Of a DNA stretch of 64,000 nucleotides, positions 1 through 64,000 are shown piece by piece. The notes under the pieces were generated by a model that saw only the letters and a list, made by a program, of their open reading frames with translations, did no database searches and was not told where the DNA came from. Made by a program: the position numbers and the translations under genes. The DNA is taken from NCBI GenBank assembly GCA_015234045.1, contig JADFWU010000004.1, forward strand, positions 43,045 through 107,044. Reading direction: 5' to 3'. This DNA is from Magnetococcales bacterium (GTDB lineage Bacteria > Pseudomonadota > Magnetococcia > Magnetococcales > JADFWU01). The first letter of the stretch is position 1. Each line of letters opens with the position of its first letter.

Positions 1-524
1 CAACGGCGGGCACGCAATCCTTGAAGGTCTGCCCGAACCAACCAGTCATAGGCTTCCAGGTAACGCCCCATTCTAAACAGAGCATACAGTCGGGTATGTG
101 CTAAAGGAATAAACTCAGGAAACTTTTGAAGGCCATTGAAAGCCAACAGATGCGCCGCCTCGTCATCGCCCAGCTCAAAGTTTACCCAGGCCAGATTGGA
201 GAGCGCGTCCAGGTGGTCAGGATGTTCATCAAGAACCGCCTTCCAGATATTACGCGCTTGCTCTTTATTACCCTCAAGGAAAAGCGCCAAGCCCAGATTA
301 AAGCCAATGGAACCATCTTCAGGACAGAGCACACGGGCGCGTTCCAAAGCATCCAGGCCATATTCCGGTCGGATATCATACAGATCAATACCCTTCAGAG
401 CCATTTCCCGAGCAACCGGACAGGCTTCCGGTCGGGATGCCGCCAACGTGGCACTCGGCATCAAACCGAGTGTCAAAGACACCAGCAACATCAAACCAAC
501 CGAAAAGAGGGTTGAACTGTGCAT
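1..524 (-). CDS. TPR-repeat secreted or lipoprotein-like protein, C-terminal end cut by the window edge
   Basis: I translated the minus-strand reading frame from ATG at 524 by hand. It is not in the ORF track because it runs off the edge. It reads MHSSTLFSVGLMLLVSLTLGLMPSATLAAS (signal-peptide-like), followed by TPR-like helices (LGLALFLEGNKEQARNIWKAVLDEHPDHLDALSNLAWVNFELGD). The plus-strand track ORFs 126..515 and 136..546 are antisense shadows. Confidence 0.6.
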   Translation of the reverse strand, partial: MHSSTLFSVGLMLLVSLTLGLMPSATLAASRPEACPVAREMALKGIDLYDIRPEYGLDALERARVLCPEDGSIGFNLGLALFLEGNKEQARNIWKAVLDEHPDHLDALSNLAWVNFELGDDEAAHLLAFNGLQKFPEFIPLAHTRLYALFRMGRYLEAYDWLVRADLQGLRARR

Positions 525-557
525 TCAAACAGGCCGCTCAGAGTAAAAAGTAACGGT

Positions 558-1622
558 TTACTTCACTGTGGGATCTAAAGAACCATCCGCATAGCGTTTG
601 GCCATTTCATCCATATGAATCGCCTTGATTGATGACGCATGACCGGCTGTTCCGAACCGTTCATAACGGATTTTACACACCTTATAGGCGGCATCTTCAG
701 CGGGGCGATTATATTTACGTGGATCAAAATCTGCCGGATTTTTTTCAAAGCTACGACGAATCGCACCAGTCATGGCCAAGCGCAGATCAGTATCCACATT
801 CACCTTACGCACACCATATTTGATGCCGCGCTCAATCTCTTCCAGAGGCACACCATAGGTCTCAGGAATCGCACCGCCATGGGCATTGATAATCGCCAAC
901 AGCTCTTGAGGTACAGAAGAGGAACCATGCATTACCAAATGGGTATCCGGGATACGCGCATTGATCTCTTTAATTCGCTCAATGGCCAGGATATCACCTG
1001 TCGGTTTGCGGGTAAATTTATATGCGCCATGGGATGTACCAATGGCAATGGCCAAAGCATCCACCTTGGTCTTTTTAACAAAGTCAGCCGCTTCATCGGG
1101 ATCGGTCAAAAGACGATCCTTGGAGAGCACACCTTCAGCACCGTGACCATCTTCTTCACCAGCCATACCGGTTTCAAGAGAACCAAGCACACCCAGTTCA
1201 CCTTCTACCGAAACACCAATCGCATGGGAAAAACTGGTCACCAACGCGGTCACATCCACATTGTACTCATAGCTGGACGGCGTTTTGCCATCTTCGCGCA
1301 GAGAACCATCCATCATCACACTGGTAAATCCGCTGCGGATGGAAGCCTGACAAACAGCCGCTGTCTGACCATGATCCTGATGCATAACAATCGGCAAATG
1401 AGGATAGGATTCAACAGCAGCCGTGATTAAATGACGTAAAAATGGCTCGCTGGCATATTTACGCGCACCTGCTGAAGCTTGAAGAATCACCGGACTATCG
1501 GTCTCATCAGCAGCCCGCATGATGGCGCGAACCTGTTCCATGTTATTGACATTAAACGCGGGAATGCCGTACCCGTTTTCGGCGGCATGATCCAGCAGTT
1601 GACGCATGGAGACTAAAGGCAT
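558..1622 (-). CDS. fba: fructose-1,6-bisphosphate aldolase, class II
   Basis: 354 aa. The N-terminus [34 protein letters not shown] and internal HQDHG, GELG and HGSSS blocks are typical of class II (Calvin-cycle subtype) FBA. RBS GAGGTGG lies just upstream. Confidence 0.95.
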
Positions 1623-1803
1623 GATCCACCTCTCAACGTATATAAATTATCTGTTTGTCCATAAAATAGCTTGAAATCGTTTTTCGATGTTCAGACCTAA
1701 GCCCTCAGGCAAAACACCAGCAGATGGACAACAACGTGACTCTACGAAAATTTGGACACTCTGAACACTAAGCTATTTGCCCGTTATGATACCAGAATTT
1801 CGA

Positions 1804-2772
1804 TCAAATACCACCGCCAAGCACAACACCCATGGACATGAATTTTTCGTAACGATGTTGAGCCAACTCTTCCGGCGGCATCTGTTTCAGCTCTTTTAGA
1901 TGACGAATCAGATGATCCTTCAGGATACGTCCCGTCTGTTCCTGGTCACGATGGGCACCGCCAATCGGTTCAGGAACAATGTCATCAATAATTTTCAAGT
2001 CCATGGTCTCTTCAGCGGTAATCTTTAGTGCTTCAGCAGCCAGAGAGGCTTTTGAGGCATCTTTCCAGAGGATGCTTGCACACCCTTCCGGTGAGATCAC
2101 TGAATAAACCGCATATTGCATCATCAAAACACGATTGGCGACACCGATACCCAACGCACCACCAGAACCACCCTCACCGATCACGACACTGATAACCGGC
2201 ACACGCAGTGTAATCATCTCTTTTAAATTACGTGCAATAGCTTCGGCTTGTCCGCGCTCTTCAGCGCCTTTACCAGGATACGCACCGGGTGTGTCGATGA
2301 GTGTGATAATAGGCAGGTTGAATTTATCTGCCATTTTCATCAAACGCAGCGCTTTACGATACCCTTCAGGCCGCATCATGCCGAAGTTATGCAACACCTT
2401 TTCCTTGGTGCCGCGCCCTTTCTCATGACCGATAACCATGACATCCATGTTATCCAACTTGGCCAAACCTGCCAGAACCGCTTTGTCATCGGAAAAATTC
2501 CGATCACCGTGCAACTGACGGAAGTTGGTAAACGTGTTGGTCAGATAGTTGGACGTATAGGGCCGGTCGGGATGCCGGGATAGCTGGGTTTTCTGCCAGG
2601 GTGTGAGTTTGGCAAATGTCTTTTCTGTCAGACCATTAAGCTGTTCTTCCAGCTTGGTCACCTCAGAAGAGAGATCCATATCCTCACTGTTGGAGGAGAG
2701 GTGACGCAGCTCGCCGATCTTGGATAGCAATTCGGCCATAGGCCGTTCAAAATCTAAAAAGGTCAGTGACAT
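1804..2772 (-). CDS. accA: acetyl-CoA carboxylase carboxyltransferase subunit alpha
   Basis: 322 aa. [51 protein letters not shown] and [10 protein letters not shown] are classic AccA signatures. Confidence 0.95.
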
Positions 2773-2948
2773 AGGTCGCTCACAAAGATCCGTTCATAGT
2801 CCTTTACCATGAAAGTCACGATGCCCATTTCATGGTTGGAAAGTGGAGGAAGCACTCCTCCCTGTATATGTAATTCCGTGTCAAAAAACAGCGACACCAT
2901 CACTGGTTCTAACACCCTGTGGCCTGTAAGACAAGCGTCTGTCAATCG

Positions 2949-5900
2949 CTACAAGCCTGAAAAAGCCACCGCTTTCGGTCCGAACATGCCTGTCAGGTTA
3001 TCAAACAGCCGTTGCTGTGGAAATACTCTAAACGCATCCCCCAATCCAACAGTTGCCGAAAGTTTACCAACTTGTATCTCCATAATCACCCGACAGGTGC
3101 CTCCTTTATGTCGGGTAAGCACTTTATCCAGTTCATCCATGATGGCATTGCTTAATGTCACTGCATCCAATGTGATGCGAATCACTTTACATAACCGGGC
3201 TCGAAAACTGTCCAGGGAGTGAAAGCGATCTACCATCAGTTTGATATCTTCATCACCCGGTTCAACGCTGGCTTCCACAACAACCGGGTCATCCTCTTCC
3301 AAAAGCGCGCGCCCTTCCAGAAACGGTTCTGGAAAAACCACACACTCCAGCTGACCAAACCGGTCTTCAAGAGTGACAAACGCCATCCGATCACCTTTTT
3401 TAGTCCGCAATATTTTACGGGCTACGATGATTCCAGCCGTGATAATCAGATACTTTCCGTCTTTATTTTTTTTCGCCTGAATTGGACTTGTAGCATGCAG
3501 AAAACGTTTGGCCAGGCTTTCGGTGGTATCAACACCATACTCATCCAACTCTCTTTCATAGACCTGCATGGGATGACCGGTGATAAAAAAGCCCAGCGCG
3601 TCTTTTTCAGCGTTGAGTTTTTCGCTCTCGGTAAATTCTGGAGCAACTTCCAGACTCTCTTGCTCAATAGGTGCGCTCTCTTCTTCATTCAAGTCACTGA
3701 ATAGATCGAGAAAACCAAGACTTTCCTCTTTCTGCTGGCGTGCGCCCATACTCATGGCACGTGGCACAGTGGCCAACATGGCGGCACGATTATCATGCAG
3801 GGTATCCATACCACCCGCTTTGATCAGATTTTCCATCACCCGCCGGTTCAGATTGCCCGATTCGGTTCTCCGACACAGATCAAACAGAGAGCTGAACTTG
3901 CCTTTCTTCTTACGGGCATCAACGATGGCCTGAACCGCATTTTCACCCACGCTTTTTACCGCTGCCATGCCATAGCGAATGGCATCATCTTCAACGGAAA
4001 AAACCACTTCTGAAAAATTCACATCCGGTGGTCTGACCGGAATCTTCATGAATTTACATTCCCGGATAAAGCGCATCACCTTCTCGGTGTTGAGCATATC
4101 GCAGGTCAGAACCGCTGCCATGAACTCCTTGGGATAGTGGGCCTTGAGCCACGCGGTTTGATAGGAGATCAATGCATAAGCGGCGGAGTGAGATTTATTG
4201 AAACCATAACCCGCGAATTTTTCCATCAGATCGAAAATATATTCCGCTTTTTTCAGATCAATTTTCTGTTTTTTGGCACCATCCATGAAGATACCGCGCT
4301 GCTTGGCCATCTCTTCGGGCTTTTTCTTACCCATGGCACGGCGCAGCAGATCAGCACCACCCAGACTGTATTCTGCCAGCACCTGGGCGATTTTCATCAC
4401 CTGTTCCTGGTAAAGAATAACACCGTATGTTTCGTTGAGAATCGGCTCCAACTGTGGTAGCGGATACTCGACTTCCGTGCGACCATGTTTGCGGTCGATG
4501 AAATCGTCCACCATGCCGGAACCCAACGGACCCGGACGATAGAGCGCCACCAAGGCGATGATATCTTCAAATACATCCGGTGCGAGTTTTTTCAAAATCT
4601 CGCGCATGCCGGAAGATTCCAGCTGGAACACACCAAGAGTGCGACCCTCTTTGAGAAGATCAAAGGTCGGTTTATCTTCCAAATCAATCAGATTAATATC
4701 AATGGCTGACTCACCAGCCTGTTCGCGGTTGGCATTGACAATACTCAATGCCTGATCAATAACCGTCAGAGTCTTCAAACCAAGGAAGTCAAATTTGACC
4801 AAACCCGCCTGTTCAACATCACCCATGTTGAACTGAGTCACCGGCATTTCAGAACCGGGATCACGGTAAAGCGGTACGGTATCGGTCAACGGTCCGTCAG
4901 AAATAACCACACCTGCGGCATGCGTTCCGGCAGAACGTGGCATCCCTTCCAAAGCCAGCGCCAAATCCATCAGCTCTTTAATTTCCGGCTCGTCCTCAGT
5001 GAGTTTGACCAGCCGTTCTTCTTGGTCTAATGCCTTTGTCAGATTGATTCCCAACACGTTGGGAATGAGTTTGGCGATTTTATCAACCCGACCATAGGGA
5101 AACTCCAAAACACGCCCTACGTCACGCACAACCGCTTTGGCCTGCATGCGACCAAAAGTGATGATCTGCGCCACATGGCCTGCCCCGTATTTTTCCTGCA
5201 CATAGTGGATCACCTCTTCCCGGCGATCCATGCAGAAGTCCACGTCAAAGTCAGGCATGGAAACACGTTCAGGATTCAAAAAACGCTCAAACAACAGTTG
5301 ATAGCGCTTAGGATCAAGATCGGTAATATCCAACGACCACGCCACCAATGAACCCGCACCGGAACCACGGCCCGGACCTACTGGAATTTTCTGATCTTTG
5401 GCCCAACGGATAAAATCGGAAACAATCAGAAAATAGCCAGGAAAACCCATTTGCAGGATCACATCCAGCTCATATTCCAACTGTTTTTGATAATCGTCTC
5501 GGACTGCCTGGTGCTCTTCCGGCTTAAATCGCGGCAATACCAACTGTGTCAGCCGTTTTTCCAGCCCTTTTTGCGACTCTTTACGCAACCATGAGGAAAG
5601 ATCTTCACCCTCTGGCACCTGATAATCCGGCAACATGGAGTGACCCAACGGCAACTCAAAATTGCACCGCTGGGCAATCATCACCGTATTTTCCACCGCC
5701 TCAGGCAGATCAGCAAAGCGCTTGATCATCTCGTCTGGATGGTGAAAACGGCACTCATCGCTCATGTGGTGGCGATTCTCCTCATAAAGCGTATTGCCCG
5801 CTCCAACACAGTGCAGAGCGTCATAGGGACGGTGGTCTTCTTTGTCCAGAAAATGGACATCATTGGAGGCAACCAGCGGAATATCAAGCGCATGGGCTAA

Positions 5901-6494
5901 ATGTACAGTAGCCTGTATTAAGGACTCTTCATCGGGTTGGAATGTGCGTTGGAGCTCTAAAAAAAAGTTGGGCGCTTCATTCTCATCGGCAAACAATTCT
6001 TTAAGGCGCTGCGCCTCTTTTGTCGCTGCTTCTATATCGCCTTTGAGAAGACACTTGCCCACCCCCCCTTTTTCACCTGCTGAAAGCGCGATCAGTCCGG
6101 CGGTATTTTTTTTCAGCGTGGCTTGATCAATACGCGGCTTGCCGTGACTGCCTACCAAATGACCTTCAGAAAGAATCCGCATCAACGAGCGCCAACCATC
6201 GGCATTTCTGGTAAGCAGAATTAATTGATCTCTCGGCTCTTGGTCCACTCTTGCGGATTTGTCGGTATGGTCTTCAACCAAATAGATTTGAGCACCCAGA
6301 ATGGGCTTAATGCCTGCTGCGAGACACCCTTTATAGAATTTTACTGCGGCAAACAGATTTCCCTGATCAGTAATAGCCAGAGCGGGCATTTTCCACTCTT
6401 TGGCACGGCTGATTACAGCATCGGGTCGCACTGTCGATGACAAAAGGGAGTAGGCAGAATGGACATGTAGATGAACAAACCCAGCATGGCTCAT
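2949..6494 (-). CDS. dnaE: DNA polymerase III subunit alpha
   Basis: The track ORF is 1192 aa. It has a PHP domain start (FVHLHVHSAYSLL), the polymerase core (GPGRGSGAGSLVAWSLDITDLDP, PDFDVDF) and an OB-fold tail. I place the start at the internal MSHAGFVHLH Met (6494) rather than the upstream 6527 Met; either is possible. Confidence 0.96.
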   Translation of the reverse strand: MSHAGFVHLHVHSAYSLLSSTVRPDAVISRAKEWKMPALAITDQGNLFAAVKFYKGCLAAGIKPILGAQIYLVEDHTDKSARVDQEPRDQLILLTRNADGWRSLMRILSEGHLVGSHGKPRIDQATLKKNTAGLIALSAGEKGGVGKCLLKGDIEAATKEAQRLKELFADENEAPNFFLELQRTFQPDEESLIQATVHLAHALDIPLVASNDVHFLDKEDHRPYDALHCVGAGNTLYEENRHHMSDECRFHHPDEMIKRFADLPEAVENTVMIAQRCNFELPLGHSMLPDYQVPEGEDLSSWLRKESQKGLEKRLTQLVLPRFKPEEHQAVRDDYQKQLEYELDVILQMGFPGYFLIVSDFIRWAKDQKIPVGPGRGSGAGSLVAWSLDITDLDPKRYQLLFERFLNPERVSMPDFDVDFCMDRREEVIHYVQEKYGAGHVAQIITFGRMQAKAVVRDVGRVLEFPYGRVDKIAKLIPNVLGINLTKALDQEERLVKLTEDEPEIKELMDLALALEGMPRSAGTHAAGVVISDGPLTDTVPLYRDPGSEMPVTQFNMGDVEQAGLVKFDFLGLKTLTVIDQALSIVNANREQAGESAIDINLIDLEDKPTFDLLKEGRTLGVFQLESSGMREILKKLAPDVFEDIIALVALYRPGPLGSGMVDDFIDRKHGRTEVEYPLPQLEPILNETYGVILYQEQVMKIAQVLAEYSLGGADLLRRAMGKKKPEEMAKQRGIFMDGAKKQKIDLKKAEYIFDLMEKFAGYGFNKSHSAAYALISYQTAWLKAHYPKEFMAAVLTCDMLNTEKVMRFIRECKFMKIPVRPPDVNFSEVVFSVEDDAIRYGMAAVKSVGENAVQAIVDARKKKGKFSSLFDLCRRTESGNLNRRVMENLIKAGGMDTLHDNRAAMLATVPRAMSMGARQQKEESLGFLDLFSDLNEEESAPIEQESLEVAPEFTESEKLNAEKDALGFFITGHPMQVYERELDEYGVDTTESLAKRFLHATSPIQAKKNKDGKYLIITAGIIVARKILRTKKGDRMAFVTLEDRFGQLECVVFPEPFLEGRALLEEDDPVVVEASVEPGDEDIKLMVDRFHSLDSFRARLCKVIRITLDAVTLSNAIMDELDKVLTRHKGGTCRVIMEIQVGKLSATVGLGDAFRVFPQQRLFDNLTGMFGPKAVAFSGL

Positions 6495-6538
6495 TAACTG
6501 CTCCAAGGGGGAGTGCAAACAAATCAAAGGGGGGCCAC

Positions 6539-6585
6539 AAACAAATCAGGCCGGACAAGGAAACCTAGTCCGGCCTGATTTGTTT
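6539..6585 (-). terminator. perfect 18-bp inverted repeat hairpin downstream of tRNA-Leu and upstream of dnaE
   Basis: AAACAAATCAGGCCGGAC (6539-6556) pairs with GTCCGGCCTGATTTGTTT (6568-6585) around an 11-nt loop. It lies 45 nt downstream of the 3' end of the minus-strand tRNA. The U-tract is weak, so the terminator role is inferred. Confidence 0.5.
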
Positions 6586-6629
6586 ATCTTTAAGTCAGGA
6601 TGACGAGGCATCCTTCGTACTGTCACGCT

Positions 6630-6714
6630 TGGTGCGGATGGCCGGACTCGAACCGGCACGACTCTCGTCACTGCCCCCTCAAGACAGCGTGTCTACCAAT
6701 TCCACCACATCCGC
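6630..6714 (-). tRNA. tRNA-Leu (anticodon GAG), class II with long variable arm, CCA encoded
   Basis: The reverse complement reads GCGGATGTGGTGGAATTGGTAGACACGCTGTCTTGAGGGGGCAGTGACGAGAGTCGTGCCGGTTCGAGTCCGGCCATCCGCACCA. The acceptor stem GCGGATG/CATCCGC, the T-arm GGTTCGAGTCC, the anticodon stem CTGTC/GGCAG with loop TTGAGGG (GAG) and a long extra arm were all folded by eye. Confidence 0.9.
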
Positions 6715-6796
6715 GTGCGTTGCGAAAGTTACCAAACCCGTTTATACAAGGCAATGGTTTATTCGCTCCAGAGGTATAAATGTTGAGAACGTATCC

Positions 6797-7609
6797 ATGA
6801 CACAGGCTTTTGATTCCCGACCAATCGGCGTTTTTGATTCCGGTGTAGGCGGCCTAACCGTGTTGAATGCATTGGTCCAACGCTTACCGGAAGAGAACTT
6901 TATCTACCTGGGCGACACCGCCCGCGTACCCTACGGCACAAAATCAGCCCTTACCGTGGCCCGCTACGCCAGCCAAGTCACCGAAGCCCTGGTCAAAAGG
7001 GATGTCAAAAGCATCGTCGTCGCCTGCAACACTGCCTCAGCCTTGGGCATGGACACACTACAAACACAATTTAATTTACCAGTATTGGGTGTCATTGATC
7101 CAGGGTGCAAAACCGCCCTATCCTATTCAAAAAACAATAAGATCGGCATTATCGGTACACGCTCAACCATCGCCTCAAACGCCTATCCCAACCGCCTACG
7201 CCATTTCAAACCCGGCATCATGGCTATTTCCCTTGCCTGCCCGTTGTTCGTTCCCCTGGCTGAAGAGGGCTGGGTGGAACATCCTTCCACAGAAATGATC
7301 ATTGCTGAAACCCTGAAACCACTCATCGGCTCTGACATTGATACTCTGATTTTGGGCTGCACGCACTATCCTATCCTTAAATCGAAAATCCAACAATTTC
7401 TTTCAGATAAGATCCATTTAGTAGATTCCGCATTAGCTCTGGCAGATCAACTTTATGAACAACTGAACCATGCTATTCAGCCCGCAACAAAAGGCAACAA
7501 ACAACAGCTCACTTTTCTCAGCACGGATGCCGGAGAGCGGTTTCGGGAAGTAGCAGAACGATTTTTACCGGGATTGACGGTTAAACAGGTTGAGCGGATT
7601 GATTTGTAA
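6797..7609 (+). CDS. murI: glutamate racemase
   Basis: IGVFDSGVGGLTV, YLGDTARVPYG, VVACNTAS and LGCTHYP motifs are present. The track ORF begins at 6629 but that extension overlaps the tRNA, so the Met at 6797 (MTQAFDSRPIGVFDSG) is the plausible start. Confidence 0.93.
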   Translation: MTQAFDSRPIGVFDSGVGGLTVLNALVQRLPEENFIYLGDTARVPYGTKSALTVARYASQVTEALVKRDVKSIVVACNTASALGMDTLQTQFNLPVLGVIDPGCKTALSYSKNNKIGIIGTRSTIASNAYPNRLRHFKPGIMAISLACPLFVPLAEEGWVEHPSTEMIIAETLKPLIGSDIDTLILGCTHYPILKSKIQQFLSDKIHLVDSALALADQLYEQLNHAIQPATKGNKQQLTFLSTDAGERFREVAERFLPGLTVKQVERIDL

Positions 7610-7661
7610 AACTATGAAATACCATACTAGAAATATAACACCATTATATACCTAAACCGTC

Positions 7662-9410
7662 TTAAAAACGCATGCCTAGCAATGAACCAGACACATCATT
7701 ATCTGTCAATCTCAACCGTACATATTGATTAATATCAAAATTTGAACAAAACTCATCATGCGGAACCATATCGCTATTCATAGTGCAGATATACTGAAAA
7801 CCACGTTTTTCTGACTCTCTACAAGCCAATTCCAAGGCCCGCGCACGTTGACGCTCATCAACGCCATCAAACATTAGACTATCATGAATCAGAACACGGG
7901 GAGTTTTTTCATGTTCCGCCCATAAACTAGCCAACATCAAGTCATAACAGAAAATCTTCATATTCCCGATTCCGTCACTTTCTGAGCGTTCAATTTCAAC
8001 ATCAAAAAGATAACCTTTAGACTCAACATTCACTACTAAGTCACCTGGAACCTCATACAAATATTGAGAATATTCATTAAATAAGGAAATTGCTTTTTCA
8101 CGCACTGTTTTTCGTTCATCGTGATCTATGCGCCATTTTTGGTGTAATTTTTCTCTATCAATTTTCAGCTGACTTTGACCAGTCACAAAAGCACGTTGAT
8201 TTTCAATCATGGATATTACTTCATTTAACTCATTTACTGCTTTCATATGTTGCTGTTGAAGACGATTATACTCATTCAATGCACCATGAGCTTGCAGAGT
8301 TCTCATAATATTAGCACGTATTTCAGTTTTTTCTTGAATGCTTTTTTCACGTTGAGATATAGATAGTTTTATTCTTTCTATTTCATCAGCAAGAAAATCA
8401 TGTCGGTTCGCAATAATCTGAGCATGAAATTTTTTGACTTCTTCTATCTTCCTTAGTGCAATGCCAGGAAGTGCGATTCCAGCTTCTTCATAAATTCGAA
8501 CCAAAGCATCATTCTGTGGTGGAGTCTCATCTTGAAGATTTCCTTCATATAAAACTAAAAACTGCTGATCCATATTGTTCGAATTCATCAAATCATGAAC
8601 TTCTTTTGTTAGCTTGTCAGCATTATTTTGCAGTTCTTCATATTTTGGATGGACTCGAAATTGGCTAATTTCTATTTCTTCTCGCTCAATCTGACTCTCA
8701 ATCCTAACTCTTTGCGACTCTAATTCACCCAATGTTGTTTTAAAACCTTGAACAATTCCACCATCAATTGCCTTCTTCAAAACATTAATATCTTCTTCAC
8801 GCTTTTTTATTACTTCAAGTTCTCCAACATATTCCCATGCAAGCCCAAGTAAAAAAGCATTTGTAAGCATGGCATCCTGTTTCGTTTGCTTACCATACGA
8901 CTCAAAAGGCGTTAAATAGGCACCTTTTCCACGTCGAATAAAGTAAGAGATCATACTTCGAAAAGATGCCCGTTTAGACTGTCCTTTCTGTTCTATTGGG
9001 AGACCAAAAAGAAGATCTCCCAGTAACAGATTCAGTTCGCTGGCTAGATATACTAAATTACCTTTACGTGCAGTCGGTTGAATAGGCCATAATGGCGATA
9101 CATCATAGACATAAATATTTGAATAACTATCTATTCCTCGGGTGATTGTAACAGGTTTATTATCAATACTTATCTCTAAGGAAAACGTCCAATCAGCTAA
9201 ATGTTTTTTTGGCAGTACTTTCTTTTGCGCTGCATCAATATTAGCCCCAAGACAAAAATGAATTATTTGAATTAATGTAGTTTTTCCAAGACCATTACGA
9301 GAATCCTTCCCCGAAGAAACCGTTGTGCGGTCTGCAAGAACAATATTGAACCCCTCGGTAAAGGCCAATTTTCTAAAACGATGATCATTTGCATAGATCT
9401 GAGTAATCAC
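7662..9410 (-). CDS. coiled-coil ABC/SMC-like ATPase (DUF2326-type), candidate ATPase component of an ABC-three-component (ABC-3C) system
   Basis: 582 aa. The N-terminal Walker A is SRNGLGKTTLIQII. A coiled-coil insert of about 250 aa is rich in E, K, Q and L (aa 190-440). The C-terminal Walker B/D-loop-like segment is PRVLIHDSLMFDGVDERQ. The GTG start overlaps the stop of the upstream gene by 4 nt (GTGA). Confidence 0.75.
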   Translation of the reverse strand: MITQIYANDHRFRKLAFTEGFNIVLADRTTVSSGKDSRNGLGKTTLIQIIHFCLGANIDAAQKKVLPKKHLADWTFSLEISIDNKPVTITRGIDSYSNIYVYDVSPLWPIQPTARKGNLVYLASELNLLLGDLLFGLPIEQKGQSKRASFRSMISYFIRRGKGAYLTPFESYGKQTKQDAMLTNAFLLGLAWEYVGELEVIKKREEDINVLKKAIDGGIVQGFKTTLGELESQRVRIESQIEREEIEISQFRVHPKYEELQNNADKLTKEVHDLMNSNNMDQQFLVLYEGNLQDETPPQNDALVRIYEEAGIALPGIALRKIEEVKKFHAQIIANRHDFLADEIERIKLSISQREKSIQEKTEIRANIMRTLQAHGALNEYNRLQQQHMKAVNELNEVISMIENQRAFVTGQSQLKIDREKLHQKWRIDHDERKTVREKAISLFNEYSQYLYEVPGDLVVNVESKGYLFDVEIERSESDGIGNMKIFCYDLMLASLWAEHEKTPRVLIHDSLMFDGVDERQRARALELACRESEKRGFQYICTMNSDMVPHDEFCSNFDINQYVRLRLTDNDVSGSLLGMRF

Positions 9411-9634
9411 GGCCTATTCCTTCTGATCAAACCATCTACCAACTCAACGGCTCCGATAGCATAGAGAAAATCCAATACCAGAACAAAACGCCAATAGACA
9501 GTTAGCCCAGGTGCTTGACGCACACGATTCCATAGACTAGTCACAGTCTGTGGGGTGTGTAAATTATTCAACACCACAGAACCTGCTCCAATAACCGCAT
9601 GATCAAGGTCAACATGTTTTGTGGGGAGAATCAC
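9407..9634 (-). CDS. small 75-aa protein, candidate ABC-3C middle component
   Basis: It sits between the HNH gene and the ATPase gene with GTGA start/stop overlaps at both ends (9407-9410 and 9631-9634). Its size and position fit the small middle component of ABC-3C cassettes. I recognise no motif in it. Confidence 0.55.
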   Translation of the reverse strand: MILPTKHVDLDHAVIGAGSVVLNNLHTPQTVTSLWNRVRQAPGLTVYWRFVLVLDFLYAIGAVELVDGLIRRNRP

Positions 9635-10392
9635 TTTTCAAACACCTCACAACTTTGAAACAAATAGACCAATACAGAAAGGCCAGCAGCTTTTTGAGTA
9701 AAATCCCAACTTTCATCACTGGCAAATTCTTGCATAGCCTGAAACAAATCATTACCTACTAATCCTTTACTCCTAACTCTGTTATATTCTTTGACAAAAC
9801 CAGACTTAAGGCGTTCAGGAAATTCATCGTCCCATTTTGCCACAGATTGCAGATAACTTCTAACCAAGTCACTTTTTAGCAACCCAATCTGAATTGACCC
9901 TTTTATTTCTTCTGTCAGATTATTACGTGCCATCTTATCTGGAATATTTAATAAAGAGACATCAGGAAATATCTCCTGTCCTGGCTTAGCTTGAATTCTC
10001 TTGGTGACCTCCTCTAATTCATCGAACCCAAACCGTGTAAAAGCTTCATTCAATTGAATTCTAACCCATTCTTCGTGTTCTTTTTTGATTTTTTCAAGCA
10101 ATTTCACTGGCCATATATTTGGCTGTTTATCTATCTTAGAATGGCAAGATGGACAAAGCAAAATTAGATTTTTATGATGATCTCTTTGATCAAGTGGATA
10201 ATCTGGGTCACCGCGAGCTGCATCATCCGATTTACCAATAATATGAGCTAGCTCTCCAATCTGCTGAACTTTTTCACTTTTAGTACCAGATAATAACAAT
10301 TCCTCCCGACAATCTGGCATGGAACAGAGAGCTGCTGCTGCACCATAAATAATTTTTATATCTTTTATTGCAATATTTCTTGATTTCGCCAC
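9631..10392 (-). CDS. HNH endonuclease fused to a C-terminal helical domain, candidate ABC-3C effector component
   Basis: 253 aa. It has Cys pairs CSMPDC and LCPSCHSKID, with ELAHIIG and HHKNLILLC between them, which is the canonical HNH (His-Me finger) arrangement. About 150 aa of uncharacterised helical C-terminal region follow. GTG start with AAGGA about 9 nt upstream. Confidence 0.8.
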   Translation of the reverse strand: MAKSRNIAIKDIKIIYGAAAALCSMPDCREELLLSGTKSEKVQQIGELAHIIGKSDDAARGDPDYPLDQRDHHKNLILLCPSCHSKIDKQPNIWPVKLLEKIKKEHEEWVRIQLNEAFTRFGFDELEEVTKRIQAKPGQEIFPDVSLLNIPDKMARNNLTEEIKGSIQIGLLKSDLVRSYLQSVAKWDDEFPERLKSGFVKEYNRVRSKGLVGNDLFQAMQEFASDESWDFTQKAAGLSVLVYLFQSCEVFEK

Positions 10393-10768
10393 AAACCATG
10401 TCCTTTGCAGAAGTTTCTAATCCATCCCAGCTTATACTTCTTCTACTATTTTGGATGAATGATTATTTATAGAGACCAATGAAAACATGTCAATTACAAA
10501 TTTATTTCATGTCAACAACATACTGGATCTCTTTCATGAATCATACACAACACCAACCCATACCTTCATATCAGGGTCTTTACTCCCTTAACCAACGTGT
10601 TTTCATACACTCACATACTGCAATTAGAACAGCTTCTGACTTAGTTCTAACCCCACAAAGTGCTATTAGACGCGTTAAATCTGTATAGATATACCATTAA
10701 TCCATATTCTGAACTTTTTTTTCCATTCATCACTTGGCATTAATACCTGACATACATCAGGTCCATTC

Positions 10769-12016
10769 TTTCACTACCGGACACTTTTTACCCCTAAGCC
10801 CTCTTGAGAGGCATAACGAGTCGTAAGCCTTCATTTAGAAGGTGCTCCAGCCAGCGAAATCCAAGCTGAAACAGGCTTAAATCAATGCGATTACAACGAT
10901 GTATCTCCCCTGCCTTTCCGCTTTCTTTGCACAACTCTCCCAAGTAAACCACCCAGATGTAAGCAAGGCAGGCTGCTATCAGAAGGCGCGACAAGCGTTC
11001 AGGATTTGACAGGTGGGATCGCTGGATTTGGAAGCCTCTTGTCTTCTGGTCACTGAAAAACGTTTCGATTCTGAAACGAAGGGCGTACTGATCACACACC
11101 TCTTCAGCAGTGGTCAAATTTGAGACCAGGTATATGGGCTCTTTGCAGTCTTCTCTCCACCAACAAACCACCCTAACAGGTCCATGTTTATCTTTTTTAA
11201 ACAAACAATTGCAAACATCTATATATTCTCCTTCCGTCATGTGTTTCTCAATTTCACGGCAAGAAAATTCATATCCCTCCCAATTCAAAATGATGCTCTT
11301 ACTGGTCCGACAGGAAAAGTCCCATCCCATCATGGATACCGTCTCCAGAAGACGGACACCATCAAACTCCCCGTCCCCCAGGATCACCACACGGGTATCT
11401 GATGGAATCAAGGCTTGAATCTGCTCCATCAGGCGCAAGTGCAACTCTTCAGGGAGGTGCCCCTTTTTACCCTTCAGCACAATCCAAGTGATCGGCAGAG
11501 CCCGCCCTTTGAAGATGACGTTGGCCATCAAAGCGATGTTCCCTCGTCCAACGGAGCTTCCATCTATAGCAATGACCAAGGCCTCTTGAATCTGGGCAAG
11601 TCGAGCCATCAATAGTTGCGCGAAAGGAAGAAAATATTCTTCTATTTCAATGCGTTTATTCCGCACCCAACGAACAAACTTCTTTTCCCTGCTTGTCAGT
11701 TTTGTGCCGTTGGGCGCTTTGCTTGCCACCTCAGGCAGATGTACATTCTTTGCCCCGATGATTCCGCTCATCATGGCTGCAAGGGTATTCAAATGACGGG
11801 CTACGTTCCCGCTGGCAGTGCCAGGAAAAAGCGTGGTAAGCTCTTTTCTGATGATGCGGAACCTTTTCGCATTGTCACCCATGGCTGTGTCCTTTGCTTG
11901 GTCGTTGAGGATGCAGCCATTTTTATTTTTCTCGGATGAAACGTCAATATTTCAATGTATTACCACGTCTTTCAAAGCTCGTCAAACTCCTCTGGAAAAA
12001 GTGTCCGGTAGTGAAA
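10769..12016 (-). mobile_element. complete IS4-family insertion sequence (about 1.25 kb)
   Basis: Perfect 21-bp terminal inverted repeats: TTTCACTACCGGACACTTTTT at 10769-10789 and AAAAAGTGTCCGGTAGTGAAA at 11996-12016. They bracket a single intact DDE transposase ORF. I saw no obvious target-site duplication. Confidence 0.85.
10794..11882 (-). CDS. IS4-family DDE transposase
   Basis: 362 aa. The YALRFRIETFFSDQK segment matches the IS4 Y-(2)-R-(3)-E-(6)-K signature. Candidate catalytic Asp blocks are VIAIDGSS and VVILGDGEFD. Confidence 0.9.
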   Translation of the reverse strand: MGDNAKRFRIIRKELTTLFPGTASGNVARHLNTLAAMMSGIIGAKNVHLPEVASKAPNGTKLTSREKKFVRWVRNKRIEIEEYFLPFAQLLMARLAQIQEALVIAIDGSSVGRGNIALMANVIFKGRALPITWIVLKGKKGHLPEELHLRLMEQIQALIPSDTRVVILGDGEFDGVRLLETVSMMGWDFSCRTSKSIILNWEGYEFSCREIEKHMTEGEYIDVCNCLFKKDKHGPVRVVCWWREDCKEPIYLVSNLTTAEEVCDQYALRFRIETFFSDQKTRGFQIQRSHLSNPERLSRLLIAACLAYIWVVYLGELCKESGKAGEIHRCNRIDLSLFQLGFRWLEHLLNEGLRLVMPLKRA

Positions 12017-12252
12017 AGCATTAACCAAACTCAAGTAATCACTTATCTTCATTCCATGTCACTCATAAGATTCATACAACACCATACCAGATCCTCCCCT
12101 CTAGTAAAAAATCTACCTTATACCATTATTGCTTTTTATCTTCTTTTCAGACATAAAACAGCTACATAATAATCAATAAGTTGAAGAAATCCCATATCTC
12201 TCTTGGCATACTTTCCAAAATAATTATTTAAATTGTTTAAAAATGATTTCTA

Positions 12253-12281
12253 TTGACAACGTTCTTATTTTAGTTGATATT
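12253..12281 (+). promoter_or_regulatory. putative sigma70-type promoter for the lipoprotein gene
   Basis: TTGACA (12253-12258), a 17-nt spacer, then GATATT (12276-12281), about 50 nt upstream of the GTG start at 12333. This is a sequence match only. Confidence 0.3.
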
Positions 12282-12332
12282 AAACGCTGAAAAGAAACAC
12301 ATATTTCTTACATTATTGACAAGGAGTATACA

Positions 12333-12848
12333 GTGCTCAGAACACTATTGGTCGGATTTGTTATGGCATTGCTGACAGGGTGCTCTACTATTGTGACTGG
12401 CACCACCCAGACTTTGACTGTAGTTACGCCAGAGTTGGAAGGTGCGAAATGCGCGTTAACCGACTCAAAAGGCGGCGTATGGTCTATTAGTGAAACCCCA
12501 GGTAGAGCCACTGTCCGTAAAGGCGATGGCCCGATGACCATCACCTGTAAGAAAGAAGGATATGCTACTGAAACTGTTCTGGTACAAGAAGAATTTGCCG
12601 GTGCAACAATTGGTAATGTTATCCTTGGTGGAGGAATTGGCATCTTTGTTGATGCAGTGTCAGGCGCTGCACAGATCTATCCTGATATGATCACTGTATG
12701 GATGAAACCAAACAAATGGCCCAGCGATGCTTCGCGGATTGAATGGGAAGCAAAAAAAGAAGCTTTTGATCGTGCTGTTGAGGAACGTGAAAGATTAAAA
12801 CATCAATTTGATGATGAAAACAATAATTCAATAACAGGACGGCGTTAA
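12333..12848 (+). CDS. putative lipoprotein
   Basis: 171 aa. It has a signal peptide with lipobox (MALLTGCS). AAGGAG lies 7 nt upstream of the GTG start. The Gly-rich segment NVILGGGIGIFVDAVSG may be membrane associated. I recognise no family. Confidence 0.7.
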   Translation: MLRTLLVGFVMALLTGCSTIVTGTTQTLTVVTPELEGAKCALTDSKGGVWSISETPGRATVRKGDGPMTITCKKEGYATETVLVQEEFAGATIGNVILGGGIGIFVDAVSGAAQIYPDMITVWMKPNKWPSDASRIEWEAKKEAFDRAVEERERLKHQFDDENNNSITGRR

Positions 12849-13099
12849 TAGCTGGACTGAAACAGCTCCAAGCACCATCTCAACACTAAATTTCTACTCC
12901 ATTTCTTGGATATGTCCATTTATCCAATAAGGAAATAGCAAGAATTGCTCTGTTTGGGATAAAAAAAGAGCCTCTCAATGGTCCAGATCCATCCGGGTTT
13001 CATGCCTGTAGGCAGTTACCATTGAAAGGCTCTACCCCAAACCGCCGGAATGTGTCAATGAAAATCAGACACTCATTCCTAAACTGAAATGTCTCTATC

Positions 13100-13558
13100 G
13101 TGAAACAGATATTTTTTACTATACTGATAACGCTACTATTTTCCGTTAGCGTAATCGCGTCACCGGACAAAACCCGTTTTGATGATCTGCAAGGTGTCCT
13201 CTATCAAAGCACTCATGATGGTGACACGATTCGCTTTAACATTCCCAACACACACCCATTATTTGGTCACAATATTCCAATTCGCCTACGTGGCATTGAT
13301 ACTCCAGAGATCAATTCATCCTGCCCATCTGAACGACAACATGCCATTGCAGCCCGTCAGCATGTTCATACTCTTTTGCACAATGCACACACAATCACTC
13401 TGAAAAGGGTTGGACGTGGGAAATATTTTCGGATTCTGGGTGATGTCGTTTTTGATGGCGTGGACCTTGGCCAGCATCTACTACAGAATGGGTGGGCCGT
13501 TTCTTATGATGGCGATCAGAAGAAATCTGTTTGGTGTGACTCTATAGTTAATGAATAG
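13100..13558 (+). CDS. secreted thermonuclease (staphylococcal nuclease, SNase-like) family protein
   Basis: 152 aa. It has an N-terminal signal peptide (ILITLLFSVSVIASP). The IRLRGIDTPE and RILGDV segments and the overall size match the SNase OB-fold nuclease family. Confidence 0.8.
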   Translation: MKQIFFTILITLLFSVSVIASPDKTRFDDLQGVLYQSTHDGDTIRFNIPNTHPLFGHNIPIRLRGIDTPEINSSCPSERQHAIAARQHVHTLLHNAHTITLKRVGRGKYFRILGDVVFDGVDLGQHLLQNGWAVSYDGDQKKSVWCDSIVNE

Positions 13559-13575
13559 AAATCAAGCGCAACATT

Positions 13576-13962
13576 TCACCAAAGGCGATTGACCGTATAT
13601 TGATCAAATAGCTTCTCAATACTGATCAAGGTAAGATTTTCTACTATGGACTGCGTAATCAACATCCGATCAAAAGGGTCTCTATGCGCTCCAGAAAGCA
13701 ATCCGGCACGTTGGGCATGAATGAGAGAAATAGGCAGGCTTGAAAATCTTTGTGTGGCGAGATGGTGAGGCAAATTCTCTGCTATTTCTTGAGCATGAGG
13801 CAATTTTCCAATTCGGAATTTGGTGGCAATTTCCCAAGCTGATGCTGAACTGACAAAGACCTCATTCCTCTCATTTGCAATAGCGTTTTTTGCCCGTTCA
13901 GATAATTGTTCATTTCCATAAAACCACCAAAGCAGTGCATGCGTATCAAGCAATAAGCGCAT
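13576..13962 (-). CDS. vapC: type II toxin-antitoxin system VapC-family toxin (PIN domain)
   Basis: 128 aa. MRLLLDTHALLWW, SSASAWEIATK and HRDPFDRMLI are typical PIN/VapC acidic-residue blocks. It lies 3 nt downstream of the antitoxin gene. Confidence 0.9.
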   Translation of the reverse strand: MRLLLDTHALLWWFYGNEQLSERAKNAIANERNEVFVSSASAWEIATKFRIGKLPHAQEIAENLPHHLATQRFSSLPISLIHAQRAGLLSGAHRDPFDRMLITQSIVENLTLISIEKLFDQYTVNRLW

Positions 13963-13965
13963 CCC

Positions 13966-14202
13966 TCACTCTCCTTCCCACGCCGCTAACTCTTCTTCCG
14001 GCAGTGGATCAAAAAAGCGCTCATCTACAGAACCCGTATGTTTCAATGTGCCAAATGCACGCCCTTCAGGAAGCGGTGTAATAGGAACCAATTTAACAAG
14101 CGGATTTTTTCCACGAGCAATAATCACCTCTTCGCCCGTGAGTGCTTGATTGATAATTCTTGAGAGATGTGTTTTTGCCGCATGAATAGTGTATTGACTC
14201 AT
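13966..14202 (-). CDS. type II antitoxin, Phd/YefM family
   Basis: 78 aa. The N-terminus MSQYTIHAAKTHLSRIINQALTGEEVIIARGKNPLVKLVPI is Phd/YefM-like. It sits immediately upstream of vapC in the canonical antitoxin-then-toxin order. Confidence 0.85.
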   Translation of the reverse strand: MSQYTIHAAKTHLSRIINQALTGEEVIIARGKNPLVKLVPITPLPEGRAFGTLKHTGSVDERFFDPLPEEELAAWEGE

Positions 14203-14501
14203 CAGACCACCTATTAGACTTAGTCCACTAAACTTAGTCTATTACTATTTCGCTTTTATTTCCATACTATTCTCTTATCTCTCGAATTTATCACTCGATC
14301 AAATACATCTATAAAATGAAAACCAGCCAGAAAATGGATTGAATTGGTGCATCTATGGCACTATCGTCCTCTTTTTTGTATACTGACAGGTGGTTTTTAG
14401 ACCGATTTTGAGTGTAAATACTTGACCTGACAGATCAGATTATCATTATATTTTAATATTCACGGTACCCACCTTAACCAGTAGCAAAAGGCATATCCAA
14501 C

Positions 14502-15356
14502 ATGGCCAACTCCCAATGGGTTATTGATGTTGATGAGAACGACTTTAATCAAGCCGTTATCCAGCAATCTCTTTCCACGCCGGTTCTTGTGGATATTTGG
14601 GCACCCTGGTGTGGTCCCTGTAAGACACTTGGTCCGATTTTGGAGCAGTTGGCGGAAGAGATGCAGGGTCGGTTTATTCTGGCTAAAGTCAATGCCGATG
14701 ATAACCAACAGTTGTGTCAACAGATGCAGGTTCAAGGTATTCCAGCCTGTAAACTGGTCTTCAATGGCGAAATTGTTGATGAATTTACCGGTGCATTGCC
14801 AAAGAATCAGATCATCGAGTTTCTGGATAAGAATATTCCCAACGAAGTCGCCAATCTCATTGAACAGGGCAAAATCCTGGAACAAAATGGCGATCCACAA
14901 GGCGCGTTCAACCACTATCACGCCGCTTTGGAAGTCGAACCCAACAATACTGACGCACTTGTTGGACAAGCCCGTATTTTTATCGCCCATGATCAAAAAA
15001 ATGAAGCACAGGAACGGCTTGAGATGATCAGTGCCAATGATCAGGATAATCCTGAAGTACGCGCACTAATCGCCCAAATGGAATTCTCTGGAAACACCGA
15101 CACTTCAGACCTTGAAGCCCGTATCAAAAAGAATCCAGACGATTTAGCAGCTAGAATGGAACTGGGTCGCGCTCTGATTGGTCAGAACCAGCATGAAGCA
15201 GGCATCGATCAGTTTCTTGAAGTGGTCAAACGTGATCGCTCTTTCGAAGATGACGCAGGTCGCAAAGCGGTATTGCAGACCTTTGACATGTTGGGACCAA
15301 CTCACCCTATGGTGCCCAAATTTCGAAGCAAACTCTCCTCGGTTCTGTTCTCATAA
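14502..15356 (+). CDS. thioredoxin-domain protein with C-terminal TPR region (YbbN/CnoX-like architecture, catalytic WCGPC retained)
   Basis: 284 aa. WAPWCGPCK in the N-terminal thioredoxin fold is followed by TPR-like helices (GDPQGAFNHYHAALEVEPNNTDAL). Confidence 0.85.
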   Translation: MANSQWVIDVDENDFNQAVIQQSLSTPVLVDIWAPWCGPCKTLGPILEQLAEEMQGRFILAKVNADDNQQLCQQMQVQGIPACKLVFNGEIVDEFTGALPKNQIIEFLDKNIPNEVANLIEQGKILEQNGDPQGAFNHYHAALEVEPNNTDALVGQARIFIAHDQKNEAQERLEMISANDQDNPEVRALIAQMEFSGNTDTSDLEARIKKNPDDLAARMELGRALIGQNQHEAGIDQFLEVVKRDRSFEDDAGRKAVLQTFDMLGPTHPMVPKFRSKLSSVLFS

Positions 15357-15422
15357 CGTCCAAAAATTAACTTAATAATACGGTCCCTATCTTGGCCCCC
15401 TACTATTACGGATCACTATTCC

Positions 15423-16625
15423 ATGGCTAAATCTGCTCGTCGCATCGTCACCCCTCATCGAAAAATTCCTCTGACTGTTCCAGAAGGCATGACACCGGTT
15501 GAATTTTTCAATAGTGTTGCCAATCTGAAAAACTTGGCTGAAGAGAACGGTCTGCTGCGCTCGCCTGAAGATTTTCTGCTCTACCGAAAAGCCATCGGCC
15601 ACAGTGTGGAGTTTGATACGTCCATTATTTTGGATACATCGAAAAAAGTCATGGACCCGTTGGGCCGCCCAGTACGTCGTGATCAACTGGACAATCAGCA
15701 AAAAAATGTCTGGAGCCGGATGAGCGAGATTATTTTCTCCTATATGGTAGAAAAATATCCAGACCCTGAAAAACATGTGATTCTATGTGGTGAAGCCAGT
15801 TTAGATCCAACCTGGCCACTGAGCAAACCAGGTGTACCAAGTATCCGTATGATTCACAATCACTTCATCACATTCAATATGGATGATTTGAGAAACGCCG
15901 AACTGGCCGATCCCAACGACCCCAACCTCACTGATAGTGGCCACAATGGTCTCTTTTCTGATCAGCTCAGTCCGGTTTATCAAAAGTTCATGGAAGTGCT
16001 TGATCTGAAAATTCTACGGCCTATTCCCACTGACAAAGCACAACTCGGGCTCACCGGTTATCCTGAAGGTCTGCCCAGTTGGGAAGTTGTCGGAGGCGCT
16101 GATATGTTGAAAAATCCGCGCTTCTGGCATGAATATGATCTGGTTTTGGAAGGATTTTTGGATTTCTACCGCACCTTTTTCACCCAGGTTTCTACCCGTG
16201 GTGCGCCAGTGCCCGAGAATGCTTACTACCCGGATCAGGTGGAAAATGTCCTGCTGTTCAGCAACCATTTTCACCGCGCTGCTAAACTGATTCGTCAAGA
16301 GATTTTGCAAGATCCACAATTTGCTAATAAAATTCGTTGGCGTCCGGCCTATAAGCAACTCATGTTCCGAGATGAAAATGGTCGTCTTATTGTCACCATC
16401 AGTCAAAATTCAGTAGGTAACGCCATTACCGAACTGCTCGGCATCGTTGTGAAACGTGTCACTGATGAAGAGGCCTATGGCAAGGCAGAACCGGCCCTAC
16501 TTAAAAAACTGTTGGAAGTGCGTGACCGCCTCGTTGACGCAGATCTTGGTGATCCTGTTTCAACACCATGCTGGCCAAAGGGTCAGTTTTTAGCGGAGAA
16601 ATGTACACGCATGAAGAAAGGATAA
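15423..16625 (+). CDS. hypothetical protein (400 aa), no family recognised
   Basis: A long uninterrupted ORF whose composition looks similar by eye to neighbouring core genes. There is no convincing RBS at the annotated ATG, so the start is uncertain. Confidence 0.6.
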   Translation: MAKSARRIVTPHRKIPLTVPEGMTPVEFFNSVANLKNLAEENGLLRSPEDFLLYRKAIGHSVEFDTSIILDTSKKVMDPLGRPVRRDQLDNQQKNVWSRMSEIIFSYMVEKYPDPEKHVILCGEASLDPTWPLSKPGVPSIRMIHNHFITFNMDDLRNAELADPNDPNLTDSGHNGLFSDQLSPVYQKFMEVLDLKILRPIPTDKAQLGLTGYPEGLPSWEVVGGADMLKNPRFWHEYDLVLEGFLDFYRTFFTQVSTRGAPVPENAYYPDQVENVLLFSNHFHRAAKLIRQEILQDPQFANKIRWRPAYKQLMFRDENGRLIVTISQNSVGNAITELLGIVVKRVTDEEAYGKAEPALLKKLLEVRDRLVDADLGDPVSTPCWPKGQFLAEKCTRMKKG

Positions 16626-16832
16626 TGGTTAAGCAATAGCCTGGAAAGCGTCCACGGGTCGCTATGTGCGATCCCGTGGCACGTCCTTCCCACAAGGAGA
16701 TGAATTGTCCGGTCATGCTCAATTCATCTTTCCATCGCTTACAGTCTCTCAAACACTGTCCCGCAAAGGCGAAACCGGTGCGGCAACACGTTGCTCAGAA
16801 ACCAAGCGAAACGGAAGCCCTCGGTACTAAGA

Positions 16833-18017
16833 CTATATGCAAACCGTAGACCGACCTGCCGCTTTGGCCCGATAAAGCGCATCATCTGCACTCTTAAGCC
16901 ACTCATCTACTGAAAGCCCCGGCTGCCAACAGGCCAAACCAATGCTTACACCTAACTTATCGGCTCCTGGCGCTTGAATGTTGAGCGCTTTTACAACTTT
17001 GCAGAGCCGCTTCATGAGCAAAAAGCCCATATCTTCAACAGTGTTGGGCAAAATCAGTGCAAATTCATCTCCACCGGTTCTGGCCAACAAATCTGACCCA
17101 CGGATCATTTTCAATAACGCTTTTGATACCGCTTTCAAGGCATCATCACCATCCGCGTGACCGAGCCGATCATTGATGGCTTTAAAGTGATCCAGGTCCA
17201 GATACGCCAATGCCAAAGGATGACCATAGCGCTGTGCATTGGCAATTTCCTGATTCAAACGCTCATCAAAAACCCGACGATTGACCAAGCCGGTCAATGT
17301 GTCCCGTCGTGCCTGATCGTACAACTCTTCATAAGTCAACGCCCGCTCAATGGGACCATGAAGCTCTTCGGACATCTCAGCCACAAGATCATCCAGATCA
17401 GAACTTCTATTGCTGGGCGCTCCACGCCGAATCAACAATAGACGATCCTCATCATGACTGAGCTGCGTCACACGATACCAAAATCCATCATGACCTTTAT
17501 GATCCAGCGCACCCTCTTCACCCACTTCCGGCGTGTGGTCAAGAATGTACTCCGCTGCATCTATCAGGCGTTGGCGGTGTGGTCCGTGACAGGAACAGGC
17601 AATGTATTGCCGATTGCGCGAAAAGTGGCGATAAGCCACCAACTCGTGATCCAAATGCGGACGCAACCAAGTTGAAAACGTCTCCAACATTGATGCCAGA
17701 TCCAGTTTTTCGCCCAGCTGACGGTGCAGGTGATAGCGCCGTTCCAATTGGTTATTACTGTTTCTGACCCGATCCAGCTCTTTGACCTTTGGCATCAACC
17801 AAAGTGAAAATGACTCGATCATGGAAGCCAAATCCGGCTTCTCTCCCAATTGCATATTCAGATCGTACATACGATTGAGCTGATCGGCACGATTTTGATA
17901 GTGACTCAACGCCTCTCCCAGAGTCGGTCCTGACTCCGGCCAAATCAGATTGGCTATCGGTGTCCGGTCTAGTGGCGGTGTGCCCGATGTTTTTTGATGA
18001 TTAACAACAATGCCCAT
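16833..18017 (-). CDS. diguanylate cyclase (GGDEF domain) with an N-terminal region containing an internal duplication
   Basis: 394 aa. The C-terminal domain has RTGGDEFALIL, DLDHFKAINDRLGH and ADDALYRAKAAGR. The N-terminal region contains two similar segments of about 34 aa. Confidence 0.9.
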   Translation of the reverse strand: MGIVVNHQKTSGTPPLDRTPIANLIWPESGPTLGEALSHYQNRADQLNRMYDLNMQLGEKPDLASMIESFSLWLMPKVKELDRVRNSNNQLERRYHLHRQLGEKLDLASMLETFSTWLRPHLDHELVAYRHFSRNRQYIACSCHGPHRQRLIDAAEYILDHTPEVGEEGALDHKGHDGFWYRVTQLSHDEDRLLLIRRGAPSNRSSDLDDLVAEMSEELHGPIERALTYEELYDQARRDTLTGLVNRRVFDERLNQEIANAQRYGHPLALAYLDLDHFKAINDRLGHADGDDALKAVSKALLKMIRGSDLLARTGGDEFALILPNTVEDMGFLLMKRLCKVVKALNIQAPGADKLGVSIGLACWQPGLSVDEWLKSADDALYRAKAAGRSTVCI

Positions 18018-18311
18018 GGCAGTATCGACATCCCATTTTCAATAAATGATCCAATGGTGACCATGACATTTCATGGCAGCCTGGTGGATGGAAACTTCCT
18101 TCCCCCCATGAGATCTTTGTATTGAATAACGCGATTTTTGTGCCAATAGTCAGGATCGTGACACTGTTTGAGATTATGGTTAAATACCGCTTTCATTTCC
18201 GCTTTGGAACAGTCTGAAACCACATATTAATTACTGTTTGCTAATATCTATCACATGCTGTTTATAGCGGCATTAACAGAAGTGTCACTATTTTGTTCAC
18301 AGAAAAAATCA

Positions 18312-18352
18312 GAAAAAAATGCCCGTCCATAGCGCGTTGGACGGGCATTTTC
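18312..18352 (-). terminator. rho-independent terminator after the 1671-aa gene
   Basis: ATGCCCGTCCA (18319-18329) pairs with TGGACGGGCAT (18338-18348). The adjacent plus-strand A-run gives a U-run on the minus-strand transcript. It lies 13 nt downstream of the stop at 18365. Confidence 0.7.
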
Positions 18353-18364
18353 TGCACACTTTGC

Positions 18365-21300
18365 TCACTCCACTTGAATACCCCAGTACATCCCTTTATC
18401 TAAAAAATGCACTTCAAGACGCTTCCTGTCATTGCCAAAAGAGACCATCATGGACCAATCTTCAATCACAAAATGGTGCTTATCCACCTTATTTACCACA
18501 TGATCCAGTGAATCAACCCGCTTTTCCCGCCACTTCACACGCGCCAAACCGCCATTTTCACGCTCCTCTATGAGAAGATGTTTCAAACGCGCGCGCCATG
18601 AAAAAGTATACCCCTCCATGTAGCGGCTAAAATCACGTGAAACAACGGAAGACGATCTCCATTGCTGTGCGGTTTCTGATTCTGTACTTAACGCCTGGTC
18701 ACTTTGAGTGATATCGTCTGAATCCGCTGGTTCTGGTGTTATCTCTGGTTCTGGTGTTACCTCTGGTTCTTTAATTTCTTCTCGTTTTTGCACACTATTT
18801 TCATGATCAACCGTTCCACTATCCGCTATTGGTGCTTTTTCTATCTGTTTGATCGTTGCCTGATTATGTTCTGTATCACGCCCATTAATAGCAGAGCTTG
18901 CCTTATTGTTTGGTTGATCTGTAATTTCCCTCTTTTTCAGTGCATCACTATCTGGCCGTTCGATCCCTTGTGATACAACATCGTCAAGACTATTTAATCC
19001 GGAAATACCGCTGGCTCCCGCCAGTGCCAAAGAAGAAGACGCTGGCCCTATTACGTCTGTCTCTTTACCGGACTTTGGAACCAGATTGAGAATGTTAAAA
19101 TCATTGGATCTCATGGATGCAACCATCTGATCCTTTGTTGATTTTAACACATCATTATTCTGCTTTTTCTGTACAGCGTCCTGATCATGTACAGTTTGTG
19201 TGATTGATGGCAACGTGAAGCCTTTGAAACAGAGCGACAGATCATCCAAGGTCAGTTTTGGCAACTCGGGATAGTCTGGAATAATATCCAGCGATTTAAT
19301 TTTCAGCTGCTTCTTTTTCTCCTCCAGCCGTCTAATCGAATCAACAACCGGACGTTCACGCTCTTCATCATGGCGAATTTGGCGATCTTTTACCCGTAAC
19401 CAACGAAGAGCCAACGCTTTTTGATCCGCTGGATTGAGTGTATCGTCCTCAATAAACGACTCACACAATTGCAAGGCATCACTAAACCGACCGGCCCGCT
19501 CAACAGCGGCTACCATTTCCAAAGCAGAGACACAATTCGGTAGTTTCCTGACCCCTTGTTTCCAGCGCTTATTAAGATAGGCACGCACACTTTTTTGGTC
19601 ATCCATGCGCGCACTGACCAAACTATCCGAACGAGCCAATATTTTTATCAAGACAACCCCAACCCCTTTTCTTACCGCTTTTAGGAGTTGCTCTAGCGGC
19701 CTTTTAATTTTACGTCTCTTCGGCCCAATCATTTTGGCTGGTTCGCCACGAGCTAAAACAAAGGCCCTGTCAAATTGACCAGCCGTGACTATCAATTGGA
19801 TTGCAACAGCCCAATAGAGGGGTTGAAGCGACTGCGGAAGCTTTGGAAGAATTTTCTTGAGTGATGCTAAAGTATTGGGATTATTTCTCTGAAAAACCAC
19901 TTCAAGTGAAGATTGTAACTCATTATTTTCACAAAGACTTACAACAACTTGGTCAATAATTGAACGGGTCAAACCAGCATGATCAGGCTGTTCAAGTACC
20001 TGTAGAGTGATCTCTTCATGGCAATTTAGGCGTTGCAAATAGAAAAGATTCTCAGGAAACGGTGCAACCTTTGCCTTGGCAAAATCATAGAAACGATTGC
20101 TACCGCTTAGATTTTCATGCTCAAAAATCCGAATGGATTCACGGTAATCTCCAGCAAGACAACTCACTCTGCCCAAATCCATTGCTGAAATCGTAATCCC
20201 AGTGTTGGCGATCTTCGACAACGTACTTTGAAGTGATGTCCATTCTGCTGTTTTTACGCCCTCTTCAGCCGGGTTCTGATGGCTGATATCGAGTTTTGAT
20301 AGCAAACGATTAACCAACCGATTGGCATTCTCTTCATGAATACGCATATCGGTAAGTTTGAGTTTTTCCACCCAAGATTCGGATTTTTTCGAAATTTCAC
20401 TCAACAAGGCAACAGCACTGAGCGGATCACCAGCCTGCTGTATCTCAACCTGTTTAAGGATTCGATTGATGACATGTTTTGCAACCATTTTACTGGAGTC
20501 ACTCAACCAATCCACACGATGCCATCCCTCTTTTCCTGCCAGCCATAAAACGGGCAATGCATGAGAATAGTCTTCGATTTTTACAAACCGATTTCCCGAT
20601 TCTAAATATTTTCCCTCAAACAACTCCGCCCATGCCAACACAGAATCAGCTTGATTTGAATCACCCATATTCCGATATAGCGCCGCCGCCTGACGCAGTT
20701 GATACGGATCACGCCGGGTCATACCGTCCATTTTTCTTTCGTCAGCCTGATCCCTGTAATTCTCCTCACGACATTGTGATATATCGCTCTCTTCTGAACC
20801 TTCCACCAAAGAGGTAATACATTTGCGCCATGCAATCATAGCCTCATTAGCATTGTCACTATAAAGACCTGGAATAGTATTGGGCTGTTGAAAGGGCAAC
20901 CAGAAATCCATCCCCTCTTCAGGCTCAATGATCATCAAGCGCTTTTTGGCGCGTGTCAGCGCCACATAGAGACGATTAATAAAATATTCCGCTTCCAGTG
21001 CTGCCCCTTCCCGACTGGGAAACGGTTCCAATCCATCAGAAATTTTTCGTTTTAACACCTCTGGTGCATTGGCTCCAAACCCATACAACGCCACCCGGTT
21101 GAACTCCAACCCTTTGGCCCGTACTGCGCTATATAGATTAACCGGAACGCCTTCTATCACATCAATAACCGATGCCAACCATCGATCAGTATCTCGAAAA
21201 TGTTTCTCTTCGTTATATCCACAAGGTGCGAGAAAAACGATATCTTTTTCTTGACGAAGACGCGCAACCAACCCGCTGTCACCCGCATGAAACAGCAACG

Positions 21301-23380
21301 GAGACGGGCTATTCTCCTCTACACTCCACGGTGTTTGAGATTTAATATTTTTTATGTTGAACAAGACACTTCGGATCAACTGAAGCAGATTGGACAGACG
21401 GACAATATTCGGTTCGGATCGATAGTTGTAAGAGAGTTCTTCATAATTAATGTCCCGCTTTCCTGCACCATCTCCACTGTAAGGCAGAATGATTTTCTCG
21501 GTAAAAATCGCCTTAATTGCTTCCCATCGAAACCCTGTTGGATTCAGAGTCTGAAACTCATCACCTGCGAAAACAAACGGTACCGCGCCAATCTCATCAT
21601 AATGAACGGTTCTATGTGAAAAGAGCGAAAGCCGGAAAATCAGTTCCAATTCATTTCGAGTAAAATCCTGCGCTTCATCGCAAAATATAGCTGATAACAG
21701 TGGCTTCTCTTCATTATCCAAATCGTCTATATGGTCAATAACTGCCCGGACCAAGTCTTGATCATCCCAAAGACGGCCATCCAACCCTTCACGCCGATAC
21801 CAATTCATCCAGATCTTTTGATAAATCCGATCAAATTGTTCAAAACAGATAATTTTTTCTGCTTTAGGCAGCCCTTGATACTCAATTGGCGTAATGTCAC
21901 TGTCATCTTCAAGATTGGCTCCTTTGATCACCGAGCGAATCACATGCCAGGACTCTTCTGGCGTAAGTCCTATAGAGGATTGATCGAATGAAAATTTTTC
22001 ATTCCAAAGTTTTCTGAACCGAACCCAATCAACATAGTTATTTGGACTAAATTGCCGTTGAATAGCAGTCGGCAAAAGGGATTTAAGATAGTCGTAGAAT
22101 TTTTTGAAAGACCCGTCAATCAGTCGTATCTCTTCCCGAGTGAGAGATTTTTTATCCCGAGCCATGAGTAGATCTGAACGTTTTTCAATCAGATTACTGA
22201 CAGTATTCTTTGCCACATCCAACAGGTTGGAACTACAGGTAAAATAGACCGGTGCCGGAACGGATTTCAGAATCTCTCGGTTTTGCAGATAGTGAATCAA
22301 ATAATCAATGAACATGTATTGCAGAATAGTGGACTTGCCACTACCGGCCCGACCATTGATAAATAATGGAAAAGCCCGTTTACGACCACGTGACTCGCCC
22401 ACACTGCGTAACAGGTCAGACTCTTCTGGAGAAAGGGCTAGATTACTTTCCCGATCATTCTGAATAGCCAACCAATAGCTTCTGTCCGTTAACAATATGG
22501 CTGGATATGACCGACGCGCATTTTTTGAAATTGTCTCATGATCAATAGGTTGATCACCAAGGAGAGGCTGATATCTTTTAGTCAGCTTCTCTTTCTCAAT
22601 ATCGCTATCAACCTCAATTACACCCGCTAAAAACAGATTGGCTTCTGATTTCTGATAGCGATACAAAATCATCAGATTGGTATCAGCAATAGAGTACCAA
22701 CCAGACTCAGCTTGCGTAGCATCATCAACTAAAGACATAATAGCATCAGGAATAAATGCTAAATGCGTATGAATAACCTCTTGTTGTACATGTTCGATCC
22801 AATCCACACTTTCAAATACTGTATCACCATCCCAATTGGTATCTGAATGAGCAATGTTAAAAAGATACTCACTTTCCGCTTCACTGGGCCTCGGCAGCGC
22901 GTCTACTGGCTGATCGGAAATACGCTGGAGAATCTCATCTTCCATTTGCGCTTGAAAATTGTGAAAAAAATTCTCCAGCAATTCATCTCTAGCGCCAGAG
23001 TTTAACCGACAGAACAGTTCATACTCATTGTCACCACGAATCATTATCCTAAGCAAAATCAATACTTCTTGATTATGAACCGTGGTCAATTGACCAATAA
23101 GTCTCAACTGCCTGGTTTTGGCAAATTTCTTCTTAACCCAGAAACTCCCGGCAAATGGTGTCATACCATAAATGCGCTGCACCGCTTCAACACGCTCCTT
23201 GATCTCGAAAAGCGCACTTTCACAGTTATGCCTTTTTGCATCCGATTTACAATCAGGCGAAATACTCACATAGAGTGTCAAGGTAGAATCTCCTGAATTA
23301 TCAAATTGATTGTCAACGGAGGATGGGCGTATTACACACTCCGAGATTGATATTTTCCAATCACAAATAATGGATACCAT
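18365..23380 (-). CDS. giant (1671 aa) UvrD-like superfamily-1 helicase/ATPase with an unknown N-terminal domain and a long C-terminal helical-repeat and low-complexity extension
   Basis: The SF1 motifs appear in order: Q-like LALSPEES; motif I INGRAGSGKST (about aa 341-351); motif II AIFCDEAQDF (about aa 564-573); motif III FVFAGDEFQTL; motif IV YNYRSEPNIV; motif V SAVRAKGLEFNRVALYG; motif VI RLYVALTRAKKRLMII (about aa 803-818). About 310 aa of unrecognised sequence lie N-terminal to the core. C-terminal to it are about 550 aa of TPR-like helices, an acidic S/E/P-rich stretch and a final domain of about 100 aa. Confidence 0.85.
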   Translation of the reverse strand: MVSIICDWKISISECVIRPSSVDNQFDNSGDSTLTLYVSISPDCKSDAKRHNCESALFEIKERVEAVQRIYGMTPFAGSFWVKKKFAKTRQLRLIGQLTTVHNQEVLILLRIMIRGDNEYELFCRLNSGARDELLENFFHNFQAQMEDEILQRISDQPVDALPRPSEAESEYLFNIAHSDTNWDGDTVFESVDWIEHVQQEVIHTHLAFIPDAIMSLVDDATQAESGWYSIADTNLMILYRYQKSEANLFLAGVIEVDSDIEKEKLTKRYQPLLGDQPIDHETISKNARRSYPAILLTDRSYWLAIQNDRESNLALSPEESDLLRSVGESRGRKRAFPLFINGRAGSGKSTILQYMFIDYLIHYLQNREILKSVPAPVYFTCSSNLLDVAKNTVSNLIEKRSDLLMARDKKSLTREEIRLIDGSFKKFYDYLKSLLPTAIQRQFSPNNYVDWVRFRKLWNEKFSFDQSSIGLTPEESWHVIRSVIKGANLEDDSDITPIEYQGLPKAEKIICFEQFDRIYQKIWMNWYRREGLDGRLWDDQDLVRAVIDHIDDLDNEEKPLLSAIFCDEAQDFTRNELELIFRLSLFSHRTVHYDEIGAVPFVFAGDEFQTLNPTGFRWEAIKAIFTEKIILPYSGDGAGKRDINYEELSYNYRSEPNIVRLSNLLQLIRSVLFNIKNIKSQTPWSVEENSPSPLLFHAGDSGLVARLRQEKDIVFLAPCGYNEEKHFRDTDRWLASVIDVIEGVPVNLYSAVRAKGLEFNRVALYGFGANAPEVLKRKISDGLEPFPSREGAALEAEYFINRLYVALTRAKKRLMIIEPEEGMDFWLPFQQPNTIPGLYSDNANEAMIAWRKCITSLVEGSEESDISQCREENYRDQADERKMDGMTRRDPYQLRQAAALYRNMGDSNQADSVLAWAELFEGKYLESGNRFVKIEDYSHALPVLWLAGKEGWHRVDWLSDSSKMVAKHVINRILKQVEIQQAGDPLSAVALLSEISKKSESWVEKLKLTDMRIHEENANRLVNRLLSKLDISHQNPAEEGVKTAEWTSLQSTLSKIANTGITISAMDLGRVSCLAGDYRESIRIFEHENLSGSNRFYDFAKAKVAPFPENLFYLQRLNCHEEITLQVLEQPDHAGLTRSIIDQVVVSLCENNELQSSLEVVFQRNNPNTLASLKKILPKLPQSLQPLYWAVAIQLIVTAGQFDRAFVLARGEPAKMIGPKRRKIKRPLEQLLKAVRKGVGVVLIKILARSDSLVSARMDDQKSVRAYLNKRWKQGVRKLPNCVSALEMVAAVERAGRFSDALQLCESFIEDDTLNPADQKALALRWLRVKDRQIRHDEERERPVVDSIRRLEEKKKQLKIKSLDIIPDYPELPKLTLDDLSLCFKGFTLPSITQTVHDQDAVQKKQNNDVLKSTKDQMVASMRSNDFNILNLVPKSGKETDVIGPASSSLALAGASGISGLNSLDDVVSQGIERPDSDALKKREITDQPNNKASSAINGRDTEHNQATIKQIEKAPIADSGTVDHENSVQKREEIKEPEVTPEPEITPEPADSDDITQSDQALSTESETAQQWRSSSVVSRDFSRYMEGYTFSWRARLKHLLIEERENGGLARVKWREKRVDSLDHVVNKVDKHHFVIEDWSMMVSFGNDRKRLEVHFLDKGMYWGIQVE

Positions 23381-23748
23381 TATAGTGTATATAGTTAGGC
23401 GTTACGCAGTTGCCGGTTGAGACAGGCATCAAAGCGTGTATAGTAATTTCGATCCGAAATTAGACAATGAATCACAACCTGAGTGGAAACCCTGGTGATG
23501 TTTTTGCGCCGCTTTTGATATGCGAAGCAGATCATCAGAGCAAAAATATCACCAGGGCTGGAACGGCTGACTGTTCAAATTTTAGACGAAATCACTGTAC
23601 CATCATTCAACTGCTCAACTTCTAATATTATAAGCTTAAATTATTAATATGCTATCACAAACAATATTTAACAGTATAGAATTTATGCTAGACAAGTTAA
23701 TTGATCAAATACGGCCCATCACAGGCAACATACAGGAAAAACAGACAA

Positions 23749-24999
23749 CTAGATAAGAATACCAACGACAGCACCGGTCAAACAGGTGGCTAATGTGCCC
23801 GAAACAATTGTCCGCATGCCCAACCCAACAATCTCTTCACGGCGACTGGGTGCCATGGCTGTCAAACCGCCCACCATAATGCCTAAACTGCCAAAGTTGG
23901 CAAAGCCACACAAAGCATAGGTCATGATCAGGCGACTTCTTTCGGATAAGTCATCCGTTGAGAGTTTAGTTAGGTCAAGATAAGCGAGAAACTCATTCAG
24001 AACGGTTTTTGTACCCAACAATGCGCCTGCCGTGGCTGCTTCAGCCCAGGGAACACCCATCAACCAAGCGACTGGAGCCATAACCCAACCGAAAACACGT
24101 TGCAAAGTGATCAACTCACCATCAATCGCAGGCAATACGCCCAGAAAGGTATTCACCAAAGCCACCAAAGCCACTAGCACAATCAACATGGCAATGATAT
24201 TGATCAATAGAGTAATACCATCTGTCGTACCATGTACAATCGCCTCCATGGTGGATCGATTCTCTGACGACATCATGGTCACTTTGCGTTGTGAACTACC
24301 ACTATTATCCGGCACCATAATCAACGCCACCATCAACGCAGCTGGCGCACTGATAATTGATGCTGCCAAAATATGGCCCATGGCATCCGGTATGACACTG
24401 CCCAATATGGCCGCATACAACACCATCATCGTGCCGGCAATCGTCGCCATACCGCCGGTCATCAAGGCGAACAGCTCCGAACGTGTCATTTTATCTAAAA
24501 AAGGACGCACCAGAACCGGTGCTTCTACCATGCCCATAAAGATATTCGCAGCACTGCCCAACCCTAGCGCACCACTGATACCCAGGCTTTTTTGTAACAA
24601 CCAGGACAATCCTTGAACAATCATCGGAAGAATACGCCAGTAGTAGAGCACCGCAGAGAGCGCACTCATGACCAATACAAGAGGCAAGGCCTGAAAGGCA
24701 AGAATAAAGCTGGAGCCTGGTCTATCTTCTACAAAGGGCAAACCACCACCACCCAGATATCCAAAAACAAACGAAGTACCGGTCTTAGTGGCTTCTTGAA
24801 GGGCGATAACACCCTGATTAAGAATAAGAAAAAATTCCTGAATCAGAGGAATTTTGAGAAAAACAACAGCCAAACTAATCTGTAACACCATGCCAACAAC
24901 AACGACTTTCCAGCGCACACGCGACCGATTTTCACTCATCAGCCATGCCAACCCCGTTAACACAAAGAATCCGGCTAGGCTTTGCAACACAGTAAACAC
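23749..24999 (-). CDS. nupC: NupC/NupG-family concentrative nucleoside transporter
   Basis: 416 aa polytopic membrane protein. The N-terminus LQSLAGFFVLTGLAWLMSENRSRVRWKVV and the C-terminal GFANFGSLGI block are typical of the CNT family. Confidence 0.88.
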   Translation of the reverse strand: MFTVLQSLAGFFVLTGLAWLMSENRSRVRWKVVVVGMVLQISLAVVFLKIPLIQEFFLILNQGVIALQEATKTGTSFVFGYLGGGGLPFVEDRPGSSFILAFQALPLVLVMSALSAVLYYWRILPMIVQGLSWLLQKSLGISGALGLGSAANIFMGMVEAPVLVRPFLDKMTRSELFALMTGGMATIAGTMMVLYAAILGSVIPDAMGHILAASIISAPAALMVALIMVPDNSGSSQRKVTMMSSENRSTMEAIVHGTTDGITLLINIIAMLIVLVALVALVNTFLGVLPAIDGELITLQRVFGWVMAPVAWLMGVPWAEAATAGALLGTKTVLNEFLAYLDLTKLSTDDLSERSRLIMTYALCGFANFGSLGIMVGGLTAMAPSRREEIVGLGMRTIVSGTLATCLTGAVVGILI

Positions 25000-25005
25000 C
25001 TCATT

Positions 25006-26505
25006 TTATCGCGCTGAAAAAAAACTCTGTAACGAATTGATCAACTGTGCGTTCGTGTTGGCCAGTACGTCATTCATCTGACCAAGACCGCCCATGGCGT
25101 TAGACACATTATTGCGCACCTGACCCAGACGTATCTGCTCATTGGCCAGCATGATTTGATTAGGATTTTGCTCGGTCAAGGATTTGGAGCGTGCAGAAAG
25201 CGCATCCATTCGTGCAGTAATACTGCCGGTACGCCCCGTTAATTCCGTAACCAAAGCATCCAGCTGATAGGCAACACCCTTGGTGCCGGTTTCTGAATTC
25301 CCTGCCACGACTTCGGATACCGCAGTAAAGTTCTGTTCAATGGCCTGCTGGAATTTATCCTCATCAATTTCCAGCTTACCGCCTGCACCAGTCTGTACAC
25401 CCAATTCCGCCAATGTATTAATACTGGTGGTCGTATCGTCCACTTCTGAATTGACCACATCACGCAACTGACTGGTGAGATTTCTAGCCAGTTCATCACC
25501 GCTCAAACCACTACGGCGCTCTTCAGACAGTGTATTCACAACACCGTTGAATGCATCGACCAGAGAGTGCAACGCCTCTTTGAGTGCTTCGCTATCCTGT
25601 GCAACCGTCAGAGTAGTATCGTTTTCAGTAATGGAATTAAGCTTGACCGTGACACCAGAAACCAGATTGTCAACCGTATTACTACTGGAGTAGGAGGTTA
25701 TACCATCCAGGCTGTAACTTGCATCCTGACCGGCCTGACTGCTGAAAAAATCATCCTGAGTGACAGTAGATCCGCCATATTCCAACCCAGCATCGACACC
25801 GCTACTGGTCTCAGTTATACGAATATTGTCAATACGTGATTGGCTGGTTGAACCATCATCAGCACGGGTGTAAGCACCGGAATCCCGCGCTGAAATTATC
25901 AAGCGAGCCGCACCATCCTGATTAATAAGGCTTGCACTGACACCCGCTTCATCACCAAAATCCAACTTATTAATTTTTGAAGCCACATCGGAAAGGGTCT
26001 CACCCGCTTTCAGATCAACGGCATAGTCCTGACCATTATAGGCAAAAGTGAGTGTGCGATCCGACAACAAACCGGAATACGCATCCACACCACTGCCTTG
26101 ATCCGAACTGTCCGACTGGTCCCGCCCGACACCAAAAGTCACCGTGGAATTATTAGCAAGACGATCCACAGAAAGCGCATAAGTACCCGCTTCTGCACTA
26201 CTTGAAGCGGTTGCAAAAAACAGAGACTCATCAGCACTTTCCGCTGACATAGGAGAGAACTGCTCTGAATTTTGAGCATTTTTTGCGGTATTGCGTAGCG
26301 TATGAAGTCGCCCTTCCACACGGGCAAAGCCTTCCCGTTTGGCCACATAGGGATTGCTGGATACTTTCTCAACTGAAGAGAGACCAGTATAGCTCTGTTG
26401 CAAGCTTTTCAGCTGCGAAATCAGAGAGGTGGCATCAATACCACGACTACTACTGGTTCTGTTGGTTCCGGTCAACAGACGAATCAGGTCAAAGTTACCA
26501 AGCAT
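25006..26505 (-). CDS. fliD: flagellar filament capping protein (hook-associated protein 2)
   Basis: 499 aa. It has an N-terminal GIDATSLISQL heptad region, a Ser/Thr/Asp/Gly-rich central head, and a C-terminal LAELGVQTGAGGKLEIDEDKFQQAIEQNFTAV plus a terminal coiled coil. These match the FliD N- and C-terminal domains. Confidence 0.8.
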   Translation of the reverse strand: MLGNFDLIRLLTGTNRTSSSRGIDATSLISQLKSLQQSYTGLSSVEKVSSNPYVAKREGFARVEGRLHTLRNTAKNAQNSEQFSPMSAESADESLFFATASSSAEAGTYALSVDRLANNSTVTFGVGRDQSDSSDQGSGVDAYSGLLSDRTLTFAYNGQDYAVDLKAGETLSDVASKINKLDFGDEAGVSASLINQDGAARLIISARDSGAYTRADDGSTSQSRIDNIRITETSSGVDAGLEYGGSTVTQDDFFSSQAGQDASYSLDGITSYSSSNTVDNLVSGVTVKLNSITENDTTLTVAQDSEALKEALHSLVDAFNGVVNTLSEERRSGLSGDELARNLTSQLRDVVNSEVDDTTTSINTLAELGVQTGAGGKLEIDEDKFQQAIEQNFTAVSEVVAGNSETGTKGVAYQLDALVTELTGRTGSITARMDALSARSKSLTEQNPNQIMLANEQIRLGQVRNNVSNAMGGLGQMNDVLANTNAQLINSLQSFFSAR

Positions 26506-26713
26506 CGTCTTTCCTCACACAGATCAATATTGGTTATGCGGATGGATTCTTACGACCCATTACGCCCTCATTATATATTGATTGTCGGATGAAAAGCTTG
26601 GTTCCATGACCGAATTATGTAAAATTCTGGAATTTTATCGTAAGATAAGATGTAACGTAGCACACAGATCAGGAGATCTACCCGATATGAAACGGTAACA
26701 GCATTATCATTTA

Positions 26714-27409
26714 TCAGTACATCCACCGACGTGCTGCCGCGATAGCTTTGGTACGGTTAGTCACTTTGAAAGCTCTGAGAATCGCCGTCACATGGGCCTT
26801 TACCGTACCTTCTGCACAGCCCATTTTCTTGGCGATCTCCTTATTTGAGCAGCCTTCTTTCATCAGCACGAGTGTCTCTTTCTGCCGTTTGGTCAAGCGA
26901 GGCGGCTCACTTAGTGCCTCCTCTTCACTCAGATCTTGAGCACCAAGATTTTTCTCTATCGCATCATCATGCCTTGATAGTGACGAATCCACACTCTCCA
27001 TACTGGGAGGTTCAGCCAATAACAACGATGGCAGGTATGTTTCCCCAGACAGAATCAACTGAACCGCATTAACAAACACCTGTGGAGCCAGTTGCTTAGG
27101 GATAAATCCATCGGCACCAGCCGCTAAAGCAGAGCGGATGGTGTCATGATCGTGAAAACCCGAGATGATGGCAACAGGCATATGGGGCACCTGTCTCTTT
27201 ATTTTACGAAGACCTGAAAACGCGCCCATGCCGGGCATGTCATAATCCATAAGGATGAGATCATAGTCATCTCCCTGCTTAAGAAGTTGTATGATACCAT
27301 CGACATCAGAGGATTCCATCACCTCAGCATTTTTACCAGTATCCGCTAAAAGTCTTTTAAACCCTTCGCGCAATACCGGATGATCATCAGCTATGATAAA
27401 TCTCAACAT
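26714..27409 (-). CDS. response regulator, NarL/FixJ (LuxR-type HTH) family
   Basis: REC domain (IIADDHPVLREG, LILMDYDMPGM, IPK) plus a C-terminal LuxR HTH (LTKRQKETLVLMKEGCSNKEIAKKMGCAEGTVKAHVTAIL). The start is taken at MLRFIIADD rather than the longer track ORF (27454). The inter-domain linker is unusually long and acidic. Confidence 0.9.
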   Translation of the reverse strand: MLRFIIADDHPVLREGFKRLLADTGKNAEVMESSDVDGIIQLLKQGDDYDLILMDYDMPGMGAFSGLRKIKRQVPHMPVAIISGFHDHDTIRSALAAGADGFIPKQLAPQVFVNAVQLILSGETYLPSLLLAEPPSMESVDSSLSRHDDAIEKNLGAQDLSEEEALSEPPRLTKRQKETLVLMKEGCSNKEIAKKMGCAEGTVKAHVTAILRAFKVTNRTKAIAAARRWMY

Positions 27410-28042
27410 CAGCAGCCTACTCTCTGAAGGCTCCATGAAACCGAATAACAACAAACAATTATGATAGAAACAAAAGGTATCACACCCCCATCCCGGAAGA
27501 AAGGCATGACAAATAAAAAATATAATAAATCAATACGATCATTCAAAAAATCATGACAATATAAAATAGTCGTAAAAACATTAACATTGCGATACTAAAG
27601 TAGTACACATAGAGTCCAAGTGTGGCACATTAAACCACCATACCCTCTTTATATCTATGACTTCAGTCTTATAGAAATTCTAATATTCTTCTGTTAGTAT
27701 TTTGGTAATTTCTAAGCCATACACGCCCCCGCCAACTTATGGCTTGGAAAGAGCAGCCGAAGCCTGTTCCCCTCATTGTCGATGCATACCATCTGACACA
27801 TGCAAACAGGCTTCGGCTTCATCTCCTTTCCCCGCCGAATATCATGTTTTCAATTTTTATGCGCGTTTTTCCCTCAAGCAAAGCAATCAATTAACCGAAG
27901 AGAACACATGAGCTACCGTGAACTACAGCATTCGATACGCTGTCTTAGTTAATAAGTACATGTGGACATATAAACGCAATTGATATCCAATGCGTTGTTT
28001 TGTTAGAATTAGGAAGATGTCCCTTAATAAGAGGTGACCATT

Positions 28043-28213
28043 ATGTTTACACTCTACTTTTCCATATTCATTGTGATGATGATTATTGGACTCTCCATCA
28101 ATCATGGCAGGGATCTCAAATTTGCTTTGGTCGTCCTTGACTCCATCATCCTGTTTGTCGCAGTGACTATGCTTGGTGGTGCGTTTGGCATTTTTGACTT
28201 GCTCTACATCTAA
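28043..28213 (+). CDS. possible small membrane protein (56 aa), below the ORF-track size cutoff
   Basis: I translated it by hand: MFTLYFSIFIVMMIIGLSINHGRDLKFALVVLDSIILFVAVTMLGGAFGIFDLLYI. There are two clear hydrophobic helices, and RBS AGAGGTG lies 5-6 nt upstream of the ATG. Confidence 0.4.
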   Translation: MFTLYFSIFIVMMIIGLSINHGRDLKFALVVLDSIILFVAVTMLGGAFGIFDLLYI

Positions 28214-28356
28214 ATAATTCGGACCATCCTAATCAGTTAATAAATTGAATCTATAGTGATTTTATAAACATTATAACATCTATACTCATAAAATAATGAA
28301 ACAAGCATGAATGTATTCACAATGAGATCAACAGTTGATCAAAATAAGGCGCGCAT

Positions 28357-29352
28357 ATGTCATTGAAACGGGTAGAGGTGATTGTTCCTTTAGATTACAA
28401 AAAGATTTTACAGAACTTTGCCGAAGAGCATGAAGGAGTGATAGAGCACTACATCACCCCTGCCATGGAGGATCAACGAAATTGTCACTATTTCCTACTT
28501 GCAAAAACAGGACGACAGCAGTTTCTGGATGATTTGCAGACCAGGTTGGAAAAAAGCCCTACGGCCCGCATTATCGTTTTTGATGCGGAAAGCACTATTC
28601 CAAAACCCAAGTCACCAGAGCAGGAACAAACTCAACAATCAAGTTTAGCTATTACCCGGGAAAATTTGTACGAACAGGTTTCCCAAGGCGCGGATCTGAC
28701 CGCTACTTTTCTGTTATTGATCTTTCTTTCATCCATAGTCGCAGGCATTGGCCTGCTTGAGAACAACGTTGCCGTGGTAATCGCAGCAATGGTGATTGCG
28801 CCATTACTGGGCCCCAATCTTGCTTTTTCTCTGGGTGTCGCCCTGGGTGACCAACAGTTAATGATCAAGGCTCTTCGAACCAATCTGCTGGGAATTGGAT
28901 TTACAATATTTCTAGCAGTTGTAGCCGGAGCCCTCATCGAATTAGACCTGAACAGTAAAGAACTGTTGTTACGTACCGATGTCGGTTTGGATGGAATGGC
29001 TCTGGCACTGGCTTCAGGGGTGGCTGCGGTGTTGTCGTTAACCGCTGGATTATCTTCCACTCTGGTGGGTGTGATGGTTGCGGTTGCCTTGATGCCCCCT
29101 GCGGTTACCGCCGGTTTGATGTTAGGCAATGGTCATATTGATCTGGCTCTGGGCGCTACCGTGTTATTGCTGGTCAACGTGGTCAGTGTCAATTTATCTG
29201 CCCAAGTGGTTTTTCTGGTCAAAGGAATCAAACCGCGTACATGGTTGGAACAGCGTGCAGCTCGACAATCTGTCACAATCAATCTCGCTATATGGACTTT
29301 TTTGTTATTGATATTGTTCATAACGCTATTCTATGAATTTCATAAACAATAG
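28357..29352 (+). CDS. DUF389/TIGR00341-type integral membrane protein
   Basis: 331 aa. A soluble N-terminal domain of about 110 aa is followed by Gly/Ala-rich transmembrane helices (IAPLLGPNLAFSLGVALGD, ALMPPAVTAGLMLG), which is typical of DUF389. Confidence 0.7.
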   Translation: MSLKRVEVIVPLDYKKILQNFAEEHEGVIEHYITPAMEDQRNCHYFLLAKTGRQQFLDDLQTRLEKSPTARIIVFDAESTIPKPKSPEQEQTQQSSLAITRENLYEQVSQGADLTATFLLLIFLSSIVAGIGLLENNVAVVIAAMVIAPLLGPNLAFSLGVALGDQQLMIKALRTNLLGIGFTIFLAVVAGALIELDLNSKELLLRTDVGLDGMALALASGVAAVLSLTAGLSSTLVGVMVAVALMPPAVTAGLMLGNGHIDLALGATVLLLVNVVSVNLSAQVVFLVKGIKPRTWLEQRAARQSVTINLAIWTFLLLILFITLFYEFHKQ

Positions 29353-29415
29353 TGATATGGATCAATCTCGACAGCATCAGAACACCAAACCACTCTTTCT
29401 GACAGACAATCAGAC

Positions 29416-29763
29416 CTAACGCTCTACATCCAACGCCTGTAGCGCCTCTTTGACAGGATGCCATACCTGACACGGTTCGCTAGACTCCTGTTGTTCTCCT
29501 TTGACACTACGCCGCACGGCCCCTAATAGATTAACCAATGCATCAAGGGCTTCAAAATCCTCTTCCAACACCTGACGAATCCGATGAACGTGACACTGAC
29601 ACTTCTCAGGTGGATTGGGACATAATCCACTGTTTGCCGCCCGGCAACGGTCGGAATGATCGCCCATGCCATGCGGCGTTTTCAGTAGCGCTTCACGCAT
29701 CAGATAGAGATGTGCTAATAGCCGGTCTCGTTCAGTTTTCTCTTTACTGATTTGCATTATCAA
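29416..29763 (-). CDS. hypothetical small Cys/His-rich protein
   Basis: 115 aa ORF containing HSDRCRAANSGLCPNPPEKCQCHVH. I recognise no family. Confidence 0.45.
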   Translation of the reverse strand: MIMQISKEKTERDRLLAHLYLMREALLKTPHGMGDHSDRCRAANSGLCPNPPEKCQCHVHRIRQVLEEDFEALDALVNLLGAVRRSVKGEQQESSEPCQVWHPVKEALQALDVER

Positions 29764-29820
29764 CCGCCTCTCTTTTCTTCATGTGGCGCGACAGGAACGC
29801 TCTGTTCCTTCTGAGATCCC

Positions 29821-29862
29821 AAAATACAAAAACCCCGCTGGAGATATTCCAACAGGGTTTTT
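29821..29862 (-). terminator. rho-independent terminator of glnA
   Basis: On the minus strand, AAAAACCCTGTTGG pairs imperfectly with CCAGCGGGGTTTTT and is followed by GTATTTT. It lies about 70 nt downstream of the glnA stop. Confidence 0.6.
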
Positions 29863-29934
29863 GACATTTCGCAACTCTATCCATCAAAGCTATCGTGAAA
29901 ACCGCCAAGCAGCTTTCACGTAGCCATGAAGAAA

Positions 29935-31359
29935 TTAGACAGAGTAGTACATTTCAAACTCAACTGGATGAGGCGCATGTTCCCATGCATAGACATCATC
30001 CATTTTCAGTTTGATCCAGGCATCGATCAGGTCATCGCTGAACACGTCGCCTTTGAGGAGATATTCGCGATCTTCACTCAGGGCGTTAAGCGCCTCACGA
30101 AGACTACCACAAACAGTCGGAATATCTTTCAACTCCTCGGGTGGCAGATCATAGAGGTTCTTATCCATAGGTGCGCCTGGGTCGATCTTGTTATCGATAC
30201 CGTCAAGGCCAGCCATCAGCAACGCGGCAAATGCCAAGTAACCGTTGGCAGTGGGATCTGGGAAGCGAATCTCAGCCCGTTTTGCTTTAGGATTGTTGGA
30301 AGAAGGAATACGAATGGAAGCCGAACGGTTACGGGCAGAGTGTGCCAACAGAACCGGAGCTTCAAATCCAGGAATCAACCGTTTGTATGAGTTGGTTGAT
30401 GGATTGGTGAACGCATTCAAGCTACGTGCATGCTTTTTGATGCCGCCGATGAAGTGCAGAGCCATCTCGGAGAGATCAGCATACTCGTTACCGGCGAACA
30501 GAGGCACGCCATCTTTCCAGATGGACATATGCACATGCATGCCGCTTCCGTTATCACCAGCCAGAGGCTTAGGCATGAATGTAGCAGTTTTACCATAAGC
30601 ATGGGCCACATTATGAACCACATACTTAAAGGTTTGCAGATCATCAGCCATGCTCAACAGGCTATCAAAACGCATGTCGATTTCGTTCTGACCAGCAGTT
30701 GCAACTTCATGATGATGGAATTCAATGGTCAATCCCATCTCTTGCATGATGCTGGACATTTCAGAACGCATGTCCTGGAATGAATCGGTAGGCGGTACTG
30801 GGAAGTAGCCCCCCTTAATACCTGGACGATGGCCATAGTTACCATCTTCGAAATCACGGCCGGAGTTCCAAGCACCTTCTTCAGACTCAATGTGATAGAA
30901 CACTTTGTGCATGTCTTGGGAGGTGAAGCGAGCTGAATCAAAGATGAAAAATTCAGCTTCAGGACCAACATTGATGGTGTCGCCGAGACCGGAATATTTC
31001 AGGTAGGCTTCAGCACGTTTGGCCACACCACGTGGATCACGGAGATAGCCCTCACCAGTGTAAGGATCAACAACATCGCAGATGAAGATCAGTGTGGGGA
31101 CTTCTGTGAAAGGGTCCAGCACAGCCGTTGTAGGATCTGGAACATAGGCCATGTCAGATTGGTTAATCTCACACCAACCTGCGATTGAGGAGCCATCAAA
31201 ACCAAGGCCACTTTCGAACACATCATCATTCAACATCGCGGCTGGAGCAGTAATATGTTGCCACTTGCCTTTGAAGTCTGTGAAACGAAAGTCAACGTAT
31301 TTTACGTCGTTTTCCTTGATCATGGAATACACTTTGCTAATTGCTTCCTGATTCGCCAT
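29935..31359 (-). CDS. glnA: glutamine synthetase, type I
   Basis: [19 protein letters not shown], the MHVHMS region, [10 protein letters not shown] and the adenylylation-loop-like NLYDLPPEE are present. The start is set at [10 protein letters not shown] (31359), preceded by AGAGG. The track ORF extends to 31431. Confidence 0.97.
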
Positions 31360-31798
31360 GCTTACCTCTTCGCTCATAATCAAATATTGATCTTGGATCT
31401 CTTCTACATTCTTTGATAGAAGAACCGGCACTATATTATTGAATTCAGTCTAAAGCCATGGTGCATGTGCATTAGGGGATGCTATTTTTTTTGCATCGCC
31501 TCTTGACATCGTCAATATCGCAACCCATATGCCAGTTGGATAAAAAAATAGGCACACCGGCTATCTTATTATTTTCATTGTATTAATTTATCCATATTAA
31601 AATATATGCACCCATAACCCTAGAGGACAAGAAACAGATATGACTATATATTAATCAATATTGCTTAAAAAACATGCATAAGTGGATATTTTTTAGCCAC
31701 TCCTTAACGAAAAACCGGAATCCTATCTTGGAATCACATCATAGTGATTATCCGGTAATCACCTTCTGACACCATGACCCTCAAAACCAGGTGACACC

Positions 31799-32752
31799 AT
31801 GTCGGAGAAAATGATTGAAATCCTCGGTCTGTCTCGCCGTTTTGGCCAGACTCAGGCTTTGGATAATATTAATCTAGAAGTTAACAGAGGCGAAGTAATG
31901 GGCTTTCTTGGCCCAAACGGTGCCGGAAAAACCACCGCAATGCGTATCCTGTCCGGCTTACTATCGCCCTCCTCTGGACACGTACGTGTTGCTGGGATGG
32001 ATATCTTAAACGAGCCCATCAAAGTACGACAGTCCATCGGATTCCTACCGGAAACACCGCCCATTTATGGCGAGATGACTGTACGGGAATATCTGACTTA
32101 TCTGGCCAGTCTACGCGGCGTTGGCAAAGGTGCTCTCAAGCAGTCGGTCAATGATGCCATGGACCGTTGCGGCCTGACAGCCGTATCACACCGCCTGCTC
32201 CGCAACCTTTCAAAAGGGTATCGGCAGCGTGCCGGTATTGCTCAGGCTATCGTTCATAAACCGGATATCGTTATCCTGGATGAACCAACCGTTGGGCTGG
32301 ACCCTATTCAGATCCGGGAAATTCGTAAATTGATCCGTGAACTGGGTGGCGAACACTCGGTACTGCTCTCCACGCATATTTTGCCAGAAGTGCAGATGAC
32401 CTGTGATCGGGTTTCGGTGATTAATAACGGTCGCATCGTAGCCCAAGACACCCTCGCCGGCCTGGAGGCGCGTCAAAAAGCCGCAAAAGGATTGCGCTTT
32501 GTCTGGGATAATCCGCCGGATGATGCCACGTTACAATCCATTCCCGGCGTTGCTGAATTGCAAACCGATGGCGATGCAAAATTGATCATTCCAAATAAAA
32601 ATCAAGATCCACGCGCTGAACTGGTTAAACGTTCTGTAGAAAACAATTGGGGCCTGCTCGAACTCAGACCTGTGGAACACTCTCTGGAAGAGATCTTTGT
32701 CCAACTCACCACCATGGAACCCCAAGGCAACAACACGGAGGTGTCCCAATGA
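31799..32752 (+). CDS. ABC transporter ATP-binding protein (ABC-2 / GldA-like)
   Basis: Walker A GPNGAGKTT, signature LSKGYRQR and Walker B VILDEPTVGLD. Confidence 0.93.
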   Translation: MSEKMIEILGLSRRFGQTQALDNINLEVNRGEVMGFLGPNGAGKTTAMRILSGLLSPSSGHVRVAGMDILNEPIKVRQSIGFLPETPPIYGEMTVREYLTYLASLRGVGKGALKQSVNDAMDRCGLTAVSHRLLRNLSKGYRQRAGIAQAIVHKPDIVILDEPTVGLDPIQIREIRKLIRELGGEHSVLLSTHILPEVQMTCDRVSVINNGRIVAQDTLAGLEARQKAAKGLRFVWDNPPDDATLQSIPGVAELQTDGDAKLIIPNKNQDPRAELVKRSVENNWGLLELRPVEHSLEEIFVQLTTMEPQGNNTEVSQ

Positions 32753-33528
32753 GAGCCATTTTCACCATTGCCTTTCGGGAGTGGCGCACACTGTTTCAAT
32801 CGCCTCTGGCCTGGACCCTGTTGGCCGTGCTATTTGCCATAAGCGCCTACCTGTTCAACTCCATGATCCATTATTACAACCAGTTGCAAATGCAAATTCG
32901 CATGTCGGGTTACGGTGGTGATCAGATTCAGGAGCTGCCCTTTACTGAAGTGGCCATCAGCCCAATGTTGGGCAATACGGCTATCATTTTATTGCTGATC
33001 ATGCCGATGATTACCATGCGCTTAATCGCCGATGAAAAACGCCGTGACACCTGGCCTGCACTGGCCTGTTCACCGCTTTCTCCAATGCAGATTATTCTCG
33101 GTAAATATCTGGGTCTTCTGCTATTTCTGCTGGTTACTGTCCTACTGTTGTCACTGCTGCCATTGAGCATCATGCCTTATGCCTCACCGGACATGGGCCA
33201 AGTCATATCTGGATTCCTCGGACTATTTCTGCTTGCTGCTTCATTTGGCGCTGTTGGCCTGGCCGCCTCAAGCAGTACCGACAATCCCATCGTTGCCTCG
33301 GTGTCCACCTTCGGTATTCTGCTCGGACTGTGGATTATCAGCTGGATGGGTGGAGAAATCTCCGGCAGTGCTGGCGCGATATTCTCCTATCTTTCACTGA
33401 TTGATCATTATCAACCGTTTCTGAGTGGTGTCATATCCAGCACCGATCTTTTCTATTTTATTCTACTCTCAGTGGCCGGGCTTCTGTTTGCCCGTCAGCG
33501 ACTGATGGCAGAACGGATTAACGGTTAA
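32749..33528 (+). CDS. ABC-2 type transporter permease (GldF-like)
   Basis: Six-helix hydrophobic protein. The ATG at 32749 overlaps the upstream TGA (ATGA coupling). The longer track ORF start (32647) lies inside the ATPase gene. Confidence 0.85.
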   Translation: MRAIFTIAFREWRTLFQSPLAWTLLAVLFAISAYLFNSMIHYYNQLQMQIRMSGYGGDQIQELPFTEVAISPMLGNTAIILLLIMPMITMRLIADEKRRDTWPALACSPLSPMQIILGKYLGLLLFLLVTVLLLSLLPLSIMPYASPDMGQVISGFLGLFLLAASFGAVGLAASSSTDNPIVASVSTFGILLGLWIISWMGGEISGSAGAIFSYLSLIDHYQPFLSGVISSTDLFYFILLSVAGLLFARQRLMAERING

Positions 33529-33543
33529 TTAACGGAGGAGATC

Positions 33544-34890
33544 ATGAGTAATAAACCAGAAAGCCGAACCAACCTCCGTGTTCAGAATATGATCATGAGT
33601 CTGTTACTGGTCGCCCTGTTGGCTTTGGGTGCTTTTGCCAGTCAACGCTACTCTGTCCAGTGGGATATGACCGCCAACAAACGTCACTCGCTGGCTGAAC
33701 AGTCCATAAAAGCCATTCAATCATTTGAAAGCGGTCTGACCGCCACTGTTTATGTGCGTGAAAAAGGCGACCTGAAATCCAGCATTAAAACCCTATTGGA
33801 GCGCTACCAACAATTCAATGCCGATCTGGCTATCCGCTTTGTTGATCCAGAATTAGATCCTACCTCTGCACGGGAACAAGAGATCACCAGCTTTGGCACC
33901 ATTGTTCTGGGTGCTGACGCACGTTCTGAGAAAATTACTGAATCCAGTGAAGAAGCGATCACCAACGGTCTCATTCGTTTATCCAAAGGGTCAAGCAAAA
34001 CCATCCGCTTCATCACCGGTCACGGTGAGCGCAGCATGGATGGCAAAGGACGTTCTTCTTTATCGGGTGCTATCTCATTCCTGAAAGGAGAAGGGTATCA
34101 GACAGATAAAATCAATCTTTCCGCAGTTGAAACCATCCCGGATCAAACAGCCGCGCTGATCTTGGCTGGCCCGGCAAAACCACTCCTGCCCATCGAAGTA
34201 GAGCGCCTCTCCACCTGGTTGGATAAGGGTGGTCGATTGATGGTGCTGAACGATCCTGAACGTGATACCGGTCTTGAACAGACCTTGGAAAAATGGGGTA
34301 TCCGTTTCATGGACGGTGTGGTGATTGATCCGGTAAGCCGTCTGTTTGGCGGTACACCGACCACGCCCCTGATCATGCAATATGATTCAGGACATGCCAT
34401 CACTAAAAATCTAAACGCTGCAACCTTCCTGCCTGATGCACGTGGTCTTGAACTCTCTGACCATACAGCAGAAACGGGTGGACAAAAACCAACTGGTATT
34501 TTGGTCGGTGCTGCAAATGGCTGGGCTGAGTTGGGGTCTCTCTCCTCTGGTTCGGTAAAATTCGATGAGGGAGAAGACCAAAAAGGTCCAATCACCTTGG
34601 GCGCGACCTATCAACAAAACAACATGCGCCTTGTGGTTGTCGGTGATTCTGACTTTGCCACCAATGGCTATTTAAACTTTACCGGCAATACGGATCTGTT
34701 TCTCAACATGGTGCGCTGGTTGGCAGAAGATGAAGACTTTATCGCCATTAAGCCAAAAAGCATCACTGATGCCGGGTTAACACTCACAGCGTCAGACGGT
34801 GCCATGTTGTTCTGGATATTGGTCTTAATCATTCCCGCGTCTATTCTTGGGTTGGGCCTCGGTATCTGGATTCGCCGCAAGCGTCAGTAG
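33544..34890 (+). CDS. GldG-family ABC-transport auxiliary protein
   Basis: 448 aa. It has N- and C-terminal transmembrane anchors around a large periplasmic domain, and it sits after the ABC-2 ATPase and permease, as in gldAFG-type operons. Confidence 0.78.
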   Translation: MSNKPESRTNLRVQNMIMSLLLVALLALGAFASQRYSVQWDMTANKRHSLAEQSIKAIQSFESGLTATVYVREKGDLKSSIKTLLERYQQFNADLAIRFVDPELDPTSAREQEITSFGTIVLGADARSEKITESSEEAITNGLIRLSKGSSKTIRFITGHGERSMDGKGRSSLSGAISFLKGEGYQTDKINLSAVETIPDQTAALILAGPAKPLLPIEVERLSTWLDKGGRLMVLNDPERDTGLEQTLEKWGIRFMDGVVIDPVSRLFGGTPTTPLIMQYDSGHAITKNLNAATFLPDARGLELSDHTAETGGQKPTGILVGAANGWAELGSLSSGSVKFDEGEDQKGPITLGATYQQNNMRLVVVGDSDFATNGYLNFTGNTDLFLNMVRWLAEDEDFIAIKPKSITDAGLTLTASDGAMLFWILVLIIPASILGLGLGIWIRRKRQ

Positions 34891-34907
34891 TAAAAGGAGA
34901 TATAACC

Positions 34908-36233
34908 ATGTCCAAAGGATGGTTGACCAATATTGTCCTATTGCTGTTTATCGGTGGCGCAGGTGCAGGACTTTGGTGGATGGACCGGCAAGAGAGCAGT
35001 GAGAAAGCACAAGAAGAGGCTTCCCGCGTGCTCTCTACGCTCAAGGCCGATGAAATATCCCTACTCTCTTTTCAGGATGAAGAGGGCGATGAGATCAGCA
35101 TGGAGAAAAGTGATGCCGGTTGGAAAATCAACCAGCCACGCAGCTATATCACCGATCAGGATGCAGTGGCTGAAACACTACGCATTGTCACAAAAAGCTA
35201 TCAACGCCATGTAACAGACACGCCTGCCGACCTGTCCATATTCGGCATGGAAAAACCGGTCGCCAAACTGGTTTTGACTGGAAAAGAAAAGCAGCAAACA
35301 TTCATCCTGGGTAGCTCTTCTCCTACCAGTGGCAACCGCTATCTACGTCTTGATGCCGAAGGTCCGGTGGTTTTGGTGCCAAAAGCTGTAGCCGATAGCA
35401 TGATGCGTAAGGTAGATGCCTTTCGGCAAAAAAAGATCATAACCGGTCTAACAGCCAAAGACATCACCCGTCTGGTACGTACCAGCACCCGTTCACCTGA
35501 GTCCGATATGGTAATCAGTGGCAACAGTACCGAAGGCTGGCAACTCACTGGCCCAATCACTGATAAAGTTGGTGCCAACCGGTTTACCAGTTGGATTGAT
35601 CAACTACTGCTTGGTCGCGGTTCCGGCTTTAGTGAATCGTTGACTGATACACCACATTGGACTCTGGAGGTAACCTGGAAATCAGGCGAAAATGAACAGA
35701 AACAAACCCTGAAATTCTGGAATCCTGACCAAAAACAACTGCTGGTCCAACGGCCCGGTGAAGCAGACAGCCTGGAACTATACTCCTATATGCTGAAAGA
35801 TCTGGATAAAGAACCGCTCACTTTGCTGGATCATCGTCCTTTTGCACTATCCAGTTCCATCACTGGCCTGAAACTGACAGCCGGTGATCAAACACATGAA
35901 GCATCCTTTGTGGATAAATGGCCTGATCCATCCTGGAATACCCTTGCAGACCTGCTCAAAGAAGAGGGCTGGAATACACGACTGACCGCCCCGGTAACGG
36001 ATCCGCTTGTTGTGTTAACTGCCACCGTGGATGGCAACCAGGTGGAAATTCCAGTTACCAAAGAGAGCAACACTTTTATCCTGGCTCTGCCGAATCGACC
36101 GGTTCATATCTCTCTGACCCGTATTCAGTCGGAGCAGTTTCAGGACATTTTACAAAACCTGCTTCCAGAACAGTTCAAACCAAAGCAGGAAGCGTTAGAA
36201 CAGCCACAATCTGACATACCATCACCTGAATAA
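34908..36233 (+). CDS. DUF4340-like protein, fourth gene of the ABC-2/GldG operon
   Basis: 441 aa with a single N-terminal transmembrane helix. The conserved operon position after gldG supports the call. The family assignment rests on context and architecture only. Confidence 0.65.
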   Translation: MSKGWLTNIVLLLFIGGAGAGLWWMDRQESSEKAQEEASRVLSTLKADEISLLSFQDEEGDEISMEKSDAGWKINQPRSYITDQDAVAETLRIVTKSYQRHVTDTPADLSIFGMEKPVAKLVLTGKEKQQTFILGSSSPTSGNRYLRLDAEGPVVLVPKAVADSMMRKVDAFRQKKIITGLTAKDITRLVRTSTRSPESDMVISGNSTEGWQLTGPITDKVGANRFTSWIDQLLLGRGSGFSESLTDTPHWTLEVTWKSGENEQKQTLKFWNPDQKQLLVQRPGEADSLELYSYMLKDLDKEPLTLLDHRPFALSSSITGLKLTAGDQTHEASFVDKWPDPSWNTLADLLKEEGWNTRLTAPVTDPLVVLTATVDGNQVEIPVTKESNTFILALPNRPVHISLTRIQSEQFQDILQNLLPEQFKPKQEALEQPQSDIPSPE

Positions 36234-36249
36234 TTCGACACCTCTTGAT

Positions 36250-36282
36250 GGGCACTGAAATCCACTTTCAGTGCCCATTTTT
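36250..36282 (+). terminator. rho-independent terminator of the ABC-2/GldG operon
   Basis: GGGCACTGAAA (36250-36260) pairs with TTTCAGTGCCC (36266-36276), followed by ATTTTT. Confidence 0.8.
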
Positions 36283-36365
36283 CTTACCCTTTTCCCAACC
36301 TCTGAACATTTTTTTCTTATCTCCTGGCACAATCCATCCGATGGACTCTACATAGCCTTCTTCAC

Positions 36366-36965
36366 ATGCATCATATACAGGGTCATGCTATGAGTGCCGA
36401 ATGGAAACGCCCAGACACCCGCCCAAAACTTAAAGAAAAACCAGGTTTCACACCCTTCAACCACCATTTTCAGACCGGTGAAGAACTGCCCTACCAAAAA
36501 CCCCCTGTTGAAGAAATCTTGAAGATGCCCCCACAGGATGAACGCTATGTGCGTTTGCCGGATTACCTGTTAAAAAATCTTCGTCCGCCGCCGCCTCCTC
36601 CTCCGGTCAATCCGTTTAAAGAAATGGACGACAAGGAGATCGCTAAAGCCGAAGCAAAAATCGCTAAACAGCTTCCGCCTGAGGCAGATATCACCCTATG
36701 GGAAACCTTGGAGGAGGTTTATGCACCGATTTCACTGGATAATCCCGTCAGTCAGGTCTTAGAATCAATTCAGGAAGATTGCCGAAACTGGTATGATCAA
36801 AAAGCCATCTCTCAAGAACAGATGACCACTTGCAATGATGCGTTGAAAGATATCGGTTATCGATATATGAATCAATTGGATAAGATTGCTGATTGGTATC
36901 TTGAAAACATGTTTCGCATCATCAAAAATCCACCGCTGATGGAAGATGCACTGGACAATGATTAA
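36366..36965 (+). CDS. hypothetical protein with a poly-proline stretch
   Basis: 199 aa ORF containing LRPPPPPPPVNP. I recognise no family and the start is uncertain (MSAEWK is an alternative). Confidence 0.5.
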   Translation: MHHIQGHAMSAEWKRPDTRPKLKEKPGFTPFNHHFQTGEELPYQKPPVEEILKMPPQDERYVRLPDYLLKNLRPPPPPPPVNPFKEMDDKEIAKAEAKIAKQLPPEADITLWETLEEVYAPISLDNPVSQVLESIQEDCRNWYDQKAISQEQMTTCNDALKDIGYRYMNQLDKIADWYLENMFRIIKNPPLMEDALDND

Positions 36966-37163
36966 TCCATGCAATGGAAATCCTGTTGTTTTATCAGGTT
37001 ATGTGTATTACAAAGCATAGATAGGTTCTGTTAAACGGCTGGCCTGGAGCACTGTTGAACGGTGCGACTATCGTTCTGCCGTTCAAGAACCCTCAGTCTT
37101 CTATATCGATAGAGTCCTGCGCATGCCGCGTGCTCTTTTTCTCTACTGACAGGAACACCATTT

Positions 37164-37844
37164 ATGGGTGCGACCAGTCCCTTTCCAACACTGTTTGGCC
37201 GTTCACCTTTTAAATCCTTGCGCCTGCATATGCACAAATCCCTTGAATGTGCAGAGCTTGTTCCAGATCTGTTATCTGCACTTGGAAAAGAAAATTGGAA
37301 TGAGATCAATACACTGCGTAACATGATTTTTGATCTGGAATCCGAAGCAGATGCGATAAAAAATGACCTTCGATCCCATCTTCCAAAAAGTCTGTTCATG
37401 CCTGTTGATCGGCGCGATATTCTCGAACTCCTTGATCTACAAGACTCCATTGCCGATGTTGCCGAAGATTTAGGTGAACTATTGGTCAAACGGCCCATAT
37501 CACCACCAAAAACGCTTCACCAGCCGATGCAAGAACTGGCGCAAAAAAGCGTTGAGGCCTGTCGTCTATCCTGCAAACTTGTTGATGGTTTGGAAGAGAT
37601 GACTGGCTTTGGCTTCAGCGGTAACGCAATGCAACGCACCCTTGAGATCGTAGATCAGCTGGATAAAGTAGAAAAAGAGACCGATCAACTGGGCATGACG
37701 CTAGCCATTACACTGTTTAGTCTGGAAGATGATGTGAAACCGGTTTCAATGATATGTTGGTATCAAATGTTTCAATGGCTAGGCAATCTGGCCGATTATG
37801 CGGAGAAAATTGGTAGCAGGATGCGACTTTTTGTCGCACGATAA
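37164..37844 (+). CDS. DUF47/TIGR00153 family protein (PhoU-like Pit accessory protein)
   Basis: 226 aa helical protein immediately upstream of a PiT transporter, the conserved pairing. It contains the typical segments E-ADAIKNDLRSHL and RRDILELLDLQDSIADVAED. Confidence 0.85.
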   Translation: MGATSPFPTLFGRSPFKSLRLHMHKSLECAELVPDLLSALGKENWNEINTLRNMIFDLESEADAIKNDLRSHLPKSLFMPVDRRDILELLDLQDSIADVAEDLGELLVKRPISPPKTLHQPMQELAQKSVEACRLSCKLVDGLEEMTGFGFSGNAMQRTLEIVDQLDKVEKETDQLGMTLAITLFSLEDDVKPVSMICWYQMFQWLGNLADYAEKIGSRMRLFVAR

Positions 37845-37871
37845 TGACCAAAAACTTATATTGGATATCCC

Positions 37872-39137
37872 ATGGAAATCATCGCCTCATACGGTCCTAT
37901 TTTTATTATTCTGGCGATTTTATTCGGGTTCTACATGACCTGGGGAATTGGCGCAAATGATGTCGCCAATGCCGTTGGCCCTTGTGTGGGTTCCAATGTT
38001 CTGAGTGTGCGTAACGCCATCATACTGGCTGCAATTTTTGAATTTCTCGGCGCTACACTGGCAGGTAATTCCGTCACCGCCACAATTTCCAAAGGACTGT
38101 TAAACCCGAACACCAACTTTGAACCGGATATCCTGATTTTCGGCATGTTGGCCGCCCTGCTCAGTTCTGCGCTCTGGTTGATGTTTGCCTCGTCCAGAGG
38201 CTGGCCGGTATCCACCACACACTCTGTTGTCGGTGCCATCGTCGGCTTTGCCATCACTACCATGGGTATTGATGCAGTGGATTGGAGCTCCATGGTTGAA
38301 GTCATCACTTCCTGGGTGATCTCTCCTATCATCGGTGCAACACTGGCCTTCTTACTCATGATCAGCATTCGCGTGCTGATTCTGAATACTGACCAACCCT
38401 TCCTCATGGCCCGGCGTTGGGGACCTGCGTATGTCTTTCTTGTAGGCTTTATGGTGGTTTTAATCACGCTGTTTAAAGGCCTACGTCATCTGGATTTCCA
38501 GCTTACCATTATTGAAAGCCTGGTTGCTGCCCTTGTGTTAGGCACAATTGCTGCCCTGATCAGTTCTCGATTGATCAATAAATCGATTCCAAATATGCAG
38601 CCACAAGGAACGACAATGCAACTCTCCGGCGTGGAACAGGTTTTTGCGCCATTGATGATCCTCACCGCTGCGGCAATGGCGTTTGCCCATGGCTCAAATG
38701 ATGTGGCAAATGGTGTCGGCCCACTCACAACCATTGTCGCCATTATTGACGGCGGCGGTCAATTCAACCCTCAAGCGAAGATCCCATTATGGATTTTGGT
38801 CATGGGAGGAACAGGCATCGTTGTTGGCCTTTCAACTCTGGGCTATCGAGTCATGAAAACCGTTGGTAAGTCTATTACAGAACTCACACCCACCAGAGGC
38901 TTCTGTGCTACCATGGGCGCTGCCTCTACCATCGTGTTGGCCTCCAAGACTGGCTTACCTGTCTCTACCACTCATATTGCTGTTGGTGCTGTAGTGGGCG
39001 TTGGAATGGCACGAGGCATCAGTGCCATTGATATGCGCGTCCTTCAGGGTATCTTTATTTCATGGGTAGTAACCGTACCCGTCAGTGGACTATTGGCATC
39101 CATTCTTTTTTATCTCTTGTATGCGCTATTTACCTGA
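37872..39137 (+). CDS. pit: inorganic phosphate transporter, PiT family
   Basis: 421 aa. It has the duplicated PiT signature GANDVANAVGP (N-terminal) and GSNDVANGVGP (C-terminal half). Confidence 0.93.
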   Translation: MEIIASYGPIFIILAILFGFYMTWGIGANDVANAVGPCVGSNVLSVRNAIILAAIFEFLGATLAGNSVTATISKGLLNPNTNFEPDILIFGMLAALLSSALWLMFASSRGWPVSTTHSVVGAIVGFAITTMGIDAVDWSSMVEVITSWVISPIIGATLAFLLMISIRVLILNTDQPFLMARRWGPAYVFLVGFMVVLITLFKGLRHLDFQLTIIESLVAALVLGTIAALISSRLINKSIPNMQPQGTTMQLSGVEQVFAPLMILTAAAMAFAHGSNDVANGVGPLTTIVAIIDGGGQFNPQAKIPLWILVMGGTGIVVGLSTLGYRVMKTVGKSITELTPTRGFCATMGAASTIVLASKTGLPVSTTHIAVGAVVGVGMARGISAIDMRVLQGIFISWVVTVPVSGLLASILFYLLYALFT

Positions 39138-39382
39138 TTACCAATTTTCGAGAATTTTTTGTCTAATTGTCACAAAAAAAGCACAATCAATTTGGTATAA
39201 GTAATCCATCAGGGGTTCAGGGAGAGTTCTGTTCCTCCCTGGAACAGATTATCTTTACCAGGGCACATCAGACAGCACTTATGGACAACAGAACCCCTGT
39301 ACACGGATGTTTGAGTCCAGATCCAGACAACATTCTTTGAATTTGGGTTCGCTAAAAGGCAACACACTTGCCACTTCCACAT

Positions 39383-39421
39383 CAGCCCGTCAGATTATGG
39401 ATAATCTGACGGGCTGTTTTT
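39383..39421 (+). terminator. perfect 16-bp hairpin plus T-run, a likely terminator between the convergent pit and rpn genes
   Basis: CAGCCCGTCAGATTAT (39383-39398) pairs with ATAATCTGACGGGCTG (39401-39416), followed by TTTTTATTTTT. It abuts the rpn stop codon at 39420-39422. Confidence 0.6.
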
Positions 39422-40403
39422 ATTTTTCTCCAATAAAAATTTCTTCCAATGACTGAGCATCCAATATGCGATCACTCCACAACTCAAGAGTCGATTGATC
39501 TGCCTCTTTAACCTGAGACACTACCCACCCAGGTAACGTTCCAAATCGATGCTGAAGTTGGCGAAGCAGTATGGTCACTTCACCTTCCTGACGGCCTTCC
39601 TGACGGCCTTCCTGACGGCCTTCCTGACGGCCTTCCTGACGGCCTTTTGCAATCATTTCCCTGGCAAACTGAGAGGCATACTGCTCTGCTTCACCTGGGA
39701 AAGCTTCTTCTGTAAATACTCGAATACTGCTCATATCAAAATCCTCACAAGCCTGCACCAAATACAGTAAAGCACGTTGAGCAAGCTCTGTGTCACTATG
39801 AAGTGCTTGACCAATTGAGGCCACGACATCCGCCGAAATCCTCGATTGAAACACACATTTCAGGGCCAGAAATCCACCACGTAGCCGATCATCTCTGGAT
39901 AATGATGTATCATCTATGCGCCCCAAATCCACCATGGAATAAACGAAATCGAGAAGATAGGGACGCCATGACGACTCAGCATCAACCAGCGCTGAAAACA
40001 TTGGCGGAACAGACCATGCCTCTCTACCATGATAAACTAATAGAGGTATAATAGGAGAGAAACGTTCACCACTACCCAATTCCCGCTTCATCTGTTCCAT
40101 TATGCGTACCATATAGCGTAGCATTTGAAAGGCTACCCATTCATCTGGATAGCTTTTATGCTCTACCAGTACATACACATAAGCCGTTGAATCGGCAATC
40201 GTTTTTACCTGAAACAATCGATCTGTAAGGTGTTGACGAAACTCTCCATCGATAAATGTTCCATCCACCATCAAGGGTGGCTCTGGTGACAGTAGTTCCG
40301 CTACCTCTTTTGGCAATCGCTCATGCAAAAGAGTTCCCGCAGTCTCAGGATTGGATAACAATGTTTTGAGAAAACGGTCATGAGGATGAACGATATCAAC
40401 CAT
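39420..40403 (-). CDS. Rpn-family recombination-promoting nuclease / putative transposase (YhgA-like PD-(D/E)xK)
   Basis: 327 aa. The N-terminus HPHDRFLKTLLSNPETAGTLL and the YVYVLVEHKSYPD core are characteristic of the Rpn/YhgA family. The C-terminal region carries the (GRQE)5 repeat. Confidence 0.85.
   Translation of the reverse strand: MVDIVHPHDRFLKTLLSNPETAGTLLHERLPKEVAELLSPEPPLMVDGTFIDGEFRQHLTDRLFQVKTIADSTAYVYVLVEHKSYPDEWVAFQMLRYMVRIMEQMKRELGSGERFSPIIPLLVYHGREAWSVPPMFSALVDAESSWRPYLLDFVYSMVDLGRIDDTSLSRDDRLRGGFLALKCVFQSRISADVVASIGQALHSDTELAQRALLYLVQACEDFDMSSIRVFTEEAFPGEAEQYASQFAREMIAKGRQEGRQEGRQEGRQEGRQEGEVTILLRQLQHRFGTLPGWVVSQVKEADQSTLELWSDRILDAQSLEEIFIGEK
39583..39646. repeat. 12-bp tandem repeat, 5 perfect copies plus a partial one, in frame within the rpn gene
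   Basis: CCTTCCTGACGG repeats head to tail from 39583 to 39642, followed by CCTT. On the coding strand it encodes GRQEGRQEGRQEGRQEGRQEG. Confidence 0.95.
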
Positions 40404-40439
40404 TTTCGACTCGTTAAAAGAGTATACGCATATACTAAA

Positions 40440-41471
<1,032 letters not shown>

Positions 41472-41643
41472 TCACGGAGTACCGTACCCCATTGCGCCAA
41501 TTTGTGCTTGAGCCATTGGTATCTGCAAAAAAGACCATAATGCCTCAACAACCTCATCTATAGAACCTTTATTCAGCATAACCATCTCTTGCTCTATTGA
41601 TTGATGAAGATGTTATGGACATTTCATGCGTTTGAACTTCGTG

Positions 41644-42873
41644 TCAATCATAATCAATCAACATCACGCGAACCCGCTCACCATTGTTGAGATGCATAGG
41701 CGTTTCAGGCAACATAATAAACGCATTGGCCTGCGTCATTGAGGAAAGGATACCTGATCCTTGAGCACCGGTGGTTTCGACATAGGCACCATTGGGATCA
41801 AAGTGGACCAATCCTCGGACAAATTCCATCCGTTGATGTTTTTTATTCAAGACACCACGAAACGGGAGTTCTAAAAAGCGCTCAATATTCCAATTGGTAC
41901 CCATCAATTTTAACAGAGCGGGACGCACCATCAACAAAAAGACCGTCAGACCTGATACCGGATTGCCAGGCAGACCAAAGAAAAGTGCCGATCCGATACG
42001 GCCATACGCTTGAGGCTTTCCAGGCTTCATGGCGACTTTCCAGAACTCTACCTCCCCCAACTCTTTCAGGACCGCCTTAACAAGATCATAATCGCCGACC
42101 GACACACCACCCGTACTGATAATGACATCGGCGTTTTCCGAACCCTTTTCAAGCGCCTCACGTATGGCATCTCGATCATCTTGGACCAGACCAAGATCAA
42201 GAACATCTACACCAATTTTTTCCAAAGCAGCCCGCAAACCGGAACGATTACTATCATAAACCTGCCCCGGTTTGAGCGGTTGACCTGCTTCAACCACTTC
42301 GTTACCTGTAGAAAGAATAGCCACAGTCAATTTACGGGTAACAACAAGTTCCAACAAACCCAGCGATGTCAACACAGCCAAATCCGCAGGACTTAGACGC
42401 CGTCCAGCAGGAAATACTTCGCTACCCGCTTTAATATCTTCACCAGCACTTCGGATATTCTGGCGATATTTTTGACCAGGTGGAAAAGTAATCCGTGTAC
42501 CCTGGCGTTCAACAACTTCCTGAACCACAACACAATCACAACCAGGTGGAATAGGCGCACCCGTCATGATACGAACCGCTTCACACAATCCGATAGGCTG
42601 ATCAAGAATATCACCAGCAGGCAGATCAGCCACCACGATCATTCTATTGATGCGGTTTGGGATCATATCGGCAAAGCAAACAGCATAACCGTCCATGGCC
42701 GAATTATCATGATTCGGCACATTAAAAGCAGCCACCGCAGGCTCTGCCAACACCCGCCCTAAAGCATCTGAAACAGAAATTGTTTCAACAGCTTGAATCG
42801 GCTGGATGGATTCGAGGATAAATTCTCTTGCAGTATCGAAGGAGATCATTTTCTGTTTTGAGATGGTACTCAT
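41644..42873 (-). CDS. moeA: molybdopterin molybdotransferase
   Basis: ISFDTAREFIL, DNSAMDGYAV, ISTGGVSVGDYD and LPGNPVS are present. The start is placed at MSTISKQK; the track ORF starts 9 codons earlier at 42900. Confidence 0.92.
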   Translation of the reverse strand: MSTISKQKMISFDTAREFILESIQPIQAVETISVSDALGRVLAEPAVAAFNVPNHDNSAMDGYAVCFADMIPNRINRMIVVADLPAGDILDQPIGLCEAVRIMTGAPIPPGCDCVVVQEVVERQGTRITFPPGQKYRQNIRSAGEDIKAGSEVFPAGRRLSPADLAVLTSLGLLELVVTRKLTVAILSTGNEVVEAGQPLKPGQVYDSNRSGLRAALEKIGVDVLDLGLVQDDRDAIREALEKGSENADVIISTGGVSVGDYDLVKAVLKELGEVEFWKVAMKPGKPQAYGRIGSALFFGLPGNPVSGLTVFLLMVRPALLKLMGTNWNIERFLELPFRGVLNKKHQRMEFVRGLVHFDPNGAYVETTGAQGSGILSSMTQANAFIMLPETPMHLNNGERVRVMLIDYD

Positions 42874-42917
42874 GATGAAAAACAAACAATCAATAACCAA
42901 ACACTATTAACAATGCA

Positions 42918-44975
42918 TCAGGATTCTATTTGACCCTGAACAAACGTGACAAACGCCTCTGCTGGTAAAGGACGACCATAAAAATAGCCCTGAATTTCAT
43001 TACACTCACGCTCTTTGAGAAAAGCCAACTGTTGCTCTGTTTCCACACCTTCAGCAATCACCGAAAGATTAAGGCTATGTGCCAAACCAACAAAGGTACG
43101 GATAATAGCGGCATCGTCTGGATCGGTTGTGCAGTTTCTTACAAAGGATTGATCAATCTTCAAGGTATGAATGGGAAACCGCTTCAAATAGCTGAGAGAG
43201 GAAAAACCCGTACCAAAATCATCAATGGCCAGCTTCATACCCATATCTGAAAGCGCTTGAAGCTTACTGAGTGTTTCTTCCACATCACCCATGGCGATGC
43301 TCTCGGTTAATTCCAATTCAAGATATTGATGATCAAGTCCTGTTTCATTGACAACTTGTGCCACGACATCAACAAAATCAGCCTGTTGAAACTGGATACC
43401 TGAAAGATTTACCGCGACCCGCAGCGGTGGCAAACCTTGATCAATCCATGCCTTGTTTTGACTACACGCCTCTTTAAGCGCCCATTGACCGATGGGTACG
43501 ATCAGTCCAGTCTCTTCAGCCAGCGGTATGAAGTCTCCAGGCGATACCATACCCTGGTCAGGATGATTCCAACGAATCAATGCTTCCATGCCAATCATCT
43601 TACCAGAGCCGAGATCCATCTGTGGCTGATAGTATAACTCAAATTCATCACGGTCCAGTGCGTTACGCAAACTGCTTTCCAAAAGCATCCGCGCTAAAGA
43701 GCTTGCGTTAAGCTCCATACGGTAGAACTGGAAGTTGTTGCGACCCAGTTCTTTTGCGTGATACATGGCCGCATCGGTATTCTTGATGAGCGTTTTTACA
43801 TCTTCGCCATCCAGCGGGTAAAGGCCTAGACCGATACTGCCACCGACAAAAAGCTCCATACCATCAATGATAAATGGCGCAGCAAGGACATCCAGCACCT
43901 TTTGAGCAATATGTGCCATATCCCGAGAACCTGGTGGATTGGGCACAACCATACCAAACTCATCACCACCCATTCTGCTCAACGTGGCATTAATCGGCAC
44001 ACACTCTCTGAGACGCTTACTCGCTTCAAGCAGAACAGTGTCACCCACATCGTGACCCATGGTGTCATTGATTACCTTAAAACGATCCAGATCCAGTAGC
44101 AGAGAACCAACGATCTCCTCTTTGCGTTCAGCATCGGCAACTGCCTGACTCAACCGTTCGGTAAAGAGCAGTCGGTTTGGCAGGTCAGTAAGTGTGTCAT
44201 GCCCTGCCAAATAGAGGATATTCTGTTCAGACTCTTTGACCGTAGTCAGATCGGAAAAAACGGCAACATAGTTGGATACCGTATTGTCCGGTGCTTTTAT
44301 GCTGTTTATCGTGGCCCACTCGGGATAAATTTCACCATTTTTGCGCCGGTTCCAGATCTCGCCTTTCCACTGACCGTTCTCTTTAATCCCTTTCCACAGA
44401 TTGTGATAGAATTTTTCATCATGGTGACCAGATTTAAGGATACGCATGTTCTGGCCAACAATCTCTTCAGGCTGATAGCCAGTTATGACCGAAAAAGCTG
44501 GATTTACCGACTGAATACAGGCCTTAGCATCAGTAATAACGATACCTTCAGTGGTGTTTTCAAAAACCTGGGAAGAGAGATGCAGCTGACGATCTGCCTC
44601 AATGGCGCGAAGCAGATATTGAACACGGTTTCTAAGGATTGCCCAGTGAATGGGCTTGGTAATAAAGTCTGCGGCACCTGCTTCATAGGCACGGTCAACC
44701 GACTCATCATCGTTGAGACCTGTAATCATCAACACAGGCACATGACGGGCATCAGGACGCTTCTTAAGTTCCGAACAGGCTTCAAAGCCATCCAGAACCG
44801 GCATTTTAGCATCCATAAGGATGATATCTGGCTGTTGCGCTTCAAAACGGTTCAATGCTTGTTGACCATTTTCCGCAGTCTCGGTCTCATACCCTTGCCT
44901 TTCAAGAAAACGACAGAGCATAAGCCGCGTAACCGGTTCATCATCCACTACCAGAAAGAGGGGTTTTCTCGACAT
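42918..44975 (-). CDS. response regulator with REC-PAS-GGDEF-EAL architecture (c-di-GMP turnover)
   Basis: 685 aa. REC (LVVDDEPV, IILMDAKMPVLDG), PAS, GGDEF (active-site variant RMGGDEFGMV) and EAL (MEALIRW, DDFGTGFSSL, KIDQSF). Confidence 0.92.
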   Translation of the reverse strand: MSRKPLFLVVDDEPVTRLMLCRFLERQGYETETAENGQQALNRFEAQQPDIILMDAKMPVLDGFEACSELKKRPDARHVPVLMITGLNDDESVDRAYEAGAADFITKPIHWAILRNRVQYLLRAIEADRQLHLSSQVFENTTEGIVITDAKACIQSVNPAFSVITGYQPEEIVGQNMRILKSGHHDEKFYHNLWKGIKENGQWKGEIWNRRKNGEIYPEWATINSIKAPDNTVSNYVAVFSDLTTVKESEQNILYLAGHDTLTDLPNRLLFTERLSQAVADAERKEEIVGSLLLDLDRFKVINDTMGHDVGDTVLLEASKRLRECVPINATLSRMGGDEFGMVVPNPPGSRDMAHIAQKVLDVLAAPFIIDGMELFVGGSIGLGLYPLDGEDVKTLIKNTDAAMYHAKELGRNNFQFYRMELNASSLARMLLESSLRNALDRDEFELYYQPQMDLGSGKMIGMEALIRWNHPDQGMVSPGDFIPLAEETGLIVPIGQWALKEACSQNKAWIDQGLPPLRVAVNLSGIQFQQADFVDVVAQVVNETGLDHQYLELELTESIAMGDVEETLSKLQALSDMGMKLAIDDFGTGFSSLSYLKRFPIHTLKIDQSFVRNCTTDPDDAAIIRTFVGLAHSLNLSVIAEGVETEQQLAFLKERECNEIQGYFYGRPLPAEAFVTFVQGQIES

Positions 44976-45167
44976 ACGTTACCTGTATCATTCGTTCTTG
45001 TGTAACGATGGAAAGTGTTCTTTGAGTGCCCTCTTAGCCGCCTATGAAAGCAGTCACTCAAAAGAATCGGTATTAACTTCCAGATGTGATATCTATTTTT
45101 ATCTCATACAGCGGGCATCAGACACTCTTTATATCTCTCAAGGGAACATAGCCTGACAGACATGTTC

Positions 45168-45653
45168 TCACAATTCAAAGAGTTCTGCTTTATCAGTAGA
45201 AGAGTTATAAATCATCACTGTGGCAGTTTTTCCAAAACCATGCGCTGTACCTGGATTGAGAACACGAGTCTGTCCAACCGTATCATCCACAGGATCGTGA
45301 GTATGGCCGGTAATGACGTAACCATAACGGCCTGATTCGATCAAAGTTGCTGTGACAGCTGTTGCGGTTCCGTGATAAACGGCACCTTTTTTTCCGTCAA
45401 TATCCAGCTCGAGGAAATCACCGGTAAACTGAGCGCCAAACTTTTCGAACGTTTTGTAAAGACCTAGTTTTTCACCATCATTATTGCCAAGCACACCCGC
45501 AAGCGGTAGTCCTTCAAGCTTTCTCAGTGCCGGAGGACTACAGATATCACCAGCATGGACAACCAAATCACACGCATGTTCCTTAAACAGTGCGGCAGCC
45601 TTGGCGATATGGCCAATATGATCGTGAGAGTCAGAAATGATTCCGATGAGCAT
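45168..45653 (-). CDS. YfcE/MJ0936-family metallophosphoesterase
   Basis: MLIGIISDSHDH, HAGDI, GNND and GHTH are the calcineurin-like phosphoesterase motifs. The start is set at MLIGII. Confidence 0.85.
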   Translation of the reverse strand: MLIGIISDSHDHIGHIAKAAALFKEHACDLVVHAGDICSPPALRKLEGLPLAGVLGNNDGEKLGLYKTFEKFGAQFTGDFLELDIDGKKGAVYHGTATAVTATLIESGRYGYVITGHTHDPVDDTVGQTRVLNPGTAHGFGKTATVMIYNSSTDKAELFEL

Positions 45654-45812
45654 AGTCAATCCGTACAAATTTCTCAGATATAAAGCGATATTGAATTTCA
45701 GCGTATTGGTCGTTACGGCTGTTTATCTTATGGCAAACACAATTCAACAGCCGAACGAACAGACGAAGCACACACCACCAAGATAGCAGAAAACAGCGTC
45801 TATGGATGTGTT

Positions 45813-46274
45813 CTAGTTTTCTGTGAGGATATTATCATCGTATTCAGCTTCCAACTGACTACGATGTTTGCCTTCCTGTTCGGCCAAAAAGCTAAGTGTG
45901 GCCTTCAGGTCAGGATCGGTTGCCTGGCCGGCCAAATCTTCATACAGCTTCTGAGCAGCCAACTCCTGCTTGGCCGCCGCCAGCAGTGCGTCCTGATAGG
46001 AGATTTTTTTAACATCCAGCGTATCAATTTCAATAAAGGCGTAATCAGCCATCTTCATATCTGGATCTGGATAGCGTTTTTTTCCAGAAGGCAGACGGTG
46101 ATTTTCCAAAATCTCCAGCAGCTTGGTTTTATGCATCACCTCTTCTTCAGCATGATGCAGCATTGCCGCTTTTACATCATCATTTTCGACCTGTTCAGAC
46201 AACGACACATAAAAAGCAGCTTCAGCTTCTTCATGTTTGATTGCGTAGAGAATAATCTCTTCAAAACTGTTCAT
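45813..46274 (-). CDS. ferritin-like / rubrerythrin-family protein
   Basis: 153 aa four-helix-bundle-like protein with paired E-x-x-H motifs (EEEVMHK and EQEGKHR) and AIKHEEAEAAFY. Confidence 0.72.
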   Translation of the reverse strand: MNSFEEIILYAIKHEEAEAAFYVSLSEQVENDDVKAAMLHHAEEEVMHKTKLLEILENHRLPSGKKRYPDPDMKMADYAFIEIDTLDVKKISYQDALLAAAKQELAAQKLYEDLAGQATDPDLKATLSFLAEQEGKHRSQLEAEYDDNILTEN

Positions 46275-46355
46275 GACAAATCAGCTCCTGACAAATTCAA
46301 GTGAAAGATGTGCAGAAAAGGCAATATACCAATGCAACCCAGCAAATGCGCTGTG

Positions 46356-46718
46356 TTACTTCTGGGTATCCATTTTTTCCTTGATGGAGTCAACGGTATC
46401 TGTGCCCAAATGCTCCATCAGCGTCTTAATAAAAAACGAGAACTGCCGAAACTCACGCAACACAGAGAGCGTCTCTTCACGGCGTTGTTCGGCAAACTCT
46501 TGGATAGAATCATCAAGAACTTGGCGCACGACCTGAGACAGCTCACCGATATCTTCACCCGAGGAAGCGTTGGACTTACTCGATTCATTTAAACTGGACT
46601 TTAAGCGGGCAATGATCTCCGCATTCATGGAGCGGTCGTTTTTCTGCGCTGCCTCTTCGATCTTCTTTTTAAGCTCTTGTGGCAAACGTAGTTTAAACTG
46701 TGGGTCGCTTCTTGCCAT
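46356..46718 (-). CDS. Arc/MetJ-type ribbon-helix-helix DNA-binding protein
   Basis: MARSDPQFKLRLPQELKKKIEEAAQKNDRSMNAEIIARL is a typical Arc-like RHH N-terminus. The start is set at MARSD. Confidence 0.75.
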   Translation of the reverse strand: MARSDPQFKLRLPQELKKKIEEAAQKNDRSMNAEIIARLKSSLNESSKSNASSGEDIGELSQVVRQVLDDSIQEFAEQRREETLSVLREFRQFSFFIKTLMEHLGTDTVDSIKEKMDTQK

Positions 46719-46952
46719 GGATTCCCCCAAGATGGCCAATCTTACAAAGGGTGCAGAGTGATCACACCCACACTACACGGTTCCCTTCTATTTTGCCCAC
46801 CTTATTACTTGAATGAGCGCGAAAAATCAAACCACTGCGTGGATTATTTTACCAGCAACGCACCAATTATGCCATTTACAGGCTTATGACAGCACATAAA
46901 AAGCACGCTGAATCATCCCGTAAATTTCACAAAATTGTCTAACAAATCAGCA

Positions 46953-47084
46953 TCAAGAGCCAACCCAAAGCGCCAAACCAAACATCAGTACAACCAATGT
47001 AGCAAAAAATCCAGAGAAAAAACTGGTCCAGGCACTCATAGGATCAATCGGTGACATGCCTGCCAATGGTGGAAACAACTTCAT
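46953..47084 (-). CDS. possible small membrane protein (43 aa), below the ORF-track cutoff
   Basis: I translated it by hand: MKLFPPLAGMSPIDPMSAWTSFFSGFFATLVVLMFGLALWVGS. It has one clear transmembrane helix, and GGAG lies about 8 nt upstream of the ATG. Confidence 0.4.
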   Translation of the reverse strand: MKLFPPLAGMSPIDPMSAWTSFFSGFFATLVVLMFGLALWVGS

Positions 47085-47133
47085 ATTTTCTCCATCTGTA
47101 TCATTTATGGAGTTACGCAATTGAATGAATTTT

Positions 47134-47213
47134 GACAGCTGTCATCCCCGCAAAAGCGGGAATCCAGTTGGCTCTCTGTCACCCGTCATTCCCGCTTTAG
47201 CCGGAATGACGGG
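47134..47213. repeat. REP/MITE-like palindromic intergenic element
   Basis: Three structures occur in series: a 12-bp palindrome TGACAGCTGTCA (47134-47145); a short hairpin CCCGC-AAAA-GCGGG; and a perfect 11-bp stem, CCCGTCATTCC (47182-47192) pairing with GGAATGACGGG (47203-47213). The GTCATTCCCGC...GCGGGAATCC type of motif resembles dispersed repeats known in other proteobacteria. Confidence 0.5.
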
Positions 47214-47639
47214 CACGCCTTCTGATGCGTGTTTCAACTGGTAACTGCGTAACGCCTATCATTATTTGGTAAGGGCCACGGACAAATAGGGTCAGTGCCC
47301 TATCCATCTTGTCCTACCCAGCTGGCTTGTCCAGCACACCAACCCAGCAAGACGAATAGAAAAGCAATATTAGCGCCAACTAATACTCACTTTTTTCACA
47401 CTACGAAATACCTGCTGAGGAAAATAGTGCCTCATTGGCATAGGCACTATTTACCGATAATCCATTATCTGAAAAAACACCCATCCAGACACAGATTAAA
47501 AACAGTTTATAAAAATCAATCAGATAACATAAAAAGTAAATTTGGCCCCGTCTTTGCTTTTTACATATATCAAATACAAAAAACGCCGCACCAAAGACGG
47601 CAATTATAAAATAAATCCAGAGGACAGAGGAGTTCCACC

Positions 47640-47981
47640 ATGGGACAGCTAATCAGCCACTATAGTATTCACAATGCCATGAGTGTCATGGAGGCGGGAC
47701 CAGAGCATCCAGATTATGACACCGCATGGGAAGTATTGGCGCGTAGCCAAAATCCTCTGATACAGGAGGCATTTCGGCTGGCTATTGAAGAGGTGTTTGG
47801 TCCTCTGCCTACACCCACAGGTTACAATGACGATGGCCAACCCTTTTGGCTAACAACCGTTATTGCCAGCCACCTCGGCATGAGTGTGGACGAAGTGGAT
47901 GAGGTAGCTGAAGAAGCCGTTGACCGTTGGGGTGACCAGGCTGGTGTGATGGACAGTGCTGAATTAAACCGGATTCAATAA
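47640..47981 (+). CDS. hypothetical small acidic protein
   Basis: 113 aa ORF with GAGGAG-like RBS (AGAGGAGTTCCACCATG). I recognise no family. Confidence 0.5.
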   Translation: MGQLISHYSIHNAMSVMEAGPEHPDYDTAWEVLARSQNPLIQEAFRLAIEEVFGPLPTPTGYNDDGQPFWLTTVIASHLGMSVDEVDEVAEEAVDRWGDQAGVMDSAELNRIQ

Positions 47982-48411
47982 TCCACCGCCTTACATGTTT
48001 TGTGGGATCAGTTCTCGTTTTCCATAGCTGTTTTATGCAAATAAGACTGATCCCATACAACTCACATTATCACGCTATTAATTCACCTTTCTCAAATCCC
48101 GCTTGTCACATATTTATTACATTCTATACAACTGATTGAATCCATAAAATTTAATCGCAGATTGTATAGCCTTGCAAATTGTAATCATATTTTTTTTGGT
48201 TGAATAAGATATTAGAATATTATAATAATCCCATCCTCTAATTAAGCGTCAGTTAAGACAAGTACGGATCTACCAACCGGGTAGATCATAAAGTCACCGA
48301 TTTAGGGTGGCTGGAATCAATCTGTTCAGCTCTAACCTACTGTGAAACGGCATATCTGTGCTTGAGGAATAAAATGCGTTGAGCTGAAACCAATCACTTG
48401 AGGTTAAATCT

Positions 48412-48630
48412 ATGTCTACTACCATCAATCCTGTCAAACGTACTGATTCATCCAATGAAATGACCGATAGCGCCAATACTGACAATCAGAATGGCTTGGA
48501 TATTGTCATGGGTGAGAATTGCTATGATGTGTATGACAAAGTTGACAATAAAGCTGTCATCGAAGGTATCACCACTTGGGAAACCGCTTGTGAAGTCCAC
48601 GAAATGCTGGCTGGTGAGCGGGATAGCTAA
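48412..48630 (+). CDS. hypothetical small acidic protein
   Basis: 72 aa ORF with GAGG upstream of the ATG, lying in an AT-rich gene-poor stretch. I recognise no family. Confidence 0.4.
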   Translation: MSTTINPVKRTDSSNEMTDSANTDNQNGLDIVMGENCYDVYDKVDNKAVIEGITTWETACEVHEMLAGERDS

Positions 48631-49012
48631 ATAGACTCAAATGGTTGGTCACTATCTACCCATTGGGTACACAGTAGACTGACCAAAAAAACAACACCAA
48701 ATACAAAATTATGTGACCTGCCGCTAAAGGCATTTATTCACACACCGTAGCCATACCGGAAACCCTCAACTCCACGTATGGCTTACATAGTTGTGTGCGA
48801 TAGAGAGCACCCTTATGCAGCGACAGTACACCTATAGCGCAACGTGATGCTTTATCCTTTGCACTTCAAGTGATAAAATCTGGATAACTTGAGGTGATGA
48901 CCGCATCGCGCTATTGTAGCGTTTTCAGGCTTTTTATTGGCATTTTATATGTCATTTCTGGCCGATGCAGCCCTGTTGTCAATCAAGCTGACTAAACCAG
49001 GATGCAAATGAA

Positions 49013-51871
49013 ATGCTGCTACTCCGATATCTTTCAGCCGCTGTTATACTGACACTCCTGGTCGTTGCCTTTACTGCTCCTATTCAGGCCAGCAGCCACG
49101 AATCAATTTCCCCTGGTCCTATCCCTTTATCTGACGAAGAAAAGCGTCATTTTAAACAAAAGGGTTCTATCACTATGTGCATTGATCCCGATTGGATGCC
49201 CTATGAACGGATTAATGACCAAGGCATCCATGTGGGCATGTCGGCAGATTATATGCAGATTTTTGAATCCCGCCTTGGCTTCCCGATCCGATTAATCGCC
49301 ACCAAAACCTGGAGTGAAAGCCTGTCATTTGCCAAAGAGCGCCGTTGTGATATTCTCTCTTTGCTCAATTCATCACCAGAACGCAGTAAATTTCTCAATT
49401 TTACCACACCCTACATAGAAGCACCCATCGTGCTGGTAACAAAGGATGATGTGACCTATCTGGAAGGCATTCCAGCATTGGGAAAACGCTCTCTGGCAAC
49501 CCCAAAAGGCTATATCTATGAGGAGCGGATAAAGCTGGATCATCCGAAAGTCAATCTCATCACTGTGCCCAATGTCCATGAAGGTTTGATGGGCGTGTCT
49601 CGCGGAGAGATTTTTGCGCATCTCGGTTCACTCTATGTGGTGGCAAACGAAATTCAACAATACCAATTGAGCAATCTGAAAATATCTGGCCATACCGAGT
49701 ACAATCACAAACTTGCCATAGGTGTTCGCAATGACGACCCGATCTTGCTTGAGGTGCTTGATCGTGTTGTCCGCTCGGTCGTGCCTCAGGAACATATTCA
49801 GATCAGGCGCACCTGGACTTCCACCCGTTTTGAACATGGCGTGGACTATGAACTCATCTGGAAAATTATCCTTTCCGCTCTGTTAATACTGGTTATCCTG
49901 CTCTATTGGAACCGTAAGCTGTCCAAACTCAACAACCAACTAAAAGAGAGTGAAGACCGCTACCGGACGCTGTTCCAACTGGCACCCGATGGTGTCCTTG
50001 TTCATAGTGATGGTACTATTCGTTATGTCAATGAAACTGCTGAAAAAATGCTTAATGCAGGTTCTGATCAAGAACTGATTGGCAAGGCTGTCCTGGATAT
50101 CATTCATCCCGACTCCCGAAAGGTGATATCCAAACGTCTTAAAGAGCTCCAACGTGGCAGCGGTTCTGTTGCGCCGCTCAGACATAAACTTCTTGCTCTT
50201 GACGGACAGTCTATTGATTGTGAAGCAAAAGGACGACGAATAACCCTGGACGGACAACCCGCTTCACTCACCATCTTACGCGACCTTTCTGAAACTGTCC
50301 GTATGGAAGAAGCGTTACAGTCCGCCAAAGAGTCCGCAGACGCTGCCAACCGTGCAAAAAGTGAATTTCTGGCCAATATGAGCCATGAGATTCGCACACC
50401 ATTGAATGCCATCCTTGGCATGGCCGAGTTGCTTTGTGAGTCCTCACTTTCGCAAGAACAAGCCAAATATGTCCGTATATTCAATAGCGCCGGTGAATCC
50501 TTACTGGGACTGATCAACGATATTCTTGACCTATCCAAAGTTGAAGCCGGTCAATTGAAGCTTGATCCGCTCCCCTTTAACCCCGTTGACTTGGTCGAAG
50601 ATCTTTTAGATGTGATGACCATCACCGCACAAGAGAAACATCTGGATCTTTTCTGCCGCTATGAACAAGATGTACCCATGCAGCTGATCGCCGATCCAAC
50701 CCGATTACGCCAAGTCTTGTTCAATCTGGTAGGCAATGCGATTAAATTTACCGAATTTGGTCATGTAGCAATATCGATTACTGTACGAAATGATCAGGAT
50801 GGTAAAGACCCCTCGCTTTACTTTGAAGTACAGGATACAGGCATCGGCATCCCCACATCCCAACATGAGGCTATTTTTGATACATTTTCTCAGGTGGATG
50901 CCACAATAACCCGCCGTTTCGGTGGCACAGGTCTCGGCCTGACAATTTGTAAACGCTTGGTTAACCTGATGGGTGGACACATCAGTATTGATAGCGCTTT
51001 AGGACGTGGTTCAACATTTCGTTTTTCCATGCCATTCAAAGAGCTGGACAGTCCCTCATCCGATCACCATGCACAGGCTAACAAACTGCATAATCGCTCT
51101 GTATTACTTGTTGGCGGCACGAAAACATCCAGCAAAGTACTCCAGAGAATCTTACAGGATGCCGGTGGCCAGATCACCGTTGCACCAAAAGCCAACATAA
51201 CCGATATAGCAGACCATGAATTAATTATCCTGGATGCCTCTACCCTTGATAAAAGAACATTTCAACTGATTGATCAACGCCCTGATCGCCAGCACAAACC
51301 GTGCATAATCCTGGGATTTGAAGAACAGGAAGAAGAACGCAACCAGGCAAAAGCACTTGATATTCCCTTCATCACTAAGCCTTATCGGCGTAGAAAACTG
51401 TTCCGTACCATTGAGATGACCATCGGACACACCGCCAGTCATCCACACACCACCCATGAAAAGAGCGAACACCCCACAGAGCAACGCTCGCTTCGTATTC
51501 TTTTGGTGGAAGATGTTCTGGATAATGCCATGCTGGTTGAGGCGTTCCTCAAAAAAACCTCGCACCAGTTGGATAAGGCTGAAAATGGTGCCATCGCCGT
51601 TGAGATGATTATGACTCATGCCTATGATTTGGTATTGATGGATATTCAGATGCCAATCATGGATGGTCATGAAGCCACACGGCGCATCCGTACCTGGGAG
51701 CGGGAAAACAACCGTTATCCCATGCCAATTGTCGCCCTGACTGCCAATGCCATGAAGGAAGATGAAATCGCCAGCCTGGAGGCTGGTTGCGATGCACAAC
51801 TCACTAAACCATTGCGAAAAAATCGCTTGATGTCCATGATTGCACAGTATAGTCGGAGCAATACGCCTTGA
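49013..51871 (+). CDS. hybrid sensor histidine kinase / response regulator with a periplasmic solute-binding (SBP family 3-like) sensor domain
   Basis: 952 aa. The order is signal/TM, an SBP-like domain, a TM helix, PAS, HisKA ([16 protein letters not shown]), HATPase ([13 protein letters not shown]), a degenerate receiver-like segment and a C-terminal REC ([27 protein letters not shown]). Confidence 0.92.
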
Positions 51872-52596
51872 GTCTCTCTTGGTTTTTGATTGGCCTGTTT
51901 CTCTATCTGGGCGCATTGATTCAAGGTGCCGTTGGCTTTGGTTTTGCCCTTGTAGCCGCGCCTTTAATTATGTTGTTCGAACCGCAATTGATACCCGGTG
52001 CGGTTATTATCGGTGGCTCTTCGTTGACCTTGGCCATGTGCATTCAGGATGGACGTTATGCCGATTTATCCGGTGTTGGATGGATTTTAGTTGGATTGAT
52101 TCCAGGCATGTTCCTTGGTGGCTGGGCCTTGATGGTTCTGCCGCCCCGTGAGACAGCATTGATGTTCAGTGTCGTGGTGCTGTTGGCAGTTGGTCTCTCT
52201 CTGTATGGATTCCCTGCCCGACCTATTCCCCATCATCTGATTCCCGCTGGTCTACTCAGCGCATTCATGAACGTCACCACCACCATGGGCGGTCCGCCTT
52301 TGGCTTTGATCTATCAAAATGTATCTGGCCCTCAACTACGCGGCACACTGGCGGTACTGTTTCTGCTCGGCAATATCTTATCTATCATTTCCGTCTGGCA
52401 GGCGGGAAAATTGGGCATGTTTCAGATCCAAGCCGGATTGATCATGATAGTCCCCATTTTATTGGGACTTTTTACCGCACGACGAGTGGTAAAATGGTTG
52501 GATCGTGGTCACACACGCGCTGCAGTACTGCTCATCGCAGGCAGCTCGGCACTCATCATCCTGGTTCGGGCCATATGGTTTCCTGATTCTATTTGA
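51868..52596 (+). CDS. TauE/SafE-family sulfite/anion exporter membrane protein
   Basis: 242 aa with 7-8 hydrophobic helices. GALIQGAVGFGFALVAAP is typical of TauE/SafE. The track start is a TTG that overlaps the kinase stop codon, so the start is uncertain. Confidence 0.8.
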   Translation: MSLSWFLIGLFLYLGALIQGAVGFGFALVAAPLIMLFEPQLIPGAVIIGGSSLTLAMCIQDGRYADLSGVGWILVGLIPGMFLGGWALMVLPPRETALMFSVVVLLAVGLSLYGFPARPIPHHLIPAGLLSAFMNVTTTMGGPPLALIYQNVSGPQLRGTLAVLFLLGNILSIISVWQAGKLGMFQIQAGLIMIVPILLGLFTARRVVKWLDRGHTRAAVLLIAGSSALIILVRAIWFPDSI

Positions 52597-52697
52597 ACTT
52601 GATATGTGCCATGCACTCAACAAACTCTATACCAGTACTTTTCCCGAATATTTCATGGTAAAATACCCGCCTTCACTCATTTAAGGAGAATATCCTC

Positions 52698-53180
52698 ATG
52701 GAACCATTGACCAATACAGCTGGGCAACCTGAGCCTATGTCCGATGGGTTTGATATTGCCTATCTGGAGAGCGCCCCAATCGTGCCTCTGGCTGATGCCG
52801 CTTGGCTGGCTGGACTGACTCCAGATGCGTTTACCGGATTCCTGAAGGATACCAATATTCCTTTGCTGAAAAACCCTCAGGGCGTTCAGTGTATTCGAAT
52901 CATTGAACTGATTCGTGCAGGATATGGCCTGTTAGGTCAGAAAGAGAGCCGCATTCTGATGTTGCGTATGCAACTTGAGAAGGCACTCAATCGAGAAAAA
53001 GAGTTGGTGGAGATCCTCGGCACTCAGGTCTCTCTCAAACCCGACCTAAGACCCACACCGGCCAAGCCAACACCGGACATGGCTGCCCCTTCAAATAAAG
53101 AACCCATGCCCACCAAAGGCAAAAAGGGAAAAAAAGGAAAAGCTGGAAAAGCAAGAAAAGGCAAGAAAAAGAATAAATAA
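52698..53180 (+). CDS. hypothetical protein with a possible HTH, a coiled coil and an extremely Lys-rich C-terminal tail
   Basis: 160 aa. AAGGAGAATATCCTCATG supplies a strong RBS. The tail reads TKGKKGKKGKAGKARKGKKKNK. Confidence 0.6.
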   Translation: MEPLTNTAGQPEPMSDGFDIAYLESAPIVPLADAAWLAGLTPDAFTGFLKDTNIPLLKNPQGVQCIRIIELIRAGYGLLGQKESRILMLRMQLEKALNREKELVEILGTQVSLKPDLRPTPAKPTPDMAAPSNKEPMPTKGKKGKKGKAGKARKGKKKNK

Positions 53181-53207
53181 CTTCCAGCACCTTAAACTAA
53201 GACATTA

Positions 53208-54071
53208 CTATCGAATCCACCATTTTACCTTGGCGGTTAATTCATTGGTTACCACGTTGGTGCTCAATCGTCCTTCAGTGTTGAATAACCGATAACGCAA
53301 CATACTCATCTGCCCATCCACGCGCACAGTAAATTCCACAACCGCTAATGCGCCGTAATTGTCGAACCCCTTACCGATTGGCATCAATGTTGGGAACGTT
53401 CTAATGCTAATGTCACTTCGATCAGGATGACCAAAATAGAGAATCGTGCGATGCAGAAAATAGGTCGCTCCATTGAACTCAAATGAGACCTTTACATCAC
53501 GATTACCTTCCAACAGTGACAAAAGATGTTCACGCTCATCCAATCCGTCTTCGCCGCTCTGATAGACACACCGCCAAGGTCTGTCATCAGTAAACCAACG
53601 GTAGTAGTGATACGGCGTTTTCTGTTCTGGATCAAATTTGGGCAGCATGGAAGAGATTGTCCGGTCACTACCGGGAAAGTGCGAACGCAGGGAGCCAAAA
53701 CCACGATCAGCAGCATAGATTAAAATGGATGAATAAGGATGCGCTTGTACTCCGGGTTCACTGGCAAAAGTGTATCTCTGAGCATTGATGGCAGCTGGGG
53801 AAGCAGTGTGAAACGGTTGCACACCAATGATATTATCCTTGGTGATGATCGTTGAAGGCAGCGGAATAATCTCTTCATACACATCCTCTTCTACCGCCAG
53901 GTTTAAATGCAAATTCTCCACATTGGGCAGAATATCCGATGAGCGTCCCGCAACCTGTACCCGCGCACCAAGACCGACACTCAGATCAGAACCATTGGTG
54001 ATTTGTTCCAACAGTGCTTCATAACTGCCCTGAAGTGCCGTACCCATTCCATCTGTTTCATAACTGAGCAT
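53208..54071 (-). CDS. hypothetical protein (287 aa), no family recognised
   Basis: A long ORF convergent with the preceding gene. No motifs recognised. Confidence 0.55.
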   Translation of the reverse strand: MLSYETDGMGTALQGSYEALLEQITNGSDLSVGLGARVQVAGRSSDILPNVENLHLNLAVEEDVYEEIIPLPSTIITKDNIIGVQPFHTASPAAINAQRYTFASEPGVQAHPYSSILIYAADRGFGSLRSHFPGSDRTISSMLPKFDPEQKTPYHYYRWFTDDRPWRCVYQSGEDGLDEREHLLSLLEGNRDVKVSFEFNGATYFLHRTILYFGHPDRSDISIRTFPTLMPIGKGFDNYGALAVVEFTVRVDGQMSMLRYRLFNTEGRLSTNVVTNELTAKVKWWIR

Positions 54072-54104
54072 TTTTTCTTTTCCTAATCAACTGAGTAACT
54101 TCCA

Positions 54105-55271
54105 CTACTTTTGAATAAATCGCTCTAAGCGCATTAAACCTTCTTCAACTCTTTCTGGACCAACCGCATAAGAGAAACGCACATGGACATTGGATCGATA
54201 TTGACCAAAATCCAATCCCGGAGTGATTGCCACACCCACATCATTCAATATAACTGTACAGAGCTGTTGTGCGTCATCCAAACCGGTTTTTTTTAATACA
54301 TGCGTTGCATCAGCATAAATGTAGAAAGCACCACGTGGCTCAACAGCAATGATAAAGCCCATATTTCTCAAGCGCGCTATCATAACTTGTCGATTTCGAT
54401 CATAAGCCGCCACCTGATCCAATAGTTGATCCTGACACCCAAAGACTGACTGTGCAGCATGTTGAGAAATTGTCGGCGCAGATATGAATAGATTCTGTGC
54501 CAATGCTTCCACAGCTTTCACGGCTTCATCAGGAACAATCATCCAACCCAAGCGCCAACCTGTCATGGCAAAAAACTTTGAAAATCCATTGATTACGATC
54601 ACATTATCGGAAAACGACAAAGCGGTCTGAGCCTGTTCACCATAGGTGATACCATGATAAATCTCGTCAGAGATCACCATACCTTTCGAGTGACCAACCA
54701 GCTCAATTACTTCTTTTAAAACTTTCGGCGCAATTAATGTTCCAGTTGGATTGGATGGACTGGTTATCAGAACACCCCGTATTCCCTTTTCAATCGCAGG
54801 TTTCAGAAGTTGAGCATCGAGTTGATATTCACTCTCTGGTCCCACCGGAATCAAGTACGGCTCACCACCAAGCATACGGATAATATTAGGATAGCAGGGA
54901 TAACCCGGATCAGTAATGGCTACACTATCGCCCGGATTGAGCAGGATACCAAAGGCCAGGATAAAAGCACCAGACGTACCTGGCGTTACAATAATACGAT
55001 GTATCGGTACAGAAACGCCGTATTGTCGATCATACCACTGTGCAATCTGCTTGCGCAGACTGGCCAAACCCCGCGCATCGGTATAGCGTGTCTGATCCTG
55101 CTCCAGAGCTTGAATACCAGCGTTGAGCACAGGCTGTGGCGTGGCAAATTCCGGCTCGCCTACCATGAAACGGACAATATCTCGCCCTTGGCCTTCCAAT
55201 GCCTTCACTTGTGCCAACACTTCCATTACATAAAACGGCTGAATCATAGAGAGTTTATCAGCCCACTGCAT
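54105..55271 (-). CDS. pyridoxal-phosphate-dependent aminotransferase, class I/II
   Basis: 388 aa. MVGEPEFATP, SPSNPTG, the FSKFFAMTGWRLGW (PLP-Lys) block and a C-terminal RFSY are present. Confidence 0.9.
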   Translation of the reverse strand: MQWADKLSMIQPFYVMEVLAQVKALEGQGRDIVRFMVGEPEFATPQPVLNAGIQALEQDQTRYTDARGLASLRKQIAQWYDRQYGVSVPIHRIIVTPGTSGAFILAFGILLNPGDSVAITDPGYPCYPNIIRMLGGEPYLIPVGPESEYQLDAQLLKPAIEKGIRGVLITSPSNPTGTLIAPKVLKEVIELVGHSKGMVISDEIYHGITYGEQAQTALSFSDNVIVINGFSKFFAMTGWRLGWMIVPDEAVKAVEALAQNLFISAPTISQHAAQSVFGCQDQLLDQVAAYDRNRQVMIARLRNMGFIIAVEPRGAFYIYADATHVLKKTGLDDAQQLCTVILNDVGVAITPGLDFGQYRSNVHVRFSYAVGPERVEEGLMRLERFIQK

Positions 55272-55305
55272 GCCAAACTCCTGAAAATTATCAACACTTC
55301 AATAT

Positions 55306-55347
55306 AAAAAAAAATCCCACCGAGTCAGACCCGGCAGGATTTTTTTA
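55306..55347 (-). terminator. probable rho-independent terminator of the porin gene
   Basis: On the minus strand, AAAAATCCTGCCGGG and CGGTGGGATTTTTTTTT form a G.U-containing stem followed by a long U-run. It lies about 25 nt downstream of the stop at 55373. Confidence 0.55.
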
Positions 55348-55372
55348 TGCGATCCATCACTGAAAACAGTGC

Positions 55373-56536
55373 TTAGAACTCAACGCCTAGCTGAAGTGTT
55401 GAGGTTTGCATATCATCACCGGTTCCACCTTCAGCAACTTCGAAGTCCTCAGAGTGTGCGAACTCAAAAGCAAGGCTGGTGTTCTCAAAGATACCAACAG
55501 AGGCAGCAGCCAACCATTTTGTCTCAGGAATACCAAGCGCAGCAGCATCATCAGCGCCCTGATAGCCAACTGCCAAGACTGTTTCCATGCCGGACAGTTC
55601 CAGGCTATAAGCCAACTCAACATTCCAAGCTTCAGGCTTTGTACCAGCCAGATTGGTAACAGCGGCATCAAACTCTTCAGCAGCGGCAAGATATTCGCCC
55701 ACCAACTGGAATTGACCAATGGTGGCGATACCGTAGACAGACCAGGCTCCAACCCGCTCATCCACAGCTACATCACCATGAGTATCAGCAACCAAATCGC
55801 CATCATCCAGACTGGAGATATAACTTACACCCGCTTCAAGACCAAAGCTGTCGGTCTCCATGCTGTAGCCAAGATTAGCACCAAACTGAGCGACAACATT
55901 ATCATCGCCATTTTTGTCTACATCGCCATTAAAAACGTAAACCGAACCATTGATACCATTGGATTCAAAACCAACCTGCACAATGTCTTCAACCGTTTCA
56001 CCCAATTCCAGGGTTACAGGATCGGAAACCAGATTGGTAGAAAAATTACCAAAAGGAACAGCGGTCTTACCAGCGGTTACAAACATGGGATTGCGCTCGG
56101 CATTACCGATGGTAATGGTAGCAGAGTCCAGATCCAATGTGGCACCATCTTCATAGAGCAGCACAACGTTTGCGTTGACCCAATCATTCACCTGAGCATC
56201 AATGGAAAGCTCCACCGTAGCAACAGCGATATCACTGGCAGTTGGTCCGCCGTAGCCATCATCACCATGGGAAGCTTCTACTTCCACCACACCACCGATG
56301 GAAACTTTGTCAGACCAGTTAGGACCAGCAACAGGTGCGGCCTCTTTCACAGCCTGCACTTCGGTCTGTGTTTCAGTGACTTGACCTTTCAGGCTTTCAA
56401 TCTCTTGTTGCTGGCGCTGAATGATCTGCCACATCTCAGCCTGAGAGGGCATACCTGTTGCCAAAGCTTGTCCTGCAAATCCTGTGGCCAGGGTCAGAGC
56501 GGCAATGCTTACCAAATGTTTTGCTGATTTCTTCAT
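55373..56536 (-). CDS. outer-membrane beta-barrel porin with an N-terminal coiled-coil segment (LbtU-like architecture)
   Basis: Signal peptide MKKSAKHLVSIAALTLATGFAGQALA, a coiled-coil stretch AEMWQIIQRQQQEIESLKGQV, alternating beta-strand pattern and a C-terminal LQLGVEF ending in Phe. The start is set at MKKSAK. Confidence 0.7.
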   Translation of the reverse strand: MKKSAKHLVSIAALTLATGFAGQALATGMPSQAEMWQIIQRQQQEIESLKGQVTETQTEVQAVKEAAPVAGPNWSDKVSIGGVVEVEASHGDDGYGGPTASDIAVATVELSIDAQVNDWVNANVVLLYEDGATLDLDSATITIGNAERNPMFVTAGKTAVPFGNFSTNLVSDPVTLELGETVEDIVQVGFESNGINGSVYVFNGDVDKNGDDNVVAQFGANLGYSMETDSFGLEAGVSYISSLDDGDLVADTHGDVAVDERVGAWSVYGIATIGQFQLVGEYLAAAEEFDAAVTNLAGTKPEAWNVELAYSLELSGMETVLAVGYQGADDAAALGIPETKWLAAASVGIFENTSLAFEFAHSEDFEVAEGGTGDDMQTSTLQLGVEF

Positions 56537-56735
56537 TATTCTTATCCGTTTTTTAGTTTCATCACGCAGCACTGTGTAAACAGACTGTCGAGCGTAAAAG
56601 CGCTACTCATAATCTTCGGCAATAAGGATATAGCTTTCCTTTATTGCTGGCAATGTTTCATGATTTCAATGCGCTTTTCACCATGGAGACAGTAATAACT
56701 GATCCACGGTGAAGCGCATCTTCTCAGTAAAAGCC

Positions 56736-58865
56736 CTAGAAGCTTTCAAACTCATCATCCATACCCATGGAACCAGAGTGATCAGGCAACGCAGCCATAG
56801 TCTGTGTCGGAGCAGCAGCTGTTGCGGTTGCCTTTGCAGCCGGTCTTGATGCTGTGCGCTGGTTATCCATTTTGAAGAAGGCAACCGCTTCATTGAGTAC
56901 ACGTGCCTGACTGGAAAGCTCTTCAGCAGTAGCTGCCATCTCTTCGGACGCACCTGCATTTTGCTGAATGACTTGATCCAGGCTTTGCAGAGCGTTATTG
57001 ATTTGCTCACCACCGGTATTCTGTTCCGATGTCGCAGCAGCGATTTCCTGAACCAACTCGGCGGTACGGCTGATATCTGGAACCAGCTTATCAAGCATGG
57101 CACCGGCCTTTTCTGACAATTCCATACTGGAGCTGGAGAGCGTACCGATCTCACCGGCTGCCGTCTGACTGCGTTCAGCCAACTTACGCACTTCAGCGGC
57201 CACAACCGCAAAGCCTTTACCATGCTCACCGGCACGCGCAGCCTCAATAGCCGCATTAAGCGCCAACAGATTGGTTTGACGAGCGATTTCTTCAATAATG
57301 GAGATACGTTCAGCAATCTCCTTCATGGCACCAACGGCTTCACCAACGGCTTTACCAGTCTCTTGAGCTGCATGAGCGGCTTGCTGAGAAGTTTTCTCTG
57401 TTTGGGCCGCATTGTCTGCATTGTTTTGGATATTGCCTGTCATCTGTTCCATGGAGGCGGAAGTCTCTTCAACAGAGGCAGCCTGCTCTGTCGCACCTTG
57501 AGAAAGCCCCTGAGAAGAGTTACTCAACTCTTCAGAGCCTGAAGAGACGAATTCTGAAGCCGATTTAACTGAACCAACAACCTGTTGGAGTCGATCCACC
57601 ATATTTTGCATGGCTTGAAGCAACTGACCAACCTCATCCTTTCCTGTCACATCCACATGAACAGTCAGATCTCCAGCAGCCAAGCTGTTTGCAACACTCA
57701 GTGCCTGACCCAATCCGCTCACAAGCATCTTAGTCGCTACCAAGCCAAGAATAATCGCCAACAAGAATCCCAGCACGATACCAACAATGTTTTGGGTAGT
57801 AGCATCAGAGGCAGTTGCACGAGAAACCTCTCCGGCATCCGTCATAAGACCATTAGCCAAATGGACAATTTCTTCAAGCAGGGTCAATAACTCTTCACCA
57901 ACCTCATCAGCTTGCTTATCTTGAACACCACGAGCCTCAACAGTATTGGCAAGTTCCGTATGTGCATCCATGAAACGTTTGACAGAACCTTGGAAGGTCT
58001 GATCATGGACACCATCAAGATCATCAAGCATTGCTGCCAAATCAGGCACATCGACCTTGGCAATCATACCTTCATCTGTCTGAGCACCGTTTTTCAATGC
58101 GTTAACCCAGACATCAAATTCATCCAAGGTAGCTTGGTAACGCTGTTTCGGCTCTGACGCTTCATCAGGCGTGGCAGCCTGAGCATACTCTTCAATAGCG
58201 ATACGGCTCATGGAAATAGTGGTTTTGATCTCCATAGCCAGATCTGTCCAGGTAATTTCCTTGTTGAGGATTTCATCACCGGAAGCACCATCAGCCAACC
58301 GCGCATCAATACGATCCTTCACCTTGCCTTCGAATTTCTCGGCCAGTTCAATTACCTGATCAAAGGCTTGCTCCATGCCCACCATTGACTCTTCCAGGCT
58401 CTTTTCATATTTGAAAATTTTGCTGGACAATTCATAGATACCACGAATACCGGGTTGAAACTTATCGTCATGGAAGGATTGGGCTTGTTGGACGATACGC
58501 CGTAATTCTGCGTTATCTGTCGCATAAAACACTTCACCCGACACAGTACCACCCTGAAGAATGGCTTCGCCGTGGTCATCAAACATTTTAACAAGGTTTT
58601 CATGCTCTTGCCAAACATCCCTGAGTTCTCCGTCATCACCAGAGGCCAGAAGCTCCATGATCATCTGCATATCCCGAGCAACCGAAATACGCATGGACAT
58701 GGCACCATCCACCAACGGTGCAGTCTGAAGAATGCGCTCTGTTGAAGCACTCATGCTGTTGGTATTGCGGTAGCCCAAGCCACCCACAACCAGCAGGATA
58801 AACGCGATAATCAAAAATGAGGCAATCAGTTTGGTACCAATTTTGAGGTCCTGGATACTCGGCAT
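56736..58865 (-). CDS. methyl-accepting chemotaxis protein
   Basis: 709 aa. It has two TM helices around a large helical periplasmic domain, a HAMP domain, and the highly conserved signalling hairpin [40 protein letters not shown]. Confidence 0.93.
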
Positions 58866-59139
58866 GAAACAACCCTCCCCCGGGCACTACCCATTGTGCG
58901 AATGATAAACGTTACTTATTACACATAAATAAATAAACAATGAACAAGATTCACACTTTATGCGTCAATGTTGACATTGGTCAAGAGTTTAGAATAAGTT
59001 ATTAATTTTTTTTGTTCTTAATTATATTTTTTTATACATACGCTTGGATTTCCAACATATTGTTATTATTTTGAGTTATGTTAAATTTAGGAGTTACACA
59101 GTTGAATAAGTACAGTTAGCCGTCATTTCTTAAGTGTGC

Positions 59140-61155
59140 TCAGAATAGCAATGCGCGCTTTTCCAAATCAATAATTTTATCTCTATAAATCGCAGCCAAT
59201 TCAAACTCCATCCGTTCAGCAGCCTGACGCATCTGTTTTTCCGTTTTTTTAATTTCCTTCTCAATTTCTTTGGCACTGAAGAGACTCGACTTGCCTGAAG
59301 TTGACACCCCCTTCTGCGTGCGTTTGTCACTCTGTGAAGCATCACTACCTTGAAATAGCGCTGTGAGTGTGTTGGACACCTCTTTTATTACTGATTTTGG
59401 TGTAATACCATGTTTTTTATTATAATTTTCTTGAATTACTCGGCGTCGTTTTGTCTCATCCAGCGCATGTTTCATGGAACGGGTGATCTTATCGGCATAG
59501 AGAATGACCCGACCATCAACATTGCGTGCAGCACGACCGATTGTCTGAATTAATGCCGTCTCTGAACGCAGAAATCCTTCCTTATCCGCATCCAAGATAG
59601 CGATCAACCCAACTTCAGGTATGTCCAAACCTTCTCTGAGCAGATTGATACCCACCAGAACATCGAATTCACCAAGTCGCAGATCCTGGATGATTTCCAT
59701 TCTCTCCAACGTATCAATATCTGAATGGAGATAGCGCACGGCAATATTGAGATCTTTGAGATAATCAGTCAGATCCTCTGACATTTTCTTGGTCAGCGTT
59801 GTAACCAAAATCCGATAACCTTGTGCCTTGGTTTTACGAATCTCTTCCAGGAGATCATCCACCTGCGTCTCAACTGGCCGGACTTCGCACGGCGGATCAA
59901 GAAGTCCGGTTGGTCTGATCAACTGTTCAACGACCACACCATTGGTGCGATCCAGTTCAAAGTTACCCGGCGTTGCAGAAACAAAAACGGTTTGAGGGCG
60001 CATTTGATCCCACTCATCAAACATCAATGGCCGGTTATCCATGGCAGACGGCAGACGAAAGCCATGGTTGACCAATGTCTCTTTGCGTGATCGATCACCA
60101 CGATACATACCGCGTATCTGCGGCACAGTGACATGGCTTTCATCAATAAAAACCAGCGCATCTTTGGGAAAATATTCAAACAGGGTTGGCGGCGGCTCAC
60201 CAGGTGATCGACCGGATAGAAAGCGACTATAGTTCTCAATGCCAGTGCAGTAACCAAGCTCCTGCATCATTTCAAGATCATAGCGTGTGCGACTCTCCAA
60301 CCGTTGAGCTTCCACCAGGAGATTATTTTTCTTCAACCACTCCAGCCGAGTGTGCAACTCGGCCTTGATCTCTTCCATGGCCCGAACAATGGTGGACCGT
60401 TTGGTTACATAGTGACTGGCGGGAAAAAAGGTGATGGAATCCCGATCATCATATTTTTCTCGGGTGAGTGGATCAACTTCAACAATTCTATCAATGATGT
60501 CACCAAACAACTCCAACCGAACCGCCCGACTCTCCTCGTGTGCTGGAAACACTTCGATGGTGTCACCTCGCACACGAAATCGACCGCGCTGAAAGTCAAT
60601 ATCATTTCGAGCGTACTGCATGGCCACTAACTTCTTCAGTAGATCACGCTGATCAATTTCATCACCTACATTTACCGTCACCCGCATTTCAAGATACTCT
60701 TCTGGCGAGCCAATACCATAGATACAGCTTACCGAAGAAACAATCACCACATCCCGACGAGAAAGAAGCTCTCGCGTTGCCGCGTGACGTAAACGATCGA
60801 TTTGTTCATTGATTGACGAATCTTTTTCTATAAACGTATCCGTACGCGCCACATAGGCTTCTGGTTGATAATAGTCATAATAGGAAACAAAATAGGCTAC
60901 CGCATTTTTTGGGAAAAAAGATTGCATCTCATTGAACAATTGACCAGCCAGCGTCTTATTATGAGCCAGAATCAGAGCCGGACGGTTGAGTTTCTTGATC
61001 ACCTGCGCCATGGTAAAAGTCTTACCTGAACCGGTCACACCGAGCAGGACCTGATCCTTTTTTTTATCCTCAATACCTTTAAGTAGTGCTTCGATAGCCT
61101 GTGGTTGATCGCCAGAAGGCTTAAAATCAGCATGTAGATGAAACTGAGCGTCCAT
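59140..61155 (-). CDS. uvrB: excinuclease ABC subunit B
   Basis: 671 aa. [27 protein letters not shown], the helicase motifs and the C-terminal UVR domain ([11 protein letters not shown]) are present. Confidence 0.97.
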
Positions 61156-61284
61156 TCTCTATTCCCTTACGGCAAAGGCTGTTCTATGCTACGTGCGTTC
61201 ATGGTCAAGGTGTTCATACTGTTTTACCTTGAATCAAACCATCAGGATAGGCTGATGGCACCCTTTTTCACCTAGGAGTATACA

Positions 61285-62487
61285 ATGGCTCTGCTGTCCA
61301 AGCGCGTTCAATCGGTTAAACCGTCAGCCACTCTTGTGGTCGCGGCAAAAGCCAAGGAGTTGCGTGCCGCGGGTCGTGATGTCATCAGTCTGGCCGCTGG
61401 CGAACCGGATTTCGACACACCGGATCATATCAAAGAAGCTGCGATCCAAGCCATCAACGATGGCTTTACCAAATATACCGCTGTGCCGGGTATCGTGGAA
61501 TTGCGTGAAGCAATTGCCCAAAAGTTCAAGACGGATAATGGTCTGACTTATGGTATTGATCAGATTTCTGTCAGCACCGGTGGCAAGCAAGCCCTCTATA
61601 ATATTGCTCAGGCGACTTTGAACAAAGGCGATGAGGTTATCATTCCCGCACCGTATTGGGTCTCCTATCCTGATATGGTTCTGCTGGCTCAGGGTGTACC
61701 TGTCTGCGTGACCACCAAGGAAAAAGAGGGGTTTAAGCTCTCCGCTAAAACGCTGAAAAAGAACTTGACCAAAAAAACGCGCTGGGTCGTGATCAATTCA
61801 CCGTCCAATCCGACTGGTGAAGCCTATACGCCTGAAGAGTATAAGGCGTTGGCTGAGGTGTTGAAAGCCTACCCAAACGTTGGTGTCATCTGTGATGATA
61901 TCTATGAAAAACTGGTCTATGATGGTGTCGAAGCACCGACTTTTGCACAGATTGTTCCTGAAATGCAAGAGCGTTGTGTGATCGTCAATGGTGTGTCTAA
62001 AGCCTACTCCATGACCGGTTGGCGTATCGGTTATGCAGCTGGTCCCAAAGAGATTATCAAGGCGATGAACACCATTCAGTCTCAGTCCACCTCCGGTGCA
62101 ACCTCTATTGCCCAAAAAGCGGCGCTGGCTGCGTTAACGGGTTCGCAAGAGTGTCTGAAACCGATGGTAGAGGCTTTCACCGAGCGGCGTAACTTCGTGG
62201 TAGACAGCCTGAATGCCATTGACGGCCTCTCCTGCCGCCGTCCACCGGGCGCGTTCTATATCTACGTCAATATCGGTCAACTGATTGGCAAAAAAACGCC
62301 TGCCGGTGATACCCTTGGCACCAGTATTGACTATTGCTCCTACCTGCTGGAAACCCAAGAGGTTGCAGCGGTTCCAGGTGTTGCGTTTGGTCTTGATCCC
62401 TACTTCCGCATCTCTTTTCCGACCTCTATGGAGAATCTGCAAAAAGCGGTTGATCGGATTCGTGCCAGCGTTGAAGCACTGAGCTAA
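61285..62487 (+). CDS. aspartate/aromatic-type PLP-dependent aminotransferase (class I)
   Basis: 400 aa. AAGEPDFDTP, NSPSNPTG, GVSKAYSMTGWRIGY and FRISF blocks are present. AGGAG RBS upstream. Confidence 0.92.
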   Translation: MALLSKRVQSVKPSATLVVAAKAKELRAAGRDVISLAAGEPDFDTPDHIKEAAIQAINDGFTKYTAVPGIVELREAIAQKFKTDNGLTYGIDQISVSTGGKQALYNIAQATLNKGDEVIIPAPYWVSYPDMVLLAQGVPVCVTTKEKEGFKLSAKTLKKNLTKKTRWVVINSPSNPTGEAYTPEEYKALAEVLKAYPNVGVICDDIYEKLVYDGVEAPTFAQIVPEMQERCVIVNGVSKAYSMTGWRIGYAAGPKEIIKAMNTIQSQSTSGATSIAQKAALAALTGSQECLKPMVEAFTERRNFVVDSLNAIDGLSCRRPPGAFYIYVNIGQLIGKKTPAGDTLGTSIDYCSYLLETQEVAAVPGVAFGLDPYFRISFPTSMENLQKAVDRIRASVEALS

Positions 62488-62569
62488 ACGCAATTTTCCC
62501 TGATTAAGGGTCGCGAAAAAAAATAAATTATTTTTTCCGCGCCCCTAAGTCAGTCAAAGTTCAAAAAAA

Positions 62570-62606
62570 GAGCCACATTCATACGAATGTGGCTCTTTTT
62601 GTTTTT
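62570..62606 (+). terminator. rho-independent terminator after the aminotransferase gene
   Basis: GAGCCACATTC (62570-62580) pairs with GAATGTGGCTC (62585-62595) around loop ATAC, followed by TTTTTGTTTTT. An upstream A-run makes it potentially bidirectional. Confidence 0.8.
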
Positions 62607-62805
62607 CAATAGGTTACAAATATATTCTCAAAAAAAAATCGCTGTGCTGAATTTTTTTTGAACCATTTTCCGATTGAAACGCACTAACAGTAGCAAATGG
62701 CAATATTAGAAAATCATAATATTCTAATATCATGCACAGGATGTTTATAGCTCAACAAATTTCTGGAAATCGAACGCCAGTGAACCAACATTTTGGAGAA
62801 CGACC

Positions 62806-63171
62806 ATGACTATCAAAACAACCGCTACTGCTTTGTTGATGACCGCGTTTCTCGCTACTGCGCCTGCTCACAGCACCGAGAGCCAAACCAACTATCAAGA
62901 CTCTGTCAATCAAATCGTTGTTCTGCATCTTGATGCATTGAAACAGCTAACCAAGCACACCAGCCCCTACTCTGATAATGTCGTTCGACACGCGATTGCT
63001 CTTGAGCAAACCGCTGGACTCTTGGATGATCAGGCGTTAGAAGGTACAGTACTCGGCAGCCGTAAACAGGTTAAAGATCTTCTCAAAGCAGCGCGTGACT
63101 GGATGAAACATGGCAATCGTGCCAAACTGATCACAACTTTGAATGCGTTGGATTTCAACAGCAATCAGTAA
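62806..63171 (+). CDS. secreted four-helix-bundle-like protein, a paralogue of the downstream cytochrome c-prime-like gene that lacks the CxxCH haem site
   Basis: 121 aa with signal peptide (LMTAFLATAPAHS). It shares the block YSDNVVRHAIALEQTAGLLDD with the next gene (YSDNVVRHAAAIRQTSGLLDH). There is no Cys anywhere in the mature part. Confidence 0.6.
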   Translation: MTIKTTATALLMTAFLATAPAHSTESQTNYQDSVNQIVVLHLDALKQLTKHTSPYSDNVVRHAIALEQTAGLLDDQALEGTVLGSRKQVKDLLKAARDWMKHGNRAKLITTLNALDFNSNQ

Positions 63172-63203
63172 CAGCACTCTATTTTGCATTAGGAGACTCA
63201 GTT

Positions 63204-63665
63204 ATGAAACATGGTCTGAAAATTTTAGCGGCAGTGGGCATTCTTGCATTCAGCACCGTATCAGTAGCCCACTCTGAAACGAATGGCGAGCTTGATTATC
63301 TGCGCTCGGTTATGAACATTTTCCGTCTGCATATTCACGCCATTGAACAGACGATTGAACCCGGTTCGAGCTACTCTGACAACGTTGTTCGCCATGCTGC
63401 CGCCATTCGTCAGACATCTGGGCTTTTGGACCATGCCTACCCAGGCAAGGATTCAAAGGTCAATAGTAGAGGCCATGAATGGCCGTGGGAAGATGAAGAA
63501 GCCTTTCGGGAACGTGTTTCAGTGAGTCAAGATTCAGCTAAAGAGTTGGTTTCAGCGGCTAAAAAGTGGAATGCCAATCACGACACACCTAATTTGCTCG
63601 ATGCCATTGAAGGTGTCAAACAAGGGTGCCGCAATTGTCATGGTGATCTTCGCAACTGGCCTTGA
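63204..63665 (+). CDS. class II c-type cytochrome (cytochrome c-prime / c-556-like)
   Basis: 153 aa with signal peptide (ILAFSTVSVAHS). A single CxxCH (CRNCH) lies about 10 residues from the C-terminus, the hallmark of class II cytochromes c. AGGAG RBS upstream. Confidence 0.72.
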   Translation: MKHGLKILAAVGILAFSTVSVAHSETNGELDYLRSVMNIFRLHIHAIEQTIEPGSSYSDNVVRHAAAIRQTSGLLDHAYPGKDSKVNSRGHEWPWEDEEAFRERVSVSQDSAKELVSAAKKWNANHDTPNLLDAIEGVKQGCRNCHGDLRNWP

Positions 63666-63790
63666 TTATTTTGGGATAGAAATGACACGGGTGTAATTTT
63701 TCTCTAATGGTTCTCACAAACCCTCCGATAAGATAATTAACCCCGTTGTTACATTCTCCCCGAATGAACAGCACTCAAGGGCAGTAATTT

Positions 63791-63818
63791 GGGGGAGGCT
63801 TGCCTCCCCATTTTTTTT
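63791..63818 (+). terminator. rho-independent terminator after the cytochrome gene pair
   Basis: GGGGAGGC pairs with GCCTCCCC, followed by A and T8 (63811-63818). Confidence 0.8.
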
Positions 63819-63830
63819 GGTAATTTTAAG

Positions 63831-64000
63831 ATGATGCCCTTACGCACCATTGCCCTGTTAGGCCGAGAGCCTGGTTTTTTAGTTCTTAAGGATACCCTGA
63901 TCGACAATCCCAATATTGATCTAAAAGGTGTCTTCTCTCACGCACGCCTGCCCAAATCTGAAGGCAATGGCCCCAGAGGCGATTTTTCCCAATTTCAAAC
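63831..64000 (+). CDS. 5' end of an unidentified CDS running off the window
   Basis: The frame is open from ATG 63831 to the window end (MMPLRTIALLGREPGFLVLKDTLIDNPNIDLKGVFSHARLPKSEG...). It is too short to assign. Confidence 0.35.
   Translation, partial: MMPLRTIALLGREPGFLVLKDTLIDNPNIDLKGVFSHARLPKSEGNGPRGDFSQFQ

Follow-up and report, generated by a model that had tools for sequence, protein, structure and literature searches.

The gene studied here lies on the minus strand of a 64-kb stretch of DNA (the whole stretch analysed is called the window below), where an unbroken open reading frame of 1671 aa occupies positions 18365–23380. The original prediction took this frame as the protein. The frame is indeed uninterrupted, but translation most likely starts at the TTG at 23281 rather than at the ATG at 23380, giving a gene of 1638 codons plus stop (18365–23281, minus strand) and a probable product of 1638 aa, not 1671. 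The TTG is preferred because a Shine-Dalgarno sequence (AGGAG, 23290–23294, minus strand, read directly from the sequence) sits 8 nt ahead of it and because all homologues begin at the same residue, which is residue 34 of the longer frame; the database copy of the window protein (P0001, 1638 aa) also begins there. No Shine-Dalgarno sequence was found ahead of the ATG. With this start, the residue numbers given in the original prediction are 33 too high, so that its K349 is K316.

The gene is solitary, standing between a nupC-type transporter gene (23749–24999) and a gene for a GGDEF protein (16833–18017), as had been described; dnaE, accA and uvrB also lie nearby in this chromosomal window. 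An intrinsic terminator with a 16-bp stem and a T-run (18314–18353, minus strand) lies 12 nt past the stop codon, confirming the one predicted, while the upstream spacer measures 467 bp (23282–23748) and not 370 bp. No small ORF plausible as an antitoxin was found in this spacer, no OLD/TOPRIM-type (GajA-type) neighbour was found at the locus, and none of the ORFs tested in the window encodes an SNF2, PglX-like, YprA-like or DUF499 protein. The gene had been called AT-richer than its neighbours; the direction is right and the size of the effect slight, with a GC content of 0.434 vs 0.471 ± 0.031 for 38 other ORFs and a GC3 of 0.395 vs 0.452 ± 0.063, each a difference of about 1 SD. AT-richness was therefore dropped as a sign of horizontal transfer.

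The computed order of parts along the protein is a RelE-fold domain, an α/β subdomain, a UvrD-like SF1 helicase with intact ATPase/helicase motifs, a helical region, a flexible linker and a β domain. For the N-terminal part, an AF2 model built from 30 sequences (pLDDT 87, topology β-α-α-β-β-β-β) places aa 1–92 (23006–23281, minus strand) in a RelE/YoeB/HigB-type toxin fold, an assignment to which profile searches give no backing. About 35 of the top 50 Foldseek matches in the PDB were RelE, YoeB, HigB, YafQ, ParE, PfiT or Cami1, with probabilities up to 1.00, TM scores (target) of 0.56–0.67 and r.m.s.d. values of 3.3–3.6 Å; the E-values were just 1e-3 to 1e-2, modest because a model of 302 aa served as the query. 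The best of these structural matches were the RNase members RelE, YoeB, HigB, YafQ and Cami1, and a YoeB/ParE entry was also among them. RelE, YoeB, HigB and YafQ are ribosome-dependent mRNA interferases (type II toxins), and Cami1 is a CARF-RelE CRISPR ancillary effector.

Searches at the level of sequence were silent on this domain. Pfam gave no RelE/ParE/HigB/YoeB family match in the window protein or in 30 N-terminal domains of the family, a PDB profile search with the N-terminal region gave no match, NCBIfam and PADLOC searches of the window protein returned nothing for the N-terminus, and a Foldseek comparison of the N-module with viral structures gave no informative match. The statement that the first 310 or so residues match nothing thus stands for sequence searches (Pfam and PDB profiles) and falls for structure, where AF2 and Foldseek point to the RelE fold.

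Residue conservation points the same way as the model. Across 120 sequences, K50 is present in 118, K51 and R60 in 119 each, R82 in 112 (with lysine in 8 more) and Y87 in all 120; F90 (120) and C11 (119) are conserved as well. The catalytic residues of E. coli RelE are K52, K54, R61, R81 and Y87, and the set K50, K51, R60, R82 and Y87 appears to parallel them in order and nearly in spacing. An hhalign comparison of the domain with E. coli RelE was not significant (E 0.23); its register sets K50 opposite K54 and R60 opposite R61. RelE-type toxins are usually held in check by a separate antitoxin; here, the N-terminal domain has no adjacent antitoxin gene and the toxin fold is fused instead, like that of ArmD and Cami1. 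From the model, the RelE-like domain is predicted to supply the missing effector.

The region that follows (aa 93–280, 22442–23005, minus strand) comprises a long connector helix (95–123) and an α/β subdomain (134–275) of unassigned fold, both confidently modelled by AF2. It matched nothing in Pfam or in a PDB profile search, and holds the invariant residues E136, E157, W161, R257, Y259 and W270.

Residues 281–800 (20882–22441, minus strand) form the helicase core, which, on its motifs, its Pfam UvrD_C match and hhalign, is a divergent UvrD/GajB-like SF1 helicase. It makes up about 32% of the protein, close to the 30% first estimated, and all SF1 motifs are present in the order originally read: GRAGSGKST (310–318), CDEAQDF (534–540), AGDEFQTL (572–579), YNYRS (618–622), KGLEFNRV (723–730) and YVALTRAKKRL (772–782), numbered on the 1638-aa protein and spanning nt 20936–22354. 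The motif residues (Walker A, DExx, III, IV NYRS, V KGLEF and VI VALTRA) are invariant across the family. The window protein scores 33.1 bits against the UvrD_C cutoff of 25.6; PF00580, the model for the N-terminal part of UvrD helicases, does not match it and matches 4 of 33 relatives, and no NCBIfam equivalog was found for it. Matches to NACHT, AAA_16 and nSTAND5 were sub-threshold and confined to the P-loop/Walker A region.

The C-terminal half begins with an α-helical region of about 540 aa (aa 801–1340, 19262–20881, minus strand), collinear with homologues and presumed to be a sensor or scaffold. The TPR/HEAT-like repeats proposed for this part could not be demonstrated: Pfam finds no TPR in the window protein, and the region is TPR-like in some relatives, with TPR_2 matching 4 of 33 and other TPR models one or two each. 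A low-complexity, partly acidic linker rich in S, P, T and E follows (aa 1341–1545, 18647–19261, minus strand), recognised by its composition and by an alignment that is mostly gapped in homologues; it is about 170 aa longer in the window protein than in them. The chain ends in an all-β domain of about 93 aa and 10 strands (aa 1546–1638, 18368–18646, minus strand), modelled by AF2 from 44 sequences with a pLDDT of 95.7 and a pTM of 0.86 and conserved in position across the family. Both the acidic linker and a terminal domain (about 100 aa) had been anticipated. Foldseek found no structural match for the domain in the PDB (best E 0.13, all probabilities < 0.6); β-propeller blades and the TCP10 single-layer sheet were considered as homologues and rejected as too weak (E ≥ 0.13). 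The model suggests an undescribed small β domain without PDB match. In one homologue, the terminal domain is replaced by Mrr_N.

A search among 1.84 billion representative proteins returned 853 clusters at E ≤ 1e-3. The N-terminal domain stands at the N-terminus in all 150 clusters listed, and the family is collinear over its full length with a conserved domain order. Mean pairwise identity is 0.51 in the RelE-like domain and 0.55 in the helicase, falling to 0.30 in the helical region and 0.26 in the β domain; conservation is thus highest in the two enzymatic modules, and the C-terminal parts vary most. The family is rare and phylogenetically scattered: one pattern scan picked out 44 of 185,579 species representatives, spread over more than 12 phyla and including one archaeon besides, and the nearest relative of the window protein is 34% identical to it. 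The window genome is not among the species representatives hit, and each of four window proteins tested is a singleton at 90% identity. Of the two arguments for the horizontal acquisition first suggested, the compositional one is weak and the phyletic one, this patchy spread, holds. No family member was found by tblastn on 72,556 plasmids, where the matches were to the helicase core only, at 22–28% identity; a match on a Crinalium plasmid proved to be a different protein, a stand-alone UvrD-like one of 1095 aa. Among 2.9 million viral contigs, one carries a family member.

Tracing the neighbourhoods of homologues, a check that the original prediction had proposed together with the phyletic one, showed many members beside defence-type genes. 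They often adjoin restriction-modification, Hma (DUF499/DUF1156), AIPR/integrase, Druantia/ARMADA-type or CRISPR-type genes, in settings such as type I RM with Fic and DUF499, Hma with insertion sequences, and integrase with AIPR, and the 112 nearest neighbours include DrmMI/type IIG, DruE, HmaC, nSTAND1, Cas1 and McrBC. Some loci are purely housekeeping, for example one between gidB and parA, and the window locus is of this kind. No recurrent partner was found, each neighbour family occurring in at most 3 of 32 loci. In PADLOC v2, also suggested as a check, 33 family members receive weak, partial GajB matches (best E 6e-8), those of the window protein being partial and at E 7e-6 or weaker; therefore, no PADLOC v2 (2023) model covers the family.

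The closest known protein is ArmD, a component of ARMADA type II (E. coli WP_000218177.1/WP_000218176.1; Bell et al., bioRxiv 2025, PMC12458937; 10.1101/2025.09.22.677730). ArmD combines a RelE-like domain with a UvrD helicase. ARMADA II gives anti-phage defence only when ArmD is present, and protection is lost with the ArmD Walker A substitution K266A (PMC12458937). ArmD is thus a named precedent for an architecture that the original prediction could not assign to any named system. In both proteins, a spacer region separates an N-terminal RelE-like domain from a UvrD/GajB-like SF1 helicase; a full-length profile-profile alignment is collinear (family 37–789 vs ArmD 33–696, E 1e-5), the helicase cores alone align at E 6e-7 (hhalign against the ArmD-family helicase), and some relatives of the window protein adjoin an SNF2 helicase, a PglX-like methyltransferase and a YprA-like helicase. 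The differences are considerable. ArmD has 704 aa and ends with its helicase, whereas the window protein continues for about 840 more residues (helical region, linker and β domain). Homology is detectable in the helicase cores only, with BLASTP confined to motifs V–VI, and the N-modules are without detectable sequence or profile similarity (hhalign E 0.19–0.4 with single sequence or family profile, not significant). The ArmD helicase is canonical, matching PF00580, PF13245 and PF13361, while that of the window protein is divergent and matches UvrD_C only. ArmD is encoded last in a strict armA-armB-armC-armD operon and belongs to a large family (at least 8000 matches), in contrast to the solitary window gene and its rare family. 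The window protein is most likely a long stand-alone cousin of ArmD.

Other systems share less. RelE, YoeB, HigB and YafQ share with aa 1–92 the predicted fold and a conserved Lys/Lys/Arg/Arg/Tyr set in RelE-like order, and Cami1, like the window protein, joins the toxin fold to a sensor (presumed in the window protein) rather than pairing it with an antitoxin; unlike these toxins, the domain in the window protein has no sequence-level family match and is fused to a helicase chain of more than 1500 aa. GajB of Gabija shares the UvrD-type motifs and the weak PADLOC matches, which are far below member level, and the window protein lacks a GajA-type partner and has other flanking domains. With Avs/STAND proteins and CapRel the likeness is one of logic: each is one polypeptide in which an effector, presumably auto-inhibited in cis, is joined to a switch or NTPase and to a C-terminal sensor that varies. 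The toxin fold of CapRel is unlike that of the window protein. The STAND/Avs logic invoked earlier does not extend to membership, which is ruled out by the SF1 helicase motifs of the NTPase; since this is a true SF1 helicase and not a STAND P-loop, the Avs comparison is an analogy of layout only.

On balance, we lean towards the gene encoding a self-contained defence-type protein, with sensor, motor and toxin in one chain. The RelE-like domain would be a ribosome-dependent mRNA endonuclease that may be kept inactive in cis; no antitoxin gene accompanies it. The helical region and terminal β domain could recognise a phage-derived ligand; alternatively, the helicase itself may sense a foreign nucleic-acid structure, much as GajB does with DNA ends. 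ATP binding and hydrolysis in the helicase core would then drive a conformational change that exposes the toxin, and mRNA cleavage would halt translation and block phage production, by abortive infection or growth arrest. The protein would act alone in the window genome, while elsewhere its relatives adjoin or insert among ARMADA-like or Hma methylation-system genes. More tentatively, and with a little less than even confidence, we propose a more specific form: a previously undescribed single-gene immune protein whose cis-fused RelE RNase, dependent on the ribosome, is gated by a UvrD-type motor together with a variable sensor made up of the helical region and the β domain. In this form, the module would also act as a fourth, plug-in part of ARMADA type I-like and Hma loci, and would be an independent or very deeply diverged counterpart of ArmD with a PDB-unmatched β domain. 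Counting against the self-contained model, the family motif FDxFPPPY is degenerate in the window protein (MTPFAGSF), and some loci, the window locus among them, have purely housekeeping neighbours. Further, ARMADA II is reported to be a direct, non-abortive system in which all four genes are needed and ArmD is insufficient without ArmA–C (PMC12458937); therefore, a RelE-helicase fusion need not act alone or via translation shut-off.

That dependence of ArmD on ArmA–C also speaks for another reading, unlikely in our view, in which the protein serves multi-gene methylation-based defence (ARMADA-like or Hma) as an accessory subunit, analogous to ArmD, and the window copy is a near-inert orphan. 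In one locus (L033), genes for a PglX-like methyltransferase and a YprA-like helicase flank the family member, and an SNF2 helicase gene lies upstream of it; all are co-directional, with gaps of 16–172 bp. L014, L040 and L043 have similar arrays, and in L018 a YprA-like gene is close to the family member; in L014, L033 and L040, an ARMADA-type gene directly abuts the member on the same strand, and DUF499/HmaC adjoins a member in 3 loci. Table S1 of the ARMADA study (PMC12458937) gives the L043 contig as ARMADA type I. Altogether, 5 of 32 loci have ARMADA-type genes within 5 kb, because of which the term ‘single-gene’ fails for the family as a whole. Against an accessory role, 24 of the 32 loci have neither ARMADA-type nor Hma genes within 5 kb, the tested ORFs of the window include none of the partner types, and the window gene has its own terminator and upstream spacer. 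Every invariant motif is retained over its 1638 codons, which argues for ongoing selection on the window gene rather than for an inert orphan.

It is also possible, though we consider it distinctly unlikely, that the RelE-like domain is no nuclease at all and is instead ParE-like or a binding module (for instance for docking to the ribosome or a partner), with the helicase defending by nucleotide depletion or by acting on phage DNA, as has been proposed for GajB. The RelE/ParE fold does host non-nuclease toxins, a YoeB/ParE entry being among the Foldseek matches, and the domain matches no RelE family in sequence; the weak GajB matches of the helicase core and the description of ARMADA II as non-abortive fit as well. 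The five near-invariant basic and aromatic residues at RelE-like positions would, however, be unexpected in a pure scaffold, and it is RNase members that rank highest among the structural matches.

It is improbable that the protein is a selfish addiction element (a fused toxin-antitoxin) or a regulator of translation under stress, with no anti-phage role. RelE-family toxins are classic toxin-antitoxin components, and the gene is stand-alone and patchy in occurrence, but a 1638-aa protein with an ATP-driven helicase and a variable C-terminal array far exceeds the needs of an addiction module, and the near-absence from plasmids and viral contigs indicates that the family is not typical cargo of the elements that such modules stabilise. 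A housekeeping DNA repair or replication helicase, as the UvrD-type motifs and the chromosomal setting near dnaE, accA and uvrB might suggest, is very improbable given the rarity, scatter and divergence of the family, its varying neighbourhoods, the lack of an NCBIfam equivalog and the toxin-fold domain at the N-terminus.

If the self-contained reading is true, it adds to the defence catalogue a single-gene system missed by the PADLOC v2 (2023) models. The fusion of a toxin fold to an ATP-driven helicase, in the window protein as in ArmD, raises the question of how a motor licenses a translation-targeting nuclease, and the long one-chain form would be a simpler system for motor-toxin coupling than the four-gene ARMADA. 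The α/β subdomain and the C-terminal β domain add two confidently modelled domains of as yet unassigned fold, and family members are occasionally found beside or among ARMADA-like and Hma genes, which hints at a modular ‘toxin-helicase’ accessory common to methylation-based systems.

The gene is an uninterrupted open reading frame on the minus strand, running from 23380 down to 18365 as first proposed, and its start is almost certainly TTG 23281 rather than the ATG 23380 of the original prediction. An AGGAG sequence (23294–23290) lies 8 nt upstream of the TTG, whereas the ATG has no ribosome-binding site and falls within a TATAAT-like hexamer. Alignments begin at the TTG-encoded residue for 119 of the 119 homologues listed, as does that of the database copy of the protein (P0001, 1638 aa). 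We therefore number the residues 1–1638, and the earlier residue numbers are 33 higher. The hexamer (23379–23384) overlaps ATG 23380, which fits the ATG being promoter sequence and not coding; a −35 element of good quality was not found. The predicted terminator is present as a 16-bp stem and T-run 3′ of the stop codon, and the flanking genes encode the expected nupC-type transporter and GGDEF protein. The gene is solitary in the window, and no small ORF able to be an antitoxin was found beside it.

The N-terminus had been described as lacking any recognisable match, which holds for sequence methods (residues 1–300) but not for predicted structure, where a RelE toxin fold emerges. The AlphaFold model of this module, built on 30 diverse sequences, has a pLDDT of 87 and comprises a β-α-α-β-β-β-β unit (residues 1–92), a long helix (residues 95–123) and an α/β subdomain of unassigned fold (residues 134–275) with its own invariant residues Glu136, Glu157, Trp161, Arg257, Tyr259 and Trp270. 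For residues 1–92, the Foldseek matches in the PDB were dominated by RelE, YoeB, HigB, YafQ, a YoeB/ParE toxin, PfiT and Cami1, a CARF–RelE effector (probability up to 1.00, target-normalised TM 0.56–0.67, r.m.s.d. 3.3–3.6 Å). Lys50, Lys51, Arg60, Arg82, Tyr87, Phe90 and Cys11 are kept in 112–120 of 120 sequences, and all seven are retained here; the family motif FDxFPPPY is degenerate in this protein. We take the order and spacing of Lys50, Lys51, Arg60, Arg82 and Tyr87 to parallel Lys52, Lys54, Arg61, Arg81 and Tyr87 of E. coli RelE. An hhalign comparison with E. coli RelE was non-significant, with a register pairing Lys50 with Lys54 and Arg60 with Arg61.

The helicase core (residues ∼281–800) is UvrD/GajB-like and divergent, with only UvrD_C above cutoff among Pfam models and partial matches to the GajB models of PADLOC. 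All the SF1 motifs listed previously are present and in order: Walker A (310–318), DEAQD (534–540), motif III (572–579), NYRS (618–622), KGLEF (723–730) and VALTRAKKRL (772–782). Residues 801–1340 form a putative helical, TPR-like region that is collinear with homologues; TPR models do not match this protein and match only a minority of its relatives. The last 93 residues are modelled as ten consecutive β-strands (pLDDT 95.7, pTM 0.86), with no meaningful PDB counterpart by Foldseek (best E 0.13). One relative (P0120, 1567 aa) has an Mrr_N-like domain (PF14338) in place of this terminal domain, which suggests that the last domain is exchangeable. Mean pairwise identity across the family is 0.55 for the helicase, 0.51 for the RelE-like domain, 0.35 for the α/β subdomain, 0.30 for the putative helical region, 0.26 for the terminal β domain and 0.17 for the linker.

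Searching 5.8 billion proteins returned 590 relatives, typically 1400–1480 aa long and named ‘hypothetical’ or ‘TPR repeat protein’, the best sharing only 31–34% identity. Collinearity extends from residue 1 to ∼1345 and resumes for the ∼90 residues that end the protein; an extra low-complexity linker of ∼170 aa sets the window protein apart. Among 1.84 billion representative proteins, a profile built from the first 300 residues matched 853 clusters at E ≤ 1e-3, of which 375 also passed E ≤ 1e-30. The domain is N-terminal in 150 of the 150 clusters listed, where most proteins are 1350–1780 aa and the shorter ones resemble fragments. A pattern scan in which each of 185,579 species was represented by a single genome gave 44 loci, spanning Bacteroidota, Verrucomicrobiota, Planctomycetota, Acidobacteriota, Nitrospirota, Chloroflexota, Myxococcota, Gemmatimonadota, Firmicutes, several proteobacterial orders, a Paceibacterota MAG and one archaeon. 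With none on the 72,556 plasmids searched and one in 2.9 million viral contigs, the family is thus rare, patchy and chromosomal. A different stand-alone UvrD-like protein of 1095 aa, on Crinalium epipsammum plasmid pCRI9333.06 (L050, 8476–11763), is 28% identical to the helicase core, has its own uncharacterised ∼175-aa region ahead of the helicase match, and neighbours DUF262/DUF3696 genes and integrases.

The closest known protein is ArmD, the RelE-like domain and UvrD helicase component of the ARMADA type II anti-phage system (Bell et al., bioRxiv 2025; PMC12458937), in which defence needs all four genes, is abolished by ArmD K266A and is reported to be non-abortive; in a second preprint the requirement for ArmD is weaker. 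A published primer arm led us to armD of E. coli ATCC 8739, which encodes 704 aa. BLASTP aligned the two proteins over motifs V–VI only, and profile–profile alignment of the families was collinear over ArmD 33–696 (E 1e-5). When the profiles were split, the helicase alone was significant (E 6e-7), with the RelE-like domains (E 0.19) and the whole N-modules (E 0.4) not so; by these tests the protein falls outside the ArmD family. The design principle is common to both, but the ArmD family has at least 8000 matches and is canonical, with all UvrD Pfam domains present, whereas the family here is rare and its helicase divergent. In the literature searched, Bell et al. gave the one directly relevant account, and we found no published description of the long form with helical region and β domain.

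All ORFs within 5 kb were clustered at the 32 homologue loci with usable flanks, and no neighbour was constant, no family occurring in more than 3 of 32. DUF499/HmaC recurs at L003, L009 (= L001) and L015, three unrelated genomes in which the family member adjoins a DUF499/DUF1156 (Hma-type) system; at L015 the DUF499 protein begins with a Swt1-like HEPN domain. Type I restriction–modification with Fic, integrase with AIPR, nSTAND1, Cas1, McrBC and a C5 methylase are also among the neighbours, and some surroundings are purely housekeeping, such as between gidB and parA. A PglX-like methyltransferase recurs at L014, L033 and L043, and a YprA/DruE-like helicase at L018, L033 and L040. At L033 (1391–20282, Candidatus Lindowbacteria MAG), an SNF2 helicase, PglX-like methyltransferase, family member and YprA-like helicase are co-directional with short gaps, placing the long RelE–helicase protein inside an ARMADA-like operon, between methyltransferase and YprA-like helicase. 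This YprA-like helicase (1986 aa) ends in a Peptidase_S24 domain. The L043 contig is listed as ARMADA type I, for which no RelE–helicase partner is described (PMC12458937); the helicase lies six locus tags from the family member. At L040 (4529–18472, Kofleriaceae MAG), a 1678-aa member is flanked, on the same strand, by a YprA-like helicase on one side and genes with Cas10-palm-like and RAMP domains on the other. L014 (3211–5679, Opitutaceae MAG) encodes a second UvrD_C_2-containing protein (823 aa) just upstream of the member, between an SNF2 helicase and a split PglX-like methyltransferase.

The fold, motif conservation, distribution and contexts come from computation. The simplest interpretation is a one-chain sensor–motor–toxin, whose nuclease activity, trigger, coupling and role in defence are inferences. 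Sensing of an infection cue would fall to a variable C-terminal part, to the helicase or to both, helicase ATP turnover would shift the conformation, and the RelE-like domain, inhibited in cis until then, would be freed to cut mRNA on ribosomes. The original idea of a single-gene conflict system is partly supported, and the toxin fold sharpens it. In the main rival the protein belongs to ARMADA-like or Hma systems as an accessory and is orphaned at this locus, where no ARMADA, Hma or restriction genes occur among the window ORFs tested; against it, such genes are absent at 24 of 32 homologue loci and the window copy is intact across 1638 codons. Ranked second is the alternative of a non-catalytic RelE-like domain, with the helicase as effector. 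Read as a sensor–motor–toxin, the protein is a compact setting in which to study the control of a RelE-type toxin by a helicase, and its two domains without an assigned fold add to its interest.

The proteins of 16833–18017, 18365–23281, 23749–24999 and 25006–26505 are all (4/4) singletons at 90% identity among 15 billion proteins, which points to poor sampling of the source organism. The AT-richness attributed to the helicase gene was correct in direction but marginal in size (GC 0.434, against 0.471 ± 0.031 for 38 other window ORFs). The region 7662–10392 (minus strand), together with 10794–11882 and 13100–13558, holds two strongly AT-rich ORFs, with a GC of 0.36 and a GC3 of 0.26 where the window has 0.46. 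Of these, the first encodes DUF2326 and CTD10, of ABC-three-component (ABC-3C) conflict systems, and the second has no Pfam match. Next to the pair are a DDE transposase gene and an ORF that is staphylococcal-nuclease-like. Only ∼8 kb away from the helicase gene, this region makes a stronger case than that gene for being a foreign defence islet.
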